Notes under the pieces: generated by a model | Database searches by the model: none | What the model saw: only the letters and a program-made list of their open reading frames with translations | Told to the model about the DNA's origin: nothing | Virus record (IMG/VR): IMGVR_UViG_3300005614_001084 | Coordinates: 1-64,000 of that record | DNA length: 64,000 nt | Source of the DNA: a virus | Taxonomy: Duplodnaviria; Caudoviricetes | Direction: 5' to 3' (one strand) | Program-made: the position numbers and the translations under genes | Shown: piece after piece, positions 1-64,000 of the stretch | Numbering within the stretch: the first letter of the stretch is position 1 | How the letters are laid out: every line of letters begins with the position of its first letter

Positions 1-3000
1 CGCATGCGGCCGAGAGTGGTGTTCCCGACACCAGTGATGTGGATCTCCTGGTTCAGGTTGATCCGGTTCTGGCGGAACGCGGTCTCGGCGTCGTCCTTCG
101 TCTTGAAGGGCTCGCCGTGCTTGCCGCGAGCGATGCTCATCCGGTAAAGGCTGAGCGCGGCCTCGTTCGCCGGAGCGAAGAGAACGTCGCCGCTGCTGTC
201 CGACAGCGTGCGCTGCGACGGCAAGATCCGATGCGCCTCTTCCACAGCGCTCTGCGTCAGCGGAACCATCAGAGCGACGGTGTCACCGTCGATGTCGCCG
301 CCGAGAGGCGGCAGGATGAGCGGGCTGACCTTGATGGCGGGATCGTCGGTCAGGCGCACTCGCTGCGCCACGAGCCCGTACTGGTGCAGCACGGGATCCC
401 GCTTCATCAGCACCGGCCGCGTCAGAACCTCCTGTTCCAACGCCCTCACCGCCATCGGATCCTTGCGGCTGATCATACGCTGGGCTTCGTCCGGCTTCAC
501 GCGCGCCTGGATGAGACGACGCGCCACCATCGGGCGCATCAGCTCCATAGCGATCTTCTTCGGCAGGCCCATCTCGTCGACGCTGAGGTTGGGGTCCACG
601 ACGATGGTGGCGCGGGACGTATAGTCCTGCTTCTTCGCGATCATCTTGTCCTGGAAGAAACCGTCCTTCGGCTGCTCACCGGAGATCATGTGGATGATCC
701 CGGGCAGCGTCTTATCCGGATCTTCCTTGGTCCCGCGCATGTCGAGATCGAGCGCCTTCTTTCCCTTCGGCGTGGTACCGAAGAGGTTGCCCATCTCCTG
801 GTAGAGCCCGGCGCGAACGTCGAGCGTGTTGTTGTACGGCACCTTCTTCTCGCCCTTGCGGATCGTCTCGTTCACCATGCCGAGCCGCTTGTACAGCGAG
901 TTGAGCGGATTGTTCTTCACCGTACCGTCGGGCAGCGTGGTCTGCGGACGAAACACCGGCGGCAACACCGGGATCGCGCTCATCGTCCAGGCCTCGGCCA
1001 GGTTCTTCCCGCTCTCCTTCACGGTCTTGAGCGATCGGTACTTGAAATGCAGCTTGTCGAGCGCGGTGCCCTTGACCTTCGGGTCTTCGAGCGCCGACTT
1101 CGTCCGCTTCATCTCCTTGTCGATGTCGATCTTGGCCAGCGCAGCACGGATGGCCGCACCGCCATACGTACCGTCGGGCAGCTTCGCCTTCCCCTCGATG
1201 ATGTTGGGGATGTCGCGCTCCTTGATGCCGAGCGTGTTCGCGATCGAACGTGCGTAGACGGGATTCGGCATCGGCTCCACCAGCTCGATGTGGCCCCAGT
1301 GCTGGCCGAGCGGGCCTCCGGTGATGACGGGGTCGAAGAGGCCTCCGGGCTCCGGCCTGTCGTCCTTGCCCCGGATACCGCGCGTCGGGCGCGTGATCTC
1401 TCCACGGCTCAGCGCCCGCACCTCTTCATCGCTACGCGGCATCAGACGGATCTCGGCCCCGGTCTTCTCCACGTTGACGCCGAGACCCGTCAACATCGCC
1501 TCGAACTTCTTGAAAACGAAGGGCACCTTGGGCGCCGGTACACGATCGCCGTTCGCCAGAGCACCCCAGACCTCTCGGGCCTGCGGCTGATCCGACTTCA
1601 GCGTCTGCATCTCACGGAGGTTTTCCTTGAGACCAGCAGCCAACGCCGCGTAGACGCCGAGCGCACCCAGACTCTGGGCGCCGGAGTGACCACCGCCGCG
1701 GGGCACGCGCGTGTCGTTGTCGTAGTGGATTTTGGGCGCATCGTACTGCGCCAGCTCACCGCCGTATCCACCCGAGCGGACGTGCGTCTTCTTGTCGATC
1801 TGATGTTCGAGCTGGAACGCGTAGTGAGGACCCACCATCACGTCACCGAGACGACGCCCGGTCTTCGGGTCGTAGAGCGCCTCGGTGTCCGTGAGCCCGT
1901 GCGCCGACAGCTCGTCCTGCATCTTCTTCAGATAGTCGACCCCGCCCTGGAAGTTCTTCACCAGGTACGGCTTGCCGGTCTTCTCTGCGATCTTACCCGC
2001 TGCGGTCTCCAAGAGCTGCCCGGGATTCATGCGTCCCGGTACCGAGACCGGGTTGATGAGCATCTCGACTGGACGGCCCTTCTCGTCGTGCGGCATCTCC
2101 TTGTCGGGGATGATCTGCGTGACGATGCCCTTCGCGCTGTGACGCGTCGAAATCTTGGAACCGATCTGTGCGGGCTCCAGGGTCTTGAGGTGCACGACGA
2201 TGTTCTTGCCCTGACGCTCCGCTCGTACCACTTCCGCTTCGTAATCCCCGTCCCAGACCATGGCGCCGTTGTTGAACTTGCTGCGAAGCCGCTTGCCGAT
2301 CTTGAACTTCGCGCTGAGATCGGCAGTACCCGGAAGCTGCGTCTCGGTGAGCGCAAGCACGAGCGGATCACCCGGCTTCACTTTCTCTCCGGCGCGAATG
2401 ATTCCGTCGTCTCCGATCTTGGCCACTCGATCCTTCGAGTAGATGGCGCCCTTGTCGATGAGGAACTGCCGCTTGCCGACCACTGTGGAGTCGGAGATCA
2501 GCATGGTCGGTTTGTACAGGTGGTCGGAGGCGAGACGACGGGCCGCGCTGTCGGAGATGACGATGCCGTCCTCGTGGTTGGAGCCGTTCGCGATGTAGGC
2601 GGTGCGCAGGTTTGCGCCGAGAGCCAGTACGCCGTCCCTCGTGTAGTTGTTGTCCGCGACGATCTGCTTGGACGTGACGGAATCGCCGGGCTTCACGAGC
2701 GGAGTGCTGTGGAGCTGACCCTTCAGATCGTTGGTGGGGTAGTGGTGGTAGAGATGGACGGAGTGATTCCCTCTGTCCTTGCCTCGGATGAGGATCTCGT
2801 CCGGCTTCACTGCGGTGACGATGCCATCGACGGGGGAACGATGGCTGAGGAACCCAGTACCGACGATCTGCTCGAAGCTCCTGCCGGCACCGGCCTCCAC
2901 CTGTACGAGAGGAGCCTCGCGCCCGACGACACTGATCGCCTGTGCCATGTGACGAGCCGACATCGTAGAGCGGCCCGCGCTGTCGTTCTGCATGAACGGC

Positions 3001-4508
3001 ACGAGGTTGGTCTCCACGGCGAATATCTGCGCCGCCGTAGGCATGACGTAGTCGGCGGACGACATCGGTAGATCGTCGACCATCTGACCGCGTCCGTTCG
3101 ACATACGGACCGACTTGCCAAGCGGAACGGGAGTGCCCTTGTCCCACTTCACCTGATCGGGGAGCACGACGTTGCTGACCGCAGCCGTGGCGGCGTCGAC
3201 ATCCTCCATCTTCTTCGTTTTGGTGTTGTAGAGCCGCATGTGCGGCTTACGATCTTTCACCATGACGCCGAACGTCAGGTGCGTGTTCACGCCCGCATTC
3301 GACTCCGGGGTGAACACTGGGTCGAGGAAGCCGAGATGGCTGGGATCGAGGCTGGTGTTCGACTTCGAGAGCGCGTGAGGATTCTGAATACCGCCGGGGC
3401 CGGTGATCGTGACCATGCTGTGATCGGCGAGCATGGAGACCGGGTTCGTCTGCTTGCCGTTGGCGGACAGCGACGTGGTGAAGACGTGGTACAGCGGACG
3501 CTGAATGACGTCGGGCGCGAACACGTCGCGCAGCACGGTGGCATCGCCGGAGAGCAGGCGGCGCTGGGTCGTGGGCTTGCTGAGCGCGCGCTGCACGCGC
3601 ATCTCGATGTCGTCCTTCGCCTTGGCGATACGATCCACGAACTGGTCCCGTGCCTGCCACAGCTCCTTGTACCGGAGACTGTCGATCGGGTCGGGGTCGC
3701 GACGCTTTGCCGCGACATCGAGCAGCTTCTTCGACGCCTCGAACAACACGTCGCCGTTCACGCGCTCCGACTTCACGCCGACGTTGGCCTCGGAAACGAT
3801 CGGGTCGATGCGTGTACCTTCGAAGATGGCGCGGGCTTCCAGCGCCGGATCCGTACCGGCGGGAAGCGGCTCCTTGCGCCACGTCTCGTAGAACGACTTC
3901 AGGTCACGAGCGACGTTGGCCTTCTTCTTCGACGCCTCGAACGCATCCTTGCCCCACGACGCCTTCATCTGCTCCTCGGACACGCCGAGTGCGGTGAGCA
4001 CGGAGAAGAGAGGGATCTTGCGAGAACCCAGCTTCATGTAGAGCTGATCGTCGTCGCTCTTCTGCACGTCGAAGCTGCGCCCCTTGGCGAGCTGGAACTG
4101 CGCCTCGAACTCGCCGGGCTTCTCCGTCGCTTTCACGTAGACGCCCGGGCGCAGTCGCCACTGATTCGTGATGAACTTCTCCTGCCCCGCGACGATGTAG
4201 GAGTAGTGACGCGTCAGCTTCGGGATCTTGGCGACCGGGTAGTCCTTCTTCGTGATCAGCGGCTTTCCGGTCGTGGTGTCGACGACGCTGAGCGTGCCGG
4301 TGACCGGCGCCGCCCACGTGCGTCCTTCCATCTTGTGCTTCTGCTGATCCTTGATGTCGTCGACCCCAAGGCGGTCGTCGACACGCAGGTCGTCGACCCG
4401 CACCTCGAAGCGCCCCGTCCGGTCCTTGACCGGAAAGGTCTGGGAGATCTGGGAGAGAAGCTGGGTCTTCAGCTCCTCGAACTGGTGGCGCGGGTCGGAG
4501 GTGAGCAC
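1..4508 (-). CDS. rpoBC: Fused beta-beta' multisubunit DNA-directed RNA polymerase (partial, runs off the left edge)
   Basis: Hand translation from GTG 4508 gives RpoB motifs (YIVAGQEKFITNQWRLRPGVY; GFLDPVFTPES; NLVPFMQNDSAGRSTM; GSNHEDGIVIS; GSKISTRHSAKG; NPVSVPGRMNPGQ; LREMQTLKSD). These run with no stop into RpoC motifs (GLFDPVITG..WGHIEL; IPVLPPVFRP; KKQDYTSRATIVVDP; KRDPVLH; catalytic GGDIDGD at 282-302). It is absent from the ORF track, consistent with no stop inside the window. Confidence 0.95.
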   Translation of the reverse strand, partial: MLTSDPRHQFEELKTQLLSQISQTFPVKDRTGRFEVRVDDLRVDDRLGVDDIKDQQKHKMEGRTWAAPVTGTLSVVDTTTGKPLITKKDYPVAKIPKLTRHYSYIVAGQEKFITNQWRLRPGVYVKATEKPGEFEAQFQLAKGRSFDVQKSDDDQLYMKLGSRKIPLFSVLTALGVSEEQMKASWGKDAFEASKKKANVARDLKSFYETWRKEPLPAGTDPALEARAIFEGTRIDPIVSEANVGVKSERVNGDVLFEASKKLLDVAAKRRDPDPIDSLRYKELWQARDQFVDRIAKAKDDIEMRVQRALSKPTTQRRLLSGDATVLRDVFAPDVIQRPLYHVFTTSLSANGKQTNPVSMLADHSMVTITGPGGIQNPHALSKSNTSLDPSHLGFLDPVFTPESNAGVNTHLTFGVMVKDRKPHMRLYNTKTKKMEDVDAATAAVSNVVLPDQVKWDKGTPVPLGKSVRMSNGRGQMVDDLPMSSADYVMPTAAQIFAVETNLVPFMQNDSAGRSTMSARHMAQAISVVGREAPLVQVEAGAGRSFEQIVGTGFLSHRSPVDGIVTAVKPDEILIRGKDRGNHSVHLYHHYPTNDLKGQLHSTPLVKPGDSVTSKQIVADNNYTRDGVLALGANLRTAYIANGSNHEDGIVISDSAARRLASDHLYKPTMLISDSTVVGKRQFLIDKGAIYSKDRVAKIGDDGIIRAGEKVKPGDPLVLALTETQLPGTADLSAKFKIGKRLRSKFNNGAMVWDGDYEAEVVRAERQGKNIVVHLKTLEPAQIGSKISTRHSAKGIVTQIIPDKEMPHDEKGRPVEMLINPVSVPGRMNPGQLLETAAGKIAEKTGKPYLVKNFQGGVDYLKKMQDELSAHGLTDTEALYDPKTGRRLGDVMVGPHYAFQLEHQIDKKTHVRSGGYGGELAQYDAPKIHYDNDTRVPRGGGHSGAQSLGALGVYAALAAGLKENLREMQTLKSDQPQAREVWGALANGDRVPAPKVPFVFKKFEAMLTGLGVNVEKTGAEIRLMPRSDEEVRALSRGEITRPTRGIRGKDDRPEPGGLFDPVITGGPLGQHWGHIELVEPMPNPVYARSIANTLGIKERDIPNIIEGKAKLPDGTYGGAAIRAALAKIDIDKEMKRTKSALEDPKVKGTALDKLHFKYRSLKTVKESGKNLAEAWTMSAIPVLPPVFRPQTTLPDGTVKNNPLNSLYKRLGMVNETIRKGEKKVPYNNTLDVRAGLYQEMGNLFGTTPKGKKALDLDMRGTKEDPDKTLPGIIHMISGEQPKDGFFQDKMIAKKQDYTSRATIVVDPNLSVDEMGLPKKIAMELMRPMVARRLIQARVKPDEAQRMISRKDPMAVRALEQEVLTRPVLMKRDPVLHQYGLVAQRVRLTDDPAIKVSPLILPPLGGDIDGDTVALMVPLTQSAVEEAHRILPSQRTLSDSSGDVLFAPANEAALSLYRMSIARGKHGEPFKTKDDAETAFRQNRINLNQEIHITGVGNTTLGRM

Positions 4509-4513
4509 ACCGC

Positions 4514-4543
4514 AGTCTACTCGGCGCCGAAACAAAGGGTCAA
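4514..4543 (-). promoter_or_regulatory. TTGACC-N18-TAGACT promoter; leaderless start of the RNAP gene
   Basis: -35-like element 4538-4543 and -10-like element 4514-4519, 5 nt before GTG 4508; no SD. Confidence 0.65.
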
Positions 4544-4560
4544 CGCGCGTGCGTACGCAG

Positions 4561-4570
4561 CTATCAGCAG
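4561..4570 (+). promoter_or_regulatory. CTATCAGCAG phage promoter motif
   Basis: Motif recurs in 7 intergenic regions upstream of SD+ATG; here followed by GGAGG and ATG 4583. Confidence 0.7.
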
Positions 4571-4582
4571 GTGGAGGCAGAG

Positions 4583-4705
4583 ATGCAAGATCCCAAGGAA
4601 ACAAGCACCGAAGACAACGACAGCGACAGCCTCAGCGACTTCGAGAAGTCCCTGAACGATGCGCTGGAGCAGTCCACGGAGGAGAAGAACGAGGAACAGA
4701 GCTAG
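4583..4705 (+). CDS. Small acidic protein (40 aa)
   Basis: SD GGAGG; MQDPKETSTEDNDSDSLSDFEKSLNDALEQSTEEKNEEQS; stop abuts the next ATG. Confidence 0.6.
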   Translation: MQDPKETSTEDNDSDSLSDFEKSLNDALEQSTEEKNEEQS

Positions 4706-4816
4706 ATGGGCCTGATCGATATCTTCTTCTGGTCCGCCCTCGCCGGGTTCGCACTCGGCGTGATCGATGCCATGACGTTCAGTCCCGCTTGGCGGTGGCT
4801 CTTCGGAGGAACATGA
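4706..4816 (+). CDS. Small hydrophobic/membrane peptide (36 aa)
   Basis: MGLIDIFFWSALAGFALGVIDAMTFSPAWRWLFGGT; TAG-ATG junction upstream and ATGA overlap downstream. Confidence 0.55.
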   Translation: MGLIDIFFWSALAGFALGVIDAMTFSPAWRWLFGGT

Positions 4817-5187
4817 AAGACAAGGTAGAACGCGCTCAGATCGAGGAACCCGATAGCACAAGTACCGGGTTCGACGACATCACCGCACCCTGCGATGCCT
4901 GCGGCGAGGAGAACGTCGGCGTCGGCACGCCCGTCATGATGATCATCCCGGGCATGATCTTCAACAACATCGAGTACGACGTGCCGATGTTCGTCCCGGA
5001 TCCCGACGTGAAGCTGCGCATCGTGCAGCTTCCGAACGGGCAGCTCGGGTTCGTCACCGACCACAACGTGACGAAGTACACGCACCAGGACTGCTACACG
5101 CGCCTCGTCGACGAGGTGGCGTACATGGACCCGGACGAAGACGAGAACGACGAAAACGAAGAGATCGAGGAGAGCGAAGAGGAATGA
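4813..5187 (+). CDS. Hypothetical protein, CxxC...HxxC, acidic C-terminus
   Basis: SD GGAGG then ATG 4813; ATGA overlaps at both ends. Confidence 0.7.
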   Translation: MKDKVERAQIEEPDSTSTGFDDITAPCDACGEENVGVGTPVMMIIPGMIFNNIEYDVPMFVPDPDVKLRIVQLPNGQLGFVTDHNVTKYTHQDCYTRLVDEVAYMDPDEDENDENEEIEESEEE

Positions 5188-6365
5188 CGTACTCATTCAC
5201 ACAGTCAGAGATCTTGGTCCGGCGTGAGCTGGAGATGCAGACCAACCTCATCAAGAAAGGGGTCCGTCATCCGCTGAACAACCCGCTGCTCCTCGGTCCT
5301 ACCGGTATCGGCAAGACGGCGATCGCATCGCGTGCTTGTGATCTCTACGAGCTGCCACTGCTCGCCATCAACTGCGGCGAGAACAGCGACCCCACGGATG
5401 TGTCGGGCGTTCCGGTCCCCAGCATGGTTCGGCACTTCCTGCACAACGGCAGCAACAGCGAACGGGAGGGCGCGCGCGTGGCGTACATGGAGTGGGTGCT
5501 GAACCGCTACGCCGCCATGGCATGCGTGGAGCCCAGCTTCCTGTTCTTCGACGACCTCGACAAGGCCGACCCTTCGGTGCAGGGCGCGCTGCTCGGGGTC
5601 ACAGCGAACCGTCAGTTCCGTGATCGCACGCTGCACCCCGGAACGCTCATCATGGGGGCCGGCAACCGTCTCGGCGATGACCAGCACGCGAACGAGATCA
5701 GCGAATCGCTCCGTACCCGGATGACCATCATCGAGATGATCCCGGACATCGGCAGCTTCGCGACGTATGGTCGAGCCAGCGGAGAGATCCACGACACGGT
5801 GCTGGGCTACCTGTTCTTCAAGCCCGCGCATCTCTTCGAGCACATGGACAACGTGCCGCGCTTCCCCACCCCTCGTGGGTGGTGGGAGGTGTCGCAGCAG
5901 TTCTTCGCCTACCCCAGCCCGAAGCAGGACGTCTTCAACAACAACACGCCCTCGAACTGGAAGGGCATCGTGGAGCGGAAGTGCGGCCAGGCAGTCAGCA
6001 ATGACTTCTGGGCCTGGCACGAAGTCATCAGCGAGGTCAACGTCGATCAGATCCTCCTGAACGGTGACGTGCAGTTCGCGTCGAGCGGCGCGGAGCGTCG
6101 CATGAAGCAGTTCGCTGCGATCTACGCCGTGGCCGTGCGCCTGAACCAGAGCGGTGTGCAACCGCAGTACACCGGTCTGGAGAAGGCCGTCGCATCGCTC
6201 GATCCCGAGATGCGCGTGGCTCTCGTCGTCCAGCTCAAGATGAAGGTTCGGGTCGACATCGCCACGATGTTCCCGAAGACCGCCGACGTCATGATGTCCG
6301 ATCTCGTGCAGATGGGAGACGGCGAGAGCACGCTCGTCGCCCCCAAGAAAGGAAGTACTCCATGA
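5184..6365 (+). CDS. MoxR-like AAA+ ATPase
   Basis: Walker A GPTGIGKT, Walker B FLFFDDLDKA, GAGN sensor, LRTR arginine finger, FPTPRGW. Confidence 0.85.
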   Translation: MTYSFTQSEILVRRELEMQTNLIKKGVRHPLNNPLLLGPTGIGKTAIASRACDLYELPLLAINCGENSDPTDVSGVPVPSMVRHFLHNGSNSEREGARVAYMEWVLNRYAAMACVEPSFLFFDDLDKADPSVQGALLGVTANRQFRDRTLHPGTLIMGAGNRLGDDQHANEISESLRTRMTIIEMIPDIGSFATYGRASGEIHDTVLGYLFFKPAHLFEHMDNVPRFPTPRGWWEVSQQFFAYPSPKQDVFNNNTPSNWKGIVERKCGQAVSNDFWAWHEVISEVNVDQILLNGDVQFASSGAERRMKQFAAIYAVAVRLNQSGVQPQYTGLEKAVASLDPEMRVALVVQLKMKVRVDIATMFPKTADVMMSDLVQMGDGESTLVAPKKGSTP

Positions 6366-7549
6366 TCGATGAGTCCAGCTTCAGAGATGCGGCCGCCCTG
6401 CTTCTGGTGAAGCGCGCGATCCGCGAGCTGATGATGGACTTCCCCCTCGGCGGCCTCTCCCTCATGGGGGAGGCCGTGCGAGTCGTGGAAGACGCCAGCA
6501 TCGGCACGATGTGCACCGACGGACGAATGGTGTACGTGGCCCCGAACTGGGTGCTGAAGAACGCATCGTTCGGGACAAAGTTCGATCTTTTGCACGAGTG
6601 GCTCCACATCTTCTTCAACCACGTCGCACGTAAGGGCGATCGTGATGGAAAGGTGTGGAACGAAGCGTGCGACATGGTCGTGGTGCGAGAGTGTTGCACC
6701 ATCTTCACGAGAAACGGCATCGTGGTGACTCCGCCTGCGGATGGCGTACAGCCGGCCGATTGGGCGAAGGACATGACAGCCGAGCAGATCTACGATCAGC
6801 TTGTCTTGAACAGCTCCTTGCGGCCTAGGCCCAAGGGCGGCGGCGAGACGCAGTCGGCCTCCGACTTCATCTACACCCCGCATCCGCAGGCCACAGAAGA
6901 TCAGTTCAAGCGACAGTTCACCGAAGAGCTGGCCCAGGCCGCGATGATCCAGCAGCAGGTCAAGGGGAAGAGCGTGGAGGAGGTCTACGGCGACATCATC
7001 GGGAACCGTCTCGGCAACGTGCTTCGTACTCGCGTGCCGTGGTCGCGCCTGCTTCGAGGCGACCTGATCTCCGACATCGGTGCCGGCTTCCCCTCCTACA
7101 CACGCCCGAACCGGAAGCACTACCCCGACATCATACTGCCCACCCGACGATCGAGGACGGAAAAGAAGCTCTTCATCGGAATCGACGTCTCGGGATCGGT
7201 GAGCCAATCCCTGTTTCAGGAGTTCAAGTCGAACGTACTGCCGGCGGCGCTGCGCGCGAAGAGCGTCGTAGTCGCGACGTTCGACGCCGCGGTACGAGAG
7301 GTCGTGCGAACGAGCAAGCCTCGCGAGGTGCTCAACCAGGTGAAGTTTCTCACCGGCGCGCACAGCTACACAAGCACGCGTGATCTGTTCAATCTGATCG
7401 AGAAGGAGAACCCTTCGGCCCTTACCATCTTCACCGACGGATTCATCGCAATCCCCCAGAAGCCCTTCCCGAAAACCCTCTGGGTGATCCCGCAGAATGG
7501 ACAGCCACAACCCTGGGGGCGCAACTACATCATGGAGGTGTCGTGGTGA
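6362..7549 (+). CDS. Metallopeptidase-like (HExxH) plus VWA domain protein
   Basis: TMCTDG, LLHEWLH, WNEACD; C-terminal MIDAS GIDVSGS and FTDG; typical MoxR partner. Confidence 0.85.
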   Translation: MIDESSFRDAAALLLVKRAIRELMMDFPLGGLSLMGEAVRVVEDASIGTMCTDGRMVYVAPNWVLKNASFGTKFDLLHEWLHIFFNHVARKGDRDGKVWNEACDMVVVRECCTIFTRNGIVVTPPADGVQPADWAKDMTAEQIYDQLVLNSSLRPRPKGGGETQSASDFIYTPHPQATEDQFKRQFTEELAQAAMIQQQVKGKSVEEVYGDIIGNRLGNVLRTRVPWSRLLRGDLISDIGAGFPSYTRPNRKHYPDIILPTRRSRTEKKLFIGIDVSGSVSQSLFQEFKSNVLPAALRAKSVVVATFDAAVREVVRTSKPREVLNQVKFLTGAHSYTSTRDLFNLIEKENPSALTIFTDGFIAIPQKPFPKTLWVIPQNGQPQPWGRNYIMEVSW

Positions 7550-8973
7550 ACGAACTGCTCGAAGCGGCGGCCAGACAGATCCTACGGGACCGCCTGTCCG
7601 CCGGGTACGCCGATCGAGCACTGCTGCTCGTGGCTGGGTACGAGACGGTCGAGCGCATGAACTTTCTAACGGAGCATCTAGACGCGCTCCAGAACAGGTC
7701 GATCACCTACGTGGAAGCCACTGCCTACGGGCTGTGCCCGGCCTGGGTGCAGAGAACGGGGTTTCGGCTCACCAACCCGTACCTCGACTCCGGCGACTAC
7801 GGTTTGTCGGACCCGCTTCAGATCGCCGCCTTCTTCGCCTCGAACTCGATGATGCCGGAAGCGCAAGCGATGATGGTCGATCGACAGCGGCTGTTCGACT
7901 CGTACACCGCGGCTCGCGCTAGTAAAGTCTCCCCCGTGGTCAACGAAGGGATCTACGAAGTCGACTACTTCGAGAAGGTGGAACCGCGGGTGTTCTTCCG
8001 TACGTGGGTCTGTCCTCCGTTCGAAGACCTTGGACTGGTCCCAGTTCATCGAGATCCAGTGGGCCGCGGTCTCGACACCGTCTACTGCTCGGGCGGCCAC
8101 ACCAAGGCCTCGGTGGTCCACATGATGGAGCATCACTTGAATGGCGAGAACGTGTGGCTGTTCTCCGCGCTCTCTGGTCGCCTCGGGAATCGGTTCCACG
8201 AAGAGCTGAGCCAGCTCGCGTACAAGGAAGTGGTTCGACAAGGTCTCGGACCGACGGGGTCGATCAACTACACCGCCATCTGCCGCTTCCTACAGCTCTG
8301 CACGCAACCTCGTGCCCACGAAGTTATGAACGATCTGTCCGGAGTACGTAAGGCCGCGATCATTTCGCGATACGACGCCAACTCCGAGCAGTACGTGGAA
8401 GGACTTCGCGCCCTCTCCACACAGTTCACCGAAGCGAATCGACGAGAACTTCTTCGGTTCATGGCGAGGACGCCGAAGCTCGACGAGCTGAAGTCAGTCC
8501 GCACCTCCGGCATCATCAACATCCTAGACGAGATGCCGTGGGACCTCCTGGAGCCCATCGCCCGCGAACCCGGGCTTCGAGGCCTCTCGCTGCCCTTCGC
8601 CGAGCGCCTGGGCCCGCAGGTGCTCCACCGCTACCTCACCAACCACGACGCCCGCGTCACGCGAGCCCCAGACGCGCACCGCGAAGCCTCGCAGATGGCG
8701 CATCAAACGATCGTTGCCGGGAACCGCTCGATGGCGGACTGGGGCATCGTGATGAACAACCTCAGCTCATTCTACGCCGACTCCACGCGTATACGTGAAG
8801 GGATGAAGAAGCTCGTCCCCGATCCGTACATGGCTGCGTTGATGGTACTGCGCTGTTTCGCCGAAGGCTCACCGGACATCGATACGATCGTGAAGCATCA
8901 TCCCGCATACGACAAAGTCCAGCGCCTCATCGAGGACTGGACTCCGCCGATCATCACGAGACTCTGGCTCTAG
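7543..8973 (+). CDS. Hypothetical protein (third gene of the MoxR/VWA operon)
   Basis: 476-aa ORF with SD GGAGG, overlapping the VWA gene. Confidence 0.7.
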   Translation: MVNELLEAAARQILRDRLSAGYADRALLLVAGYETVERMNFLTEHLDALQNRSITYVEATAYGLCPAWVQRTGFRLTNPYLDSGDYGLSDPLQIAAFFASNSMMPEAQAMMVDRQRLFDSYTAARASKVSPVVNEGIYEVDYFEKVEPRVFFRTWVCPPFEDLGLVPVHRDPVGRGLDTVYCSGGHTKASVVHMMEHHLNGENVWLFSALSGRLGNRFHEELSQLAYKEVVRQGLGPTGSINYTAICRFLQLCTQPRAHEVMNDLSGVRKAAIISRYDANSEQYVEGLRALSTQFTEANRRELLRFMARTPKLDELKSVRTSGIINILDEMPWDLLEPIAREPGLRGLSLPFAERLGPQVLHRYLTNHDARVTRAPDAHREASQMAHQTIVAGNRSMADWGIVMNNLSSFYADSTRIREGMKKLVPDPYMAALMVLRCFAEGSPDIDTIVKHHPAYDKVQRLIEDWTPPIITRLWL

Positions 8974-10880
8974 GCCGCGGCGCGTCGCGGCGGCAGAACT
9001 TCCGGCAACGGACGCATGTCGACCTCAGGCATGGGCGGGCCACCCGCCCCCTGTGCCTGGGGTCCACCGCCGATCGGCATCAGCTCCTGTGGCATCTGGA
9101 TGCCCTGCTGCGCCAGCAGTTCCATCGCTTCCGGCGCCTTGGACTGAAGCTGCTCCAGGTAGATCTTCTGCTGCTCCGGAGGCATGGCCTTGACCTTGTT
9201 CGCCAAGGCGGCCGAGACCGCATCCATGGAGGCTCCGCTCTGCTGCGTACCAGCGCTCTGTCCTTGGATCTCGTCGAACGGCGTCTTCTTCGGCGCCATC
9301 TCTCGTGCGCCTGCCGTGGTCAGAGCTGCCTGGGCAGACGCCTGGTACTTCGCCATGACGAGCTGCGCCTCGCCCTGAGCTTCCGCTTCTGCGATCATCT
9401 TTTGCTTCAGGGCCTTCGCCTTGATGGCGCTCTCCTGCACCATCAGGTTGGCCTCGTCCTCGACCTTCAGGTCGGTGTAGCTGAGCAGCGTGGCATCGCT
9501 GATCTTGCCCATCTGGTTCAGGCTCAGCATCATGCCCTGGCGCTGGAGATCGTCCGCCATACGGAAGGGCTTGAAGCGCCCGTCCGGCACCGGCCAGCCG
9601 AGGTACGCACCCATGCGCTTCATCATCCAAGCGAGGAAGCGGGAGTGACCGTGCATGTTGGAAAGGAAGAAGTTCTCCAGCATGCGCAGGTTGACGCTGT
9701 TGCCGGCGTAGGTGCCGTCGCCAAAGACTAGATTGATCGGGAAGCCCATGCCCGCGACCATCAACTCGTTGAGCTGCTGGATCTCCGGCATCATGAGCAG
9801 CGCGCGCCCGTTCTCGCCGATGACCTGGTGGCCGAGAGGGAACGGCAGGATGCCGTAGTAGCTCGGATCCATGCGCTGACGCGCCAGCTCGCGGCGGATG
9901 TGGTCGCGCCAGTTCGAGAGGTCGACGGTGGTGAAGGGATCGGCGCCAGCGGTGGCCGGCTGCGGGAACAGGAAGATCTGTGGCACCAGGTGCGTCAACA
10001 TGATCGCTTCCTGGGCCTTGCGCATGACCTGGGCGTAGAAGGCGTCCTTCAGCACCGGCATGAGCAGCGGCACGCCCCATCCACGGCTCATCGTGGAGAG
10101 GCTGGGGCGACGCATGTGGAAGACCTCGGACTTGTCGAAGACGAGCTGGCGCCGAGTCTTCACCGCCTCCAAGAAGATCTCCGGCGTCGTTGCCACGAGA
10201 TCCTTGCGGCCCATCATGACCTGCGCGCGGAAGTCCGGGCTCAGGTCGAGGCCGTAGTCCATGCGGCCGGTGGCTTCGTTGTAGAAGATGTGCACGTACT
10301 CGGGGTTCCACCGGATCATCCCGATGTCCGAGTACTTCGGGTAGTAGTCGTCACGGCTCGTCGCGAAGTCGGTCTGGCCGCACTTCGAGCACTGGAGCCA
10401 CCAACGGTTGTTGACGTAGCGCCACGCCGGGCGCGAGTTCAGGGCGTCGTGCTCCGCACCGCACAATGAGTTGCCGCAGATCAGCTTCTTCCGGAAGGGG
10501 AAGCTGGCCGACATGAAGGCGTTGCCGTACACGTAGTAGTCGAGATTGATCTCGAACTGGTGCACTCGATAGTTCATCACGCCGAGAAGGAGATCCTCCC
10601 AGCGATTGCGCACGCCTTCGTTCTCGTGCTGGATGATCAGGTCGGTGACCGGGTACTCGGACGCCTTCGTGATGACGGCGTTGATGATGCCGTGGGTCAG
10701 GTAGTAGAACCGGCAGAAGCCGAACAGCGCCTTGATCGAGGGCGGCGTGTACGTGCTTGCCTGATCGAAGAAGGGATTGGCGAACGGCTGATATCGACGA
10801 CCGAGTACCTGGCCGCGATCGGCATTGCCGCCCACCGCACGGCCGCCACCCATGGCCGAACCTGCACCACTGAAAAACAT
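8970..10880 (-). CDS. Probable portal protein with a Zn-ribbon insertion
   Basis: 636 aa; portal-like motifs (DYYVYGNAF, VFHMRRP..RGWGVP); CxxxxC..CxxC insert; Q/P-rich tail; sits among head genes. Confidence 0.6.
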   Translation of the reverse strand: MFFSGAGSAMGGGRAVGGNADRGQVLGRRYQPFANPFFDQASTYTPPSIKALFGFCRFYYLTHGIINAVITKASEYPVTDLIIQHENEGVRNRWEDLLLGVMNYRVHQFEINLDYYVYGNAFMSASFPFRKKLICGNSLCGAEHDALNSRPAWRYVNNRWWLQCSKCGQTDFATSRDDYYPKYSDIGMIRWNPEYVHIFYNEATGRMDYGLDLSPDFRAQVMMGRKDLVATTPEIFLEAVKTRRQLVFDKSEVFHMRRPSLSTMSRGWGVPLLMPVLKDAFYAQVMRKAQEAIMLTHLVPQIFLFPQPATAGADPFTTVDLSNWRDHIRRELARQRMDPSYYGILPFPLGHQVIGENGRALLMMPEIQQLNELMVAGMGFPINLVFGDGTYAGNSVNLRMLENFFLSNMHGHSRFLAWMMKRMGAYLGWPVPDGRFKPFRMADDLQRQGMMLSLNQMGKISDATLLSYTDLKVEDEANLMVQESAIKAKALKQKMIAEAEAQGEAQLVMAKYQASAQAALTTAGAREMAPKKTPFDEIQGQSAGTQQSGASMDAVSAALANKVKAMPPEQQKIYLEQLQSKAPEAMELLAQQGIQMPQELMPIGGGPQAQGAGGPPMPEVDMRPLPEVLPPRRAAA

Positions 10881-11383
10881 CAGCCAGCCCTCCCGAGCGT
10901 GCGGCTTGCGATCGATTCGATGGCGGCACCACCCAAGGCTCCCGGGATCACCGGTACCCCAGCGGTCAGCGCTCCGCCTGCAACCTGAGCGCCGAGCCCC
11001 ACAGCCTTCTGGCGCAACGAACGTCCGCCCTTGGCGCTTTCATCACCTCGAGCGAGGTCTGGGGCAGCCAAGGCCAGCGGCAGCCCTACGCCGAGCCCCA
11101 GGCCCGTCGCAGCGCCCCCGCTCAGCGCCTCCTGCCCCACGGCGTGTAGCGTCTCTCGGGGGCGGCTTGCGAGCCCGCGCGCGAGGCCGGGCAGGGACGT
11201 GACTCCCTGCTGCACCGCCTTCGGGCTCAGGCCGATACTCGCCGCCTCGTTCGCGTAGGCACCGGTGAGCCCGTGCGCCTGCCGCTTCGCGAAGTTGCCG
11301 AGAGTCTTCGTAGCCCGTGCCAGCAGTGAGCTGCTGCCCGCCCGCTTCTCGACCTCGGAGTAGAAGACTTCCAGCGCTTTCAT
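10880..11383 (-). CDS. Gly/Ala-rich putative virion (head/ejected) protein
   Basis: ATG 11383 in ATGA overlap; N-terminal FYSEVEKRA motif; hydrophobic Gly-rich segments. Confidence 0.65.
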   Translation of the reverse strand: MKALEVFYSEVEKRAGSSSLLARATKTLGNFAKRQAHGLTGAYANEAASIGLSPKAVQQGVTSLPGLARGLASRPRETLHAVGQEALSGGAATGLGLGVGLPLALAAPDLARGDESAKGGRSLRQKAVGLGAQVAGGALTAGVPVIPGALGGAAIESIASRTLGRAG

Positions 11384-12345
11384 TTTCCGCCGATCATCCT
11401 GAGCTGCTGGATCATCTGGGCCTTCACCGTCGCGGCGTAGGACCACTCGACCAACAGCCGGTATACCGCACTTCCGGCAGCGGTGTCAGGAAGGTTGCTC
11501 ACCGCGTCCGCCAACGGCTTGTTGTGGCGAGCGTTCCAGAGATCCTGGGTCTGGGACTTCTCCGCCTCGAACTCGTACGGGACCTTGACGAGCGGTCCCT
11601 TCCCACAGGTGACGCAGGTGACGTCGTTGTCGTCTCGATGCAACGCGTTGCAGTGCTGACACTCGATCTTCGTTTCTTCCAGCTCACGCTGAGCGAAGTC
11701 GAGTGGCTGGGGGATGAAGGCGATCCCGTCGTTCTTAAACACTGCGGCGATGAACTTGTCGATCTCCCACGCCGTGGTGCGGGCGGGATCGACCAGTTTC
11801 ATCATCGCGTAGCCGGCGACCAGATGCCCGATCTGCGGCTCTTCCAGATAGACGAAGTTCGGGCTTTCACCCGCGAGTGCTCGGCAGACCCAGTGGAACA
11901 CTTCCCACTGACGCCACGGCGACGGTGAGGCGAGCAGCACTCTGCCGGCGAGAATCTTGTTCCACACGCTGTTGGACAGCGCCACGCCATCACGATCCAG
12001 CGTCAGCTTCAGAACGTCGGGATGCCACGCCAGGTACTCCTGCCCGTACTTGTCGAGGAGCAAGAGCATGAGTGCGATCGGATTCGCATTGGGATGACGC
12101 CAGATGCTCTTCGTGTTCGGTACGTACCCGGTAGTATCGATCGACGCTTCCGAGTTCAGGGCCGCCAGCTTCATCCCGTCCGCGATCGCCTGGCTGTGGT
12201 CGTCGATGGAATCGACGGCCCGTTGAGCCAGCATCTCGACGTCGACTGGATCAGCCTCGGGAGGTGTCTCCAGAACAGACGACACGGGCTCGGCCCCACC
12301 AGGAGGCCAAGCCCGAGTGCTGCCCTCTTCGAGCAGGACGTCCAT
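11380..12345 (-). CDS. Hypothetical head-associated protein with CxxC..CxxC
   Basis: 321-aa ORF in the structural operon. Confidence 0.7.
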   Translation of the reverse strand: MDVLLEEGSTRAWPPGGAEPVSSVLETPPEADPVDVEMLAQRAVDSIDDHSQAIADGMKLAALNSEASIDTTGYVPNTKSIWRHPNANPIALMLLLLDKYGQEYLAWHPDVLKLTLDRDGVALSNSVWNKILAGRVLLASPSPWRQWEVFHWVCRALAGESPNFVYLEEPQIGHLVAGYAMMKLVDPARTTAWEIDKFIAAVFKNDGIAFIPQPLDFAQRELEETKIECQHCNALHRDDNDVTCVTCGKGPLVKVPYEFEAEKSQTQDLWNARHNKPLADAVSNLPDTAAGSAVYRLLVEWSYAATVKAQMIQQLRMIGGK

Positions 12346-12348
12346 CGA

Positions 12349-13431
12349 TCAGACCGTCGTGTGTGCCGACAGGTAGACGAGAACGTAGCTGCGGATGCCG
12401 TCCGGCACCACCGAAGAGTCGGGGATGTAGCGGCCGAGCGGGCCCGCGTTCGACACCGTCGAGGGATCGACGGCACCCGCCGTCGGAACGGCCCAGATGC
12501 CCGACGACGGCGCCGAGGCCTCACGGATCACGCAGACCGCCTCGACGTCGCTGAGCGCGTCGATGTCGAGTCCCAGCTCCGTGTTGAGGATGCCGACGTC
12601 ACACGTGCCGGTCGTACCGCCCTGCTCGCTGAACGCGAGGCTGACGACCTGCTTGACGAAGAACGACGTGTTGACGGTCGCGTTGCCGCCGGACGGGATC
12701 GCGATCGTTCCGGTACGGCGGACGTTGCGGGCGTCCAGGTACACGATCGTGAGGTTGCCGGCGAGCCAGCTCGCGTCGTTGTTGAAGACGAACGAGAGAC
12801 GGCGCGCATGCTTGAGCACGCGGTTGCCGACACGCGTGCGGTTGAACACCGCGTTCGTGCCGAGGCTCTGCGCCGAGGCCGAAGAGACCAGCGACGCGAT
12901 GCATGCGGTGTCCGCCGCGACGCCCAGCTCCAGGCTCGCCCCGGTGCCCGCCGCCGCCGGGAGATCGACCTCCGTGACGGTGGCGAAGTACTGCGTGCAC
13001 GTCGTGGTGCCCTGACCGGCCGGCGCCACCACGGTCTCCGAGAGCGCCTTGCCGTCCACGTCCGTTCCCTTGAACGTGACGTTGCCGCCGAGGAAGTTCG
13101 CGGGCGTACCCGTGGAGTTGACGAAGATGGTCGGGCGCTTCGGCGTGTTGATCGTCGCGTTCTCCGTGCCGGGCGCGAGGATGCCATCGAAGTCGGCCGC
13201 GACGAGCACCGCGGGAGCGACCTGCGACGCGAACGCCTGCTTGATGCCGTCACGATCCACCACCGGCGTCTGCACGCGCGAGAAGTGCTTCGTGACGACA
13301 CCGTCCTCCACCTTCGTGAAGGCCTGGTCGATCTGCGACCGAAGAAGCTCGATCTCGTTCGCCTGGCCGCCGGGGCCGGCGATGAGATGAGGACGCGCCG
13401 GAACGAAGGAACCGAATGCTTTGCTACCCAT
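12349..13431 (-). CDS. Putative virion structural/decoration protein
   Basis: 360 aa, T/G/A/V-rich, two internally similar beta-rich segments; SD AGGAGGAG. Confidence 0.65.
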   Translation of the reverse strand: MGSKAFGSFVPARPHLIAGPGGQANEIELLRSQIDQAFTKVEDGVVTKHFSRVQTPVVDRDGIKQAFASQVAPAVLVAADFDGILAPGTENATINTPKRPTIFVNSTGTPANFLGGNVTFKGTDVDGKALSETVVAPAGQGTTTCTQYFATVTEVDLPAAAGTGASLELGVAADTACIASLVSSASAQSLGTNAVFNRTRVGNRVLKHARRLSFVFNNDASWLAGNLTIVYLDARNVRRTGTIAIPSGGNATVNTSFFVKQVVSLAFSEQGGTTGTCDVGILNTELGLDIDALSDVEAVCVIREASAPSSGIWAVPTAGAVDPSTVSNAGPLGRYIPDSSVVPDGIRSYVLVYLSAHTTV

Positions 13432-13450
13432 GATCTCTCCTCCTGGTTGT

Positions 13451-15028
13451 TCAGACTCGGAACGTGCCGGCGCTGCTGTCCGACGCGAGGCGCGAAAGTA
13501 CCACCTTCTGTGGCGAGGGCATGGACTTGAAGGTTCCGATCGGATCCTTCTGGAACTCGTCGGCGAACTCCTGGCCGAACAGTTCGTCCAGCTTCAGCCC
13601 ACGCTTCGAGAGCGCGCTGAGCTGGATCCCCGAGACGTAGTCGTTGCCCTCGCACCACGAGTAGGCGTCGTCCTCCGGCTTCTGGGCCGAGGCGAGCTTC
13701 GCGCTGCCGTAGACCGCGGCGTACGGATCCTTCAGACCGAGGCGTCCGTAGATCTCCGCCGCACCGGTCTGGCCGTCGACCTCTCGGAGCATGTCTGCCA
13801 TGATCATCGGAGAGATCTCGGCCTTCTTCTCCAGAAGGACCTCGTACCCGGCGCTCCGGCCCGTGCCCTCGTACGCCGCGATGCGCGCGTGCAGCTCGCC
13901 CTCGATGAACGGACCGTAGCCCTCACCGAGGTAATCGAGCACACGACCGGCGGTCTTCACGCCCAGCTCCTGCGCGCGTTCTCCGACCGAGAAGGCGAAC
14001 ACCCGGCGTTCGATCGGCGCGATGTCCATGACGTGCTCGTCGAAGTACGCCATCGCCGTCTTGACCTGCTGCTCGGTGTCGATCGGATACCGATTGACGT
14101 GCGGCAACGCGAAGTTCGTGTGCGACGCCACCTTGCGCGTCGTCGGCGGCTCTGCGATCGAGAGGTCGCCGCAGTGCTGCCAGCCCACCGGGATCAGCTC
14201 TTCGGCGATCTTGGCGGCCGAGGTCTTCTGCGGAAGACCCAGACGCGACGGGTTGTTGCGCGTGGAGACGCTGCGAAGCGTCGACTGCGGCATGATGTCG
14301 GTGCCGTTGAGGTCTGCCTTCTTCGACACCTCGACGCCCTTGGCCTTGCCGGGGTTCCCGCCCGCCACCGGTTCGAGCTGATCCCGCTTCGAGAGCTGCT
14401 CGTCGAGCTTCCGGTGCGTCGCGTCGTGCTGCGAGAAGAGACCGAGGGGCCCGAAGATGTGCCCGGCCTCGGGGCCGTCACCCTTCTGCATCGCCTGATC
14501 TTCGTCGAGGCTGAGGTCGATGGTACGCCCGGCCGCGATCTTCGAACCCGAAGCCTGCGCCTGACGGAACGCGTCCATGTTCGCACGGCCCTGCATCGAA
14601 CCCTCTCGCGCCTTCGACGCCATGTCCATGACGCCGAGCCCGACGTTGAGCGCGCTCAGCGGATTCAGCGCGATCTTGACGAGACCCTCGGGAGGATCCA
14701 CCTCGTACCACGAGCAGCCGTTGATGAGGTTGCACGCCACCTTCTGCTGCGTCTCGTACGGCAGCAGGCGATGGGTCTCGTCGAAATAGATCAGCGAGAG
14801 GGAGAGGTTCTCCGCGCTGTCCATCGCGAACTTCCGCACCGTCTCGTCACCGCTCGTCGCGACGAGCGCGAACAGACGATCCGGGAGCGCATCACGCTGC
14901 TCCTCGTCGAGCGGACGGTAGCTCGCCAGCTTCTTCGGCAGGTCCACTCCCGAGGAAGCCAGCTTGTTGCGCAGCACGAGGCCCTTCGGGTCGTCGTGCA
15001 GGTCCAGAACGATCCCTGCGATTCGCAT
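13451..15028 (-). CDS. Putative head/scaffold-associated protein rich in K-x-A motifs
   Basis: Likely start ATG 15028 after a leaderless promoter; FALP..RYPIDT..QVKTAMAYF segment; about 10 KxA motifs. Confidence 0.65.
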   Translation of the reverse strand: MRIAGIVLDLHDDPKGLVLRNKLASSGVDLPKKLASYRPLDEEQRDALPDRLFALVATSGDETVRKFAMDSAENLSLSLIYFDETHRLLPYETQQKVACNLINGCSWYEVDPPEGLVKIALNPLSALNVGLGVMDMASKAREGSMQGRANMDAFRQAQASGSKIAAGRTIDLSLDEDQAMQKGDGPEAGHIFGPLGLFSQHDATHRKLDEQLSKRDQLEPVAGGNPGKAKGVEVSKKADLNGTDIMPQSTLRSVSTRNNPSRLGLPQKTSAAKIAEELIPVGWQHCGDLSIAEPPTTRKVASHTNFALPHVNRYPIDTEQQVKTAMAYFDEHVMDIAPIERRVFAFSVGERAQELGVKTAGRVLDYLGEGYGPFIEGELHARIAAYEGTGRSAGYEVLLEKKAEISPMIMADMLREVDGQTGAAEIYGRLGLKDPYAAVYGSAKLASAQKPEDDAYSWCEGNDYVSGIQLSALSKRGLKLDELFGQEFADEFQKDPIGTFKSMPSPQKVVLSRLASDSSAGTFRV

Positions 15029-15034
15029 GCCAGA

Positions 15035-15064
15035 AGGGTACTCGGTAGCGGGGAAACTGGTCAA
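15035..15064 (-). promoter_or_regulatory. TTGACC-N18-TACCCT leaderless promoter
   Basis: 6 nt upstream of ATG 15028; same architecture, including CCGAG before the -10, as the RNAP promoter. Confidence 0.65.
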
Positions 15065-15071
15065 ACCCATC

Positions 15072-15081
15072 CTATCAGCAG
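15072..15081 (+). promoter_or_regulatory. CTATCAGCAG phage promoter motif at the head of the replication cluster
   Basis: CTATCAGCAGGTGGAGG is identical to 4561-4577. Confidence 0.75.
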
Positions 15082-15093
15082 GTGGAGGTGTTG

Positions 15094-15756
15094 ATGCAGA
15101 CACAGACCGGCGACACGATGATCGGACCCGCAGGCAAGCCCAAGAACTGTCGAAGCTGGGCGGAGTACGAGGAGCCCAGGAAGAGCCAGCAGGGCATCCC
15201 GAACACGGCCAACCTGTGCAACGGCGGGTGGTACAAGAGCGAGTTCTACGAACCGTGCGCCTCGATTACGGAGTGCAAGACCGAGACGATGGCGGCGCAA
15301 GGGAAGCGATTCCTGCCGACGTACGGATCCCAGACGCATGCCCCGCGTCCGATGGGAAGTCAGCTTCTCGCGACGACCCCGAACCTGAGCGAGATGATCC
15401 GAGCTGATCGATGGAGCCCGATGCCGGCGACGATGCCGAAGTCGTACGTCGTGCAACCGGGACAACAGAACCAACAACAGCGCCCGATGCAGGGCGTGCC
15501 GACCCCCTTCATGGTGAACCAGGCGCTTCCGTATCCGGTGCAGCCACCGCCGGAGTGGCCGATCGCGATGCAGAGCGCGTACGTCGGCCCGTCTCCGGTG
15601 ATGACCGGAGGCATCACGCCGACGTTCCTGCCCGCGCCCGGTGAGCATCCGTTCGCTCGCCTGGCACGCAACATGGCGAACGGCGTCGTCGGCGCCCTCG
15701 GCTGGCAGACGTTCGACCTCGCCCGCAGTATCGACATGTTCGGTCGAAGGAAGTGA
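15094..15756 (+). CDS. Hypothetical protein, Cys-containing N-terminus and Pro/Gln-rich low-complexity region
   Basis: SD GGAGGTG then ATG 15094. Confidence 0.7.
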   Translation: MQTQTGDTMIGPAGKPKNCRSWAEYEEPRKSQQGIPNTANLCNGGWYKSEFYEPCASITECKTETMAAQGKRFLPTYGSQTHAPRPMGSQLLATTPNLSEMIRADRWSPMPATMPKSYVVQPGQQNQQQRPMQGVPTPFMVNQALPYPVQPPPEWPIAMQSAYVGPSPVMTGGITPTFLPAPGEHPFARLARNMANGVVGALGWQTFDLARSIDMFGRRK

Positions 15757-15763
15757 ACCCCTA

Positions 15764-15783
15764 GGGGCGGCTTCGGCCGCCCC
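15764..15783 (+). terminator. GC-rich cUUCGg hairpin (terminator or processing/stability element)
   Basis: GGGGCGGC-TTCG-GCCGCCCC; no U-tract. Confidence 0.5.
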
Positions 15784-15791
15784 ACCCTACT

Positions 15792-17201
15792 ATGCAACAG
15801 ATCAAACGCGAACCTGGTGTCGGATATCTCGACTCGTGGCTCTGGCTGCCCCGCACGCACGTCAGCAAGATTCAGATCGAGTCGACCTTCACGTACATCG
15901 GCCGTGATCAGTGGCCGATCGAAGCGTGGCGAGAAGAGCCGCATCACTTCCGGGTGCCGCGGAACTTCCTGTCGCATGAAGCCCTACGAGCGATGCCGTA
16001 CCCGTTCTACGACGCGCGGATCCGTTCGTTCCCAACGATCAACGTGAAGAGCCGCGCGATCATGGATGCGCGCGAGCCTGGCACGAACTACCAGAGCACC
16101 GGCTGTCAGCGGCTACTGGCAGCTCAGGATGGCATTCTTTGCTTGAAGTGCGGCGCGGGTAAGACCGTGGTCGCGCTTCACGCCGCCACACAACTCCGCG
16201 TACCGATCCTCATCGTGGTGAACGACGAGAGCCTCGCCGAGCAGTGGCTCGAAGAAATCGACGAGTGGCTCGACATCGATCTCGATGACGTCGGGATCCT
16301 CGGCGGACGAACCGCAAAGGGTAAGCGATTCGATTGGCGGAAGCCGATCTGCGTCGCCCAGGTTGCGACCCTGGCGAAGCGCGTGGACGAGAATCGCTTG
16401 CCGCCCGAGATGCTTCGCCACTTCGGGGTCGTCATCCCGGATGAGGCGCACATCATCGGCGCGCCGTACTTCAACAACGCACTCACTCCCTTCCATGGAC
16501 GACGGTGGGGGCTCACGGCGACGCCAACGCGCGAGGACGGCTTCGACTCGCTGCTCCAGTGGACGCTCGGCAACGTCGTCTACAGCTACCTCACGCCAGA
16601 TCTCATCCCAGATGTGTGGTTCCGTCAGTTGCCGACGACGCTGAACCTCGACGACAAGATCTGCTACAAAGCGACGCACGGCAAGGGCGGTGACTTCCAC
16701 CACGGCATGACCTACGGGTACTTCGCTCGATCCAACAAGGACAACCGGACCGACCGGATCGAGAAGGAGATCAGAAACGCTCTCGCCACAGACCGCCAGG
16801 TGCTCGTCCTCACACACAGCAAGGAGATGACCGAGATCCTCGGCGGTCGATTCCCCGGCAGTGGAGTGGTGAACGGGGCCGTTCGCGGAAAGGAACGCAG
16901 ACGGCGTATCAGAGAGTGCAACCCGGTCATCGCTGTGATGACGCTGGGCAAGCAGGCGCTGAACAAGCCCGCCCTCGACACTCTCTTCATCGTGGAGCCG
17001 TTCGCGAAGGCGGGCGTGCTCCAACAGACCATGGGCCGCGTCCTTCGCCGCTTCAGCGGAAAGAAGAAGCCTGTTGTGATCTTCTTCGAGGACGTGTACA
17101 TCGAAGAACTCAAAGGACTGTGCGGGAAGCTTCGGCTACTGCTCAGCAAGTGGCCCTTGGAAAAGGGCGGTAAGATCGCGTTCAAGATACTGAAGGTGTG
17201 A
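15792..17201 (+). CDS. Superfamily 2 (DEAH) helicase, UvsW/XPB-like
   Basis: CGAGKT, DEAH, TATPTREDG, QTMGRVLR. Confidence 0.9.
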   Translation: MQQIKREPGVGYLDSWLWLPRTHVSKIQIESTFTYIGRDQWPIEAWREEPHHFRVPRNFLSHEALRAMPYPFYDARIRSFPTINVKSRAIMDAREPGTNYQSTGCQRLLAAQDGILCLKCGAGKTVVALHAATQLRVPILIVVNDESLAEQWLEEIDEWLDIDLDDVGILGGRTAKGKRFDWRKPICVAQVATLAKRVDENRLPPEMLRHFGVVIPDEAHIIGAPYFNNALTPFHGRRWGLTATPTREDGFDSLLQWTLGNVVYSYLTPDLIPDVWFRQLPTTLNLDDKICYKATHGKGGDFHHGMTYGYFARSNKDNRTDRIEKEIRNALATDRQVLVLTHSKEMTEILGGRFPGSGVVNGAVRGKERRRRIRECNPVIAVMTLGKQALNKPALDTLFIVEPFAKAGVLQQTMGRVLRRFSGKKKPVVIFFEDVYIEELKGLCGKLRLLLSKWPLEKGGKIAFKILKV

Positions 17202-17204
17202 AGC

Positions 17205-17684
17205 ATGGGTACGAAGATCAAGGCCAAGAACAACACGTACGACATCTCGCAGGAGGTCCCCGAGGGCGCACGCGACTGGCTCAAGCGGCTCTATCTCGTC
17301 GCGACGGCCCAGCACCGTCTCGTCGGTATCATCGAGGACGAGACCCCGGAGGAGACGATCAAGGTTCGCTCGCTGACGATGTACGGGGCGCTGATGTACA
17401 TCTGCAACCTGTCCTTCCAGCCGATGATCCGAACCGACGACACGGGCCGGCCGGTCAACAAGGAGGGCAAGCCCCTCGTCGGGAACGAAGCGCCCGAGAT
17501 CATCGGAGTTCGGGGCGGCGCGCAGATCCAGCTCCTGACGAAGTACGACATCATGTTCACGCCGGCCATTCGGCTCACGGATGTGCAGTACGTGATCAGC
17601 ATCAGCGACATGGAGCCGGATCAGGCGAAGTTCTTCGTCGACGAGTTCCTGCGCGTCTACGACCCGCCGCGCATCATCCGCTGA
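17205..17684 (+). CDS. Hypothetical protein
   Basis: 159-aa ORF tightly packed in the operon, phage-like codon bias. Confidence 0.7.
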   Translation: MGTKIKAKNNTYDISQEVPEGARDWLKRLYLVATAQHRLVGIIEDETPEETIKVRSLTMYGALMYICNLSFQPMIRTDDTGRPVNKEGKPLVGNEAPEIIGVRGGAQIQLLTKYDIMFTPAIRLTDVQYVISISDMEPDQAKFFVDEFLRVYDPPRIIR

Positions 17685-17690
17685 GGAGCC

Positions 17691-18365
17691 ATGGACGCGC
17701 AAAAGTCTCTGCGCGTCCTTCGCGACAAGTGGGCAGGCTGCACCAAGTGCGGCCTCGCCCAACTTCGCGGAGGCGCTCCCGTGATCTTCGGCGCCGGTCA
17801 CTTCAGGTCTGACTTCCTCCTGATCGTCGACGCTCCCACCAGTGAAGACCTCTCCGACGGGGTCCTGCTCAGCGGAGAGCCGGGACAGCTCGTGGAAGAC
17901 ATGCTGACCCAGGCAGGCATCGACCCAGCCAAGAACGTGTTCCGCACCGCGCTGGTGGGCTGCCGGCCCTTCGTCGTGTTGCCGGCGACCGACGATACGC
18001 CCGAACGACAACAAGACCGCCACCCCGACAAGACCGAGATCGAGACGTGTTCGCCTCGGTTGATGGAGTCGATCTATCTCGTCGACCCCCGCGTCATCAT
18101 CACCATGGGTGACGAGGCGTGGAAGTCGATCGTCCCCCCGAAGAACCGCAACAAGAAGAACACCATCGCCCAAGCTGCTGGCGAGTTGTTCGAGATCAGC
18201 CTGCCAGGCCGTACCCGTAGCATCACCTACCCGGTGCTGGCGACCCTGTCTCCTGCCCAGATCGTCGCCAACCCCAGCCAGGCGGCTCACGGTCCCATCA
18301 CCACCACGATCGAGGCGTTCATGCGTATCCGCCTCTATGTCGAAACTCTGAAGAAGGACGAGTGA
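17691..18365 (+). CDS. Family-4 uracil-DNA glycosylase-like Fe-S protein (degenerate active site)
   Basis: CTKCGL, VIFGAG, LVGCRP, EIETC, DPRVIITMG. Confidence 0.8.
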   Translation: MDAQKSLRVLRDKWAGCTKCGLAQLRGGAPVIFGAGHFRSDFLLIVDAPTSEDLSDGVLLSGEPGQLVEDMLTQAGIDPAKNVFRTALVGCRPFVVLPATDDTPERQQDRHPDKTEIETCSPRLMESIYLVDPRVIITMGDEAWKSIVPPKNRNKKNTIAQAAGELFEISLPGRTRSITYPVLATLSPAQIVANPSQAAHGPITTTIEAFMRIRLYVETLKKDE

Positions 18366-18366
18366 G

Positions 18367-18771
18367 ATGAGCAATCCCCCGATCCAAGCCATCGCCGCCA
18401 AGGCGAAGTTCGAGGCCGCCCGGGCCGCACTGGAGGCGTTCAACAACGAGAACGCGAAGCTGATCGAAGAGCGTGCACTCCTCGTCGCCGCGTACAACGA
18501 TGCGCTCGCCGCGGTGAAGACGGAGTACAAGAAGTCGCACACCGAGATCGGTAAGACCTGGGGCGAGTTCAAGGCCGTGCCCAAGGTCGAAGTCGACGCT
18601 GCTCGGCTCTTGAAGCTGATGCCCAACGCCGAAGGCCTGGTGAGGATCGAGTACAAGATCATCGCCGAAGAGTGGAAGAAGGCCATCGGTGCCGGCCTGA
18701 TTCCCGACGAGGTTCAGTCTCAGGTAGTGATGGAGGGCACGCCAGCCATCTACGGCCCGAAGGAGGCGTGA
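18367..18771 (+). CDS. Hypothetical protein with N-terminal coiled coil
   Basis: 134-aa ORF in the operon. Confidence 0.7.
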   Translation: MSNPPIQAIAAKAKFEAARAALEAFNNENAKLIEERALLVAAYNDALAAVKTEYKKSHTEIGKTWGEFKAVPKVEVDAARLLKLMPNAEGLVRIEYKIIAEEWKKAIGAGLIPDEVQSQVVMEGTPAIYGPKEA

Positions 18772-19145
18772 TGGACCTGATCCTGGAGGGCACCGTCGAG
18801 CTGTTCGACGCCGACGGTGTCCTCATCGAGAAGGTGAACGAGCAGATCGCATCGAAAAAGGTGAAGAACATCATGAGGCAGAACGATCACATGAAGGCGC
18901 TCCTCGGTGACGGCAACGCGCGCGTCACTGTTGGAGTCGACGAGGCAATGGGTGGCCCGTACGGCTACAGCAGCGTGAAGGTGCGCGTCAGCGTCACGCT
19001 GAGCTGCGACCAGAACGCGGAGTCGGTCACGAAGGCGCAGCAGATCTGCTTCGACCAGTGCACGAACTTCGTCGAGGACAACATCAGCGTTGCCCACACC
19101 ATGCTCTGCGCGCACCTCAAGGCGAACTACGTCAAGGAGGCGTGA
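18771..19145 (+). CDS. Hypothetical protein
   Basis: SD AGGAGG; TGATG coupling at 18771. Confidence 0.7.
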   Translation: MDLILEGTVELFDADGVLIEKVNEQIASKKVKNIMRQNDHMKALLGDGNARVTVGVDEAMGGPYGYSSVKVRVSVTLSCDQNAESVTKAQQICFDQCTNFVEDNISVAHTMLCAHLKANYVKEA

Positions 19146-19468
19146 TGGCGAACTCAGGCTTTCGTGGGTCGTCGATCAACATCGCAGAGTTCAGCGTCAA
19201 GGGCACCGGCACGGGATCTGTCGTGAAGTTCCGTGTCCTCTTCGCTGATCCCGAGAGCCACATGGTGCACGCCCAGACTACACACGAGGTGGAGATCGGA
19301 GAGGAGTCACCTCTCTACGAGCCCGCGAAGGCCATGCTGGCCGGGCTCAAGGCGATGGCCGAAGGCATCCACTTCCAGAACACCGAAGCTACCCCCACCG
19401 TGGAGAAGATGCGTGGAATCGTCGAGGCTGCATCTGATTCCTCTGAAGACCCTGGCCGATCAGGTTGA
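19145..19468 (+). CDS. Hypothetical protein
   Basis: SD AGGAGG; TGATG coupling at 19145. Confidence 0.7.
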   Translation: MANSGFRGSSINIAEFSVKGTGTGSVVKFRVLFADPESHMVHAQTTHEVEIGEESPLYEPAKAMLAGLKAMAEGIHFQNTEATPTVEKMRGIVEAASDSSEDPGRSG

Positions 19469-20462
19469 AGCGTTCGCCGCACAATGCCTACCGGACTTCG
19501 TCTACACGGAGTCCGAGACCCGAGAGCTGAAGTTCATCGAGACCGATCTCAGTAACTACCTCGGCGGTAGAATCGACGAGATCGCAACCATCTCGATGAA
19601 GGAGGGCGACACCGTCTACCGCTACGCCTTCACGAAGTGGAGCCGCGGCCAGCTCCTCAACCACCTGGGTACGCGCGAGAAGTGGTTCAACACTGTGACG
19701 CGCGTGCAAGAAGTAGACGAGCTGAACAAGCGCTCGCACGCGTTGAGGAACTTCCGTCTCCGCACGATGAAGAGCTACGACAGCGACGAACTGCGTCTGA
19801 TCCGCGGCATCGTCTCTCGTCAGTACTCCGACATCCCGGACACCTCGATCATGACGGCACTCACCGAAGTGATGCCCGAGGGGTTCGTCGTCCGGCGATT
19901 CTCCGGCAAGACCGACCGTGCGTTCTACGCCGCGGCCGTCACCGGAGAGAAGGTCTCGATCCCGAACACGTCCTTCGAGGGACATCCTGGGGTCGTGGTG
20001 AGAAACAGCGAGGTCGGATACACCGCGCTCACTCTCACCCCCATGATCTTCATGCCTGCGTACGGTTTGCACGGAACGTTCCTCGTGCTCAAGAAGAAGT
20101 GCACGTTGAAGCGGATCCATCGTGGCGCGCTGAAGGACCTCTCCGAGAAGTTCCAGGAAGCGCTGGACAAGGCGAAGATCGTGTGGGGTCCGCTGAACGA
20201 CAAGCTGCGCAAGCTCGGTCAGATCGCCTATCTGACGGAGGACGATGCAGTCGAGAAGATGACCGCGATGCTCGACAGCGTTCGAGCGGACGGCCTCTTC
20301 ATCGACGGCTCCGCGCGCACATATCGCTCGAAGCAGCACGTCGTACACCACGCCCTGCACGTCTTCGAGGCCATCCTGGGCAACGTGGCAGGTGACGACC
20401 AGGACGGCGCCTACACGAACGCGGAGATGGCTGGAGCTGTTCTTCTCAACCTCATCGAGTAG
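19413..20462 (+). CDS. DUF932-like phage protein
   Basis: IRGIVSRQYSDI, GVVVRNSEVG and RIHRG resemble the DUF932 family; start uncertain. Confidence 0.55.
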   Translation: MESSRLHLIPLKTLADQVEAFAAQCLPDFVYTESETRELKFIETDLSNYLGGRIDEIATISMKEGDTVYRYAFTKWSRGQLLNHLGTREKWFNTVTRVQEVDELNKRSHALRNFRLRTMKSYDSDELRLIRGIVSRQYSDIPDTSIMTALTEVMPEGFVVRRFSGKTDRAFYAAAVTGEKVSIPNTSFEGHPGVVVRNSEVGYTALTLTPMIFMPAYGLHGTFLVLKKKCTLKRIHRGALKDLSEKFQEALDKAKIVWGPLNDKLRKLGQIAYLTEDDAVEKMTAMLDSVRADGLFIDGSARTYRSKQHVVHHALHVFEAILGNVAGDDQDGAYTNAEMAGAVLLNLIE

Positions 20463-20540
20463 TCCCGGGCGGGGACGCACACCCCAACAGGTGGTGCGTT
20501 GATTCCGCCAGAAAGTATCGATACAACGGTCGGTCCCGAC

Positions 20541-22082
20541 ATGGTCAACATCGAACTGCGCCTGTTCGCGAAGATGCTCCAGATCGGAGACTTCTCTCCG
20601 ATCCAAACCGGGGACATCTCAGCCGAGACGTGTGCCACTGAGCAAGGGCTCATCGTCTTCAACTTCATCACCGGGTACAGAGACGCAACGGACGGCATGG
20701 CGAGGTACCCCTCGCTCTCTGTCGTCCGATCGCGCTTCGCCAACTCCATGATCGAACTCCCGGACCCGGATCCGGGGGACACGATGGAGGCGCTGGTCTA
20801 CGAAGCGCAGACCTCACGCATGCGAGGCCGCGTCCAAGAGATGGCGGTCGAGCTGGACACGCTCGCGAAGAGTGCAGACGACCTCTTCGCCGGCCTCGCC
20901 AAGAAGCAGGTCGAGATCCGGAAGATGACGGATAAGCTTCAGCGGTCGAAGCACGTCAGTCTCGCTTCCGGATTCGAGCAGGTGATCGCCGACTACGACA
21001 ACGGCACCATCGTCACCGAGGGCATTCCCTGGATGTGGCCGTCGATGCAGAAGGCAACGCGCGGCATGCAGAAGGGGGACTTCATCATCGTGGCCGGCCG
21101 ACCAAAGGCGAAGAAGAGCTTCACCGCCTTTGCTGCGGGCGTCTGGCCGGTGAAGCATCACCACCAGCGTCTGCTGATCTTCACGCCGGAGATGAAGCGT
21201 AAGATGGTGCTGCTGCGCGCCATCGCATCGTTCTGCGAGCTTCGGTACACCGAGTTCAAGAACTCGGGGCTGGACGAGGCCGAGACGCTTCGGCTGCTCG
21301 AAGCGGCTCGTACGTACGGCCAACTCCCGAGCGAGGACTCGGCCGAGTACTCGTTCAGGATGCGCTCCAGGATTCCCGATCTACCGGTGTGGGCCATGCC
21401 CAGCGTCGACATCGTGGAGTCAACCGGCCGTTCCATCTCGTGGATGGAATCGCAGATCGAGCTGTACAAGCCGGACATCGTGATCGCGGACTCGTTCTAT
21501 CGGCAGGTCGCGGATGGGCAGAAGCGCAACGACGTCGACCACAAGGTCATGACGATGCTCTCCCGTAACCTGAAAGATCTGGCGATGACCACGAATGTCG
21601 TCATGATCGGCACGCACCAGCTCAACCGCGAAGCCGACAGCAAGGTCGGGTCGCTGTCGAATCTGGGCTACTCGGATGCCTTCGGTCAGGACATGGACCT
21701 GGGCTTCCGCGTCATCAGCGGTAAGATCGAGGGCAAGGATGTCTCCGCCATCGTCGTGCTCGGAGGCCGAGAGGTGCCCTTCGAGGGCATTCTCATCAAC
21801 AGCGTGGTGTGTTCCGACTTCTCGGAAATCGCCCCGATCACGAGCCGTAAGACGGTAGAGAACCTCCTGAAGCAGGAGGACGCCGAGGACGCAAAGGAAG
21901 AGGCCGCAGAGGCCAAGACCAAGGCGCGGAACCTCGGGCACAAAACCCGAAAGGGGCTGACCTCAGCGGCGAAGAAGGCTGAAGCTGAGATGCAGAAGAA
22001 CTTCGGCGGCGGGATCGAAGAGGTCGACGACGCCGATGATGACGACAACGAACCCGAGTCTCACAACGAAGCTGCGGCATGA
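20541..22082 (+). CDS. dnaB: DnaB-like replicative helicase
   Basis: GMQKGDFIIVAGRPKAKKS, FTPEM, IADSFY, HQLNR, YSDAFGQDMD; start could be 20499. Confidence 0.85.
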   Translation: MVNIELRLFAKMLQIGDFSPIQTGDISAETCATEQGLIVFNFITGYRDATDGMARYPSLSVVRSRFANSMIELPDPDPGDTMEALVYEAQTSRMRGRVQEMAVELDTLAKSADDLFAGLAKKQVEIRKMTDKLQRSKHVSLASGFEQVIADYDNGTIVTEGIPWMWPSMQKATRGMQKGDFIIVAGRPKAKKSFTAFAAGVWPVKHHHQRLLIFTPEMKRKMVLLRAIASFCELRYTEFKNSGLDEAETLRLLEAARTYGQLPSEDSAEYSFRMRSRIPDLPVWAMPSVDIVESTGRSISWMESQIELYKPDIVIADSFYRQVADGQKRNDVDHKVMTMLSRNLKDLAMTTNVVMIGTHQLNREADSKVGSLSNLGYSDAFGQDMDLGFRVISGKIEGKDVSAIVVLGGREVPFEGILINSVVCSDFSEIAPITSRKTVENLLKQEDAEDAKEEAAEAKTKARNLGHKTRKGLTSAAKKAEAEMQKNFGGGIEEVDDADDDDNEPESHNEAAA

Positions 22083-23146
22083 GAGATCTTGCTACGGCGC
22101 TCTTCTCCCTCGCGCCGAAACTCCAAGACACGGCCCGCCGTGGACGGGACGCTGTGATGATCCAGTGCCCGTTCCACGGCGGTGGTGAGGAAAAGACCCC
22201 GTCGTGCTCGGTCTCTCTGGAATCTCCGGTGTTCTTCTGCCACGCGTGCCAAGAGAGCGGCCACATTTCGCGGCTGCTGCGAACGTTCGGGCTGGGCAAT
22301 GACGGCGTCCAGGCCGTGCTCCAGTCCACTGGCCTCGACAAGCCCTACACCGTGCAGTCTCGCCGAGGGAGGCTGGCTGCGAGGGTGGGATCGCACATCA
22401 ATGCACTCCGAGGCCCGTTCATCCTCGACGAGGATCTCCTCGACGACTATCGCCATGCTCCGCGAGCCCTGATGCGCTCGGGGTTCGAGAAGCAGACGCT
22501 GCGCCACTTCGAGGTCGGTTACGACAGCACGAACATGCGCATCACGTTCCCGCTGCGGAACATCTACGGAGAGCTGGTCGGTATCTCAGGCAGAGCGCTG
22601 CTCGACATCCAGGAGCAGAAGTACCGCATCTACGATCAGGAGCTGAAACGCCGAACCGGCTTTCGGGTTCCCGACGAGTACACGATGGAAGACGTGAAGG
22701 ACTCGATCATGTGGCATGCCCACGTGGTCCGGCCCTTCTTCTACAGCTCTGAACCCCAGGACGAATCGCTCGTCCTCACGGAGGGATTCAAGGCGTGCAT
22801 GTGGGTGTGGCAGTCCGGCTGGAGGAGCGTCGTCGCGCTCATCGGCATGTACATGTCCGACATGCATACGGAAATCTTGGCTTCTTCGGTCCAGGACGTC
22901 GTGCTGTTCCTCGACAACAACGAGGCCGGCTGGCGTGGTACGGTCCGAGCCGGTCGGCTGCTTTCGAGACTTGGGATCGTAGTTCGCGTCGCGAAGTACC
23001 CCGACGATCGGCAGCAACCCGACGCCCTATCCTCTGAAGAAACTACTCTGGCGATCGCACAATCTGAACCCTATCTACTCTGGAGACAACAACATGTCGG
23101 ACTCGTTCTTGAAGACGCGCGCTCTTTCCGCTCCCAGCTTCGGTGA
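22079..23146 (+). CDS. dnaG: DNA primase (CHC2 Zn finger plus TOPRIM)
   Basis: CPFH..KTPS..CHAC, RITFPLRN..VGISGR, LTEG, FLDNNEAG. Confidence 0.9.
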   Translation: MRDLATALFSLAPKLQDTARRGRDAVMIQCPFHGGGEEKTPSCSVSLESPVFFCHACQESGHISRLLRTFGLGNDGVQAVLQSTGLDKPYTVQSRRGRLAARVGSHINALRGPFILDEDLLDDYRHAPRALMRSGFEKQTLRHFEVGYDSTNMRITFPLRNIYGELVGISGRALLDIQEQKYRIYDQELKRRTGFRVPDEYTMEDVKDSIMWHAHVVRPFFYSSEPQDESLVLTEGFKACMWVWQSGWRSVVALIGMYMSDMHTEILASSVQDVVLFLDNNEAGWRGTVRAGRLLSRLGIVVRVAKYPDDRQQPDALSSEETTLAIAQSEPYLLWRQQHVGLVLEDARSFRSQLR

Positions 23147-24347
23147 TCAGGGCCGAAAGCGAATGGAACAGGGTCGCCGAAGTGGCGGCAACCGTCAGTT
23201 CCCCGCCGGTCAGTTCGATCGGTTCTTCCCCGGTGAGACGCCCATCTGGATCAACGTCTCGCCCTACTCCCTGTACCTCCAGAAGATCTACGACCGCAAC
23301 GAGAAGCAGGTCGTGGACACCGAGACCACGTGGTACGAGTCGCGCAAGCACTACGTGCCCCGCAACAAGGGCCGCAAGGACAACAAGGGCAAGCGGATCG
23401 ACACCGACTTCCTCTGCTCGTGCGGCCCGTTCCGTACCGATCCGTGCTGGGGCTGCTCCGTCCGAGCCAATCACTTCGCGATGCTCGACGCCGTCGAGGC
23501 GGAGAAGGGCGTGCGGCCGGACAAGGAGTCGCCGGTCGGCTGGTCGTCGCAGTTCTCGCTCGCCATCACCATCATGGAGAAGATCTACGAGGTGCCGGCG
23601 CGGAACAATGACGGCAGCATCCGCAAGGCGAAGAGCAGCGGCCAGATCATCTACAACTACGTGCCGCACCCGCTCGCGATGGTGAAGCACGAGGGAGAAG
23701 ATCTCAACCAGTTCAAGCACAAGTTCGGGCATCGCGTGCACTGGACGATGGGCACCGAGCATCTCGATCAGCTCATCAGCTACGACGCCAAGCTGAAGAA
23801 CTCGTGCAAGCACTGCGCGTCGAACCTCTTCTGCGCGAAGATGATCTGCCCGGGCTGCGAAACCGGGACCGACATCGAGATGGTCTCCGACGCCGACGGA
23901 AGCCTCAGCATGGCCCGCAAGATCGCGCGCACGTGCACCTCCTGCGGCGAGAAGGGACCGTTCGTCCCGTACCTCGTCTGCGGGGAGTGCCAGCGTGAGG
24001 GCATCGGCGACGCCATCGAGGGCCGCCTCACCACGTTCGACCTCCGCCTCAAGCGCGAGAAGATCGGCGACACCAACAAGAGCAACCTCGTCGTCGTCGC
24101 GATCCGCATGCCGGGCGTGAAGAACAACCTGGAGGACCACAAGAAGGTGATGGAGATGATCGAGAACCCGCTCGACCTCGCTTCCATCTTCGCGCCCACG
24201 GGCCTCGATCGTCAGAAGTTCATCCTCGGGGAAGAGCTGACGAGGGGCCTGTCCCCGAAGCCGCCGAAGAAGGAAGCCTCGGCGGCCGACGAAGAGACCG
24301 AGTCGTACGCCCAGGACCAGGGCACCAACGACGAAGTCACCTGGTAA
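23094..24347 (+). CDS. Multi-Zn-finger protein, possibly single-stranded DNA-binding
   Basis: Several CxxC pairs; acidic C-terminus ending in an aromatic residue (DEETESYAQDQGTNDEVTW); lies between primase and PolA. Confidence 0.5.
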   Translation: MSDSFLKTRALSAPSFGDQGRKRMEQGRRSGGNRQFPAGQFDRFFPGETPIWINVSPYSLYLQKIYDRNEKQVVDTETTWYESRKHYVPRNKGRKDNKGKRIDTDFLCSCGPFRTDPCWGCSVRANHFAMLDAVEAEKGVRPDKESPVGWSSQFSLAITIMEKIYEVPARNNDGSIRKAKSSGQIIYNYVPHPLAMVKHEGEDLNQFKHKFGHRVHWTMGTEHLDQLISYDAKLKNSCKHCASNLFCAKMICPGCETGTDIEMVSDADGSLSMARKIARTCTSCGEKGPFVPYLVCGECQREGIGDAIEGRLTTFDLRLKREKIGDTNKSNLVVVAIRMPGVKNNLEDHKKVMEMIENPLDLASIFAPTGLDRQKFILGEELTRGLSPKPPKKEASAADEETESYAQDQGTNDEVTW

Positions 24348-24350
24348 GCC

Positions 24351-26435
24351 ATGCCGAGACTGCGTCTACTGCCGCCCGTGACGGTGGCCGAGACGCCGGA
24401 ACAGGCCGCCCCGATCATCCAGTATCTGATGAACCGGGGCGGCCCGGTCGCCATCGACACAGAGACCACCGGCCTCGACGTGATGAGGTCGCGCGTTCTC
24501 TTCTGGTCGATGGCGACCGAGGACCGGCGCTACTTCTTCCCCGCCAACATCCTGGGGTTCTTCGACCCCCTGTTCCTGAACTCGAAGATCCGCTGGTACC
24601 TGGCGAACGCCAAGTACGACACCCACCTCCTCGCCAACGCCGGTTACTCACTGGCGGGCGAGACCTGGGACATCATCGACATGGATGCGATGGAGGACGA
24701 CACGCGCGATCACGGTCTGAAAGACCAAGCGCAGTTCGCCTACGACGCTCGATGGGGTGATTTCAAGGAGCTGTTCTTGGATCCGCACATGGTCTCGGAA
24801 GAGCTGGGGCTCGACAAGGTCACGTTCGCGCGATTCAAGCAGCTCGACGTCGGCAAGAAGCTGCTGTTCGTCTACGACGAGCGGCCCGACATCGTAGAGA
24901 ACTACGCCACCTGCGACTCGTACTTCACGTACATGCGGGCCACAGATCTGGCTAAGAACCTCTCGAACGTCGAGCTGCCAACCACGATGGTACGCGGCTT
25001 CCACACGCTCCTCGACTACTACAAGACGATCGAGGTTCCACTCACCAAGGTGCTGTGGAAGATGGAGCGTGCGGGCTTCCTCGTCGATGTCGACTACGTC
25101 AAGTCGATCGACGGTCCAATGCGGGACGGTATCGCGGCAGCGACGAAGAAGCTGTTCGACATCATGGGCTACGCGTTCAACCCCGGCGAGGCCGACGAGA
25201 ACGACTTCAACCCAAAGTCGAACGAGGACATCCGCGAGATCTTGTACGGCAAGGACCACTTCGGTCTCAAGCCGATCAAGTTCACTGCCGGCGGCAAGAG
25301 TGGCGAGCCGACTCCGGCAACGGACGAGAAGACGCTCAACATCCTCAAGCTGCGCTGCCAGGTGGACTCACGGGAGTGGCAGTTCATCGACACCAAGCTC
25401 GCGCTGGCGAAGCTCCAGAAGCTTCACGGCACGTACGTCAAGGACATCATCGGCGACACCTCGTTGCCCGATAGCATGCGGAAGAAGCTGGGACCGGATG
25501 GCCGCATCCACTGCCGTTTGAACCAGAGCGGAGCGCGCACCTCGCGCCTCTCCTCCTCTGGCCCGAACATGCAGAACATCCCGACCCGCAACGATCCGTA
25601 CAAGATCCGCGGCTGCTTCATCGCCGACCCCGGCTACGACCTCATCGACTTCGACTACCCTCAGATCGAGTTCCGCATCGCGGCAGCTCTATCTGGGGAA
25701 GAAGGGATGATGGAGGCCATCCGGAACGGCTGGGACATCCACTCCGCGAACGCCGCAGCGATGTACAAGTCGGACCCCAAGGTCTCGTACGAAGGCATCA
25801 TGGCGGCGATCGCTCGTAAGGACGCCGGCAAGACCGACAAGACGATCAAGCTGACGGCCGACGAGTACTACCTGCTGAAGAAGCGCGACGGCGCAAAGAC
25901 CTCTGGTCTCGGCGCGCTCTACGGCGAGGGCCCCACGAAGATGTCTCAAGATCTGAAGTGTTCCAAAGAGGACGCGATGGATCTGATCGAGACCTTCTTC
26001 AACACGAACAAACGCATCAAGGCCGAAATCGACCGGATGCACGAGTTCGCACACAACCACGAGTTCACCTACACGATGCTGGGCCGCATGCGCCGGCTGC
26101 ACCGCATCAACAACAACTACAACCAGGGTCTCGCGCGCGCAGAGGAGCGCCAGGCCTACAACACGCTCATCCAGGGCTCCGGCTCCGAGATGATGAAGCT
26201 CGCGATGCTCCAGATCTCGCACGACGAGGAGTTCAACGAGCTGGGCGGCATCCTCATCCTCACGGTTCACGACGAACTGATTGCGCGCGCCCCGAAGGCG
26301 TCGAGCAAGCGGTGCGCCGAAATCATGAAGGCGAAGATGGGCGACCCGTACAACTGGGGGCCGATCCGGCTGAAGTATCCCGTGCCGGTCGATCCTGACG
26401 GTGCAGTGGGGTACCGATGGACGGACGTGAAGTGA
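24351..26435 (+). CDS. polA: Family A DNA polymerase with 3'-5' exonuclease
   Basis: AIDTETTG, NAKYD, TSRLSSSGPNMQNIP, DYPQIEFR, RDGAKTSGLGALYG, NTLIQGSG, TVHDEL. Confidence 0.95.
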   Translation: MPRLRLLPPVTVAETPEQAAPIIQYLMNRGGPVAIDTETTGLDVMRSRVLFWSMATEDRRYFFPANILGFFDPLFLNSKIRWYLANAKYDTHLLANAGYSLAGETWDIIDMDAMEDDTRDHGLKDQAQFAYDARWGDFKELFLDPHMVSEELGLDKVTFARFKQLDVGKKLLFVYDERPDIVENYATCDSYFTYMRATDLAKNLSNVELPTTMVRGFHTLLDYYKTIEVPLTKVLWKMERAGFLVDVDYVKSIDGPMRDGIAAATKKLFDIMGYAFNPGEADENDFNPKSNEDIREILYGKDHFGLKPIKFTAGGKSGEPTPATDEKTLNILKLRCQVDSREWQFIDTKLALAKLQKLHGTYVKDIIGDTSLPDSMRKKLGPDGRIHCRLNQSGARTSRLSSSGPNMQNIPTRNDPYKIRGCFIADPGYDLIDFDYPQIEFRIAAALSGEEGMMEAIRNGWDIHSANAAAMYKSDPKVSYEGIMAAIARKDAGKTDKTIKLTADEYYLLKKRDGAKTSGLGALYGEGPTKMSQDLKCSKEDAMDLIETFFNTNKRIKAEIDRMHEFAHNHEFTYTMLGRMRRLHRINNNYNQGLARAEERQAYNTLIQGSGSEMMKLAMLQISHDEEFNELGGILILTVHDELIARAPKASSKRCAEIMKAKMGDPYNWGPIRLKYPVPVDPDGAVGYRWTDVK

Positions 26436-26854
26436 TGCAACTGCTCCAAGCTCGCGGCTGGTACGGAGTCTTCCTCTCCTCCGTGCCGAAACAGATCGAC
26501 TCGTCAGAGGACGGCGGCCTACTGGAGACCTTCACGGTCTCGGTGAGGCTCCGTCCTCTGGTCGGGTGGATGTCCGCAGAAGGAGGCTTCCAAGGCCTCT
26601 ACTACCACGAGGGGCGCGGCGCGTTGTACTCGCACGCAAAGATCGTAGAAGAGTTTCCCGGCATGTTCGCCGGAGACATCTGCGTCGATGAGGTGCGCAC
26701 GATCCAGGCCATCCTCCAACAACGAGTCGTGGAGAAGGTTCGTGCCTACCTCCAGGGCATCGAGAAGCGGGGGATGATCAGGCTCGACCTGTCTGAAGAA
26801 ACAAAGATCCTTCGCGAGAAGGGCCGACTCCCCATCCCACGACCGATCGAGTAG
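26435..26854 (+). CDS. Hypothetical protein
   Basis: TGATG coupling with polA. Confidence 0.6.
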   Translation: MQLLQARGWYGVFLSSVPKQIDSSEDGGLLETFTVSVRLRPLVGWMSAEGGFQGLYYHEGRGALYSHAKIVEEFPGMFAGDICVDEVRTIQAILQQRVVEKVRAYLQGIEKRGMIRLDLSEETKILREKGRLPIPRPIE

Positions 26855-26862
26855 GAGAGAAC

Positions 26863-28143
26863 ATGGCGACGAAGGCACAGATGAAGAAGGCCGCGGCAGC
26901 GAAGCCGGCCAAAAAGACCAAGACCAAGGCAGACGCCGAGGAGAAGGTCTCGAAGAAGAAGGACAAGGTCGTGCTGGGCTCGGATGCCAGCATCGACGAC
27001 ATCATCGATTCGATCAACGACGAGCTGGGCTCGGACGTCATCCGGCGCGCGGAGAAGATGAGCACGACGTACCTACTGCGTCGGCCCACCGGCATCACCA
27101 CCCTCGACTGCGAGCTGGCCGGAGGGTTTCCCGCCAGCGCCACCACCGTCTTCGTCGGGCCTGATGGCTCGGGCAAGGACTACCTCATCTGGAGAACGTG
27201 CGCCGAGGTCCAGAAGATCTACGGTGACGACTTCTGCATGGCGGCGTTCTTCACCGAGTTCAAGGCCGACAAGCCCTTCATGAGGAACCTGTGCGGCCTG
27301 GAAATCGCGATGTCCGACGAGGAGATCGAAGAGTACAACCAGGCCCGGGACAAGATCGGACAGCCGCGGCTCACCGACGATGAAGTTGCGACTTACCAGA
27401 CGCAGACCGGTCGGATCCTCATCATGGACGGCGTCACGGCGGAGAAGGGCTTCGATGCCGTCATCAAGCTCGTCGCCGCGAACAAGTGCCAGATCGTCGT
27501 CATCAACAGCATCGGCTCGCTTCAGACCGAAGCGAAGGAGGCGCTGGACAGCTTCGAGGAGTTCGCCCGCCAGGCGAGCGAGGCGACGCTGATCAACAGC
27601 TTCATCCCGAAGCTCGCGATGACGATGAACAACGACCGGAACGGCCGGAACGAGACCGCCCTCTTCATCGTCAACCAGATGCGTTCGAAGCGGGACGCTG
27701 CTCCGGTGCGCGGCCGCCCGGTGACGGAGCGCGACAAGTACGAGCCCGGCTCGAAGTCGTGGGCACTGAAGCACGGCAAGGCGATCGAGCTGTCTCTGCA
27801 CAAGGGCCCGAAGCACATGGACGCCGTCACCGACTTGGTGGCGGGCCGCGTGGTTCGCTGGTCCGTGGACAAGGGCAAGCTCGGCACTCACGACGGCCTG
27901 ACCGGCGAGTACAACTTCTTCTACGACGGCGGAGTCGACGTGGTCGAAGATCTCATCATCGCCTGCCGGAAGTACGGCATCATCGAGGGCACGAGCTGGA
28001 TCACCTACGAGCACGAGGAGTGGGGCTTCAAGGTGAACGGCAAGGACGCGCTGCGGATGAAGATCCAAGAGAACCCCGACCTCTACGACCACCTGCGGCT
28101 GGAATGCTTCCGGCGCGCCGAGGTCATCTACCGCTGGCGCTGA
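26863..28143 (+). CDS. recA: RecA/UvsX-like recombinase
   Basis: TGITTLDCELAGGFP, GPDGSGKD, VVINSIGSL, VNQMR, PGSKSWALKH. Confidence 0.9.
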   Translation: MATKAQMKKAAAAKPAKKTKTKADAEEKVSKKKDKVVLGSDASIDDIIDSINDELGSDVIRRAEKMSTTYLLRRPTGITTLDCELAGGFPASATTVFVGPDGSGKDYLIWRTCAEVQKIYGDDFCMAAFFTEFKADKPFMRNLCGLEIAMSDEEIEEYNQARDKIGQPRLTDDEVATYQTQTGRILIMDGVTAEKGFDAVIKLVAANKCQIVVINSIGSLQTEAKEALDSFEEFARQASEATLINSFIPKLAMTMNNDRNGRNETALFIVNQMRSKRDAAPVRGRPVTERDKYEPGSKSWALKHGKAIELSLHKGPKHMDAVTDLVAGRVVRWSVDKGKLGTHDGLTGEYNFFYDGGVDVVEDLIIACRKYGIIEGTSWITYEHEEWGFKVNGKDALRMKIQENPDLYDHLRLECFRRAEVIYRWR

Positions 28144-28191
28144 CTATCAGATGGCGGTCCTGGGGTTGCCCGGGACCGCCCGGGAGATCCC

Positions 28192-28740
28192 ATGACCGAG
28201 CAGAAGAAGAGACAACGTCGAGCCGCGCGCGAGGAGAGGAAGATCGCTTCCGACATCGGAGGACGGCGCGTGTTCATGTCGGGCGCAGGCCCGGACAAGG
28301 GCGACGTGAAGTCGGACCTGCTGAGGATCGAGGCGAAGACCACCGCCAACTCCTCGTTCACGTTCAACAGCGCCGACTGGAGCGACATCGTCCACTCCTC
28401 CGACAACAGCGGCAAGACGCCGGTGTTCGTGATCAAGCTGGCGCTCAAGGCATTTCCGTTCTCGGTGGCCATCCTGCCGCGAACGTTCTGGCTGGAGATG
28501 GAGCCCGCAGGGCGAGCGATCCCGATGTTCGGGGAGGCGGCGCGGAGCATCGTCATCAACCGCGACTGGGCCAAGTCCTGTCCAAAGGACCTGGCGGGCC
28601 ATCCATTCCGTCAGATTCAGATCGACGTGCAGCACTGCGCTTCCGCGCTCATGGCGAGGAAGAAGGGCGATCTCGTCATCATCGAGTACTCCAGGTTCAT
28701 CGAACTGCTACGCACCGCGGGGCTCGATGCCTCCTCGTAG
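28192..28740 (+). CDS. Holliday-junction resolvase-like PD-(D/E)xK nuclease
   Basis: E..IA..IGGRR..SGAG..KGDV...IEAKTT. Confidence 0.65.
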   Translation: MTEQKKRQRRAAREERKIASDIGGRRVFMSGAGPDKGDVKSDLLRIEAKTTANSSFTFNSADWSDIVHSSDNSGKTPVFVIKLALKAFPFSVAILPRTFWLEMEPAGRAIPMFGEAARSIVINRDWAKSCPKDLAGHPFRQIQIDVQHCASALMARKKGDLVIIEYSRFIELLRTAGLDASS

Positions 28741-29539
28741 CGCTACCAGCATCCTGGACGTGCCGAGCTTGTCGATCGCCGACGTGTTCGACATCGACGG
28801 CACGTACCAAGAACTGATCAGCACCATCCCGCGTGACAACCGCCAGGGCGTCTTCCACCCCTCGGGAGTGGGGCGCTGCGGCCGGGCGAACGTCTACGAG
28901 TATCGCGGAGAGCCCTGCCACCCCTTCACCACGCCGGACTCCATCGAGTACTTCGATCTCGGGCACGCCATCCACGAGCTGGTGGGTAAGCGTCTGGGTG
29001 ATCTCTCCCGCATTCTGAGCCCGAAGAACATCGGCTACAGCTTCAGGCGTGAGGTCCCCTTCGATCCTGCGTGGGACAAGCTCTTCGTCGACCTCGGCAT
29101 CGCCGGCACCACTGACGGGTTGCTGGAGTTCTGGGCCGATGACTGGCGGCAGCGCTCGATACTGGAGATCAAGTCGGCGAACAAGGACGGGTTCGACACC
29201 CTGTCCAAGCCGAAGCTCGAACACGTGATGCAGGCCCACATCTACGCGTACCGCTTCGACTGCCCGATCATGTACATCTGGTACTACGGCAAGAACAACT
29301 CCCAGCGCAAGATCTATCCAGTGCTGTTCGACCATGCCATCATGGCCGCGGCATTGGCGAAGTTCGAGGGATGGCTCCAGCACTTCGAGGCTGGCACGCT
29401 GCCTCCGCGCGAGGAGGACTACTACAAGTGCCCGCGGTGTGAATACCGCGGCTCGTGCCAACCCGGAGTGCTCTACAAGATCCAGAACAAGAACAACGAG
29501 AAGAAGGCCACAAACCTTCGACAGCGCGGGAGGCTCTAG
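28727..29539 (+). CDS. Cas4-like Fe-S PD-(D/E)xK exonuclease
   Basis: HPSGVGRCGR, GHAIH, GTTDG, LEIKS, QAHIY, C-terminal CPRCEYRGSC. Confidence 0.8.
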   Translation: MPPRSATSILDVPSLSIADVFDIDGTYQELISTIPRDNRQGVFHPSGVGRCGRANVYEYRGEPCHPFTTPDSIEYFDLGHAIHELVGKRLGDLSRILSPKNIGYSFRREVPFDPAWDKLFVDLGIAGTTDGLLEFWADDWRQRSILEIKSANKDGFDTLSKPKLEHVMQAHIYAYRFDCPIMYIWYYGKNNSQRKIYPVLFDHAIMAAALAKFEGWLQHFEAGTLPPREEDYYKCPRCEYRGSCQPGVLYKIQNKNNEKKATNLRQRGRL

Positions 29540-30138
29540 TGCCGAAGATCGATCTAGGAAAAGCACCGGTCTTGTCGAGCGACGAAAGGGAGCAGTACAA
29601 GAACGCCCAAGAGATCATCGACGAGGTCGAGGCCCAGGTGGAAGCCAAGGGCCTGACGAAGTTCCCACGGCCCACAGGCGAGCCAGCGGACCTCACTCAG
29701 ATCGACGTCACCTCGATGTCGAACAACGAGCTGGGGCAGCACTTCATCCGCTACACCGCGTACGCCCAGTACGTCTTCGGGGACCTCGCGAACATCGAAG
29801 CGGCGTACAAGGTCGGCGCAGCTTCGCTAAAGCTGATCGAAGCGAACCTGAAGTCGAAGCTCTTCGCGAAGGACATCCCGAAGGTCGAGATCCCGGCCCT
29901 GGTCCGAGAGGACCCGGTTCGCGTGGAGTACGAGCTGGAGCTGCTTCGTCTCTTCGCGATGAAGGAGATCTTGGAGGCTCGCTACAAGGCGTATCAGCGC
30001 AGTGCCGACGCGCTTTCTCGCATCATCGAGCTGCGCAAGCTCGACTTCGACCAGTCGATGCGGGACGCCAACATCGCGAACCACCGCAAGCGACCGACCA
30101 GGCCCTCCGCCGGGGACTTCAGCCGTGGCGGTTCTTAG
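29539..30138 (+). CDS. Helical/coiled-coil hypothetical protein
   Basis: GTG 29539 overlaps the upstream TAG; SD GGAGG. Confidence 0.65.
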   Translation: MPKIDLGKAPVLSSDEREQYKNAQEIIDEVEAQVEAKGLTKFPRPTGEPADLTQIDVTSMSNNELGQHFIRYTAYAQYVFGDLANIEAAYKVGAASLKLIEANLKSKLFAKDIPKVEIPALVREDPVRVEYELELLRLFAMKEILEARYKAYQRSADALSRIIELRKLDFDQSMRDANIANHRKRPTRPSAGDFSRGGS

Positions 30139-30670
30139 GCGGAACGAGATCGACGAGGAGTTGCGGCGGATCGAAGATCACGACGCCCAGAAGATTCTGG
30201 TGGTCGAGAACTGGGTCCGTCTTCGTGACCCTCGTCCGATCAGCGTGAACGCGGCGTACACCCGAGCGCGCGGCATGGTCTTCCTGTCCAAGGAGGGCAA
30301 GGTCTTCGAGGATGCGCTTCGGGCCGAAGTCTCGCAAACCCTGATGCACAGCCAGGTGCCGTGGGGACAGGTGGTCGACCTCGTCTATAAGCAAGGGGGG
30401 AGTCTAGCCCTAGAGATCTGGCTGTACACCGACATGCTCAACGGAGCGTGGAAGGTGGGCGGCGGCACGACCTCAGGAGGCAAGACGGGAAAGCCACAGC
30501 CTCGTTCCCCCTACAAGAAGATGGACGCCAGCAACTACATCAAGCTGATCGAAGACGCAGTGGTGAAGGGAAGCGGTGTCGACGATTCCGCCAACCTCGA
30601 CGTCACCATCTGCAAACGCCACGACCCGGTTGACCCTCGGATCGTAATCCGGTATCGAGGCTTCGAATGA
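30125..30670 (+). CDS. rusA: RusA-like Holliday-junction resolvase
   Basis: PISVNAAY, DASNYIKLIEDA, GVDDS. Confidence 0.75.
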   Translation: MAVLRRNEIDEELRRIEDHDAQKILVVENWVRLRDPRPISVNAAYTRARGMVFLSKEGKVFEDALRAEVSQTLMHSQVPWGQVVDLVYKQGGSLALEIWLYTDMLNGAWKVGGGTTSGGKTGKPQPRSPYKKMDASNYIKLIEDAVVKGSGVDDSANLDVTICKRHDPVDPRIVIRYRGFE

Positions 30671-30918
30671 GCAAGCCCACCGAGCTGATCACCCTCAACA
30701 AGGACACGACCGAAGACCCCCGGTTCGCGGTCTGTTACGCCCGGGGCTCCGTGTTCCGCCCCGAGGGTCACTTCTTCCGTGTCGAGAAGGGCAAGCGGAG
30801 CGTTGTGCTTCGCGCCCTCTGTGCATCCCTGTACTTCGGCCGTAAGTGCGAGATCTGCCCGAACAGCCGGTTCAAGATGCGCTTCCGCGCGGGAGGCCCT
30901 GATGCAGGATCTCCTTGA
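30667..30918 (+). CDS. Small Cys-rich hypothetical protein
   Basis: ATGA overlap; C..C..CxxC. Confidence 0.6.
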   Translation: MSKPTELITLNKDTTEDPRFAVCYARGSVFRPEGHFFRVEKGKRSVVLRALCASLYFGRKCEICPNSRFKMRFRAGGPDAGSP

Positions 30919-31231
30919 CTCTCTGAACGTCAGCGAGCTAGTGCTGATGGCCCAAGAGACGAACCCCAGTGCTCACCGCGGCCTACCGCGCGAGACCCTG
31001 ATCCGCCTCGCCCTCGGCGAGGATGTGGATCTTCCCCAACGAAGAGTAGATAAGACGCGTCTGCTGGTGATGCAGTGGATCGACGCGAACTTCAAGCAGG
31101 TGTCCCCCATCGTCGGTGGATGCCCCGCTCGAACCCGAGATCTTAGGGCGTGCTTCCAGTGCACGGATGTCCAAGCAACGGAATGCGCTCTGACGAATAG
31201 CTTCATCTTGAAGAACACGGAAACCAGGTAG
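30902..31231 (+). CDS. Hypothetical Cys-containing protein
   Basis: SD GGAGG then ATG 30902. Confidence 0.6.
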   Translation: MQDLLDSLNVSELVLMAQETNPSAHRGLPRETLIRLALGEDVDLPQRRVDKTRLLVMQWIDANFKQVSPIVGGCPARTRDLRACFQCTDVQATECALTNSFILKNTETR

Positions 31232-31246
31232 AGGAGAACGATCAAA

Positions 31247-31672
31247 ATGGGACTTCCCGCAGGAATCGAGAAGCGCAGCCGTGAAGCGTGGCTGGAGCTG
31301 GCGAACAACTCCGACGCTGCCAAGCGCAAGGTCGTCACGGACGCGCTCCGCGCGCTCGGCAAGTCGTCGACCGACTACATGCCGTGGGACGCGGCGACCC
31401 GCGTCCAGCACATCATGGACGCGCAGGGCGCGGACGAGGGCGGCGGCGCGAAGGCGTCGAGTGCCAAGGACAAGGTCGACTCGTCCGAGGGCACGAAGAG
31501 CAGCGGTGGCGGTGGTGGCGTCGACGCCGCGACGAAGAAGGCCATCGCGGAGCTGGACGCGCGCACGCGCAAGATCCACGACCTGCTCGTGGTCCTCGTC
31601 CTCTCGACGCCGTCCGCGAAGGCGAACGCCGAGGAGATGGAGATCAAGCTGGAGCTGCTGGGAAACGGCTGA
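31247..31672 (+). CDS. Hypothetical protein
   Basis: SD GAGGAG; 141 aa. Confidence 0.7.
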   Translation: MGLPAGIEKRSREAWLELANNSDAAKRKVVTDALRALGKSSTDYMPWDAATRVQHIMDAQGADEGGGAKASSAKDKVDSSEGTKSSGGGGGVDAATKKAIAELDARTRKIHDLLVVLVLSTPSAKANAEEMEIKLELLGNG

Positions 31673-31905
31673 CGTCCTCTCGGCCGATTCGAGGAACCCC
31701 GATCCAAGTCATCCCCGGAGTGGAGCCCCTCCCTCCGGGGATGATGATCGAGGTGAGTGCCACCAAGCTGCGTGAGATGGGTCTGGACGACCTGAAGATC
31801 CTCGCGCAGCAGCTCGGCATCAACCTCACCGGCCTTGAGGACCGTGAATCCGCCATCCGCACCAGGCTGGTGGAGAACGCCGTCGAGATCGAACCGGAGG
31901 AGTGA
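31669..31905 (+). CDS. Small hypothetical protein with a short helical (HeH/Rho-N-like) motif
   Basis: KLREMGLDDLKILAQQLGI; start either CTG 31669 (CTGA overlap) or ATG 31741. Confidence 0.55.
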   Translation: MTSSRPIRGTPIQVIPGVEPLPPGMMIEVSATKLREMGLDDLKILAQQLGINLTGLEDRESAIRTRLVENAVEIEPEE

Positions 31906-31908
31906 CCT

Positions 31909-31946
31909 GAGGCGGGCCCGTAACTGGGCTCGCCTCTTGTCTTTTT
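31909..31946 (+). terminator. Rho-independent terminator ending the replication operon
   Basis: GAGGCGGGCCC-GTAACT-GGGCTCGCCTC followed by TTGTCTTTTT. Confidence 0.8.
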
Positions 31947-31960
31947 GCCTACGATCTCAC

Positions 31961-31970
31961 CTATAAGCAG
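31961..31970 (+). promoter_or_regulatory. CTATAAGCAG phage promoter motif
   Basis: Variant of CTATCAGCAG just after a terminator; SD AAGGAG; ATG 31987. Confidence 0.65.
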
Positions 31971-31986
31971 ATGAAGGAGAACCCCC

Positions 31987-32376
31987 ATGAAGACCATCCT
32001 GCTCGTCGAGGACGCCGACTACAAAGCCAACGCCATCCGCCGCGTGCTCTCCAAGGCCGGCGTTGAGGTGGTGCGGGCGTCGAGCCTGCACCAGGCCATG
32101 CACGCGCTCCGCGAGGAGAGCACGAACCAGTACATCGGTGCCGTGATCATCGACTGGACGTTCCCGTACCACGGGGACGGCGAGCCGAGGAAGGGCGCGG
32201 GCTCCCGCGTCGTCACGGAATGCCAGGAGCGCAACCTGCCGTTCGTCGTGGTCAGCGGCGACGATCCCCAAGACGATATCAAGCCGTGGATCACCTTCAA
32301 GCCGGAGGTCGCGCTCGACGCGCTGAAGGCTTGGGTGGAGGAGACGAAGAAGACGGTGCCGGAGCTGGTGTGCTGA
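31987..32376 (+). CDS. Stand-alone response-regulator receiver (REC) domain protein
   Basis: ILLVED, VIIDW (phospho-acceptor Asp), PFVVVSG, FKP. Confidence 0.85.
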   Translation: MKTILLVEDADYKANAIRRVLSKAGVEVVRASSLHQAMHALREESTNQYIGAVIIDWTFPYHGDGEPRKGAGSRVVTECQERNLPFVVVSGDDPQDDIKPWITFKPEVALDALKAWVEETKKTVPELVC

Positions 32377-32414
32377 TCTAGGCCCGCAAGGGCCGGGGAG
32401 ACAGCTCCCTTTGC

Positions 32415-32915
32415 TTAGAGCTGACTCAGCAAACCGGCGGTCACGCCCACCACCAGACCGACGGCCAAGACCCCCATTACGAACCCGAAGACGAAGGTGT
32501 CGTACCAAGGATGCTCTCGGGCCTGAGCGAGCTGCTGTGCTGCGGTCGCCGCCTGGTCTCGAAGGTCCTGACGAAGTCCGTCGATCTCTCGCTGCATGCT
32601 CGTGGTGGTAAGGCTCAGCTCGGTGGCGTGGCTGCGGCGCTCTGCATCGAGCAGGGATGCCCGCAAGCGGTACTGAAGCTGTAGCTCCTGGCGATACCAC
32701 TCGATGCGGTGGGTCCAGCGGATGCTGGTGTCCATGTCGAGCAGCATGCCCTCGACGGGGGCTGGAGCCCTCAGCGCCAGGTGCTCGATGACGTCGTCGC
32801 CGGGCGGGACGTCCGGAGCCACCAGCGGCTCTTCGGCGTCCTCCTGGGCCCTGGCGAGCCCAGGAGTCGTCCAGACGGCCAGAACGAGCCCCAGGACCGC
32901 CCAGAGCCGGCTCAC
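32415..32915 (-). CDS. Exported membrane-anchored coiled-coil protein (spanin-like?)
   Basis: Signal peptide ending ARA, coiled coil, C-terminal TM; in the lysis-like cluster. Confidence 0.5.
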   Translation of the reverse strand: MSRLWAVLGLVLAVWTTPGLARAQEDAEEPLVAPDVPPGDDVIEHLALRAPAPVEGMLLDMDTSIRWTHRIEWYRQELQLQYRLRASLLDAERRSHATELSLTTTSMQREIDGLRQDLRDQAATAAQQLAQAREHPWYDTFVFGFVMGVLAVGLVVGVTAGLLSQL

Positions 32916-33208
32916 GGTGCCTCCCGCAGGGTAACCGCCCAGTCGAGATACTGGAGCGTCGGGCCCATGTCTCCGGACGCATGTTCCACCACCACCTTGA
33001 GCGGATCGACTCCGAAGTTGATGAAGGCGATCTTCAAGGCCCGCTCGATGTTCTCGCGAGTCACCTGTAGCGCCCCGTTCACTCCGTAGTGAGAAGCAGA
33101 AGGAAAGCCGATCCCGTATTCCACGGTGGTGTAGTCCGGACTGCCGAAATGCTCGACCAAGCTCACGAGCCGCTGATCTCGCGTCTCTTCACCAAGGAGT
33201 AGCCTCAC
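32912..33208 (-). CDS. Hypothetical protein
   Basis: GTGA overlaps at both ends. Confidence 0.5.
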   Translation of the reverse strand: MRLLLGEETRDQRLVSLVEHFGSPDYTTVEYGIGFPSASHYGVNGALQVTRENIERALKIAFINFGVDPLKVVVEHASGDMGPTLQYLDWAVTLREAP

Positions 33209-33555
33209 GGCTTCCCCGCTCGAAGCATGCGGGCGCGGAGTGTGTCGGGGGCGGTCCGCAGCGCATCGACCTCTGCCGCCTGCTGCTGTTCCACCGCCGT
33301 CCGGTCGGCAGTCGCCTTGTCCGCCGCCGCCTTCTCCTCGGCCGCCAGGCGGGCACGCTCCGCTTCGAGCTGACGCTGCCGCGTCTCTTCCTCGATCTTG
33401 GCGCGCTCGTCCGCCTTCTCCGTCGGATCGATGATCTCGACCTGCGGCTTCGGCTGCATGGCGCGCAGCACGAACATCAAGATGCCGATCGGAAACAGCA
33501 CCCACTGCCAGTTCGCCTTGAGCCAGGGCCAGGCGGTGTCCTTGAACCAGTTCAT
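33205..33555 (-). CDS. N-terminal TM plus coiled-coil protein (i-spanin-like)
   Basis: WQWVLFPIGILMFVL followed by an E/R/A-rich coil; ATGA overlap. Confidence 0.55.
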   Translation of the reverse strand: MNWFKDTAWPWLKANWQWVLFPIGILMFVLRAMQPKPQVEIIDPTEKADERAKIEEETRQRQLEAERARLAAEEKAAADKATADRTAVEQQQAAEVDALRTAPDTLRARMLRAGKP

Positions 33556-34124
33556 GCCACCACCGTAGCATCGTACGGGTTCGCCCGGCCGGGCAGGCGA
33601 GCCGCCGGCACCGTGGCACCAAGCGCTGGAGAAGCCAGCGGACGACGCCCACGCGGCACCGTGGCGCCAAGAACCGGAGCCGGTGCCGGTGCCGCTCGAC
33701 CGAGCATGTTCGGCGCCACGCCCGATACCACCGATCCTGCCGAGGTCATCGAGTGCACCTGTGCCGAGGGGTTGGCGAGCGCGTTCATGTACCCCTGGCT
33801 GTACTGATGCGTGTGGTTGAACGCGTCGTGCGTGGTGAGCGGCTTCGCCTGGTTGAAGCTCAGCGGCGTCTGCGCGATACGCTGCTGAAGTCCCGCCTTC
33901 GCAGGAGCCAGCGCCTGGACCTGCCGAGCCGCCCTGACGTCGGCACCAGCGTTGAGGGCCACACTCCGCAGCGCCCCGGGTGCCAGCGACTCCGCCTTCG
34001 CCAGCAACCCGGGCGCCACGCGAGCGCCCTGCGCCGCACGCTGCGCCAGGAACGACGACATCACGCCCGCGCTGAGCGCCGTCTTCACACCCTCCTCGAA
34101 CCCCTGCTGCACGCGCGGATCCAT
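33552..34124 (-). CDS. Ala-rich putative virion protein
   Basis: Start ATG 34124 after SD GAGGGAGG; N-terminal GFEEGVKTA motif. Confidence 0.6.
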   Translation of the reverse strand: MDPRVQQGFEEGVKTALSAGVMSSFLAQRAAQGARVAPGLLAKAESLAPGALRSVALNAGADVRAARQVQALAPAKAGLQQRIAQTPLSFNQAKPLTTHDAFNHTHQYSQGYMNALANPSAQVHSMTSAGSVVSGVAPNMLGRAAPAPAPVLGATVPRGRRPLASPALGATVPAARLPGRANPYDATVVA

Positions 34125-34126
34125 GA

Positions 34127-34645
34127 TCAGCCTCCCTCGGCCTGACGCGTCGGAACGCGGAACCCTTCGATGCCCTTCGAGATCTTGTCGAAGATGTACG
34201 AGCTGAACTGCCCGCAGATCGCGCCCCACATCGCGTAGATGCCTGCGCCTTGCCACACGCCCTGGACCTTGGAGTCGACGTAGGCGGTGAGGACCTCGGG
34301 ATGTACCGGCACGATCGCTGCGATGAGCGCACCGACGAGTACCGGGACGATCGGTAGCACGATGCGGTTCATGATCGGGGTGTCACGACGTACGTCGCGA
34401 CCCACCGCCGCCTTCACCTGGACGGTCGCCGGCTTGGCCGGATCCCGGTAGGTGACGGCCTTGTCGTCCTTCGTTTCCGGTCCCGGCACGATCTCCGGAT
34501 CCGGCGGAGGAACCGAGGTCTGCTTCTGGATGACGCCGTGGCCCGTGTGGATGTCGATGGCGGTCTTGACGAACTGCGTGATCATCCAAGCGATGCCCGC
34601 CACGAGCATCGCCTGCCACGAATAGAACATCTCCAGCGGGCCCAT
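34127..34645 (-). CDS. Holin-like membrane protein
   Basis: Three hydrophobic segments; directly after the tail fibre gene. Confidence 0.55.
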   Translation of the reverse strand: MGPLEMFYSWQAMLVAGIAWMITQFVKTAIDIHTGHGVIQKQTSVPPPDPEIVPGPETKDDKAVTYRDPAKPATVQVKAAVGRDVRRDTPIMNRIVLPIVPVLVGALIAAIVPVHPEVLTAYVDSKVQGVWQGAGIYAMWGAICGQFSSYIFDKISKGIEGFRVPTRQAEGG

Positions 34646-34652
34646 GATCACC

Positions 34653-36830
34653 TCAGTTGTTGCGTGGACCGGGATCCGTGTAGTGGATGCGCACGCCCCA
34701 GAACGTATCTTCCTGGCCGCCCGTGCCGGCGGTGTTGCCGGCGCCGAGGATCATCCAGTAGTCGCGACTGCCGTTGAAGCTGTCGCGCACCACGGTGTGG
34801 CTGAGGCCGGTGATCGAGATGATCTGCTTGTTGGCGGTGGTGTCGTCGTACTCGAACGCGACCTGCACCGGAGCAACGGGGTTCGAGCCCGCCGACACCC
34901 AGCTCTGGGGCGTGTAGCCCACCAGGGCGTAGGCGCGGTTCGTACTGGAGCGCGCGGCGCCCGGCTTCATGATCACCTCGATGCCGGTGATGATCATGCC
35001 GTCGCGCAGATACGGGTTGAGGTCGGCATAGATGTCGCCGCCGTTGCTCTTGATGAGCCAGTAGTTGTTGGTGCCGGCACCGATGTGGAAGTCGGCGACC
35101 GTGCTGTTGAGCTGATCGCGATGGAAGGCGGGCAGCGAGATGTTGTTGTAGCGGGTCGGCGGGTTGACGTATCCGAAGCTCTTCGCTTCGTACGTACCGT
35201 TCGAGTTCAGCCGCGCGTACTCCGCTGTCACGCCGTCTTCGGTCGTGAACATCCGGAACGCGTACTGCGCGTCGTGGCTGCTGACGAAGAACGAGATGCC
35301 CGAGGAGTTCGCCTGAGCCGGAACCTCGATGCTGGCCGCTGCCCGATGTGCCGCGATCTCTTGTCCGAACGTGCGGTCGCCGAGGTTGACGCCGTGCAGG
35401 ATGCGGAAGGTGCCGGTACCCGTCGTGGGGAAGCCCGTGACTGCGGCGCCGCCGAGATCGATGAGGTCGAGCTGGCCGTTACCAGCGCCACGCGCGCTGA
35501 CGCGGTAGATGCCCGCCTGAGCCGACGGAGTAAGGATCTCGATGAAGGTGGCGTCCGGCGCGACGAACCAGTCCGTCGCTGCGACCGTACCGGACACGAT
35601 GCGACCACCCGGCGAGCCGAAGGTGAAGTTGATCGTTCCGCCCGTGAAGATTGCACTTCCGCGCGACTCGCTCGACACCACCACGCCGTAGTGGTGGTTG
35701 ATCTGGTCGTCGATGCGGACCACGACCCCGGCTTCGTACGGCTGAGTCCCGCCGATCTGCGAGTAGTATCCGGGATTGCCGAAGCCAACGCCCGACGCCA
35801 ACTGCGCCGCCGTCAGCAGAGCACTGGTGGCAACGCTGAAGATCTGGCCGAGACCGTCGACGCCCATGATGGCGGCCGTCGTTCCGGTCGCGAAACGCGA
35901 CTTGACGAGGAAGGCGTAACCGGCTCCGCCCGTCAGTAGCTGATCGAAACGCCCGCCCACGGCACCCGGGATGAACTCCATGGCGGCGCCGGCTCCTGGC
36001 ATGCCGGTGACGACGATGCCCTGGAACCCAAGTCCCGTGGAGGCGTTCGGCGCGTTCGTCATGAACATCGGACGGAAGATCCGGATGTTCACGCTCTCGT
36101 TCGCCACGAAACTCGGAACCGTGCCGTCGAGACGCTTCAGCGTGCAGCGCGTGGTCGTCGAGAGCAGGCTGACGTAGTAGAGCCCCGGGTTCGTCCCGTT
36201 CAGGATCTCGACCATGTCCCGCTTCAGCATCAGATCGCTGTTGCTGCCGCCGTCCTTGAACGTCCCTGCACCGAGGGTAACGCTGTCCACGACGCTACCG
36301 CCCACGTTCAGCGTGGCCGCGATGATGCCGCCGGGCAGCGTGGAACCACCTCCGCTGAGGATGACGTCTCGTCGATCGATGTAGCCGTACGACTGCGTGG
36401 GCAGCGAGACACCGCTCCGCCCCACGAAGTCGAAGCCGCCGCCACCGTCGATGCTATCGCTGATCGCGTTGGCGCGGAAGTGCGCGTTGGCGTGATCGTC
36501 CGTGTACATCGTGGCGAGAGTGGAACGCGTCTCCACCGCACCGGCATCCTTCGTCACGACACGACCCGAACCCGCCGGACCGACGGTACCGAGGTCGTAG
36601 GCGGCGTCGAGGCCGCCCACCTCGAACGAGGCCAGACGCGTGTTGAGGTCCTGGTCGTTCAGCGCCAGGGCGAAGTGCGTCCGGTTGGCGATCGCAGCCG
36701 TGAGCTGCTCGCCGAACTGGACGCCGCGGTTGCCGGCACTCGTCCCCGGAGGATTCGAGGTCGAATAGGGAACGGCGGGCCCGAACCCGCCACCATCACC
36801 GAAGATCTCTGCTGCCGTCTTGAAAGACAT
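34653..36830 (-). CDS. Putative tail fibre / receptor-binding protein
   Basis: 725 aa, G/S/T-rich; N-terminal FGEQLTAAIANR..ALALND anchor-like region; follows baseplate genes. Confidence 0.6.
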   Translation of the reverse strand: MSFKTAAEIFGDGGGFGPAVPYSTSNPPGTSAGNRGVQFGEQLTAAIANRTHFALALNDQDLNTRLASFEVGGLDAAYDLGTVGPAGSGRVVTKDAGAVETRSTLATMYTDDHANAHFRANAISDSIDGGGGFDFVGRSGVSLPTQSYGYIDRRDVILSGGGSTLPGGIIAATLNVGGSVVDSVTLGAGTFKDGGSNSDLMLKRDMVEILNGTNPGLYYVSLLSTTTRCTLKRLDGTVPSFVANESVNIRIFRPMFMTNAPNASTGLGFQGIVVTGMPGAGAAMEFIPGAVGGRFDQLLTGGAGYAFLVKSRFATGTTAAIMGVDGLGQIFSVATSALLTAAQLASGVGFGNPGYYSQIGGTQPYEAGVVVRIDDQINHHYGVVVSSESRGSAIFTGGTINFTFGSPGGRIVSGTVAATDWFVAPDATFIEILTPSAQAGIYRVSARGAGNGQLDLIDLGGAAVTGFPTTGTGTFRILHGVNLGDRTFGQEIAAHRAAASIEVPAQANSSGISFFVSSHDAQYAFRMFTTEDGVTAEYARLNSNGTYEAKSFGYVNPPTRYNNISLPAFHRDQLNSTVADFHIGAGTNNYWLIKSNGGDIYADLNPYLRDGMIITGIEVIMKPGAARSSTNRAYALVGYTPQSWVSAGSNPVAPVQVAFEYDDTTANKQIISITGLSHTVVRDSFNGSRDYWMILGAGNTAGTGGQEDTFWGVRIHYTDPGPRNN

Positions 36831-36844
36831 GTCTCACTCCGTGA

Positions 36845-37486
36845 TCAGAGGCGGAACTCCCAGCGCACTTCGATCGAGAAGAGGCCGGTCTTCGAGATGG
36901 TGTCGAACGTGTCGTAGGCCATGGTATGGCCGCCCGCGCCCGGGTACGCGCCCGCAGATCCGTTGGGAAGCGTGGGATCGGCGCTGCTCTTGTACAGCGC
37001 GATCTCCGACAGCGGCACCGAAGTGAAGCCGCCGAAGTTGATGTCGGTCTGGCCGAACACCGCGATGAAGCGCGTCGCGGTGGCCGTGGGGAAGGTGCCG
37101 GGAGTCGAGATCTGCTGCATCCAGATCGGATCTGCGGTCACCGCAACCGGACGCTCCAGGCGGCTCACCGTGACGTCGGTATCCGTCTGCGCGTTCGTCC
37201 CGCCGTAGCCGGTGGGGTACGAGCTGGAGTACGGAGCCGATGCCGCCGCCGGGTTGTTCTGGCGGGTGCCGCCGATGCCGAAGCCGATGTACCGGACGAC
37301 GGTGTCCTGAGTACGGGTGAAACTGCTCGGCCCGAGGCTCGATGGAGTAATGACCTCGCAGATCATCTGGCGCCCGGTGTTCACGACGATGTTGTGCTGT
37401 CGCTGATGCCACAGCCGGCGCTTCCCGCGCTCGAACAGGTCGATCTCCAGGTTCCACTTCACTTCGAGTTCTTCGGCGATTCTCAT
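36845..37486 (-). CDS. Tail-collar/baseplate-associated protein
   Basis: HNIVVNTGR, YIGFGIG, EIALY, YDTFDTISKT..WEFRL resemble fibre-attachment proteins. Confidence 0.55.
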   Translation of the reverse strand: MRIAEELEVKWNLEIDLFERGKRRLWHQRQHNIVVNTGRQMICEVITPSSLGPSSFTRTQDTVVRYIGFGIGGTRQNNPAAASAPYSSSYPTGYGGTNAQTDTDVTVSRLERPVAVTADPIWMQQISTPGTFPTATATRFIAVFGQTDINFGGFTSVPLSEIALYKSSADPTLPNGSAGAYPGAGGHTMAYDTFDTISKTGLFSIEVRWEFRL

Positions 37487-40400
37487 GGGGGGATGACTCC
37501 TGCGCCCTTGATCACTGCGGTGACGCTATAGGTGCCCGCAGGAAGATTCATATCATAGGTGGGCGAGAAGGTGGACCCCGGAGACCCGAGGGTGCCCGAA
37601 ACGTCGGTAACCAAGGTGTCCATGAAGAAGATCGAGTCGTACGTGATGACTCCGCCGGGCCAGTCGATGGTCAGGACGAACGTGATGATGTCGAGCGGGC
37701 AGTCGACGATACTGTCGTAGTGCGTGATGCCGTCGTCGAACAACGACCAGATCGTACCATCGCCCCGATAGTCGTCGTACATGAACGTTCGGCCGGATCC
37801 GCACAGGCTGTCGAACTCGTTCATGACGAGCGTCATCCCCAGGTCGTCTTCGATGTCGATGTCCTCGTTGAGTTGCTTCAGGCCCACCAGCAGATGATGC
37901 GTGTAGGTCGGCTTCACGCGCGTGATGAAGCTGAAGAGCAGGCTGAGGTTCGACAGCGAAACCAGGTCGAGGTCGAAGCGCACCAAGAAGGTGTGGAACT
38001 TCTCGATCTCGGTCATCAGCCCCGAACGAACGTACGGGATGTACCACTTCGGGTCGTTGTACATGTCGATGAGGTCGACACCCGCGCCCAGCGGAGCGAA
38101 CTGCGGAACGTGGTCGCCCACCTGCCACGGCCGAGCCGGAGTGATGGAAGGATCGACGTTGTCGGCGAGGCCACTGATCGCACTGAGGTCGAGCGGATCC
38201 TTCTTGTAGTAGTAGGTCCGCACGATCTCCGACTGCACGTTCGGGATGCCCGAGTCGTCACGAATCAACATGCGGCCCTGGGACGGCGAGTAGTCATCAC
38301 GGATCTCTTCGACCGTACCGGCGGCTTCCGCGAACGGCTGACCGAACAAGATCTGGGCGCCAACCTTCGTAGCGAAGACCGTCGGACCCTTCTGTTGCGC
38401 GTACATCAGGCCAGCAACGCCGCTGACGTAGTTGAAGTCTGGCGGCAGTAGCGACGCGTCGTCACGCATGAAGCCAACGAGACGACCGAACAGGTCCTCC
38501 ACGTTTCCGTCGTTCGAGAACACGGTCAGCTCCGCCCACAGGATGTCCGGCGGCTCCAGGTCGGGATCGATGAACACGGAATCCCGAAACTGAAGCTGAG
38601 GAATCGGCGCGGAATCGATGTCGCGGTAGAACGGCTCCAAGATGTAGTCGACGTTCTCCGACCAGATCGTGCGGGCGGCGTCGATCTTTGCTCCGGTCTC
38701 ATCGTACTGGTGAAGCGGGATGATGTCCTGAAGCCGAGGAATGCTGATCGTATCGGCGTAGATGGGCAGCGCCTTGCGCCGCTTCACGCCCAGCAGGCGG
38801 ATTTCGTACCGCGAGACATCGGTAAACGCGCCGAAGAACCCTGTCAGGTTTGCGGCGAGCTTCGTGCCCTTTTGAGCCACGACGAGACCCAGGACGTCGG
38901 AGGTCGAACTATTTCTCGTATCGAAGACCTCGGCCTTGACGAGATCGCCCGGGTACGCGCCTTCGATCTCGTAATCGACGGTGCTGGATACGATCGAAGG
39001 AATCGCCCAGGTTGCCGAGACGTCCGCGGGAAGCAGGTCGAGCAACAGCAGACGCTGTCCGTCGAGGGGGTCGTCGACACCCGAAAGTACACGATCGATG
39101 ACGTACGATTGACCATTGTTCGTGACGAGTAGGTCGCCGCGGGTGACGCCCTGTTCGAGGAAGGAGATCCCGTCACCGGCGTAGTAGCTGCGGTCTGTGA
39201 CCAGTGCACCGTTCGAGCCCTCCAAGTAGTTGTAGGAGCCACTGAAGCCGAGAAGCGCGGCAGCCGAGCCTCCGCTGATCCGGAAGCCTCGCTGGCCACG
39301 AAGACCCAGACGAACGATGCGGTAGACGAAGAACGAAACGTTTGAAAGATCGTCCGGCAGGGCCTCGTCCGTGATCGTGAGGGTGCCTCCGGGGTTGTTC
39401 ACAGTATTGATCGTAAACCGCTCACCGTTCAGCACGAGGGTGGTCCCGGCCCCTGCCCACGTGGGCAACGAGTTCGGCGGGAAGCTCAGCGTAGCCGTGA
39501 CACCATCCCCATCTCCATCGTCCGTGGTCGATCCTCCGGAGATCTGAAGACGATAGACGGGATCGTCCTTCCGCGTCGCGTATCCGAAGGCCGAGATGTG
39601 CAGCGACGACAGTGCCGCGTTCAGGTCGGTGATGATCTGCGCCAGGGTGTTGCCGGTGAGAGTCACGACGACGGTCGAGATGCTGGTGGGCGCGACGCCG
39701 TCGAAATACTCGACGTCGAGCGTGAGCCCGGTGACCGGCGGGTTGCCTGTCTCGAAGGCATAGCTCGCCGGCACGATGCCGTATCGGGGACTGATCGACA
39801 CCGCATCCGGCTGTGTCTCGGTGATCAGAGTGCGGTAGGCCACCCACTTCCTCTGAAAGGTCTTCTGCGCATCACGGATGCTGTAGTTGTAGTGATGCTG
39901 CCACACCTCCAGCAGACGGCCGGAGAGCACCTGGGCGATACCGCGCCACGCCTCTTCGAAGACTTCTTTGCCCTGAACGAGCCCCCATTCGTCCCCGAGA
40001 GCCTTCCAGATCGGAGAGACGTCGGGCTCCACGCCGAACGGCGCACGCGCCCCCACGATGTTCGCCAGGACCTCGCTGGGCTCGGAGTCCGACACACCGT
40101 CATTCACGACCAGGAAGACGCGAAAGATGCCCTGCACGTCCGCCAGCATGTACGGCGTCTCGGTATCGGCACCGACGATCACTGACTGATCGATGACACG
40201 GAAGGGCGTCGACACAAGATCGTCCGGGATGGTCTCTTCCTCGGTGGTCAGCACGCCCCCGGCATTGTTGACCGTTGCGATCGGATGAAACGTCGAGCCG
40301 ACGCGCAAGATGTCCCCGGGAGCCACCCACGCCGGCAGTGAGTTCGCAGTGAAGCTCAGCGTGTTCGTGAACCCGTCGGCATCACCATCATCGACGGTAG

Positions 40401-41220
40401 AGCCCGAGCTGTTCTCGGCCGCGTACTGCGAACCGAAGGGCGCATCGATGGCGGTCCAGGCATAGGTCAGCGGGGCGCCCTCGACGTCGAAGCTGCTGCG
40501 TCCATCGAAGCGAACCGCCGAACCCACCGGAGCCACCCGATCTGGGCCGGCATTGGCCGTAGGCGGGAAGTTCGGGATGACGAGCGTGCTGGATAGCCGA
40601 AGAGCCTCGATCTGCACCTGCGACGGCTCGTCCACGAGCCCCTTCACGAAGACGCGAAAGAGATCGGTCACGCTTGGGGGCGTCTCCTCGACCGGAAGGA
40701 TGTACCGGATCTCGGGAGTGACCCCGGTGCCGTTTCCGATGAAGACGTACGCACGGCCCAGGCCGGAGTCGACGGCGATGCGAATGGTACGGAACTCGGT
40801 CGCGATCTCCTCGGTCGTGTCGGTGGTATCCGGCAACGCCGTGACGCTTCCGAAGTCATCTACTCGGCTCACCGCGACGCCGGTCTTGGCGAAGTAGATC
40901 GAGATGCCACGGCCACCGTCATCAGCGACGGTAAGGCCGGCCCGGCGGTCTGCGAGGTCACCCAGGTTGTGGGGCATCTCGGGGAACTTCGCCGTGATCT
41001 CGATGGTGAACTGCGACGAGATGGCGACGTGGAAGTCCAGCATCGCAAGCGCCCCGTCATTCGAGCGCGCGGTCAGGATCGTCAGATTGTCGTTGTACGC
41101 GAAGTACGGCGAGACTGCCGGAGTGATGGTCAGATCGCTGGGCCCAAGCGAGAGCAAGCTGCCCATGGTGGGGCCGCTGAAGTCCGCGATGTTCCAGGTC
41201 GGCGAAGTGGGGAGCGCCAT
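37483..41220 (-). CDS. Large baseplate/tail protein with a PKD-like Ig domain
   Basis: NFPPTANAGPDR..FDGRSSFDVEGAPLTYAW..LVVNDG; C-terminal FITRVKPTYT, gpI-like. Confidence 0.65.
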   Translation of the reverse strand: MALPTSPTWNIADFSGPTMGSLLSLGPSDLTITPAVSPYFAYNDNLTILTARSNDGALAMLDFHVAISSQFTIEITAKFPEMPHNLGDLADRRAGLTVADDGGRGISIYFAKTGVAVSRVDDFGSVTALPDTTDTTEEIATEFRTIRIAVDSGLGRAYVFIGNGTGVTPEIRYILPVEETPPSVTDLFRVFVKGLVDEPSQVQIEALRLSSTLVIPNFPPTANAGPDRVAPVGSAVRFDGRSSFDVEGAPLTYAWTAIDAPFGSQYAAENSSGSTVDDGDADGFTNTLSFTANSLPAWVAPGDILRVGSTFHPIATVNNAGGVLTTEEETIPDDLVSTPFRVIDQSVIVGADTETPYMLADVQGIFRVFLVVNDGVSDSEPSEVLANIVGARAPFGVEPDVSPIWKALGDEWGLVQGKEVFEEAWRGIAQVLSGRLLEVWQHHYNYSIRDAQKTFQRKWVAYRTLITETQPDAVSISPRYGIVPASYAFETGNPPVTGLTLDVEYFDGVAPTSISTVVVTLTGNTLAQIITDLNAALSSLHISAFGYATRKDDPVYRLQISGGSTTDDGDGDGVTATLSFPPNSLPTWAGAGTTLVLNGERFTINTVNNPGGTLTITDEALPDDLSNVSFFVYRIVRLGLRGQRGFRISGGSAAALLGFSGSYNYLEGSNGALVTDRSYYAGDGISFLEQGVTRGDLLVTNNGQSYVIDRVLSGVDDPLDGQRLLLLDLLPADVSATWAIPSIVSSTVDYEIEGAYPGDLVKAEVFDTRNSSTSDVLGLVVAQKGTKLAANLTGFFGAFTDVSRYEIRLLGVKRRKALPIYADTISIPRLQDIIPLHQYDETGAKIDAARTIWSENVDYILEPFYRDIDSAPIPQLQFRDSVFIDPDLEPPDILWAELTVFSNDGNVEDLFGRLVGFMRDDASLLPPDFNYVSGVAGLMYAQQKGPTVFATKVGAQILFGQPFAEAAGTVEEIRDDYSPSQGRMLIRDDSGIPNVQSEIVRTYYYKKDPLDLSAISGLADNVDPSITPARPWQVGDHVPQFAPLGAGVDLIDMYNDPKWYIPYVRSGLMTEIEKFHTFLVRFDLDLVSLSNLSLLFSFITRVKPTYTHHLLVGLKQLNEDIDIEDDLGMTLVMNEFDSLCGSGRTFMYDDYRGDGTIWSLFDDGITHYDSIVDCPLDIITFVLTIDWPGGVITYDSIFFMDTLVTDVSGTLGSPGSTFSPTYDMNLPAGTYSVTAVIKGAGVIPP

Positions 41221-41232
41221 CGGCGTGATAGG

Positions 41233-41781
41233 TTACTTGTGCTGGACGAGGTACTCAAGCGCACGTTTCACGCGCACTGGATCGTCGCAGAACTTGCCCA
41301 GTCCCAGGTTGCACTCCTGACAGAGGAGCCCTCGCACCTTCTTGGTCTCGTGGTCGTGATCTATCGCTGGTGCCTTCTTCAAGTCAGCAAACGGAGTCTT
41401 ACAAATCTCGCATTTCCCTTTGGCCCTCACTTGGAGAACCAGAAGATCTTCTTCTCGCAAACCACGGCGGCGCAGAACCTTGGTTCGAGCATATTTGATC
41501 TGCGTTTTCGCTTCACATGATCTACAGCAGAAGGCCAGCCCATCCGGCCTTCCTCGGCGCGTAGAGAAGTCCCGCGCAGGTTTGGTCTCCTTGCACCGCG
41601 GACATCTCTTTGTTGATGGAGGTACGATCGACGGCCGGCTCGCCCAACGTCTGCGAGTTTCTCTCATGACAATGCGCTGACAGCCCTTACATCGCGACGA
41701 AAGTCCCGCGCCCTTACTGCGATCCGCATAGAACTCGGAGGCCTTCTTACGGCGACGACACCTGGAACACTGCTTGAGCAT
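41233..41781 (-). CDS. Endonuclease VII-family nuclease with N-terminal Zn fingers (probable homing endonuclease)
   Basis: CEIC...DHDHETKKVRGLLCQECNLGLG; repeated CxxC..K...F motifs. Confidence 0.85.
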   Translation of the reverse strand: MLKQCSRCRRRKKASEFYADRSKGAGLSSRCKGCQRIVMRETRRRWASRPSIVPPSTKRCPRCKETKPARDFSTRRGRPDGLAFCCRSCEAKTQIKYARTKVLRRRGLREEDLLVLQVRAKGKCEICKTPFADLKKAPAIDHDHETKKVRGLLCQECNLGLGKFCDDPVRVKRALEYLVQHK

Positions 41782-41786
41782 CGTGC

Positions 41787-41793
41787 TAGGTTA
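41787..41793. promoter_or_regulatory. Overlapping divergent -10 boxes for two leaderless genes
   Basis: TAGGTT (+) is 6 nt before ATG 41799; TAACCT (-) is 6 nt before ATG 41781. Confidence 0.6.
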
Positions 41794-41798
41794 CCCGT

Positions 41799-42116
41799 AT
41801 GCCCAAGTTCAAGCCACTCCCGCCCGGGGCCGCGCAGCGGATGATCCAAGGAGTCCAAGACGAACTGACGCCGCTGGCCGAGGAAAGAATGGCGCGCATC
41901 AAGGCGATGAGCTGCCCGCGCTGCCACACCTCGATGGCGCCGCGCCTGCACTCGAAGCCGTTCAGCGAGCATGATCCGTTGCCCCGCACCCTGGCCGCGT
42001 GCCAGGAGTGCGGAGCAGAGATCGATCCGGTGTCCGGTATCGTCATCAACACCGGAGACCCGCGGAAGGTGCCGGACCCCGAGATGTTCGTGAAGCGACA
42101 CGACGATGACGACTAG
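41799..42116 (+). CDS. Small Zn-ribbon protein
   Basis: CPRC...CQEC. Confidence 0.7.
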   Translation: MPKFKPLPPGAAQRMIQGVQDELTPLAEERMARIKAMSCPRCHTSMAPRLHSKPFSEHDPLPRTLAACQECGAEIDPVSGIVINTGDPRKVPDPEMFVKRHDDDD

Positions 42117-45100
42117 CGGATACCGCCGGTCGAGATCCGCTTGAGGGTGATGGCGTCCGGGATGTAGCGCTGCGTACGCACCGTCTGCACGTAGTCCTTG
42201 ACGATCTGAGCGCTGATGCTTCGATCTACGTCGTGGTGCACCACGACGAAGAACGGAGCGGTTCGTCCGTTCGGAACCGAAGCGTCGGGGGTGAACACCG
42301 ACGTCGCGCCGTTCTTGCGCAGCACATCGGTCAGATCAGACACTTCGAGCTGCGTGTTGGGCTCCACCGCATCGAGGGTGCTGTTCATCGCCGACTTCAT
42401 TTCCGACTCTGCCGCGCCGCCCGCGTAGCTCCACACCATCGAAACGTAGTGCGGCATGAGATGGCGCACCAAGATCTCTTCGCACAACACACGCTGGAAC
42501 TGCGAATCGGAGAAGCTCTGCACGTCGTCGGTGAGCTGACTTCGATCATACGTCACCTGCAAGTTCTGCTGACTGAGCTGAACGGCCTGCGACGGATCGT
42601 CCGGGCTGCCGACGAGGATGATGCTCCGACTGAGCTGTGCGTTCAGGACCTCGGCTCGGCTGAAGGTGAGGATGTTGTTCTCCACCATCAGTCGGTAGCC
42701 GTCGGAGCGAACGCCTGTGACGCGAAGCGAGTCCCCCGCGCTGATGTTGTAGATGTCTCCGGGGCCCATCGAGAGCATCTGCACGTCGAAGAAGTAGAGA
42801 CCGGAGGACTCCAGGTTCTGGTTCATCTCGGTCGGAGAGATCCGCTGGACGTAGCGCCGGATGCGATACGACGTATTCGCCTGAGTGACCGAGAACTGAC
42901 GATTCGTCATCGAGCTGAGCGTGAGCGCCGTCTCCGTCACCGTGACGATGATGTACGTCCCTTTGTCCGGGTGATCGCTGTTGAACGACGTCAGTCCGGC
43001 GAAGAACAACGGGTTGGAGCCGTGCGTGATGGCGGTCGAGCTGGGATCCAGCTCGATGCGACGGCTCGACTGAAGCTTGAGAGCACCGCTTCCGTCGAGT
43101 GACGCGACATCCTCGCCCACCTGCGCGTTGATGAAGTCGACCACGTTCTGACGCGGCATCGGGAACGGAAAGCTGATCGTGATGAACGGGTCTGTGTCGA
43201 GACGGAGGCGAAGCGTGTTGTTCAGCCCGGTGAACGCGATGTTGCCCGAGGGCGGAAGCGGAGAGGTGCCGATGATCGGGACGTACAAGACGTCCAGAAG
43301 ATCACCGCGCTGGATGTTGTACAGCAGGAAGTTCGCCGAAGGATCGGTGAGAAGACTCGGACCCGCCGTCGTCGTACCTGTGTTCGGAAGAGCGGTGGTC
43401 GGCGGAGGTGGACGCACCACACGCGTGTTCTCTGGATCGGGCCGGAAAGTCAGCTCTGCGGTCGTAGTGGAGTCGACGAACCGCGTCGTGCGGTAGTCGA
43501 ACTCCGCGCTCGTCGGCGCGAGGAAGTAGACCCTCGTCGAACCCACGGCCGGCTTTCCGATCCTCACCAGGACATTCACGTCCGGGTTGAACACCGTGCT
43601 GTTGTAGAGCTGCGCGGTACCGCTCGTGTCCTCAGGTCCCATCGGGCCGCTTCCACAGATCGCCGTATCGAAGAAGGCCGACGAGACGAACGGCCCAGCG
43701 ATCACCCGAGACTGGATGCCAGCGCTCGTGCCTTCGATGACCTCCACGAGATCGCCAGCCAGCACGTTGGAGTCGGTGAAGCTTTCGTTCACGCTTCGGA
43801 TGATCGCGTTCGAGTACCCTGGCAGCCAGGTGGAAAGACCAAGGGCGGAACCGCTGACGAACCGGACGTGAAGCGTCGACACGATGCCGACGTACTCCTT
43901 CCCGAGCTTCGTGATGACGCGGGCCTTGATGCCCATCAGATCCAGCGTGGGATCGGCATTCAGATCAGCCGCCACCTGCGCCGCGGTCTTGTTGAAGGGC
44001 GACACGCTGAAAGTGAAAGTCGCCGCGTTCAAGACTCCGAGCCAGATCGTATCCGGGTTGTAGGCCTCCCAGTGGATCGTGAGCCCGCCGACCGGGAAGC
44101 CCGTCACGCCGGTCGGAGTGCCGAAGCTGACGAGTCCCACGACCGCGATGTCCTCGAACGCGAAACCGGAGCCCTCGTTCTGGAACGAGTTGCTGAGCGC
44201 AAGGACGGGATCGCGGTACGGGATCGTGGTGCCGCTCGGGGCGCCCGTGCTGTCCAGCAGTTCCAGAGAGCTGACGCGAACCACCGGCGTCTGCACGGCC
44301 TCGGACCTACGGAAGATCCGATACGCCGCCACCGTGAGAGTGCGCGTAGGAGCAGCGGTGAGCTTCAGGCTGACCGCGCTGACCTCGTCGACCGTGAACT
44401 CTCCGCCGAACTCCCCGAAGATCTCCAGGATGTCTCCGTGCTGGATGTTTGCGTCGATGAAGTTCGTCGCACTCGCCGTGGTCACGACGACGTTGCCTGC
44501 CGCGGTTACGAGGTCATCGCCCTCGACCTTGATGTCCTTCGGGTCGGTCAGTTCGACGTCGATCTCATCGACCACGCGCCACGCCAACGAGCCCTGGGTG
44601 CCCGTCATCGTTGTATCGAGGCGCACCGTGACGTGGATGTTCGGAGACACGCCGGTGACTGACGTGATCTCCAAGATGCGGTAACTGCCGACGTCGACAC
44701 CTTCTTCGAGCACGAGGCTGTACGTCGGCTGTACATCCTCCGCGACGGCGACATCGTTGAGAATGACGAGATCGGTCGCCTGGGTCTGAGCGTTCTGTCC
44801 CTTGGACGACGGGTTCTGGTCGGTAAGGCTTTCGATCTGCGCCGTAGAGACGTCGGTCTCCCCTGCGATGTAGATGTCGGTCTTCCCGCCGATGTGAACT
44901 TCATCCTTTCGGATCTCCAGCGTCCCGTCGGCAGTATCGGGGAGGGTGATGCCACCCGGGATGTTCGAGATCGTGAGCCGGCGTTCGCGAAGCGCCCAGA
45001 CGACGGCGGTGGCCGGCGTGGTCACGGGCATCTCCAGATCGATCCTGATCTCCGTAGCGCTGATGACCTCCAGAACCTGCACGTCCTTGACGACGAGGGT

Positions 45101-46150
45101 GTTCGCGAGCCCTTCGCGGTAAGTCACCGTGACGAACCATCCCTCGGGTTCAGTGGAGGCGGCCCCGAGACGGGAGATGAAGCTGCCGGTCGGTGCGCTG
45201 AGGATCGGAGTGGTCAAGTCTCCGTCCAGATCGTCCTCGGCGGTACCGTCTCCGAAGAGATTGCCGTCGGTGTCGGGGTCCGGGATCGGGCCGAGGCTTC
45301 CGCCCTTGATGACATCGCGCGACATCTCAGGATCGCGGAACCCGATCGAAAAGAGGGTCTTGATGTCGGGGAACGCCTCGGTCAGCGTGGTGGTGATACC
45401 TCGCTCGATCGTGAGGGTCTTGTCGCTGAGACTGGAGTCGGCTCTGGCGGCGGCATCGAGGCTGTCCTCGCGCGTGACGCCACCGCGGAACCGCCGCGCG
45501 TTTTTGACGCGCGTAGCCGTGGGCAGGTTGGCGACCGACGTGATCGTCGCCGGATCGATGTTGTACTGGTCTCCGCGCTGCTCCGCCGTGTAGTTGACGT
45601 CGAAGTAGAACTCCGATCCCTCGCGGTTCAGCAGCATCTCGTCGGACGTGATCGCCTGGGGACGAGACGGCATGAAGCGGAGACCGCTCCGCGTCGTGGC
45701 GGGATTCGTCTGCGTCACGCTGAGCGTCTGCGGGGTCGAGAAGTAGATGCGAACGACGCCCACGGCGTATCCGCCGCTGAGGCGAGAGAAGAAGAAGTTG
45801 CCCAGCAGCGAGTCGACTTCATCGTCGGCGAGGCTGCTGATGTTCCGCAAAGAGCTGCGGAGCTTCACCAACTTGATCTCTCGAACGAGCGGCTCCACGA
45901 GCACGCGCATCGGGTCGATGACGGTGTCGGTCAGCTCGTCGGCCTCGGTGATGGCGAGGTTGGGGAAGGCCTGCCGTACGCGCTCGACGACGAACGTCGA
46001 GATATCATCGTCGAACGGATCGAGGCCGATGCGCTGAAGAATCGGCTGCACCAGCTCCTGATCCGCCCTCGATCCATCGCTCAGATCGATGGTCGGGTCG
46101 TACCGGGTGATGGCGTCCTGGAGAAAGACTTTCGTGTCGTTGTTCGACAT
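42113..46150 (-). CDS. Baseplate J-like wedge protein with large insertions
   Basis: AVGVVRIYFSTPQ, TRSGLRF, TAEQRGDQYNI, VKN..RFRGGVTRE match baseplate-J N-terminal patterns. Confidence 0.7.
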   Translation of the reverse strand: MSNNDTKVFLQDAITRYDPTIDLSDGSRADQELVQPILQRIGLDPFDDDISTFVVERVRQAFPNLAITEADELTDTVIDPMRVLVEPLVREIKLVKLRSSLRNISSLADDEVDSLLGNFFFSRLSGGYAVGVVRIYFSTPQTLSVTQTNPATTRSGLRFMPSRPQAITSDEMLLNREGSEFYFDVNYTAEQRGDQYNIDPATITSVANLPTATRVKNARRFRGGVTREDSLDAAARADSSLSDKTLTIERGITTTLTEAFPDIKTLFSIGFRDPEMSRDVIKGGSLGPIPDPDTDGNLFGDGTAEDDLDGDLTTPILSAPTGSFISRLGAASTEPEGWFVTVTYREGLANTLVVKDVQVLEVISATEIRIDLEMPVTTPATAVVWALRERRLTISNIPGGITLPDTADGTLEIRKDEVHIGGKTDIYIAGETDVSTAQIESLTDQNPSSKGQNAQTQATDLVILNDVAVAEDVQPTYSLVLEEGVDVGSYRILEITSVTGVSPNIHVTVRLDTTMTGTQGSLAWRVVDEIDVELTDPKDIKVEGDDLVTAAGNVVVTTASATNFIDANIQHGDILEIFGEFGGEFTVDEVSAVSLKLTAAPTRTLTVAAYRIFRRSEAVQTPVVRVSSLELLDSTGAPSGTTIPYRDPVLALSNSFQNEGSGFAFEDIAVVGLVSFGTPTGVTGFPVGGLTIHWEAYNPDTIWLGVLNAATFTFSVSPFNKTAAQVAADLNADPTLDLMGIKARVITKLGKEYVGIVSTLHVRFVSGSALGLSTWLPGYSNAIIRSVNESFTDSNVLAGDLVEVIEGTSAGIQSRVIAGPFVSSAFFDTAICGSGPMGPEDTSGTAQLYNSTVFNPDVNVLVRIGKPAVGSTRVYFLAPTSAEFDYRTTRFVDSTTTAELTFRPDPENTRVVRPPPPTTALPNTGTTTAGPSLLTDPSANFLLYNIQRGDLLDVLYVPIIGTSPLPPSGNIAFTGLNNTLRLRLDTDPFITISFPFPMPRQNVVDFINAQVGEDVASLDGSGALKLQSSRRIELDPSSTAITHGSNPLFFAGLTSFNSDHPDKGTYIIVTVTETALTLSSMTNRQFSVTQANTSYRIRRYVQRISPTEMNQNLESSGLYFFDVQMLSMGPGDIYNISAGDSLRVTGVRSDGYRLMVENNILTFSRAEVLNAQLSRSIILVGSPDDPSQAVQLSQQNLQVTYDRSQLTDDVQSFSDSQFQRVLCEEILVRHLMPHYVSMVWSYAGGAAESEMKSAMNSTLDAVEPNTQLEVSDLTDVLRKNGATSVFTPDASVPNGRTAPFFVVVHHDVDRSISAQIVKDYVQTVRTQRYIPDAITLKRISTGGIR

Positions 46151-46162
46151 GGTCGGATCCTA

Positions 46163-46804
46163 CTACGTCTGGAGCGTCGCTGCGCCGCGACGTCCGGTGT
46201 GGTTGGTGAGCACGATGGTGACGAAGGCCGAAGTCTGGGACGGATCGACGGTGAGATTCTGGATCTCCGCTGAGAGCAGACGCTCCGATGGCGGGATGTT
46301 GCGGTCCGACGTCTGAACGTTGATCAGATAGGCTCGGGCCGTGCTTACTGCGATGGCGATGTCGGCCGCGGTTTTGTCGGTGGCGTTCGAGCCCACCCGC
46401 TTCAACATCCCTCCCCCGCTCCGTGGGTGAAACCGGTTCGAGCCGGGCGTCCGCAGCAGGATGCGCAGAAAGGTCTGCATCAGACGCAAGATCCCGCTCA
46501 CCGACTTCGGCCGCGTACCGAAGGTGAACTCCACGAGGCTGCGCTCGGTCAGCGTGAGCCCACCAGACAGCACCGCAACGTCCGAGATGATGGCGTCCTG
46601 GATCGCTTCTGGCACCTGCGCGATCAGTTGGGTCGGGCTGTAGGTGACGAACTCGGGGGAGGCAAAGCCGTTCATCAGCACCTGTTCGATGCTACTGAAG
46701 TCCTGCCCGTCCACGATCAGACTGCGCGGCTTTACGCCGGGAGCGTTGCGGAAAGCGTTCACCTTCATCACGTCGAGAAGGCGAACGATCTGAATCCCAT
46801 CCAT
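46163..46804 (-). CDS. gp25/gpW-like baseplate wedge protein
   Basis: LMQTFLRILLRTPGSNRFHPRSGGG; adjacent to the J-like gene. Confidence 0.65.
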   Translation of the reverse strand: MDGIQIVRLLDVMKVNAFRNAPGVKPRSLIVDGQDFSSIEQVLMNGFASPEFVTYSPTQLIAQVPEAIQDAIISDVAVLSGGLTLTERSLVEFTFGTRPKSVSGILRLMQTFLRILLRTPGSNRFHPRSGGGMLKRVGSNATDKTAADIAIAVSTARAYLINVQTSDRNIPPSERLLSAEIQNLTVDPSQTSAFVTIVLTNHTGRRGAATLQT

Positions 46805-46806
46805 GG

Positions 46807-47154
46807 TCAGCCCTCGTCCTCGGTATCGGGCGCCGTGTTGGCGTCATTGTCGGGATCGTGAGGACGGAACTCGTCAGGCGAAGTTGCCTTCATCGCGGCG
46901 ATGTTGTCGTCCAGGTCCTGCTTGATCTTCGCGATACGGGCCAGCCGAGCCGGGTTCACCGGATCCACGTTCCCGGAACTGCTGCTGCCCTCCAAACGAT
47001 CGAGCTGCTGATCGATCAGCTCTTCGAGCCCGATGCTCGCATAGGTGTCGCGCACCTCTTGCGAGCGCAGCTCACCTACGGCATTGGCGATGATGCGGCG
47101 GAACTCACGCTGCTGCTCGCGCGTCGTGCTGGTAGTGGTAGGTCCGTCGGCCAC
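46807..47154 (-). CDS. Hypothetical protein
   Basis: 115 aa; TAGTCT 6 nt upstream of GTG. Confidence 0.65.
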   Translation of the reverse strand: MADGPTTTSTTREQQREFRRIIANAVGELRSQEVRDTYASIGLEELIDQQLDRLEGSSSSGNVDPVNPARLARIAKIKQDLDDNIAAMKATSPDEFRPHDPDNDANTAPDTEDEG

Positions 47155-47166
47155 GGCCCTAGACTA

Positions 47167-49755
47167 CTAGGGGTCGACGTCTTTGTCCCCCGGGTCGTAC
47201 GGATTGGGCTGGAACGAGACCGTTCGCCATTCCTGCACGATCTGCTGGCCTCGACCAAGCTTCGAAACCGGCACCACCTCGCGCGCCACATTCGCGCTCG
47301 TCCGAGTCAACCACGTGGCGTACGACACACCGTCGTCGTCCATGGTGAAGAAGGTCGCCACGTCTAGAGTAAGGAACAGATCAAGGGCTCGGTCGAAGCC
47401 CTGCTCCCGCATCGTACGCACCGCGTTGTCGATCGTCTGTTCACGAGGAACCAAGTAGTCGTTGCTTTCGTCCTGGTACGTGACCAAGGCGGCGAAGTAC
47501 GACGTGAGACCATTCTGAATGTCTCCGGTGTACTTCGCGCCACGGATCAGCCGACCAACGAGAGTGTCGAGCGCGGAGAACCCCGCGACGAAGGTGGAGT
47601 TGAGCCAGGTGTTTGACGCCTGCTGTAGCTCGACGTACGCCCCAGAGCGCGCGCTGCTGACCACGAAGGCCCAGCTTCCGGTTTCGTACGGGACTCCGCC
47701 GTCTGTGGTGATCTGCGACGAAGTCGCCGATACGACGTTCGTGTTGTAGATCAACGAGGTCGGGCTGGTAAGCGTGACGACGTCTCCGGCCTGCACGTTG
47801 CGAAGCAAAAAATCACCCGCACCTTGGATCTGAAGAATCGTGAGGCTTGGACGAGCCGGAGAAGCCGTTACCGCAAAGCCGAGGGCCGTAGCTCCAGCGC
47901 TTCCGACCAACGCTCCGACGCTGCTCGACGTCGTTGTACCGCGGGCGGTCAAGGTCAGGGGCCTCGTCGCCAACGTCACCACCAGCCCGCTATCTGCGAC
48001 CTGGAGGTTTCGGTCCACGGTGATCTTTGCGACATCAGCGCTCAGCACACGATAGAAGCCGCTGTTGTCGCGATTGCCTCCGCTCACCACCTGTACGCGC
48101 GTCCCAGCAGAGACAGCGCGGTAGTCGGGACCGATGTAGTAGATCAGCGTTCCGGCTGGAGGAGACGAAGCAAGTGAGAGCGTGTTGCCGCTGACCGCCG
48201 TGATCAGGTAGTCCGCGACGCCGGGTGACGTGGTGTGCAGGGCCATCCCGACCTTCACACCGAGAAGCTCGAAGTTCTTTGTAGGGCTCGTCACCGTCGA
48301 CGATCCGGTCGACGCAAGGTTCGTGTCGGCGTCGACCTTGTTCCAGATGATCGCTTCTTCGCCACCTACCGCCGTTCGCTGGCCCGTGAACGACGAAAGG
48401 ATCGTCTCCTGCACCTTGGCGGAAAGAAGCGGGGTCTGGGCAGCGATCGCCTGAATCACTTCTGCATGTGGCACTGGCTGGCCCGCAACTTCCGTACTTA
48501 CGACGTCAGTGATCGGAAACGCCCAGTCACGTCCTCCGATGCGCAACGAGGTATCGAAGAGCAGCCGAAGATGCGAGCTATCTCCTGGGTTCTTCGACTG
48601 GAAGACGAGCTGAGACGCCGCGGCGTCCCACGTCACCGCCATCGTCGCGGTGAGCGCCGCGTTCAGCGCAGCCGCCGCAGCAGTTCCGTTGGCGTACGCC
48701 GCCAGCGTAGCGGTAGTGGTGCCGCTGAAGTCGACGACGAAGGAAAGCTGATCTCCGGCGCTCGGTGCCACCCACGGAGACAGAACCTTGCTACGAAGCT
48801 CTGCCCGACTGCCCATCGTACGAGGAAGCGCGATGCTGAGCGGCGATCCGTTTGCGCTCAACGTCAGAGCAGCGCCAGGATCGTAGTTGTAGGGCCCGTT
48901 GATCGTGCCCACGATGCTGGCTTCGACGCTTGGCGAATCAACGAATGCGACCTGGTTGGAGTCGCCCGTGAGCGGCATCAGCACCAGCTCAGGATTCGTG
49001 AAGGTAGACGCCTTCGTGATGAGCGTCCGCATCGTCAGAAGATCGAGCATCGATACGCGGCTCTGACTGATGGCGTCCGACCCCTCCATCGTCGTCTTGA
49101 TGCTATTCAGCCGATCCGAGATACGACCCACGATGTCTCGGATCGACGACTCGGGAAGCTTCACCGCTTCGAGGGCGCCGAGCGCATCTGCGATGTTGGT
49201 CGCCAAGGACACGATCTGTGCATGACGAGCTACGGCTCGCGTCCAGGCTGCCGAGATGTTGGACTGGATCTCAGCTCCAGTGGGCGTGACGCTTCCGCCT
49301 ACCACCACGTTCTTCGTCAACTCCGACGTCACGAAGTTCGACACGCTGGCACGGAATCGATCTACCGACGGACCAAGACTTCCCCGAACGCCGCTCGTGC
49401 GGCTGTTCAGCCCAGCGTTGAGGTCGAGCAGGGCCGCCTGCGCGTTAGCAAGATCTGTGGTGCTGTTGACTTTCTTTGCCGGACGCGTGGAGTTCGGCGC
49501 TTGATCAACGATGGTAGTAAGATCGTTGACTTGCTGCTGGATCAGCCCGGCAAGCCTGTTCTTGGCCAGATAGATGACGTAGAAGTACGCCTCTGGCCGG
49601 AGAAGTAGCGATGTCGTGATCAGGTCATAGACGCCGGTCTTGAGCGCAAGGATGTCGCGCGCTCCGGTCTTCGTGACGGGAACGCTGACCGTGCTGAGCA
49701 GAAACTGCTCTACGGCAGCTTCCACCTCATCGGCGGTGAACGTGGTCGCCATCAC
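47167..49755 (-). CDS. Large putative tail/baseplate structural protein
   Basis: 862 aa, S/T/G/A-rich; SD AAGGAGGAG. Confidence 0.65.
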   Translation of the reverse strand: MMATTFTADEVEAAVEQFLLSTVSVPVTKTGARDILALKTGVYDLITTSLLLRPEAYFYVIYLAKNRLAGLIQQQVNDLTTIVDQAPNSTRPAKKVNSTTDLANAQAALLDLNAGLNSRTSGVRGSLGPSVDRFRASVSNFVTSELTKNVVVGGSVTPTGAEIQSNISAAWTRAVARHAQIVSLATNIADALGALEAVKLPESSIRDIVGRISDRLNSIKTTMEGSDAISQSRVSMLDLLTMRTLITKASTFTNPELVLMPLTGDSNQVAFVDSPSVEASIVGTINGPYNYDPGAALTLSANGSPLSIALPRTMGSRAELRSKVLSPWVAPSAGDQLSFVVDFSGTTTATLAAYANGTAAAAALNAALTATMAVTWDAAASQLVFQSKNPGDSSHLRLLFDTSLRIGGRDWAFPITDVVSTEVAGQPVPHAEVIQAIAAQTPLLSAKVQETILSSFTGQRTAVGGEEAIIWNKVDADTNLASTGSSTVTSPTKNFELLGVKVGMALHTTSPGVADYLITAVSGNTLSLASSPPAGTLIYYIGPDYRAVSAGTRVQVVSGGNRDNSGFYRVLSADVAKITVDRNLQVADSGLVVTLATRPLTLTARGTTTSSSVGALVGSAGATALGFAVTASPARPSLTILQIQGAGDFLLRNVQAGDVVTLTSPTSLIYNTNVVSATSSQITTDGGVPYETGSWAFVVSSARSGAYVELQQASNTWLNSTFVAGFSALDTLVGRLIRGAKYTGDIQNGLTSYFAALVTYQDESNDYLVPREQTIDNAVRTMREQGFDRALDLFLTLDVATFFTMDDDGVSYATWLTRTSANVAREVVPVSKLGRGQQIVQEWRTVSFQPNPYDPGDKDVDP

Positions 49756-50114
49756 TCCTCCTTGATGTGGTTATTCATTCGCTGGATGTCGTCACGTTCG
49801 AGACCAGCGATGAGGCTGCGCACGCGAGCGGGCTCCAGGTTCAGAACCTCGCAGATGTACCGGAAGGTGTAGAGCCCGTCAGGATCTGTCTCTTCCTGAC
49901 CATCCCAGAACAACCAGCCCGCGGCCTCTTCGGCAAGGGCCGCCTTCTCTGGATCGCTCTTCTTCGTCTCTTCCTTGTAGAGGACGAAATCCCAGATCGC
50001 GCGGCGCAAGATCGCCACCAATAGCTTCTGGGCGGGAGGAGTTCGGCTCCTCTCGCCCGAGAAGTCAGCATCTAGCGAGATGCTAGGCGACCGTGATCGA
50101 AACGACCGCTCCAT
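49752..50114 (-). CDS. Conserved-looking hypothetical protein (start uncertain)
   Basis: LLVAILRRAIWDF..AAGWLF..FRYICEVLNLE; no clean start downstream of the upstream gene's stop. Confidence 0.55.
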   Translation of the reverse strand: MERSFRSRSPSISLDADFSGERSRTPPAQKLLVAILRRAIWDFVLYKEETKKSDPEKAALAEEAAGWLFWDGQEETDPDGLYTFRYICEVLNLEPARVRSLIAGLERDDIQRMNNHIKEE

Positions 50115-51000
50115 CGATTCCGGGATCCGGGATGTAGACGATCGACGGGTCCTTGCGGGTGACCCGGAGATTCGTGCTTCCGCCAGTGAGTCCATTTAGT
50201 ACGATCGTGTTCTGTTGGATGAGTACGGTTGCGATGGTGGGATCGTCCACGGTGTAGAGTACGTCCTCCGAGGCCGTACCCACCAGCGTACGATAGTCAT
50301 TCGACTGGACCGAGGGCGTGACAGTGAGGATGCCGCCGAGCGGGACGTTGAGCGGTGGAGTCGGGCCGTAGGCGACTTTCACCACGATCGGGAACAGTAG
50401 GTGCATGATGTTGATGCTGGGACGGTCGGGAACGCTGACGATTCGCGTCACGTTCTCCTGGCTCTCGACCGTGGCCTCGTACATGCCATCTCGCCAAAGA
50501 TCGATCTCCACGTACCCATCTTGGTCGGTCTTGATGTTGCGGCGCTCCCCGAGTACTCCGATGTCGTCGACCACGAGCGGGTTGAAGCAGGGGATGAACG
50601 CCAGATCGATACCCCGGTGCGGACGACCATCGGGTCCCCAGATGTAACCGGAAGCACGACACAGGCGCGGATTCGTGGCGTCCGGCAACGTGAACAGGTG
50701 CGCGGTGATCGCGAAGTTGTTGGCGTGTGTGGGCGCGTCCGACGCCGGAGAGAACACCGTGATGTACTGCGGAGAACGGATCGACCCGCCCATCAGGTAG
50801 AAGCGGAGCTGATACGTCGTCGGCGTAGGCGTGCTGCCCGGCAGCGTGAACTGCACCTTGCCGGTGATGACGTCGCCGGTCGTACCGCTCGTGATGAGCG
50901 TCGTGCCAGTGGAGTCGTAGACGCGCACGACAACGTCGTCGACGAGCTGAGGAACGAGCTGGTCGTCCTTGACCGTGATCTCGACTGTCTCCATCGCCAT
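50083..51000 (-). CDS. Ig/transthyretin-like beta-sandwich virion protein
   Basis: KTDQDGYVEIDL; C-terminal Big-like YTVDDPTIATV; leaderless promoter. Confidence 0.6.
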   Translation of the reverse strand: MAMETVEITVKDDQLVPQLVDDVVVRVYDSTGTTLITSGTTGDVITGKVQFTLPGSTPTPTTYQLRFYLMGGSIRSPQYITVFSPASDAPTHANNFAITAHLFTLPDATNPRLCRASGYIWGPDGRPHRGIDLAFIPCFNPLVVDDIGVLGERRNIKTDQDGYVEIDLWRDGMYEATVESQENVTRIVSVPDRPSINIMHLLFPIVVKVAYGPTPPLNVPLGGILTVTPSVQSNDYRTLVGTASEDVLYTVDDPTIATVLIQQNTIVLNGLTGGSTNLRVTRKDPSIVYIPDPGIDGAVVSITVA

Positions 51001-51036
51001 GCACTGAAGCCTACACGAAAACGGACCACGAATCCT

Positions 51037-51047
51037 CTATAAGCCAG
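51037..51047 (+). promoter_or_regulatory. CTATAAGCCAG phage promoter motif
   Basis: Upstream of the isolated plus-strand gene at 51083. Confidence 0.55.
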
Positions 51048-51082
51048 AGGAGGCGAGACGCCCCAAAACGAAGGAGGATCCC

Positions 51083-51733
51083 ATGAACCAGAAAGAAGAG
51101 ATCGCACACCTGAAGGCCGAGCTGCAAGAGATGCGCCTCAAGGCCGAGTCCTACGCCATCTTCGGTGATCTGATGAAGACGATGGCGATGCTGCCGCTGA
51201 CCGAGCAGGCCTCGGTCGGAGACACGGCGATCCGCGTCCATCTCGCTCTGATGCTGCACGGTATCCCCGACAGGTCGCGCGAGGGACAGCGCATCACGGC
51301 GGGGCTGATGTCGATGCTCGGCGAAGAGCGCGAGTCGCTGATCGCCAGCTTCCTGCACACCGACCGTCTGCGGACCAAGGACAACGGCGAGTGCACCTGC
51401 CCGCTGTGCGAGCACGAGACGATGGCCCACAACCTCGCCGATCGCGGCGGGCCGCCGCGCGCCAAGGCGCACTACGGCGCGACCATCCTCGCCGGCCCGC
51501 TCCCGCCCAGCGTCGTTCCTCACGAAGAGCGCATGCGCCGCACCACGGATCTGCTCGCCACGCTCATCGAGCAGATCTCTCCTCGGCGCGCTCGTGGAGG
51601 TTCGGCGGCCCGAAGCCCGCTTCTCATGGCGATCGCGTCGCTTCTCGACGCGACCGGCACGGTCCAGGTGCTCGATCTGTCGAACGACGACCTGCTCGAT
51701 CTGTCGAACGACGACGACAACCCGCTGTTCTGA
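51083..51733 (+). CDS. Hypothetical protein with CxCxxCxH motif
   Basis: SD AAGGAGG; 216 aa. Confidence 0.7.
   Translation: MNQKEEIAHLKAELQEMRLKAESYAIFGDLMKTMAMLPLTEQASVGDTAIRVHLALMLHGIPDRSREGQRITAGLMSMLGEERESLIASFLHTDRLRTKDNGECTCPLCEHETMAHNLADRGGPPRAKAHYGATILAGPLPPSVVPHEERMRRTTDLLATLIEQISPRRARGGSAARSPLLMAIASLLDATGTVQVLDLSNDDLLDLSNDDDNPLF
51669..51715 (+). repeat. 23-bp direct repeat, 24-nt period, in frame (LDLSNDD x2)
   Basis: TGCTCGATCTGTCGAACGACGAC at 51669 and 51693. Confidence 0.85.
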
Positions 51734-51739
51734 TGATCT

Positions 51740-51767
51740 GGCCGGGGCTCCTTCGGGAGCCTCGGCC
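51740..51767. terminator. Hairpin between convergent genes (probable terminator)
   Basis: GGCCGGGGCTCC-TTCG-GGAGCCTCGGCC. Confidence 0.7.
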
Positions 51768-51779
51768 CATCATCTTTGC

Positions 51780-52007
51780 CTAGGTTGCCGCCTTCTGAAC
51801 GACGTTATCGACGAGCGTACGGCTGGTCTCGCCTCGGGCGTAGCTGGCACGAGGAGGCCGCTCGTCCTTCGCCGGCCCGGTCTTGTCGCCGCGCAGCAAC
51901 CCGAGGCTGCCCGCCAGCTCGTCGTGGTTGTCCTCGTCGAAAGCCTTGATGACCCGGTCGTAGAAGCCCTTGAACACGGTCTTGTCTGCTACGGAGATCT
52001 TCTTCAT
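51780..52007 (-). CDS. Small hypothetical protein
   Basis: SD AGGAG; 75 aa. Confidence 0.6.
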   Translation of the reverse strand: MKKISVADKTVFKGFYDRVIKAFDEDNHDELAGSLGLLRGDKTGPAKDERPPRASYARGETSRTLVDNVVQKAAT

Positions 52008-52016
52008 GGAGTGCTC

Positions 52017-52970
52017 CTACGACGTACGAACGGCGAAGTCGATGTCGGGTTGCTGGATACCATACTCGTCCTCGACGACCAGCGAAGGATCGAAGAGGTC
52101 GAACACGTCGGTGTTCGGCACCACGATCCGGCGGGTGAAGTCCGAACCATCCACGTTGAAGTCGATGGTGGTGCCCTTGATGAGCCGGATCTGAGCGTAT
52201 CCGTTACGATCGGTCTGCATGACCTGGTAGTTCCGAAACACAGCGTAGCCGTTTACCCGGTTGGGCTGGAACATCACCCCGATGCTCACGCGCTTGCCAG
52301 AGATCGCGCGACCGCTCGCATCCGCTATCTGAACGAAGGCCACTGCTGTCGACGACAGGGGCACGACTTGAGCTTGATCAGCAGTGAACGGAGTACTCAG
52401 CTCCGAGATCTGCGCTGTCGACGAGCTGAGGTACTGCGTCCGGTACCAGAAATCGGAAGAGCTGTTCTGATCGGTATAGAAGTACTGGTACGTCCCGGCC
52501 ATGAGCGTGGTGTCGAGGTCGAGCCCCACCGCTGCGGCTCCGACATCGAAGCCGAGGAACGGGGCAGCCTCTGACGACAGAATCTCGATCGAAGCCGCAC
52601 TTCCAGTCGCCACCGTCGGGATCTTCAGCGTCCCGTCGGTGTTCGGCGCAGCTACCACGAGCCCGGTGGCCAAGTTGATCGCCGCGGCTACGTTTGCTGC
52701 CGAAACCGGGTCTGATCCCGAGAAGGCGACGTCCACCTTCGTGAGACCGTTCACGCGAAAGCTCAGCGTCTTGCCGGTGACCTGAAAGGGACCCACGAGT
52801 GATCCCGACACAGCAGCAACCGTGGCAGACGGACCAGTCGCTGCTTCGTAGAGTCCATCGACCCCTGTACGCGATCGGTACCACCGAATACGGTCGAACG
52901 TGTCCAATACGCTCGTGATGTCGGGAACCACGAACGGCAGGGTCAGCGGGGTATTGGTGACGACGGGCAT
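52017..52970 (-). CDS. Putative virion structural protein
   Basis: 317 aa, beta-rich; QTDRNGYAQI similar to 50083-51000; leaderless promoter. Confidence 0.6.
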   Translation of the reverse strand: MPVVTNTPLTLPFVVPDITSVLDTFDRIRWYRSRTGVDGLYEAATGPSATVAAVSGSLVGPFQVTGKTLSFRVNGLTKVDVAFSGSDPVSAANVAAAINLATGLVVAAPNTDGTLKIPTVATGSAASIEILSSEAAPFLGFDVGAAAVGLDLDTTLMAGTYQYFYTDQNSSSDFWYRTQYLSSSTAQISELSTPFTADQAQVVPLSSTAVAFVQIADASGRAISGKRVSIGVMFQPNRVNGYAVFRNYQVMQTDRNGYAQIRLIKGTTIDFNVDGSDFTRRIVVPNTDVFDLFDPSLVVEDEYGIQQPDIDFAVRTS

Positions 52971-53056
52971 GACGAAAGTCTATCACCGGCGTCGGATACG
53001 AGGAACCTTCGCAGGATCAGGCATCGGCGTCGGAGGATTTTGGCAAAAGAAAAAGA

Positions 53057-53290
53057 TCAGGCGCCATCGCCCGTGAGAAAGCTCGTGATGTCATCGATGA
53101 CCAGGATGCGCGCCTGAGCGGTGTTGCTGCGCGCCAGACGCTCCGACCCCGTCCGACCGCGAAGCACAGACTTCAGGTACGTGATCTCGTCCTGAACCTT
53201 CTGTGTTTCGCGATCGGCCCAGTCGTCGGTCGCCTGCTGAAGCTCGTCCAGCAGTTGGTTCCGTCTCTGGGTTGCGGGATCGTCCGGCAT
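53057..53290 (-). CDS. Hypothetical protein
   Basis: SD GGAGGAG; TGATG coupling. Confidence 0.65.
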   Translation of the reverse strand: MPDDPATQRRNQLLDELQQATDDWADRETQKVQDEITYLKSVLRGRTGSERLARSNTAQARILVIDDITSFLTGDGA

Positions 53291-53505
53291 CAGCGCTCCT
53301 CCTGTCCCTTCTTGTACGCGGCCTCCAGCGCCGCCTCCAAGCGAGGCTGTAGATCTTTCAGGGCCGACATGTGACGCAGCCCGAGATGCGACTCCGTCCA
53401 GGCGTCGATGATCTTCTTCGCTTCGCTGCGGGGCGAGAAGACGTGATCACGGGCTCGAAGTGAAGTGGTGGAGATCTTATCTCCCGGTACGACGGCGTAG
53501 CGCAT
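53290..53505 (-). CDS. Hypothetical protein
   Basis: ATG 53505 coupled to the ACP stop codon. Confidence 0.55.
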   Translation of the reverse strand: MRYAVVPGDKISTTSLRARDHVFSPRSEAKKIIDAWTESHLGLRHMSALKDLQPRLEAALEAAYKKGQEER

Positions 53506-53867
53506 CAGTGCTTGTCCTCGCGCGGCATGTTGTTGTAGTTCGGGCCCGAAGACGACATGCGGCCGGTGACGACACCATGCGTCTGCACCGTGGGCTCGTC
53601 CTCCCGATGCCGACTCGGGTAGCCCTGGCGGTACTTCTTCTCGACGAAGGCGGTGGCGAGCGCGACCGTACACTCGTCGCCGAGCGTGAACACCTCCTCG
53701 TCGGAGATGTCCATTTCGAGCTGCTCCTCCATGGCGAGCACCAGCTCGACGATCATGAGGCTGTCAGCTCCGAGGTCGTCGACGATGCGCGTCTCCGGCT
53801 TGATCAGGGCCGGATCGACGTCGAGATGCTGAGAAAGGGTCTTGATGACGAGAGCGCTGATTTCCAT
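53505..53867 (-). CDS. Acyl carrier protein (ACP)-like with C-terminal extension
   Basis: IKPETRIVDDLGADSLMIVELVLAMEEQLEMDISDEE; phosphopantetheine Ser in DSL. Confidence 0.85.
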   Translation of the reverse strand: MEISALVIKTLSQHLDVDPALIKPETRIVDDLGADSLMIVELVLAMEEQLEMDISDEEVFTLGDECTVALATAFVEKKYRQGYPSRHREDEPTVQTHGVVTGRMSSSGPNYNNMPREDKH

Positions 53868-53868
53868 G

Positions 53869-54699
53869 TCACTGTCCCTTGATGACGGGGGCGAGAAGCG
53901 CCTCGACCCTCTTCTTGATGCGGTAGACGCGGTGCTCGGGGATCTTCATGTTCTTGGAGATGGCGGTGATCGACATCTGCGGTGTCCCCTCCTCGGGGTA
54001 GTGCAGGTCGGCGAACTGCCGTTCTTCCGGCTTCAGCTCACTGCGCATGAGATGGTAGGCGCCACGGATGCGCTGGATCGGGTCCTCGACCTGGACGTCG
54101 TGCTCCAGATCGGTACCCATGTCGGTGAAGGCCTCGGATCCGAATCCCTTGTACATCTTGGCGACGTACTTCGGCTTCCACGCCGGCAGCGCGCTCTGAA
54201 GCTCGGTCAGCGTAGGATCGCGCCCGTTCAGCTCCTTGAACTCGCGCTTCGCGTTCTGGAACATCTCGTACTTCTCGACGTCCTCGCGCGGCATGTACTT
54301 GGGATTGCGGTTCTGCGCGACGAAGTCGGTGATCCGCATGAAGTTGTTCACGACGTGGGTGGTGAGCTGCGTCCCCTTGGTCGGGTCGTAGCTTTCCAGC
54401 GCTGCCACGGCGGTGTTGCGGAGCGCGTTCTTCAGCGCGATCTGCGGAATCGACCCACCGAGCCCCTGCATGCGCTTGGTCGTCTCCGAGCGGATCAACG
54501 GATCCAGCGACTTCAGCAGGGGCTCCAGGTGCTCGGGCTTCTTGCCGTTGTCCTTCCAGGTTTCCCAGAGCTTCAGCTCGGCACCACGGCGCCCACGAAG
54601 CTCGGCGTGCCGGGCATGGGCGCGCTCCACCTTGGCCGGGCTGTCTGCCGCGTCCTTGATGAACTTCTCGACCGCCTCGATCTCCTTCTTGGTCGGCAT
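53869..54699 (-). CDS. Sigma-70-family sigma factor (regions 2-4)
   Basis: ALESYDPTKGTQLTTH (region 2), GRDPTLTEL (region 3), LKPEERQ..SITAISKNMKIPEHRVYRIK (region 4 HTH). Confidence 0.85.
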   Translation of the reverse strand: MPTKKEIEAVEKFIKDAADSPAKVERAHARHAELRGRRGAELKLWETWKDNGKKPEHLEPLLKSLDPLIRSETTKRMQGLGGSIPQIALKNALRNTAVAALESYDPTKGTQLTTHVVNNFMRITDFVAQNRNPKYMPREDVEKYEMFQNAKREFKELNGRDPTLTELQSALPAWKPKYVAKMYKGFGSEAFTDMGTDLEHDVQVEDPIQRIRGAYHLMRSELKPEERQFADLHYPEEGTPQMSITAISKNMKIPEHRVYRIKKRVEALLAPVIKGQ

Positions 54700-54998
54700 C
54701 AGCGCTTCTTCCCCTTCTTGGGCTTGGCCAGATCTTCGCCGTTCTGATGACCCAGCTCCTGGCTCACGTACCGCGACGCCTCCATGAGACGCGACAGGGC
54801 TTCGTCGAGACGTGCCAGCGCCGGGCCGGTCCCGGTGGGCATGTTCTTGGTCGCAGGCTCCCCCGTAGGATCGAGCGCGTAGATCGCGTCCTTGATGAGG
54901 TCGAGAGCGCCCCGTCCCCCGAACGGAGATCCGTCTCGAAGATGCTTGAGGGCGTGAGTGCGAAGTGTCTGTCGTGCTTCTTTTGCGGTGATCGGCAT
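54699..54998 (-). CDS. Hypothetical protein
   Basis: SD AAGGAGG; first gene of the sigma/ACP operon. Confidence 0.7.
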   Translation of the reverse strand: MPITAKEARQTLRTHALKHLRDGSPFGGRGALDLIKDAIYALDPTGEPATKNMPTGTGPALARLDEALSRLMEASRYVSQELGHQNGEDLAKPKKGKKR

Positions 54999-55012
54999 GT
55001 AGCCTCCTTCAC

Positions 55013-55022
55013 CCGCTGATAG
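55013..55022 (-). promoter_or_regulatory. CTATCAGCGG phage promoter motif driving the sigma-factor operon
   Basis: Minus-strand copy of the motif, about 24 nt before ATG 54998. Confidence 0.65.
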
Positions 55023-55025
55023 GTG

Positions 55026-55661
55026 CTACGTGCGCATGTTCTTCGTCATGGCGTTGCGGATGCTGAGACGCGGGTTCGTCACTCCGGCGGTCGTCGATCC
55101 CGGTGCCTTCAAGAAGTTCGCCGTGGCCTGGCCGCTGAAGCTGCCGACGTGGCTGGCTCCCATCGAGACCTGTCCGGGCTTCGGAACCGCGAAGGCGACC
55201 TTGCCGCCCGTACGTTCGTCGATGAAGTCGCGCACCTTGCGCTTCGCCTTGCCCAGCTCGACTCCCTCTCGAACCGCTTGGATCACGCCGCCACCGAGAA
55301 CGCCCCGGGTCACGTTCTTCGCCAGCTCCGGAGTCGTCAGCACGGCCTTCGCGGCGTGCGCCGCCGCTCGCAACTTGCCCTGTCCTGCATGCGCGGCGAA
55401 GCCCTTGGCGGCCTCTCCCGCAGCATTCACCAGCGGATAGGTCATGCCACCGATCGCACCGCCCTCGGCGTAACGACGGGTCCGGCCCTTCTGCGACAGC
55501 AGCTTGGCGGCATCCAGCGCCTCGTCCTCCTCGACCGCCTTTTTCGTGCGAGCCTCGAACCCTTCGCGGACCTTTCCGATCAGCTCGTGGATGCCGATGG
55601 ACGGACTTCCGCTACGGGTCTTCGAGAGGCCGTGAGCCAGCGTCTTGGGGGAAGGCAGCAT
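55026..55661 (-). CDS. Basic Gly/Ala-rich putative virion protein
   Basis: TACACT 6 nt upstream of ATG; KxA motif (GGKVAF). Confidence 0.6.
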   Translation of the reverse strand: MLPSPKTLAHGLSKTRSGSPSIGIHELIGKVREGFEARTKKAVEEDEALDAAKLLSQKGRTRRYAEGGAIGGMTYPLVNAAGEAAKGFAAHAGQGKLRAAAHAAKAVLTTPELAKNVTRGVLGGGVIQAVREGVELGKAKRKVRDFIDERTGGKVAFAVPKPGQVSMGASHVGSFSGQATANFLKAPGSTTAGVTNPRLSIRNAMTKNMRT

Positions 55662-55699
55662 CCGCGCAGTGTACTGCGCCGCTGGCCCGAGCGTCCAGG

Positions 55700-55951
55700 T
55701 CAGCCCTTCTCGGGCTCCGGATCTGTGTTGTCGAGAAGGGTGTCGATGATGCCCTGCGCATCATCACGCGTCCTCACCGCCTTCTGTGCGATGAGGAGCT
55801 GCTGCGACGAGATGCGCGCGGCCCTACGCACCTCTCCCCGAATGCGCAACCAGGCATCCTTGATCGCCTTGTTCTTCTCGTCGTCTAGGCCGACCTCCTT
55901 CAAGAAGTCTTCGACCACAACGAGATCGTTGGCCCGCCCTGTCTGGGTCAT
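55700..55951 (-). CDS. Hypothetical protein
   Basis: ATGA overlap; 83 aa. Confidence 0.65.
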   Translation of the reverse strand: MTQTGRANDLVVVEDFLKEVGLDDEKNKAIKDAWLRIRGEVRRAARISSQQLLIAQKAVRTRDDAQGIIDTLLDNTDPEPEKG

Positions 55952-58900
55952 CCGAGTACTCCACAGCTCGCGCCGAGTTGGAAGAGGTACTTCAAGATCG
56001 GAGCGCGCTTCTCCTTACGAGTATCGAGTCGCGCCGAGATGTTGGCGTCGCGGCTCGTGTCGGTATCATCGCTGGTCTCGTCCGGATCGCTGGTGCTGAG
56101 GCCCAGAATCGTCTGAGGACGGCTACCGTCCGTAGACGAGACAAGCTGACGAAGATCATCGTAGTCGCCGAAGGCGCGGCTGTGGAACCCCTCGGACCCT
56201 CGCACTACATCGCCGTGGTCGTTGATCTCCAGATTCGCCGTACCGAAAAGGTCCACCATCGAGGCAATCGGTCGCCAGGTGTAGGACCGGATGAACTGGT
56301 GAACGTCGAAGTTCCGCGTCTTCACCTGACTGTACGCTCGGACGATCTCTTCCACCGCCTCGTCGATGGCGCTTCGTGCATCGACATGGGCGATGAGCCC
56401 GTCCGACGGCTCCGGCGTCACGGTTCCCGGCGGACCCGGCATCTCTCCGCCCGGCAGCTCGGGCGCAGCGGTGTCGCCGGGCTGTGGCGCCTGCTCGGAG
56501 GAACCGATGGCCTGCGCCACGACACTGGCGAAGCTGTTGATGAACGCGATGCTGGCCGCGCGCTGCGCGCCCTCGGCATCGGTCTCTCCGGCCGAAGCCA
56601 CCGCCGCAGTGCTGTCGAACTGAGACGGATCGACTCCCGGCTCCAACACGAAGAGAGGATCCGTGATGGCTCCGGTACCGAAGTAGTACGAATACAGACC
56701 ACCGATCTGATTCGTGCGGTAGTGCTCGCCATACCACGGCGGGAAGCAAAGATCCTCGGGAGGAAGCGAGACATCTTCGGCTCGGTACGCTCCGATCTGC
56801 TCCACGATGCGGTAGGCTCGGAACTCCACCAAGATCTCTCGGTCAGCTTCGTTGAAGCTGCCGGCAGAGCCTACAAGAGACACCACTTCGGGGCCGTAGT
56901 CGGACGCCGCCTGCTCGATTCCGACGGGGACGCGAGTGCCACGTCGCTGCCGTCCGGTGAAAGTACGATCCTGCACGAACAAGGGCAGCAGACTGCTGCT
57001 CTGGAAGCGTGTACGAGAGCCGCTGTGGTCCGTAGGCTGTCGTGTGCCCCGACGCTCGTACTGATCGGTGACGTCCGTGACTTCTTGAATCTCACCACCG
57101 TAGTAGCCGAGACTGCCGGTGGTCGGCGCTTCGAGAGCGGCCACGATGGTCGTACGCTGCACGTTACGCCGCAGCGTCGCTCGCGTGGAACGTCCGGTGT
57201 TGTCGCCGAGGAACTCCGTGCGCTCGTTCGTCGTGCGCGCGTAGCTCATCTGCACCTGCGTCTGTCCGCCGCTGTTGGCGTCGATGCTGTGCGAGATCAT
57301 CTCGGGCGTACCGAGGTAGTGTGTGTTCGGTCGCGCCGTGATCAGATCTGCCTGAACTTCGGCCACGCGCGCGGCGTTGGCTTCGGCGATACGACTACGC
57401 TCCTCGCTCGGAGGACCGATCTCACCCTCGCCCTCTCGAACCGCGTCCGCGATACGAGCAGCCAGCGCGGGATCGTAGGTGCCGTCCCGCAATAGATCTT
57501 GTGGCAGGTACTTGTCGACGACGAGCGTCGGAAAACCGAGCACAGCGTAGGGATTGAACTTTCCCTGGAGCATCAGCTCGCGACTGCGGAACCGATACTG
57601 GAAGAAGATGTGGTTGCAAGCGAGCTGTGCGTATCCGACCCGAACGGGGCCATTCGCGCTGCTGATCTCTACGCTGCCACCGCGGATGGCGTGCAGGTTG
57701 AGGTCGCTCATGCGCTCGAACGCCGGGATGATCCCGGTGAACAGCTCGTGCTCCATCATGTCGCGGACCACCCACGCCGGAGCGTCGCTGAGATCCGGAG
57801 GGTCAGCCCCGATACGACCACGGCCGATCGGACGACCGTTGCGCTGACCCAAGATGCGAGACGGCGCCATGTAGAAGCCGTCGAACAGGATGTCGGAACC
57901 GAAGAAGGCGCTGTGCGTGCGCAGCAACAGTCGCGTCACCTCCTGCTGGTAGTTCCGGCCGTACGTGAACTGCGAGTACAGCTCGGGGAAGAAGACGTTG
58001 CAGCGCGGGGGCGCCACCATCCAGACGTCGGGCCGGTAGAGCTGTGTGAGCAAGCGGGCCGGCGGGTCGGGCTGCGCGGTGGTGCGCTGGATACGACGGT
58101 TGTGCCGCGACTCCAGGACCTGCTGCATGAGCTGGCTGATCTGATCGCAGTTGTTCTCGATGAGGTTGGCGTCGCTGGTACCAGAGATGGGCAGGGTCGA
58201 GCGAGATCCGCTCTGTGTCGCCACGATGATCTGATTGAAATCGCTACCCGCCACGGCGAATGCTCGGCTGACCTCGGGGATCCCGAAGAAATCACCGGTG
58301 CGGGTATACAGCCCGCCCTGGAGCCCGACATGCCGAGCCTGTGACCCTGCGGTGTCGCACGTCCTCGCGAGCTGCCGTAGCTCGGCCAGGAGACCACCAC
58401 GACGGTCGCTCTGCTGCCGAGCCGCCGTAGCGCTGGTCGACGACTGTTGGCGCTGTTTCAGCTCATCTGCTCGTTGCTTGATCGCCCGCGCAGCTCTGGC
58501 GATGGGGCGCGTCTCCTCGTCGTCCTCGATCCCCATGGTCTCGAACCGGGGCAGAGCCGGGTCTTCGAGGGCCGGAATGAAGCGAGGCGCGTTGATCGGG
58601 ATGATCTCGTGGAAGATGAAGCGCTGGAGCGCCATCATCACGGCACGCACGCTTACCTGACGACCGAGCCCCGCGAGGCTGCGGCGGAACAGCGAACCAA
58701 AGCCACGAGCGCGCAGCAGTTGCAGCTCGTCTCGCTCGGGGAACGGATTCGCCCCGACCATCTGCGTGATGTGCAGGCGCATCTCGGCGAGGCTGAAGAA
58801 GTCGTTGACGCCACGAACAGCACGCCGCCCGAAGTAGATGCCGCCGAGCGCCTCCATGAGATGCATCAGGCCGCCGAGCAACGTGCCTCGCATGCTCGGG

Positions 58901-59511
58901 TAGTTACGGGGCGGCTGGTTGAGTAGATCGGTGACGATGTCGGCACTGCCACGCAAGAAGTCGTTGAACACCGTGGCGCTGGTACCGGTGAACGCGCCAC
59001 GAATACCCTGGCCGCCCAGGCTCATGCCGCTGACCTGGTACTGAAGCGCGACGTCCCAGTAACTCGACCAGTCCATGCACTGAAGCACGATCGAACGTGA
59101 CTGCGGCTGCTTCGAAAAGCTGAAGCCCACAACCTCGCCGCCGAAGATCAGCTTGTAGTTCTCGTTCTCCAGATCGGTGATGTCCTGCTCGGTCGTCGAC
59201 TCGAAACGCTCGGGAGGAAAGAGACCCGCCAGCTCGGGATCGACGCCGTCGTCTCGGTCCACGACTCGGATCCCGGGCCCACCGACGCTGACCTGTGCGT
59301 CCGGCGGCACGCCATTGTAGAGGTCGTACATGAACAGGTGCACGAGCGTGCGCGGTTTGAAGTCGAGTGCGTAGTCGTTCGCCGGCACCTGGATCGAACA
59401 GGCCACCGCCGCGTTCTTCGCCGACTGGATGTTGGCGGAGACCACCGGCACCTCGACGCCTTCGAGGAAGAGCCGGAGACGAAGTCGCTGTCCTACAGTG
59501 GCCACGGCCAT
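55948..59511 (-). CDS. Putative baseplate hub / tail-associated protein
   Basis: About 1,190 aa; N-terminal RLFLEGVEVPV..CSIQVP..LVHLF and IFGGEVVG..LQCMD resemble gp27/hub folds. Confidence 0.55.
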   Translation of the reverse strand: MAVATVGQRLRLRLFLEGVEVPVVSANIQSAKNAAVACSIQVPANDYALDFKPRTLVHLFMYDLYNGVPPDAQVSVGGPGIRVVDRDDGVDPELAGLFPPERFESTTEQDITDLENENYKLIFGGEVVGFSFSKQPQSRSIVLQCMDWSSYWDVALQYQVSGMSLGGQGIRGAFTGTSATVFNDFLRGSADIVTDLLNQPPRNYPSMRGTLLGGLMHLMEALGGIYFGRRAVRGVNDFFSLAEMRLHITQMVGANPFPERDELQLLRARGFGSLFRRSLAGLGRQVSVRAVMMALQRFIFHEIIPINAPRFIPALEDPALPRFETMGIEDDEETRPIARAARAIKQRADELKQRQQSSTSATAARQQSDRRGGLLAELRQLARTCDTAGSQARHVGLQGGLYTRTGDFFGIPEVSRAFAVAGSDFNQIIVATQSGSRSTLPISGTSDANLIENNCDQISQLMQQVLESRHNRRIQRTTAQPDPPARLLTQLYRPDVWMVAPPRCNVFFPELYSQFTYGRNYQQEVTRLLLRTHSAFFGSDILFDGFYMAPSRILGQRNGRPIGRGRIGADPPDLSDAPAWVVRDMMEHELFTGIIPAFERMSDLNLHAIRGGSVEISSANGPVRVGYAQLACNHIFFQYRFRSRELMLQGKFNPYAVLGFPTLVVDKYLPQDLLRDGTYDPALAARIADAVREGEGEIGPPSEERSRIAEANAARVAEVQADLITARPNTHYLGTPEMISHSIDANSGGQTQVQMSYARTTNERTEFLGDNTGRSTRATLRRNVQRTTIVAALEAPTTGSLGYYGGEIQEVTDVTDQYERRGTRQPTDHSGSRTRFQSSSLLPLFVQDRTFTGRQRRGTRVPVGIEQAASDYGPEVVSLVGSAGSFNEADREILVEFRAYRIVEQIGAYRAEDVSLPPEDLCFPPWYGEHYRTNQIGGLYSYYFGTGAITDPLFVLEPGVDPSQFDSTAAVASAGETDAEGAQRAASIAFINSFASVVAQAIGSSEQAPQPGDTAAPELPGGEMPGPPGTVTPEPSDGLIAHVDARSAIDEAVEEIVRAYSQVKTRNFDVHQFIRSYTWRPIASMVDLFGTANLEINDHGDVVRGSEGFHSRAFGDYDDLRQLVSSTDGSRPQTILGLSTSDPDETSDDTDTSRDANISARLDTRKEKRAPILKYLFQLGASCGVLG

Positions 59512-59541
59512 ACCGTACCGCAAAGCAGGCGCTGAGTGTAC

Positions 59542-59551
59542 CTATCAGCAT
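59542..59551 (+). promoter_or_regulatory. CTATCAGCAT phage promoter motif
   Basis: Upstream of SD AGGAG and ATG 59579; likely drives 59579-61376. Confidence 0.65.
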
Positions 59552-59578
59552 GTGAGGCGATCTAGCCCAGGAGAGAAC

Positions 59579-60115
59579 ATGAAGAGCGCACAGCAGAAGA
59601 CCAACGAGTGGCGGGAGTACGAGGAGAAGCAGAGCAAGAACGCGATCGAACCCAACACGCCGCTGCCCACGCTGGCCGTGGGCACGGTGGTTCGTGCGAA
59701 GCGTCAGGTGGACCCCGACGTATGCAACATCGAGCCGAACACCCTCGGCTTCGTGTTCGGGGAGACGAACTGCTACGGCGACCTCGCCGGACCGATCATA
59801 CAGTGGATCACCGCCAGCGGCGGCCTTCCCTCCGGAAAGCTCACAGAGGTTCGTTCGGATGCTCCGCTGCTGTCGGCCCAGAAGGTCTGCAACGTCTATC
59901 CCGGCGACATCGACGTCATCCGCACGCACGACACCGTTTTCGTCGGCCACGTGGACGCGCATCCCCCGGACGACACTCTCGGTGCGCTCAAGCGCCTGCT
60001 CCACTACTCCTGGGAACCGATCGACTACCAGTACATCGGCCTCACGCAGCGGGAAAAGCAGGCTATCTCCGAGCCGAACTTCAACGCCTTGGTCGAGTGG
60101 ATCAAGGAGGGATGA
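59579..60115 (+). CDS. Hypothetical protein
   Basis: SD AGGAG then ATG 59579. Confidence 0.65.
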   Translation: MKSAQQKTNEWREYEEKQSKNAIEPNTPLPTLAVGTVVRAKRQVDPDVCNIEPNTLGFVFGETNCYGDLAGPIIQWITASGGLPSGKLTEVRSDAPLLSAQKVCNVYPGDIDVIRTHDTVFVGHVDAHPPDDTLGALKRLLHYSWEPIDYQYIGLTQREKQAISEPNFNALVEWIKEG

Positions 60116-60162
60116 AAAACAAAACCACAGATCTCGTATGAGCACCTGAAGGAGAGATTCCC

Positions 60163-60903
60163 ATGGCGAAGAAGCGACTGAACCAGATCCTGGCGATCGA
60201 ACGCGACGTGAAGAAGTCGGCGTACGGCAACCTGTCCAAGGATCACCACCTCATGCAGAAGGGCGCGCTCGTCACCGGCGAGACCGCGACCTACACGCCC
60301 AAGGACGAGACCGGCCGGCAGTTCCCGCCCGAGAATCGCCTGATCCAGCTCAAGGTCGAAGACGAGCTGCTGACCACCGCGGCGAAGATGATCCCGCTGT
60401 TCGACCTCACCGCGACGAAGGACGTCGGCAACACCAAGACCACGGCCGAAGTCGTGCTGCCGAACGGCGTCAGCCTCGGGCAGCTTCCTCCGACCACCCT
60501 GCTGTTCCTGGAGAAGCAGCTTCAGGACCTGCACACCTTCTTCGCCAAGCTGCCGGTGCTCGACCCCGACCAGGCCTGGACGTTCGACTCGACTCGCGGC
60601 TACTACGTGACGGAGCCGATCACGCAGATCAAGACCGAGAAGTCGCAGGAGCCGCTCGTCCTCTCGCAGGCGACGAAGGAGCACCCGGCACAAACGCAGC
60701 TCGTGGTCCGCGACGTCGTGGTCGGCGAGTGGAAGAAGACCAAGCTCTCCGCCGCGATCACGGAGGATCGTCGCCGAACGCTCGTCGCCAGGGTGGAGAC
60801 GCTCCAGCGCGCGGTGAAGCAGGCGCGCGAGACCGCCAACCTGGTCGAGGTCGACGAGGTCGGCATCGGCCAGCAGCTCTTCGACTTCCTGCTCGCGCGC
60901 TGA
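60163..60903 (+). CDS. Uncharacterised 246-aa protein directly upstream of the tRNA-mimic ncRNA
   Basis: SD AAGGAG; strong codon bias; LNQILAIE, TYTPKDE, LLFLEKQL, LPVLDP, ATKEHPAQ, AVKQARETAN. From memory (unverified) it resembles an uncharacterised family in bacteria and phages. Confidence 0.85.
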   Translation: MAKKRLNQILAIERDVKKSAYGNLSKDHHLMQKGALVTGETATYTPKDETGRQFPPENRLIQLKVEDELLTTAAKMIPLFDLTATKDVGNTKTTAEVVLPNGVSLGQLPPTTLLFLEKQLQDLHTFFAKLPVLDPDQAWTFDSTRGYYVTEPITQIKTEKSQEPLVLSQATKEHPAQTQLVVRDVVVGEWKKTKLSAAITEDRRRTLVARVETLQRAVKQARETANLVEVDEVGIGQQLFDFLLAR

Positions 60904-61376
60904 CGCGGTCCGCGTCATGCTGCGTGCTCCTGGCTCTGAGTGGGTCGCTGATCCGGAAACGCCCCCCTAGTACGGATCGGCGGCCCTCTCGGGGCCAGGA
61001 GCCCCACGGACCATCAATCTCAATCTCAACCTCACGAGGATGACCCCACAGTGCTGGTTCGAATCCAGCTCCCCCGATCTACCGGGGGATAGCCCAACGG
61101 CAGAGGCAAGGTCTTCAACTCCTCGACGTCAACCTGAAAACTCAGATCTCCAATGGACAATCTGAGACGCTAGGCAAAACTCGCAATCCGATTGAGCGAT
61201 CACCCACCAGAAGTCTCGGTTCAAATCCGAGTCCCCCAGTTGTAGCCGATCAACTATTGGGGGATGGTCTAACGGTAAGACGCTGGTACTCAGATCTAAG
61301 ACGCTCAGTGTTGCCGTGCGATGAGCTAGTGGCGGAAGACAGATGGGGCCGGGGTAGGCTACACCCCGGTCCTGTC
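60901..61376 (+). ncRNA. Structured ncRNA with two circularly permuted tRNA-like (YrlA-type) modules
   Basis: No credible ORF. 30-bp hairpin 60926-61002; T-arms GCTGG-TTCGAAT-CCAGC (61053-69) and CTCGG-TTCAAAT-CCGAG (61215-31), each followed by a closed 7-bp acceptor-like stem and a GG-containing D-arm; 3' hairpin 61346-61372. Exact ends unknown. Confidence 0.75.
61346..61372 (+). terminator. 3' hairpin / probable terminator of the ncRNA
   Basis: GGGCCGGGGT-AGGCTAC-ACCCCGGTCC, just before the convergent gene's stop at 61390. Confidence 0.55.
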
Positions 61377-61389
61377 GCTATTCGTTTGC

Positions 61390-62607
61390 TCAGAGCTGAC
61401 CGATCACGTCGAAGAGCGGAGCCGCCTGTCGGATCCCGAAGGCGCCCATCGTCTGGTACGCGGCGAAGGCGCCACGCCCCAGCAGCAGATAGGAGTTCGA
61501 GCGGCTCGTTGCATCGATCCCGTTCTGCGCCAAGAACTGCTGCGCCTTCTTTTCGAGCTGCTCGGGTGTCCGAAGGTTCAGCTCCTCGTTGACGCGTTGG
61601 ATCTCGTTCTGATCGAACTGCGCCTCTGTCGGGCCGTGCGTCACGTACTCGTCCGTCATCGTGTAGATGGGCTGGTTCACCGGAGGACGAGAGAAGCTCG
61701 CCTGATTGGTGATCGGAGCCACGGTGATGGTCTGCCCGAGCCCGCTCGGCACCACGATGCGGCGGCCGTAGAACGTGTTCTTGATCACCTCCAGCGTGTT
61801 CTGGATGCTGAAGTCTGCGGTCTGGAGGAACTGCTGCGCCGACGCGAGGAAGCCGGTGAGCCCGCCGCTCGCCCCCTGTCGCGCCGCCGCAGTCGAAACC
61901 AACTGACCGCCCTGCGTGGTGTCCGGCGGCACGCCACCGCTGTCCAGCCCCTGACCGCCGAAGTCCGTGGGCACGCCCTGGCTCGCCTGCTGCGCCGCCG
62001 CTGCCTCCTGCTGGAAGAACACCGATCCGACCGTGGAGAGGATCGCGTAGTTGCAGACGAACATCTGGAACTGGAAGGGCAGATGCAGCGGGTTCATCGA
62101 GTCCTGCTGCGTACCGGCGCTGACGATGTAGCCCTCGACCACGATGTCGTCGAAGTAAAGATACAGGCGCGCGTTCTGCTCCACGAGCTTGGTGCCGCGC
62201 AGATACTGATCGTAGTTCGCCCAGAACTCCGACTTCCAGTTGAAGTCCTTCGAGTTGATCAGGATGCCGCTGACGTTGAGGAAGCGCGGACGCTCACCGA
62301 AGAAGAAGATGTAGTCCTCGCCGAAGGTCTCGACGATCTGCTGCTTCTCGACGCGCTGCTCCACGATCTGTTGGATGATGAAGTTCGCGTAGTGCGAGCT
62401 GCGTCCGATGCCGTTCTCTTGCGTCGGACTGCTGGAGTCGAAGAGCGGGATCTCCTCGCCTGTAGCGGTGATGGCGCGGAGGATGCCGTACGTGTCTTCC
62501 TTGATCTCCAGACCACGAAGTGGACGACGCACGTTGTCGTAGGGCTGACGCTGCGCGGTATCCAGCTCACCGAACGCGTCGGTCTGGACCGAAATGAAGA
62601 CTGCGAT
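61390..62607 (-). CDS. Putative tail/baseplate protein
   Basis: EKQQIVETFGEDYIFFFGERP..LRGTKLV; frame is open to 62607 (ATC), first canonical start is GTG 62532. Confidence 0.6.
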   Translation of the reverse strand: MAVFISVQTDAFGELDTAQRQPYDNVRRPLRGLEIKEDTYGILRAITATGEEIPLFDSSSPTQENGIGRSSHYANFIIQQIVEQRVEKQQIVETFGEDYIFFFGERPRFLNVSGILINSKDFNWKSEFWANYDQYLRGTKLVEQNARLYLYFDDIVVEGYIVSAGTQQDSMNPLHLPFQFQMFVCNYAILSTVGSVFFQQEAAAAQQASQGVPTDFGGQGLDSGGVPPDTTQGGQLVSTAAARQGASGGLTGFLASAQQFLQTADFSIQNTLEVIKNTFYGRRIVVPSGLGQTITVAPITNQASFSRPPVNQPIYTMTDEYVTHGPTEAQFDQNEIQRVNEELNLRTPEQLEKKAQQFLAQNGIDATSRSNSYLLLGRGAFAAYQTMGAFGIRQAAPLFDVIGQL

Positions 62608-62631
62608 CGTACACCAGACCCCTTTCTGCGC

Positions 62632-62641
62632 CTATCAGCAG
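62632..62641 (+). promoter_or_regulatory. CTATCAGCAG phage promoter motif
   Basis: Followed by AGGAAGGA and ATG 62655. Confidence 0.7.
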
Positions 62642-62654
62642 TAGGAAGGACACC

Positions 62655-63146
62655 ATGAAAAGAGACGTCCGTCAACGCTTCTGGGAGAAGGTAAAGATCG
62701 TCGATGACGATACCTCCTGCTGGGAGTGGCAGGGCGGGATTGTCGACGGGTACGGCAAGTTCAACGACGGGACCAAGAACGGCGATCGTTCCCATCGCGT
62801 CGCGTATAAGCTGGAGAACGGACCTATCCCTGACGGGATGGAGGTCATGCACTCCTGCGACAATCGAAAGTGTTGCCGACCCGATCACCTGTCGGTCGGA
62901 ACGAAGCAACAAAACATGGCCGACATGATCTCGAAGGGACGACAAGCCCGAGGCGAGAAGAAGTGGACAGCCAAGATGACGGCCGAGAAAGTGCTCAAGC
63001 TGCGCGAGCGGCATGACGCTGGCGAGACACTCGCCTCTCTGGCTCCGGAGTTCGGTATCAGTGAGAAGACCGCATCGATGATCGCATGCGGTGACATCTG
63101 GAAACACGTCGGCGGTCCTCGCCGCGAGAAAAGGAAGTTCGGCTAA
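62655..63146 (+). CDS. HNH endonuclease with C-terminal HTH
   Basis: CWEWQG..GYG..SHRVAY..VMHSCDNRKCCRPDHL..N. Confidence 0.9.
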   Translation: MKRDVRQRFWEKVKIVDDDTSCWEWQGGIVDGYGKFNDGTKNGDRSHRVAYKLENGPIPDGMEVMHSCDNRKCCRPDHLSVGTKQQNMADMISKGRQARGEKKWTAKMTAEKVLKLRERHDAGETLASLAPEFGISEKTASMIACGDIWKHVGGPRREKRKFG

Positions 63147-63493
63147 TGCTCGTCACGTCCACCGCGATTTCACCCCGGATCAACAGTCTGCTTCACAAGG
63201 CAGGCCTCGACCTCTACACCGCCGTCCGGAAGTCGGACGAAGATCTTCTGAAGCTGAAGGGCATCGGAGAGACGGCGCTTCGCGAGATCCGCAAAGCTTC
63301 GGTCCACGTCTACTACAGCGAGCTGCTGACGACCGAACATGTGCGCGGCTGCACGCTCGTCATCCGACCGGAGTCGCCGCCGACCGACTCCATGCACCTG
63401 CTCGCGCTCCTCGCCTCCGCCAACGGATTCGCCCTGGCAACTCGGGGAGGCAGCGGGCAGATCGGAGTTCTGCGGCGCATCACCACGATGTAG
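63146..63493 (+). CDS. Protein with an RNA polymerase alpha-CTD-like (HhH) N-terminal domain
   Basis: ISPRINSLLHKAGL..RKSDEDLLKLKGIGETALREIRK matches the alpha-CTD pattern LSxRxxNxLxxAGI..xSExDLLKxxxxGxxSLxEI. Confidence 0.6.
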   Translation: MLVTSTAISPRINSLLHKAGLDLYTAVRKSDEDLLKLKGIGETALREIRKASVHVYYSELLTTEHVRGCTLVIRPESPPTDSMHLLALLASANGFALATRGGSGQIGVLRRITTM

Positions 63494-63503
63494 AAGGAGA
63501 ACC

Positions 63504-63824
63504 ATGCAACCGAAGATGATGCCAGGGCAGACGCCCTACACCACGGACGAGCTGAAGAAGCTCTACCGAGCCGTCGATGACGCCGCGGAAGCTGGAGTCA
63601 CGGAACAGGACGAAGTCGAAGGACTCCTCCATCCGATCTGCACGTACTGCGGGCGCGTCGTGCGGACGTACCCTGGAGAAGAGATTCTCTCCTGCTGGCC
63701 GATCTTTCTACCGCCGTCGAAGTCGCCCACCCAGCGCATCACCGACCCGTTCTTCAAGCACCGCTCCTACACGGCGACCTGCCTGGTGATCAGCGGATAC
63801 GGCCATGCCACCGGCCGACGCTGA
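63504..63824 (+). CDS. Hypothetical protein (CxxC)
   Basis: SD AAGGAG then ATG 63504. Confidence 0.6.
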   Translation: MQPKMMPGQTPYTTDELKKLYRAVDDAAEAGVTEQDEVEGLLHPICTYCGRVVRTYPGEEILSCWPIFLPPSKSPTQRITDPFFKHRSYTATCLVISGYGHATGRR

Positions 63825-64000
63825 GCTTCCGGCTAACCACGGAAAACCGTGGAGCGAGGAAGACGAGAAGAAGCTGTCGTGGGACTGGGGAACGATCCCA
63901 CTGACGCAACTCGCCGCGCGCTTCAAGCGCAGTGGGTATGCGGTGTTTCGCAAAGCGATCGACATGGGCCTGGGTCGCGCCAAGCGCGGCACCATGTCGG
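63805..64000 (+). CDS. Partial HTH/Myb-like protein
   Basis: NHGKPWSEEDEKKL..LAARFKRSGYAV; runs off the right edge. Confidence 0.55.
   Translation, partial: MPPADAELPANHGKPWSEEDEKKLSWDWGTIPLTQLAARFKRSGYAVFRKAIDMGLGRAKRGTMS

Follow-up and report, generated by a model that had tools for sequence, protein, structure and literature searches.

Bacterial RNA polymerase needs a dimer of alpha subunits as its assembly platform, plus omega. The origin of the multisubunit polymerases of phages is debated, and has so far been argued from the split phiKZ and the two-gene mReC types; the family described here bears on the same question. The phiKZ and AR9 enzymes are two-barrel polymerases without alpha or omega, made of 4-5 polypeptides and lacking a sigma-70-family factor, and one set travels in the virion (PMC7598289; PMC7824862). 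In crAss-like gp66, YonO and gp96 of Thermus phage P23-45, both barrels are found in one polypeptide, and some of these enzymes are delivered with the virion. The mReC phages are tailed, and their polymerase subunits are easily aligned with their cellular counterparts and branch outside Bacteria (Weinheimer and Aylward, 2020; PMC7481178). They encode beta and beta-prime separately, under different gene numbers in Supplementary Data 2 of that study, and a fusion is not mentioned there. The closest cultured relatives of the enzyme presented in this article are encoded by Salmonella phage Arash (Gp206 and Gp216, with the sigma factor Gp10; OQ632216) and Vibrio phages D69, D148 and D181, in which beta-prime is divided near E. 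coli residue 551: a 1525-aa protein carries beta and the N-terminal part of beta-prime, and a 606-610-aa protein carrying the C-terminal part is encoded 0.6-5 kb downstream. A fully fused, sigma-paired phage polymerase is not described in the literature searched, including PMC7481178, PMC7824862, PMC12619734 and PMC13282480.

A fully fused polymerase with a presumed sigma partner is encoded at the start of the stretch of DNA analysed here (64,000 nucleotides, hereafter the window), which belongs to a 172-kb record of an uncultured phage whose genome is about 189 kb long. Its features are the following:

3..4508, minus strand: RNA polymerase gene, residues 1-1502 of 2078, with the 3' part lost at the contig start.
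1455..4508, minus strand: beta module, residues 1-1018 (Pfam Rpb2_6, Rpb2_3 and Rpb2_2; E. coli alignment).
3..1454, minus strand: N-terminal half of beta-prime, residues 1019-1502 (Pfam Rpb1_1 and Rpb1_2; NCBIfam rpoC and rpoC1 models).
1425..1484, minus strand: beta/beta-prime junction, where the beta C-terminus GVNVEKTGA passes straight into beta-prime EIRLMPRSD without a linker.
1308..1313, minus strand: site of the zinc-ribbon deletion (E. coli beta-prime 66-97, from the E. coli alignment).
774..902, minus strand: clamp-helix (coiled-coil) region, aligned to E. coli beta-prime 245-350; shortened, but present.
282..302, minus strand: catalytic loop GGDIDGD, with the Asp triad D1405, D1407 and D1409.
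2127..2144, minus strand: beta active-site motif RHSAKG (E. coli RHGNKG); K785 and K793 are invariant.
3396..3485, minus strand: counterpart of the rifampicin pocket (E. coli beta 505-535, from the E. coli alignment).

The minus-strand frame is open from 4604 and leaves the window at base 3. It probably starts with the GTG at 4508, where the gene call of a second assembly also begins, and its composition (GC3 0.85, GC2 0.42) is that of a real gene in this DNA. The frame is missing from the default list of open reading frames because it runs off the window edge: it appears when open ends are allowed and disappears when they are not. The GC content here is 63%, and long chance frames occur. A plus-strand frame of 1010 codons (39-3071) was rejected as a gene, being a high-GC shadow.

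Within the window, a single chain matches Rpb2_6 (PF00562, E 3.5e-48), Rpb2_3, Rpb1_1 and Rpb1_2, and among PDB sequences it is matched best by bacterial beta-prime chains (E 4e-87). From the window alone a split enzyme could not be excluded, because the window ends only about 10 codons past the point where the beta plus beta-prime-N proteins of Arash and D69 stop. This is settled by a second public assembly of 188,773 bp, which encodes a 2078-residue protein (P0009) matching all 1502 residues of the window, the sole difference being V/M at the start codon. P0009 is unbroken through the Arash split point (its residue 1492), and beyond the end of the window, at residues 1674-1840, it has the bridge helix, the trigger loop and the second zinc site, so the enzyme is a single chain. 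The last 576 codons are known as protein only, from that other assembly. In relatives that are 55-81% identical the frame is about 2075 codons long, and in one of them (P0003) the Rpb1_5 Pfam domain is detected.

Could the fusion nevertheless be an artefact of assembly or sequencing that joined rpoB and rpoC, or a chimera with host DNA? In favour of this, the high GC content permits long chance frames such as the 1010-codon shadow, and the contig is truncated inside the polymerase gene. Against it, the same protein comes from two independent assemblies, the junction is open in both and in hundreds of homologues (32-89% identity), the codon composition is that of a real gene, the flanking genes are those of a phage, and none of the bacterial genomes searched holds a close relative. 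The artefact is thus all but excluded: the fusion is genuine and conserved, with every catalytic element retained.

An earlier note on the window, made from sequence alone, had claimed a phage-encoded, collinear, cellular-like fused enzyme in one open frame of more than 1,500 codons, missed by the ORF track, in which a compact RpoB of about 1,010 aa is joined to RpoC with no stop. It proposed checking this by full translation, domain searches, phylogeny, structure prediction and virion proteomics, and regarded a stop or frameshift at the junction, or a host-chromosome chimera, as refuting it. Neither was found. The open frame, its absence from the ORF track, the size of beta and the uninterrupted junction all held, the domain searches placed Rpb2 and Rpb1 domains in one chain, and the phage surroundings together with the full translation supplied by P0009, a single collinear chain, support the overall reading. 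The correction concerns extent: the C-terminal half of beta-prime is absent from the whole record. A profile search of the rest of the record for the C-terminal half of Rpb1 (PF04998) gave no match, tblastn of Arash gp216 and the D69 proteins against the record found no beta-prime C-half, and at the far end of the contig (172310) no frame continues the polymerase; terminal repeats are absent. The missing half is located in the approximately 16 kb absent from this record, which is incomplete despite a CheckV estimate of 100%.

The complete protein consists of a beta module of 1018 aa and a slimmed but entire beta-prime of 1060 aa. Relative to E. coli, the beta module lacks residues 1-37, 229-356 and 939-1047, and its C-terminus runs directly onto beta-prime, with residues 12-29 absent; the same junction is seen in all members of the fused family, as well as in Arash and D69. 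The N-terminal half of beta-prime contains the clamp, the clamp helices and the catalytic double-psi barrel. As the earlier note had claimed, its four-Cys zinc ribbon is absent, deleted not only here but in the whole fused family. The lineage-specific inserts SI1-SI3 and most cysteines are gone as well: the full protein has just four, every one at the second zinc site (C1723, C1784, C1791 and C1794, near-invariant in at least 90% of 32 members). An AlphaFold prediction of residues 700-1502 from an 8-sequence alignment had a mean pLDDT of 47.6, and the model was discarded.

The active site departs from the canon in the window's subclade, which has GGDIDGD for NADFDGD (also reported correctly by the earlier note), RHSAKG for RHGNKG and NHEDG for NFEDS; deeper members of the family have fully canonical motifs. 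These departures leave an altered activity possible, and they are the one point in favour of the view that the protein is catalytically dead, a polymerase-like structural component. This view is very unlikely: D1405, D1407, D1409, K785 and K793 are invariant in the 32 family members, and little or no variation is seen in the bridge helix, the second zinc site or the trigger-loop His. The retention of these elements, together with the canonical deeper members, is the pattern expected under selection for catalysis. In the rifampicin pocket, the residues aligned with D516, H526, R529 and S531 are all replaced, from which it is inferred that the fused polymerase would be insensitive to rifampicin.

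The fused family is very large in metagenomes: its proteins of about 2050-2150 aa, many with inteins, fall into over 110 clusters when grouped at 90% identity and over 150 when grouped at 50%. Stand-alone beta-prime proteins (1036-1287 aa) among the nearest relatives were rejected as unfused forms, being fragments or intein-broken gene calls. In 185,579 species genomes no close relative was found, the best matches being ordinary rpoC at 25-30% identity. In the beta-prime tree, 23 bacterial sequences covering about 10 phyla are separated (SH-aLRT 99) from the Arash-type proteins and the fused family, which is sister to the Arash type and falls outside the sampled bacteria. With the bacteria taken as outgroup, parsimony suggests that the Arash-type split is derived. 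The fused form is new to the literature found, so that the earlier description of it as unusual in a phage holds for the literature and fails for nature.

The genomic surroundings are those of a virus. The polymerase is encoded between portal and terminase, and its gene is flanked by homologues of the portal, capsid (the 307-aa Arash type) and tail proteins of phage Arash, and this portal-adjacent position in the morphogenesis module is common to the phage, its relatives, Arash and D69. Neither PHROGs nor Pfam gave a match for the large virion proteins, for the homologue of the portal, or for the four genes that follow the polymerase in relatives. Profile searches of the 172-kb record found neither alpha (PF01000) nor omega (PF01192), and the missing 16 kb or so, in the other assembly, has no alpha or omega Pfam match. 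A T7-type polymerase model was silent in the record, but equally silent in all control genomes, which deprives this negative of weight.

The phage also encodes a sigma factor, and promoter-like elements are found near both genes:

53869..54699, minus strand: sigma-70-family factor, 276 aa, homologue of Arash gp10 (E 3e-22), also supported by profile and fold.
4514..4543, minus strand: sigma-70-like promoter TTGACC-18 nt-TAGACT, 5 nt before the polymerase GTG, with no Shine-Dalgarno sequence.
4561..4567, plus strand: promoter-like element CTATCAG of the divergent plus-strand operon.
55016..55022, minus strand: CTATCAG element before a 99-aa gene that precedes the sigma gene.

The product of 53869-54699 is a sigma-70-family factor, with regions 2, 3 and 4 recognisable by profile and fold. 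The family profile matches RpoD, SigA, RpoS and FliA in the PDB (E 4e-14 to 1e-6, positions 95-267), and Sigma70_r3 is detected in 23 of 32 family members, the window's own protein remaining below the Pfam threshold. The best listed fold matches are sigma chains (probability 1.00), with TM-scores kept low (0.24-0.35) by a different arrangement of the domains. This factor is presumed to be the partner of the fused core, an inference only, since no experiment ties it to this core rather than to that of the host. Phage sigmas that use the host core are common (PMC7824862), and the polymerase factors of phiKZ and AR9 are unrelated in sequence to sigma; on these grounds, the factor could redirect the host core like T4 gp55, with the fused enzyme working alone or with an unrecognised factor. 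Several observations make this unlikely. Among 50,697 phage records, a homologue of the sigma occurs in exactly four phages, which are all of the carriers of this polymerase type (4/4). The clamp-helix region, inferred to be the docking site of sigma region 2 as in bacteria, is retained, and polymerase and sigma are both found in Arash particle preparations. In three metagenomic assemblies the sigma is on contigs of the same size as those of the polymerase (172,748, 180,808 and 188,773 bp), presumably the same contigs.

Two kinds of promoter may be distinguished. The TTGACC-N18-TAGACT pair before the polymerase gene is unique in the genome, and both hexamers are invariant in 5 relatives, with a variable spacer. 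The second element, CTATMAG, occurs at 33 sites where about 10 are expected; a Shine-Dalgarno sequence and start codon follow at 13-41 nt in 26 of the 33 and at 13-24 nt in 24. Its position is conserved in relatives, and the plus-strand CTATCAG is kept in place in five of them (L011, L012, L013, L014 and L017). CTATMAG is inferred to be a phage-specific promoter, no transcription start sites being known; a signal acting at the RNA level instead remains possible.

Whether the enzyme travels in the virion is judged by homology only. In Arash particles, Gp206 yielded 3516 spectra, the most of any protein and above the capsid protein, and Gp216 and the sigma Gp10 were also detected in the preparation (PMC10585845). 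The same "virion" proteome also has ribonucleotide reductases, primase, helicases and kinases, and its authors consider that abundant infection proteins possibly contaminated the particles (PMC10585845). It is thus possible that the single-chain polymerase is real but unpackaged: made after infection, it would take over middle and late transcription with the phage sigma, the host enzyme reading the first genes. In support of this alternative, the Arash preparation evidently held cytoplasmic enzymes, the conserved sigma-70-like promoter could be read by the host holoenzyme at any time, and only one polymerase is encoded, unlike the virion and non-virion sets of phiKZ. Against it stand the top spectral count of the Arash homologue and the gene's place beside the portal. 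On balance, the evidence leans modestly towards a sigma-dependent, single-chain core of bacterial type, lacking alpha and omega and probably packaged in the virion.

In this packaged-enzyme reading, the covalent link between beta and beta-prime would replace assembly on the alpha dimer, a proposal made because neither alpha nor omega is encoded in the 172-kb record. The fused core and the phage's own sigma would form a holoenzyme reading CTATMAG, which stands a few bases ahead of the ribosome-binding site in non-structural genes. Packaged and injected, this enzyme would start phage transcription without the host polymerase, and infection should then be rifampicin-resistant. For the polymerase gene itself, late transcription by another holoenzyme, in the simplest case that of the host, is probable, given its location in the morphogenesis module, its conserved sigma-70-like promoter and its leaderless or near-leaderless GTG start. 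A bolder reading can be put forward, although the evidence at present falls a little short of favouring it: the fused protein and its sigma would be a self-contained, two-gene, virion-carried machine reading its own CTATMAG promoters, the smallest known bacterial-type holoenzyme, without alpha, omega or zinc ribbon, and an old lineage beside the sampled Bacteria. If this were true, a 2078-residue chain needing only sigma would be a compact model for assembly, sigma docking and promoter recognition, and a candidate orthogonal transcription system. The family appears unstudied, and cultured relatives exist in Salmonella and Vibrio.

Compared with known systems, the fused enzyme shares with the bacterial core and with the RpoBC fusions of Helicobacter and Wolbachia (PRK09603, PRK14844) its collinear domains, its catalytic motifs and the order of beta then beta-prime, and the pairing of the bacterial core with a sigma-70-family factor is taken to apply to it as well. 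Set against E. coli beta plus beta-prime, however, it is shorter by about 670 aa, it lacks the zinc ribbon and SI1, SI2 and SI3, its genome is without alpha and omega, and it is not a member of the two fusion equivalogs (401.6 and 374.6 bits, where the curated cut-offs are 5372 and 4632). In contrast to phiKZ and AR9, it is one chain accompanied by a sigma-70-family gene, and those enzymes are far more divergent (PHROG E 1e-28 to 6e-6, versus 4e-86 and 3e-66 for the best families). The gp66, YonO and gp96 proteins are minimal and barely alignable, whereas the fused protein keeps the full collinear bacterial architecture. The mReC phages differ in having two polymerase genes where there is one here, and T4 gp23-like capsids; moreover, the mReC study required NADxDGD (PMC7481178), a motif that the fused protein lacks. 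Rhizobium phage RHph_Y65 has a comparable but separate beta-prime, which does not imply mReC membership. Arash, D69, D148 and D181 share with this phage the linker-free junction, the zinc-ribbon deletion, the portal upstream, a homologous sigma and a genome of about 180-190 kb; they differ in their identity of only about 30% and in their split beta-prime, where the chain described here is continuous.

Within the linear 172,310-bp IMG/VR virus record, of which the window forms the first 64 kb, a minus-strand polymerase frame is open from 4604 and leaves the record at base 3. Its start is likely the GTG at 4508, because the gene call recorded for a second assembly has the same start. In codon composition (GC3 0.85, GC2 0.42) the frame agrees with the rest of the genes in this genome, whose GC content is 63%. 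It is missing from the default ORF list only because it crosses the window's edge, and it appears when open ends are allowed. The 1010-codon frame antisense to it (39-3071, +) was rejected as a gene, being a high-GC shadow frame. On one chain, Pfam recognizes Rpb2_6 (E 3.5e-48), Rpb2_3 and Rpb2_2, followed by Rpb1_1 and Rpb1_2. An earlier note had described a beta subunit running without a stop into beta-prime, with no N-terminal four-Cys zinc ribbon and with an altered catalytic loop. All three claims held, and every detail quoted was found in the sequence: the beta/beta-prime junction lies at 1425-1484, the loop GGDIDGD at 282-302, and alignment confirms the absence of the ribbon.

The record ends inside the gene, so the window alone cannot decide whether the enzyme is a single chain. 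In the closest cultured relatives (Salmonella phage Arash and Vibrio phages D69, D148 and D181, about 30% identity), the homologous protein ends at 1525-1527 residues, some 10 codons before the window's stopping point, and the C-terminal half of beta-prime is a separate protein of 606-610 aa encoded slightly downstream. The enzyme could therefore well have been split. No continuation of the gene was found at the opposite end of the record (172310), nor any Rpb1 domain 5 across its 172,310 bp. Nine IMG/VR loci were found at 55-81% identity: a single frame of about 2075 codons is present in all seven with a complete gene, and in the two truncated by their contigs the frame stays open up to that same end. 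Once translated, these longer relatives add Rpb1 domains 3 and 5, the bridge helix, a CxxC zinc site and the trigger loop. P0009, found in a protein-database search, is a fused protein of 2078 aa encoded on an ENA contig of 188,773 bp. It differs from the window's 1502 residues only in V/M at the start codon (GTG), and its neighbouring genes correspond to those of the window. This contig is the same phage, assembled further; the IMG/VR record is therefore short by about 16.5 kb despite its completeness estimate of 100%. That extra stretch contains the missing part of the polymerase, the large terminase gene, a GyrB-like gene and four unknown genes. The proteins of at least 110 clusters at 90% identity are almost all about 2050-2150 aa long, as are those counted at 50% identity (best 150 representatives). 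The fused form is thus the rule in this family, and together with the IMG/VR relatives and P0009 its prevalence settles that the polymerase is one chain. Shorter hits were considered as unfused forms and rejected, being fragments or gene calls broken by inteins. The record itself (ends at window position 1 and at 172310 of G000, the whole record) is rated complete yet is cut within a gene.

The gene is real and conserved, and encodes a single-chain, bacterial-type core with its catalytic equipment. The beta module spans residues 1-1018, and its C-terminus GVNVEKTGA (GINIELEDE in E. coli) directly joins the beta-prime sequence EIRLMPRSD (IKIALASPD in E. coli). Compared with E. coli, beta lacks 1-37, 229-356 (SI1) and 939-1047 (SI2), and beta-prime lacks 12-29, 66-97 (the zinc ribbon), 146-175, most of 947-1172 (SI3 and its surroundings) and C-terminal segments. 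The entire protein contains four cysteines, all in the second zinc site and nearly invariant (at least 90% of 32 members); D1405, D1407, D1409, K785 and K793 are invariant among these members (32-81% identity). The bridge helix and the trigger-loop His are retained. In the window's subclade, GGDIDGD represents a derived state; deeper members of the family carry NADFDGD, RHGNKG and YNFEDG. At the positions of the rifampicin contacts D516, H526, R529 and S531 the protein has other residues, from which insensitivity to rifampicin is predicted. In many fused members (including P0014, P0043, P0066, P0236, P0265 and others), inteins that carry homing-endonuclease domains, one or several per protein, bring the length to 2400-4739 aa. 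One intein sits where the zinc ribbon was lost.

Searched against the PDB, the sequence matches bacterial beta-prime chains best (E 4e-87). The NCBIfam models of the Helicobacter and Wolbachia beta/beta-prime fusions score far under their cut-offs, phiKZ-type PHROG families match only weakly, and GTDB species genomes yielded no close relative, their 80 best loci being ordinary rpoC genes at 25-30% identity. In a beta-prime tree of 64 rows (LG+G4, quick search), a split with SH-aLRT 99 sets the 23 bacterial rows apart from the others, among which Arash and D69 (100) are sister to the fused family (97), with the window's protein inside a well-supported derived subclade (100). The separate beta-prime of Rhizobium phage RHph_Y65 forms a long branch of uncertain position. 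An unsplit beta-prime is common to Bacteria and the fused family, and the beta/beta-prime junction to all phage members; parsimony therefore favours full fusion as the inferred ancestral state and the Arash split as derived. Arash and D69 split beta-prime at the position (P0009 residue 1492; window about 33-35) where the cyanobacterial/plastid rpoC1 (gamma) model ends, which looks like convergence on one split site.

Other genes and motif sites of the window
5184-7549, +: overlapping pair, MoxR-like AAA_5 ATPase (393 aa) and DUF2201/vWA protein (395 aa); operon divergent from the polymerase
53869-54699, -: sigma-70-family gene, homologue of Arash Gp10 (E 3e-22)
62655-63146, +: HNH homing-endonuclease gene (PF13392, E 4.5e-18), with a CTATCAG element in front
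4561, 15072, 28144, 30385, 31961, 51037, 59542, 62632, +: CTATMAG sites (motif search)
55022, -: CTATMAG site (motif search), preceding the sigma operon

The protein of 53869-54699 belongs to the sigma-70 family. Alone it barely reaches Pfam; a profile of 32 family members matches RpoD, SigA, RpoS and FliA in the PDB (E 4e-14 to 1e-6), Sigma70_r3 is recognized in 23 of the 32, and the best listed fold matches of its AlphaFold model (pLDDT 80) are sigma chains. Arash Gp10 is itself an annotated sigma factor. This phage thus has a sigma factor that co-occurs with the polymerase core: homologues occur in exactly four of 50,697 phage records, those with the same polymerase type, and in three metagenomic assemblies the two lie on equally long contigs. 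Neither alpha nor omega genes were found in the 172,310-bp record. A T7-type polymerase model matched neither the record nor any control genome, so its absence is not shown.

The motif CTATMAG is over-represented about three-fold (33 sites in the genome, about 10 expected; 24 lie outside the window) and is probably a phage-specific promoter element. Downstream of 26 of the 33 sites lie both a Shine-Dalgarno sequence (+3 to +32; no farther than +11 in 24 cases) and a start codon (+13 to +41; no farther than +24 in 24 cases). These ribosome-binding sites are GGAGG-like and mostly 3-7 nt away, and the motif often lies directly 3′ of hairpin-plus-T-run terminators. The 75-bp divergent intergenic region (4509-4583) contains two phylogenetic footprints. 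One is the CTATCAG copy at 4561 (+), which heads the operon divergent from the polymerase gene and is kept there in five relatives. The other, on the opposite strand, is TTGACC-N18-TAGACT, unique in the genome, whose two hexamers are invariant in five relatives (55-81% protein identity) with a variable spacer. As this promoter-like pair ends 5 nt before the GTG and the polymerase gene has no Shine-Dalgarno sequence, the mRNA is inferred to be leaderless or nearly so.

In the mechanism we propose, the beta/beta-prime fusion would replace assembly on alpha, sigma would dock on the retained clamp helices, and the resulting holoenzyme would read CTATMAG. The polymerase would also be packaged in the virion, an inference resting on the gene's place between the portal and terminase genes and on the Arash particle proteome, in which Gp206 (beta plus the N-terminal half of beta-prime) ranked first by number of spectra, with Gp216 (the C-terminal half) and Gp10 detected as well (PMC10585845). 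Many cytoplasmic enzymes were present in the same preparation, as its authors also point out, which makes this evidence weaker (PMC10585845).

The lineage is nearly missing from reference phage family libraries. In 8970-10880, 37483-59523 (-), the portal homologue has neither a PHROG nor a Pfam match, and several proteins of very large size (862-1345 aa) lack a PHROG match. The fused, sigma-paired form is not mentioned in reviews of jumbo-phage polymerases (PMC7824862, PMC13282480), and the Arash paper annotates the polymerase subunits and goes no further (PMC10585845). The study of the mReC phages, a group with multisubunit polymerases, describes enzymes encoded by two genes and required the motif NADxDGD (PMC7481178), whereas the phage described here has one fused gene, with GGDIDGD in place of that motif.
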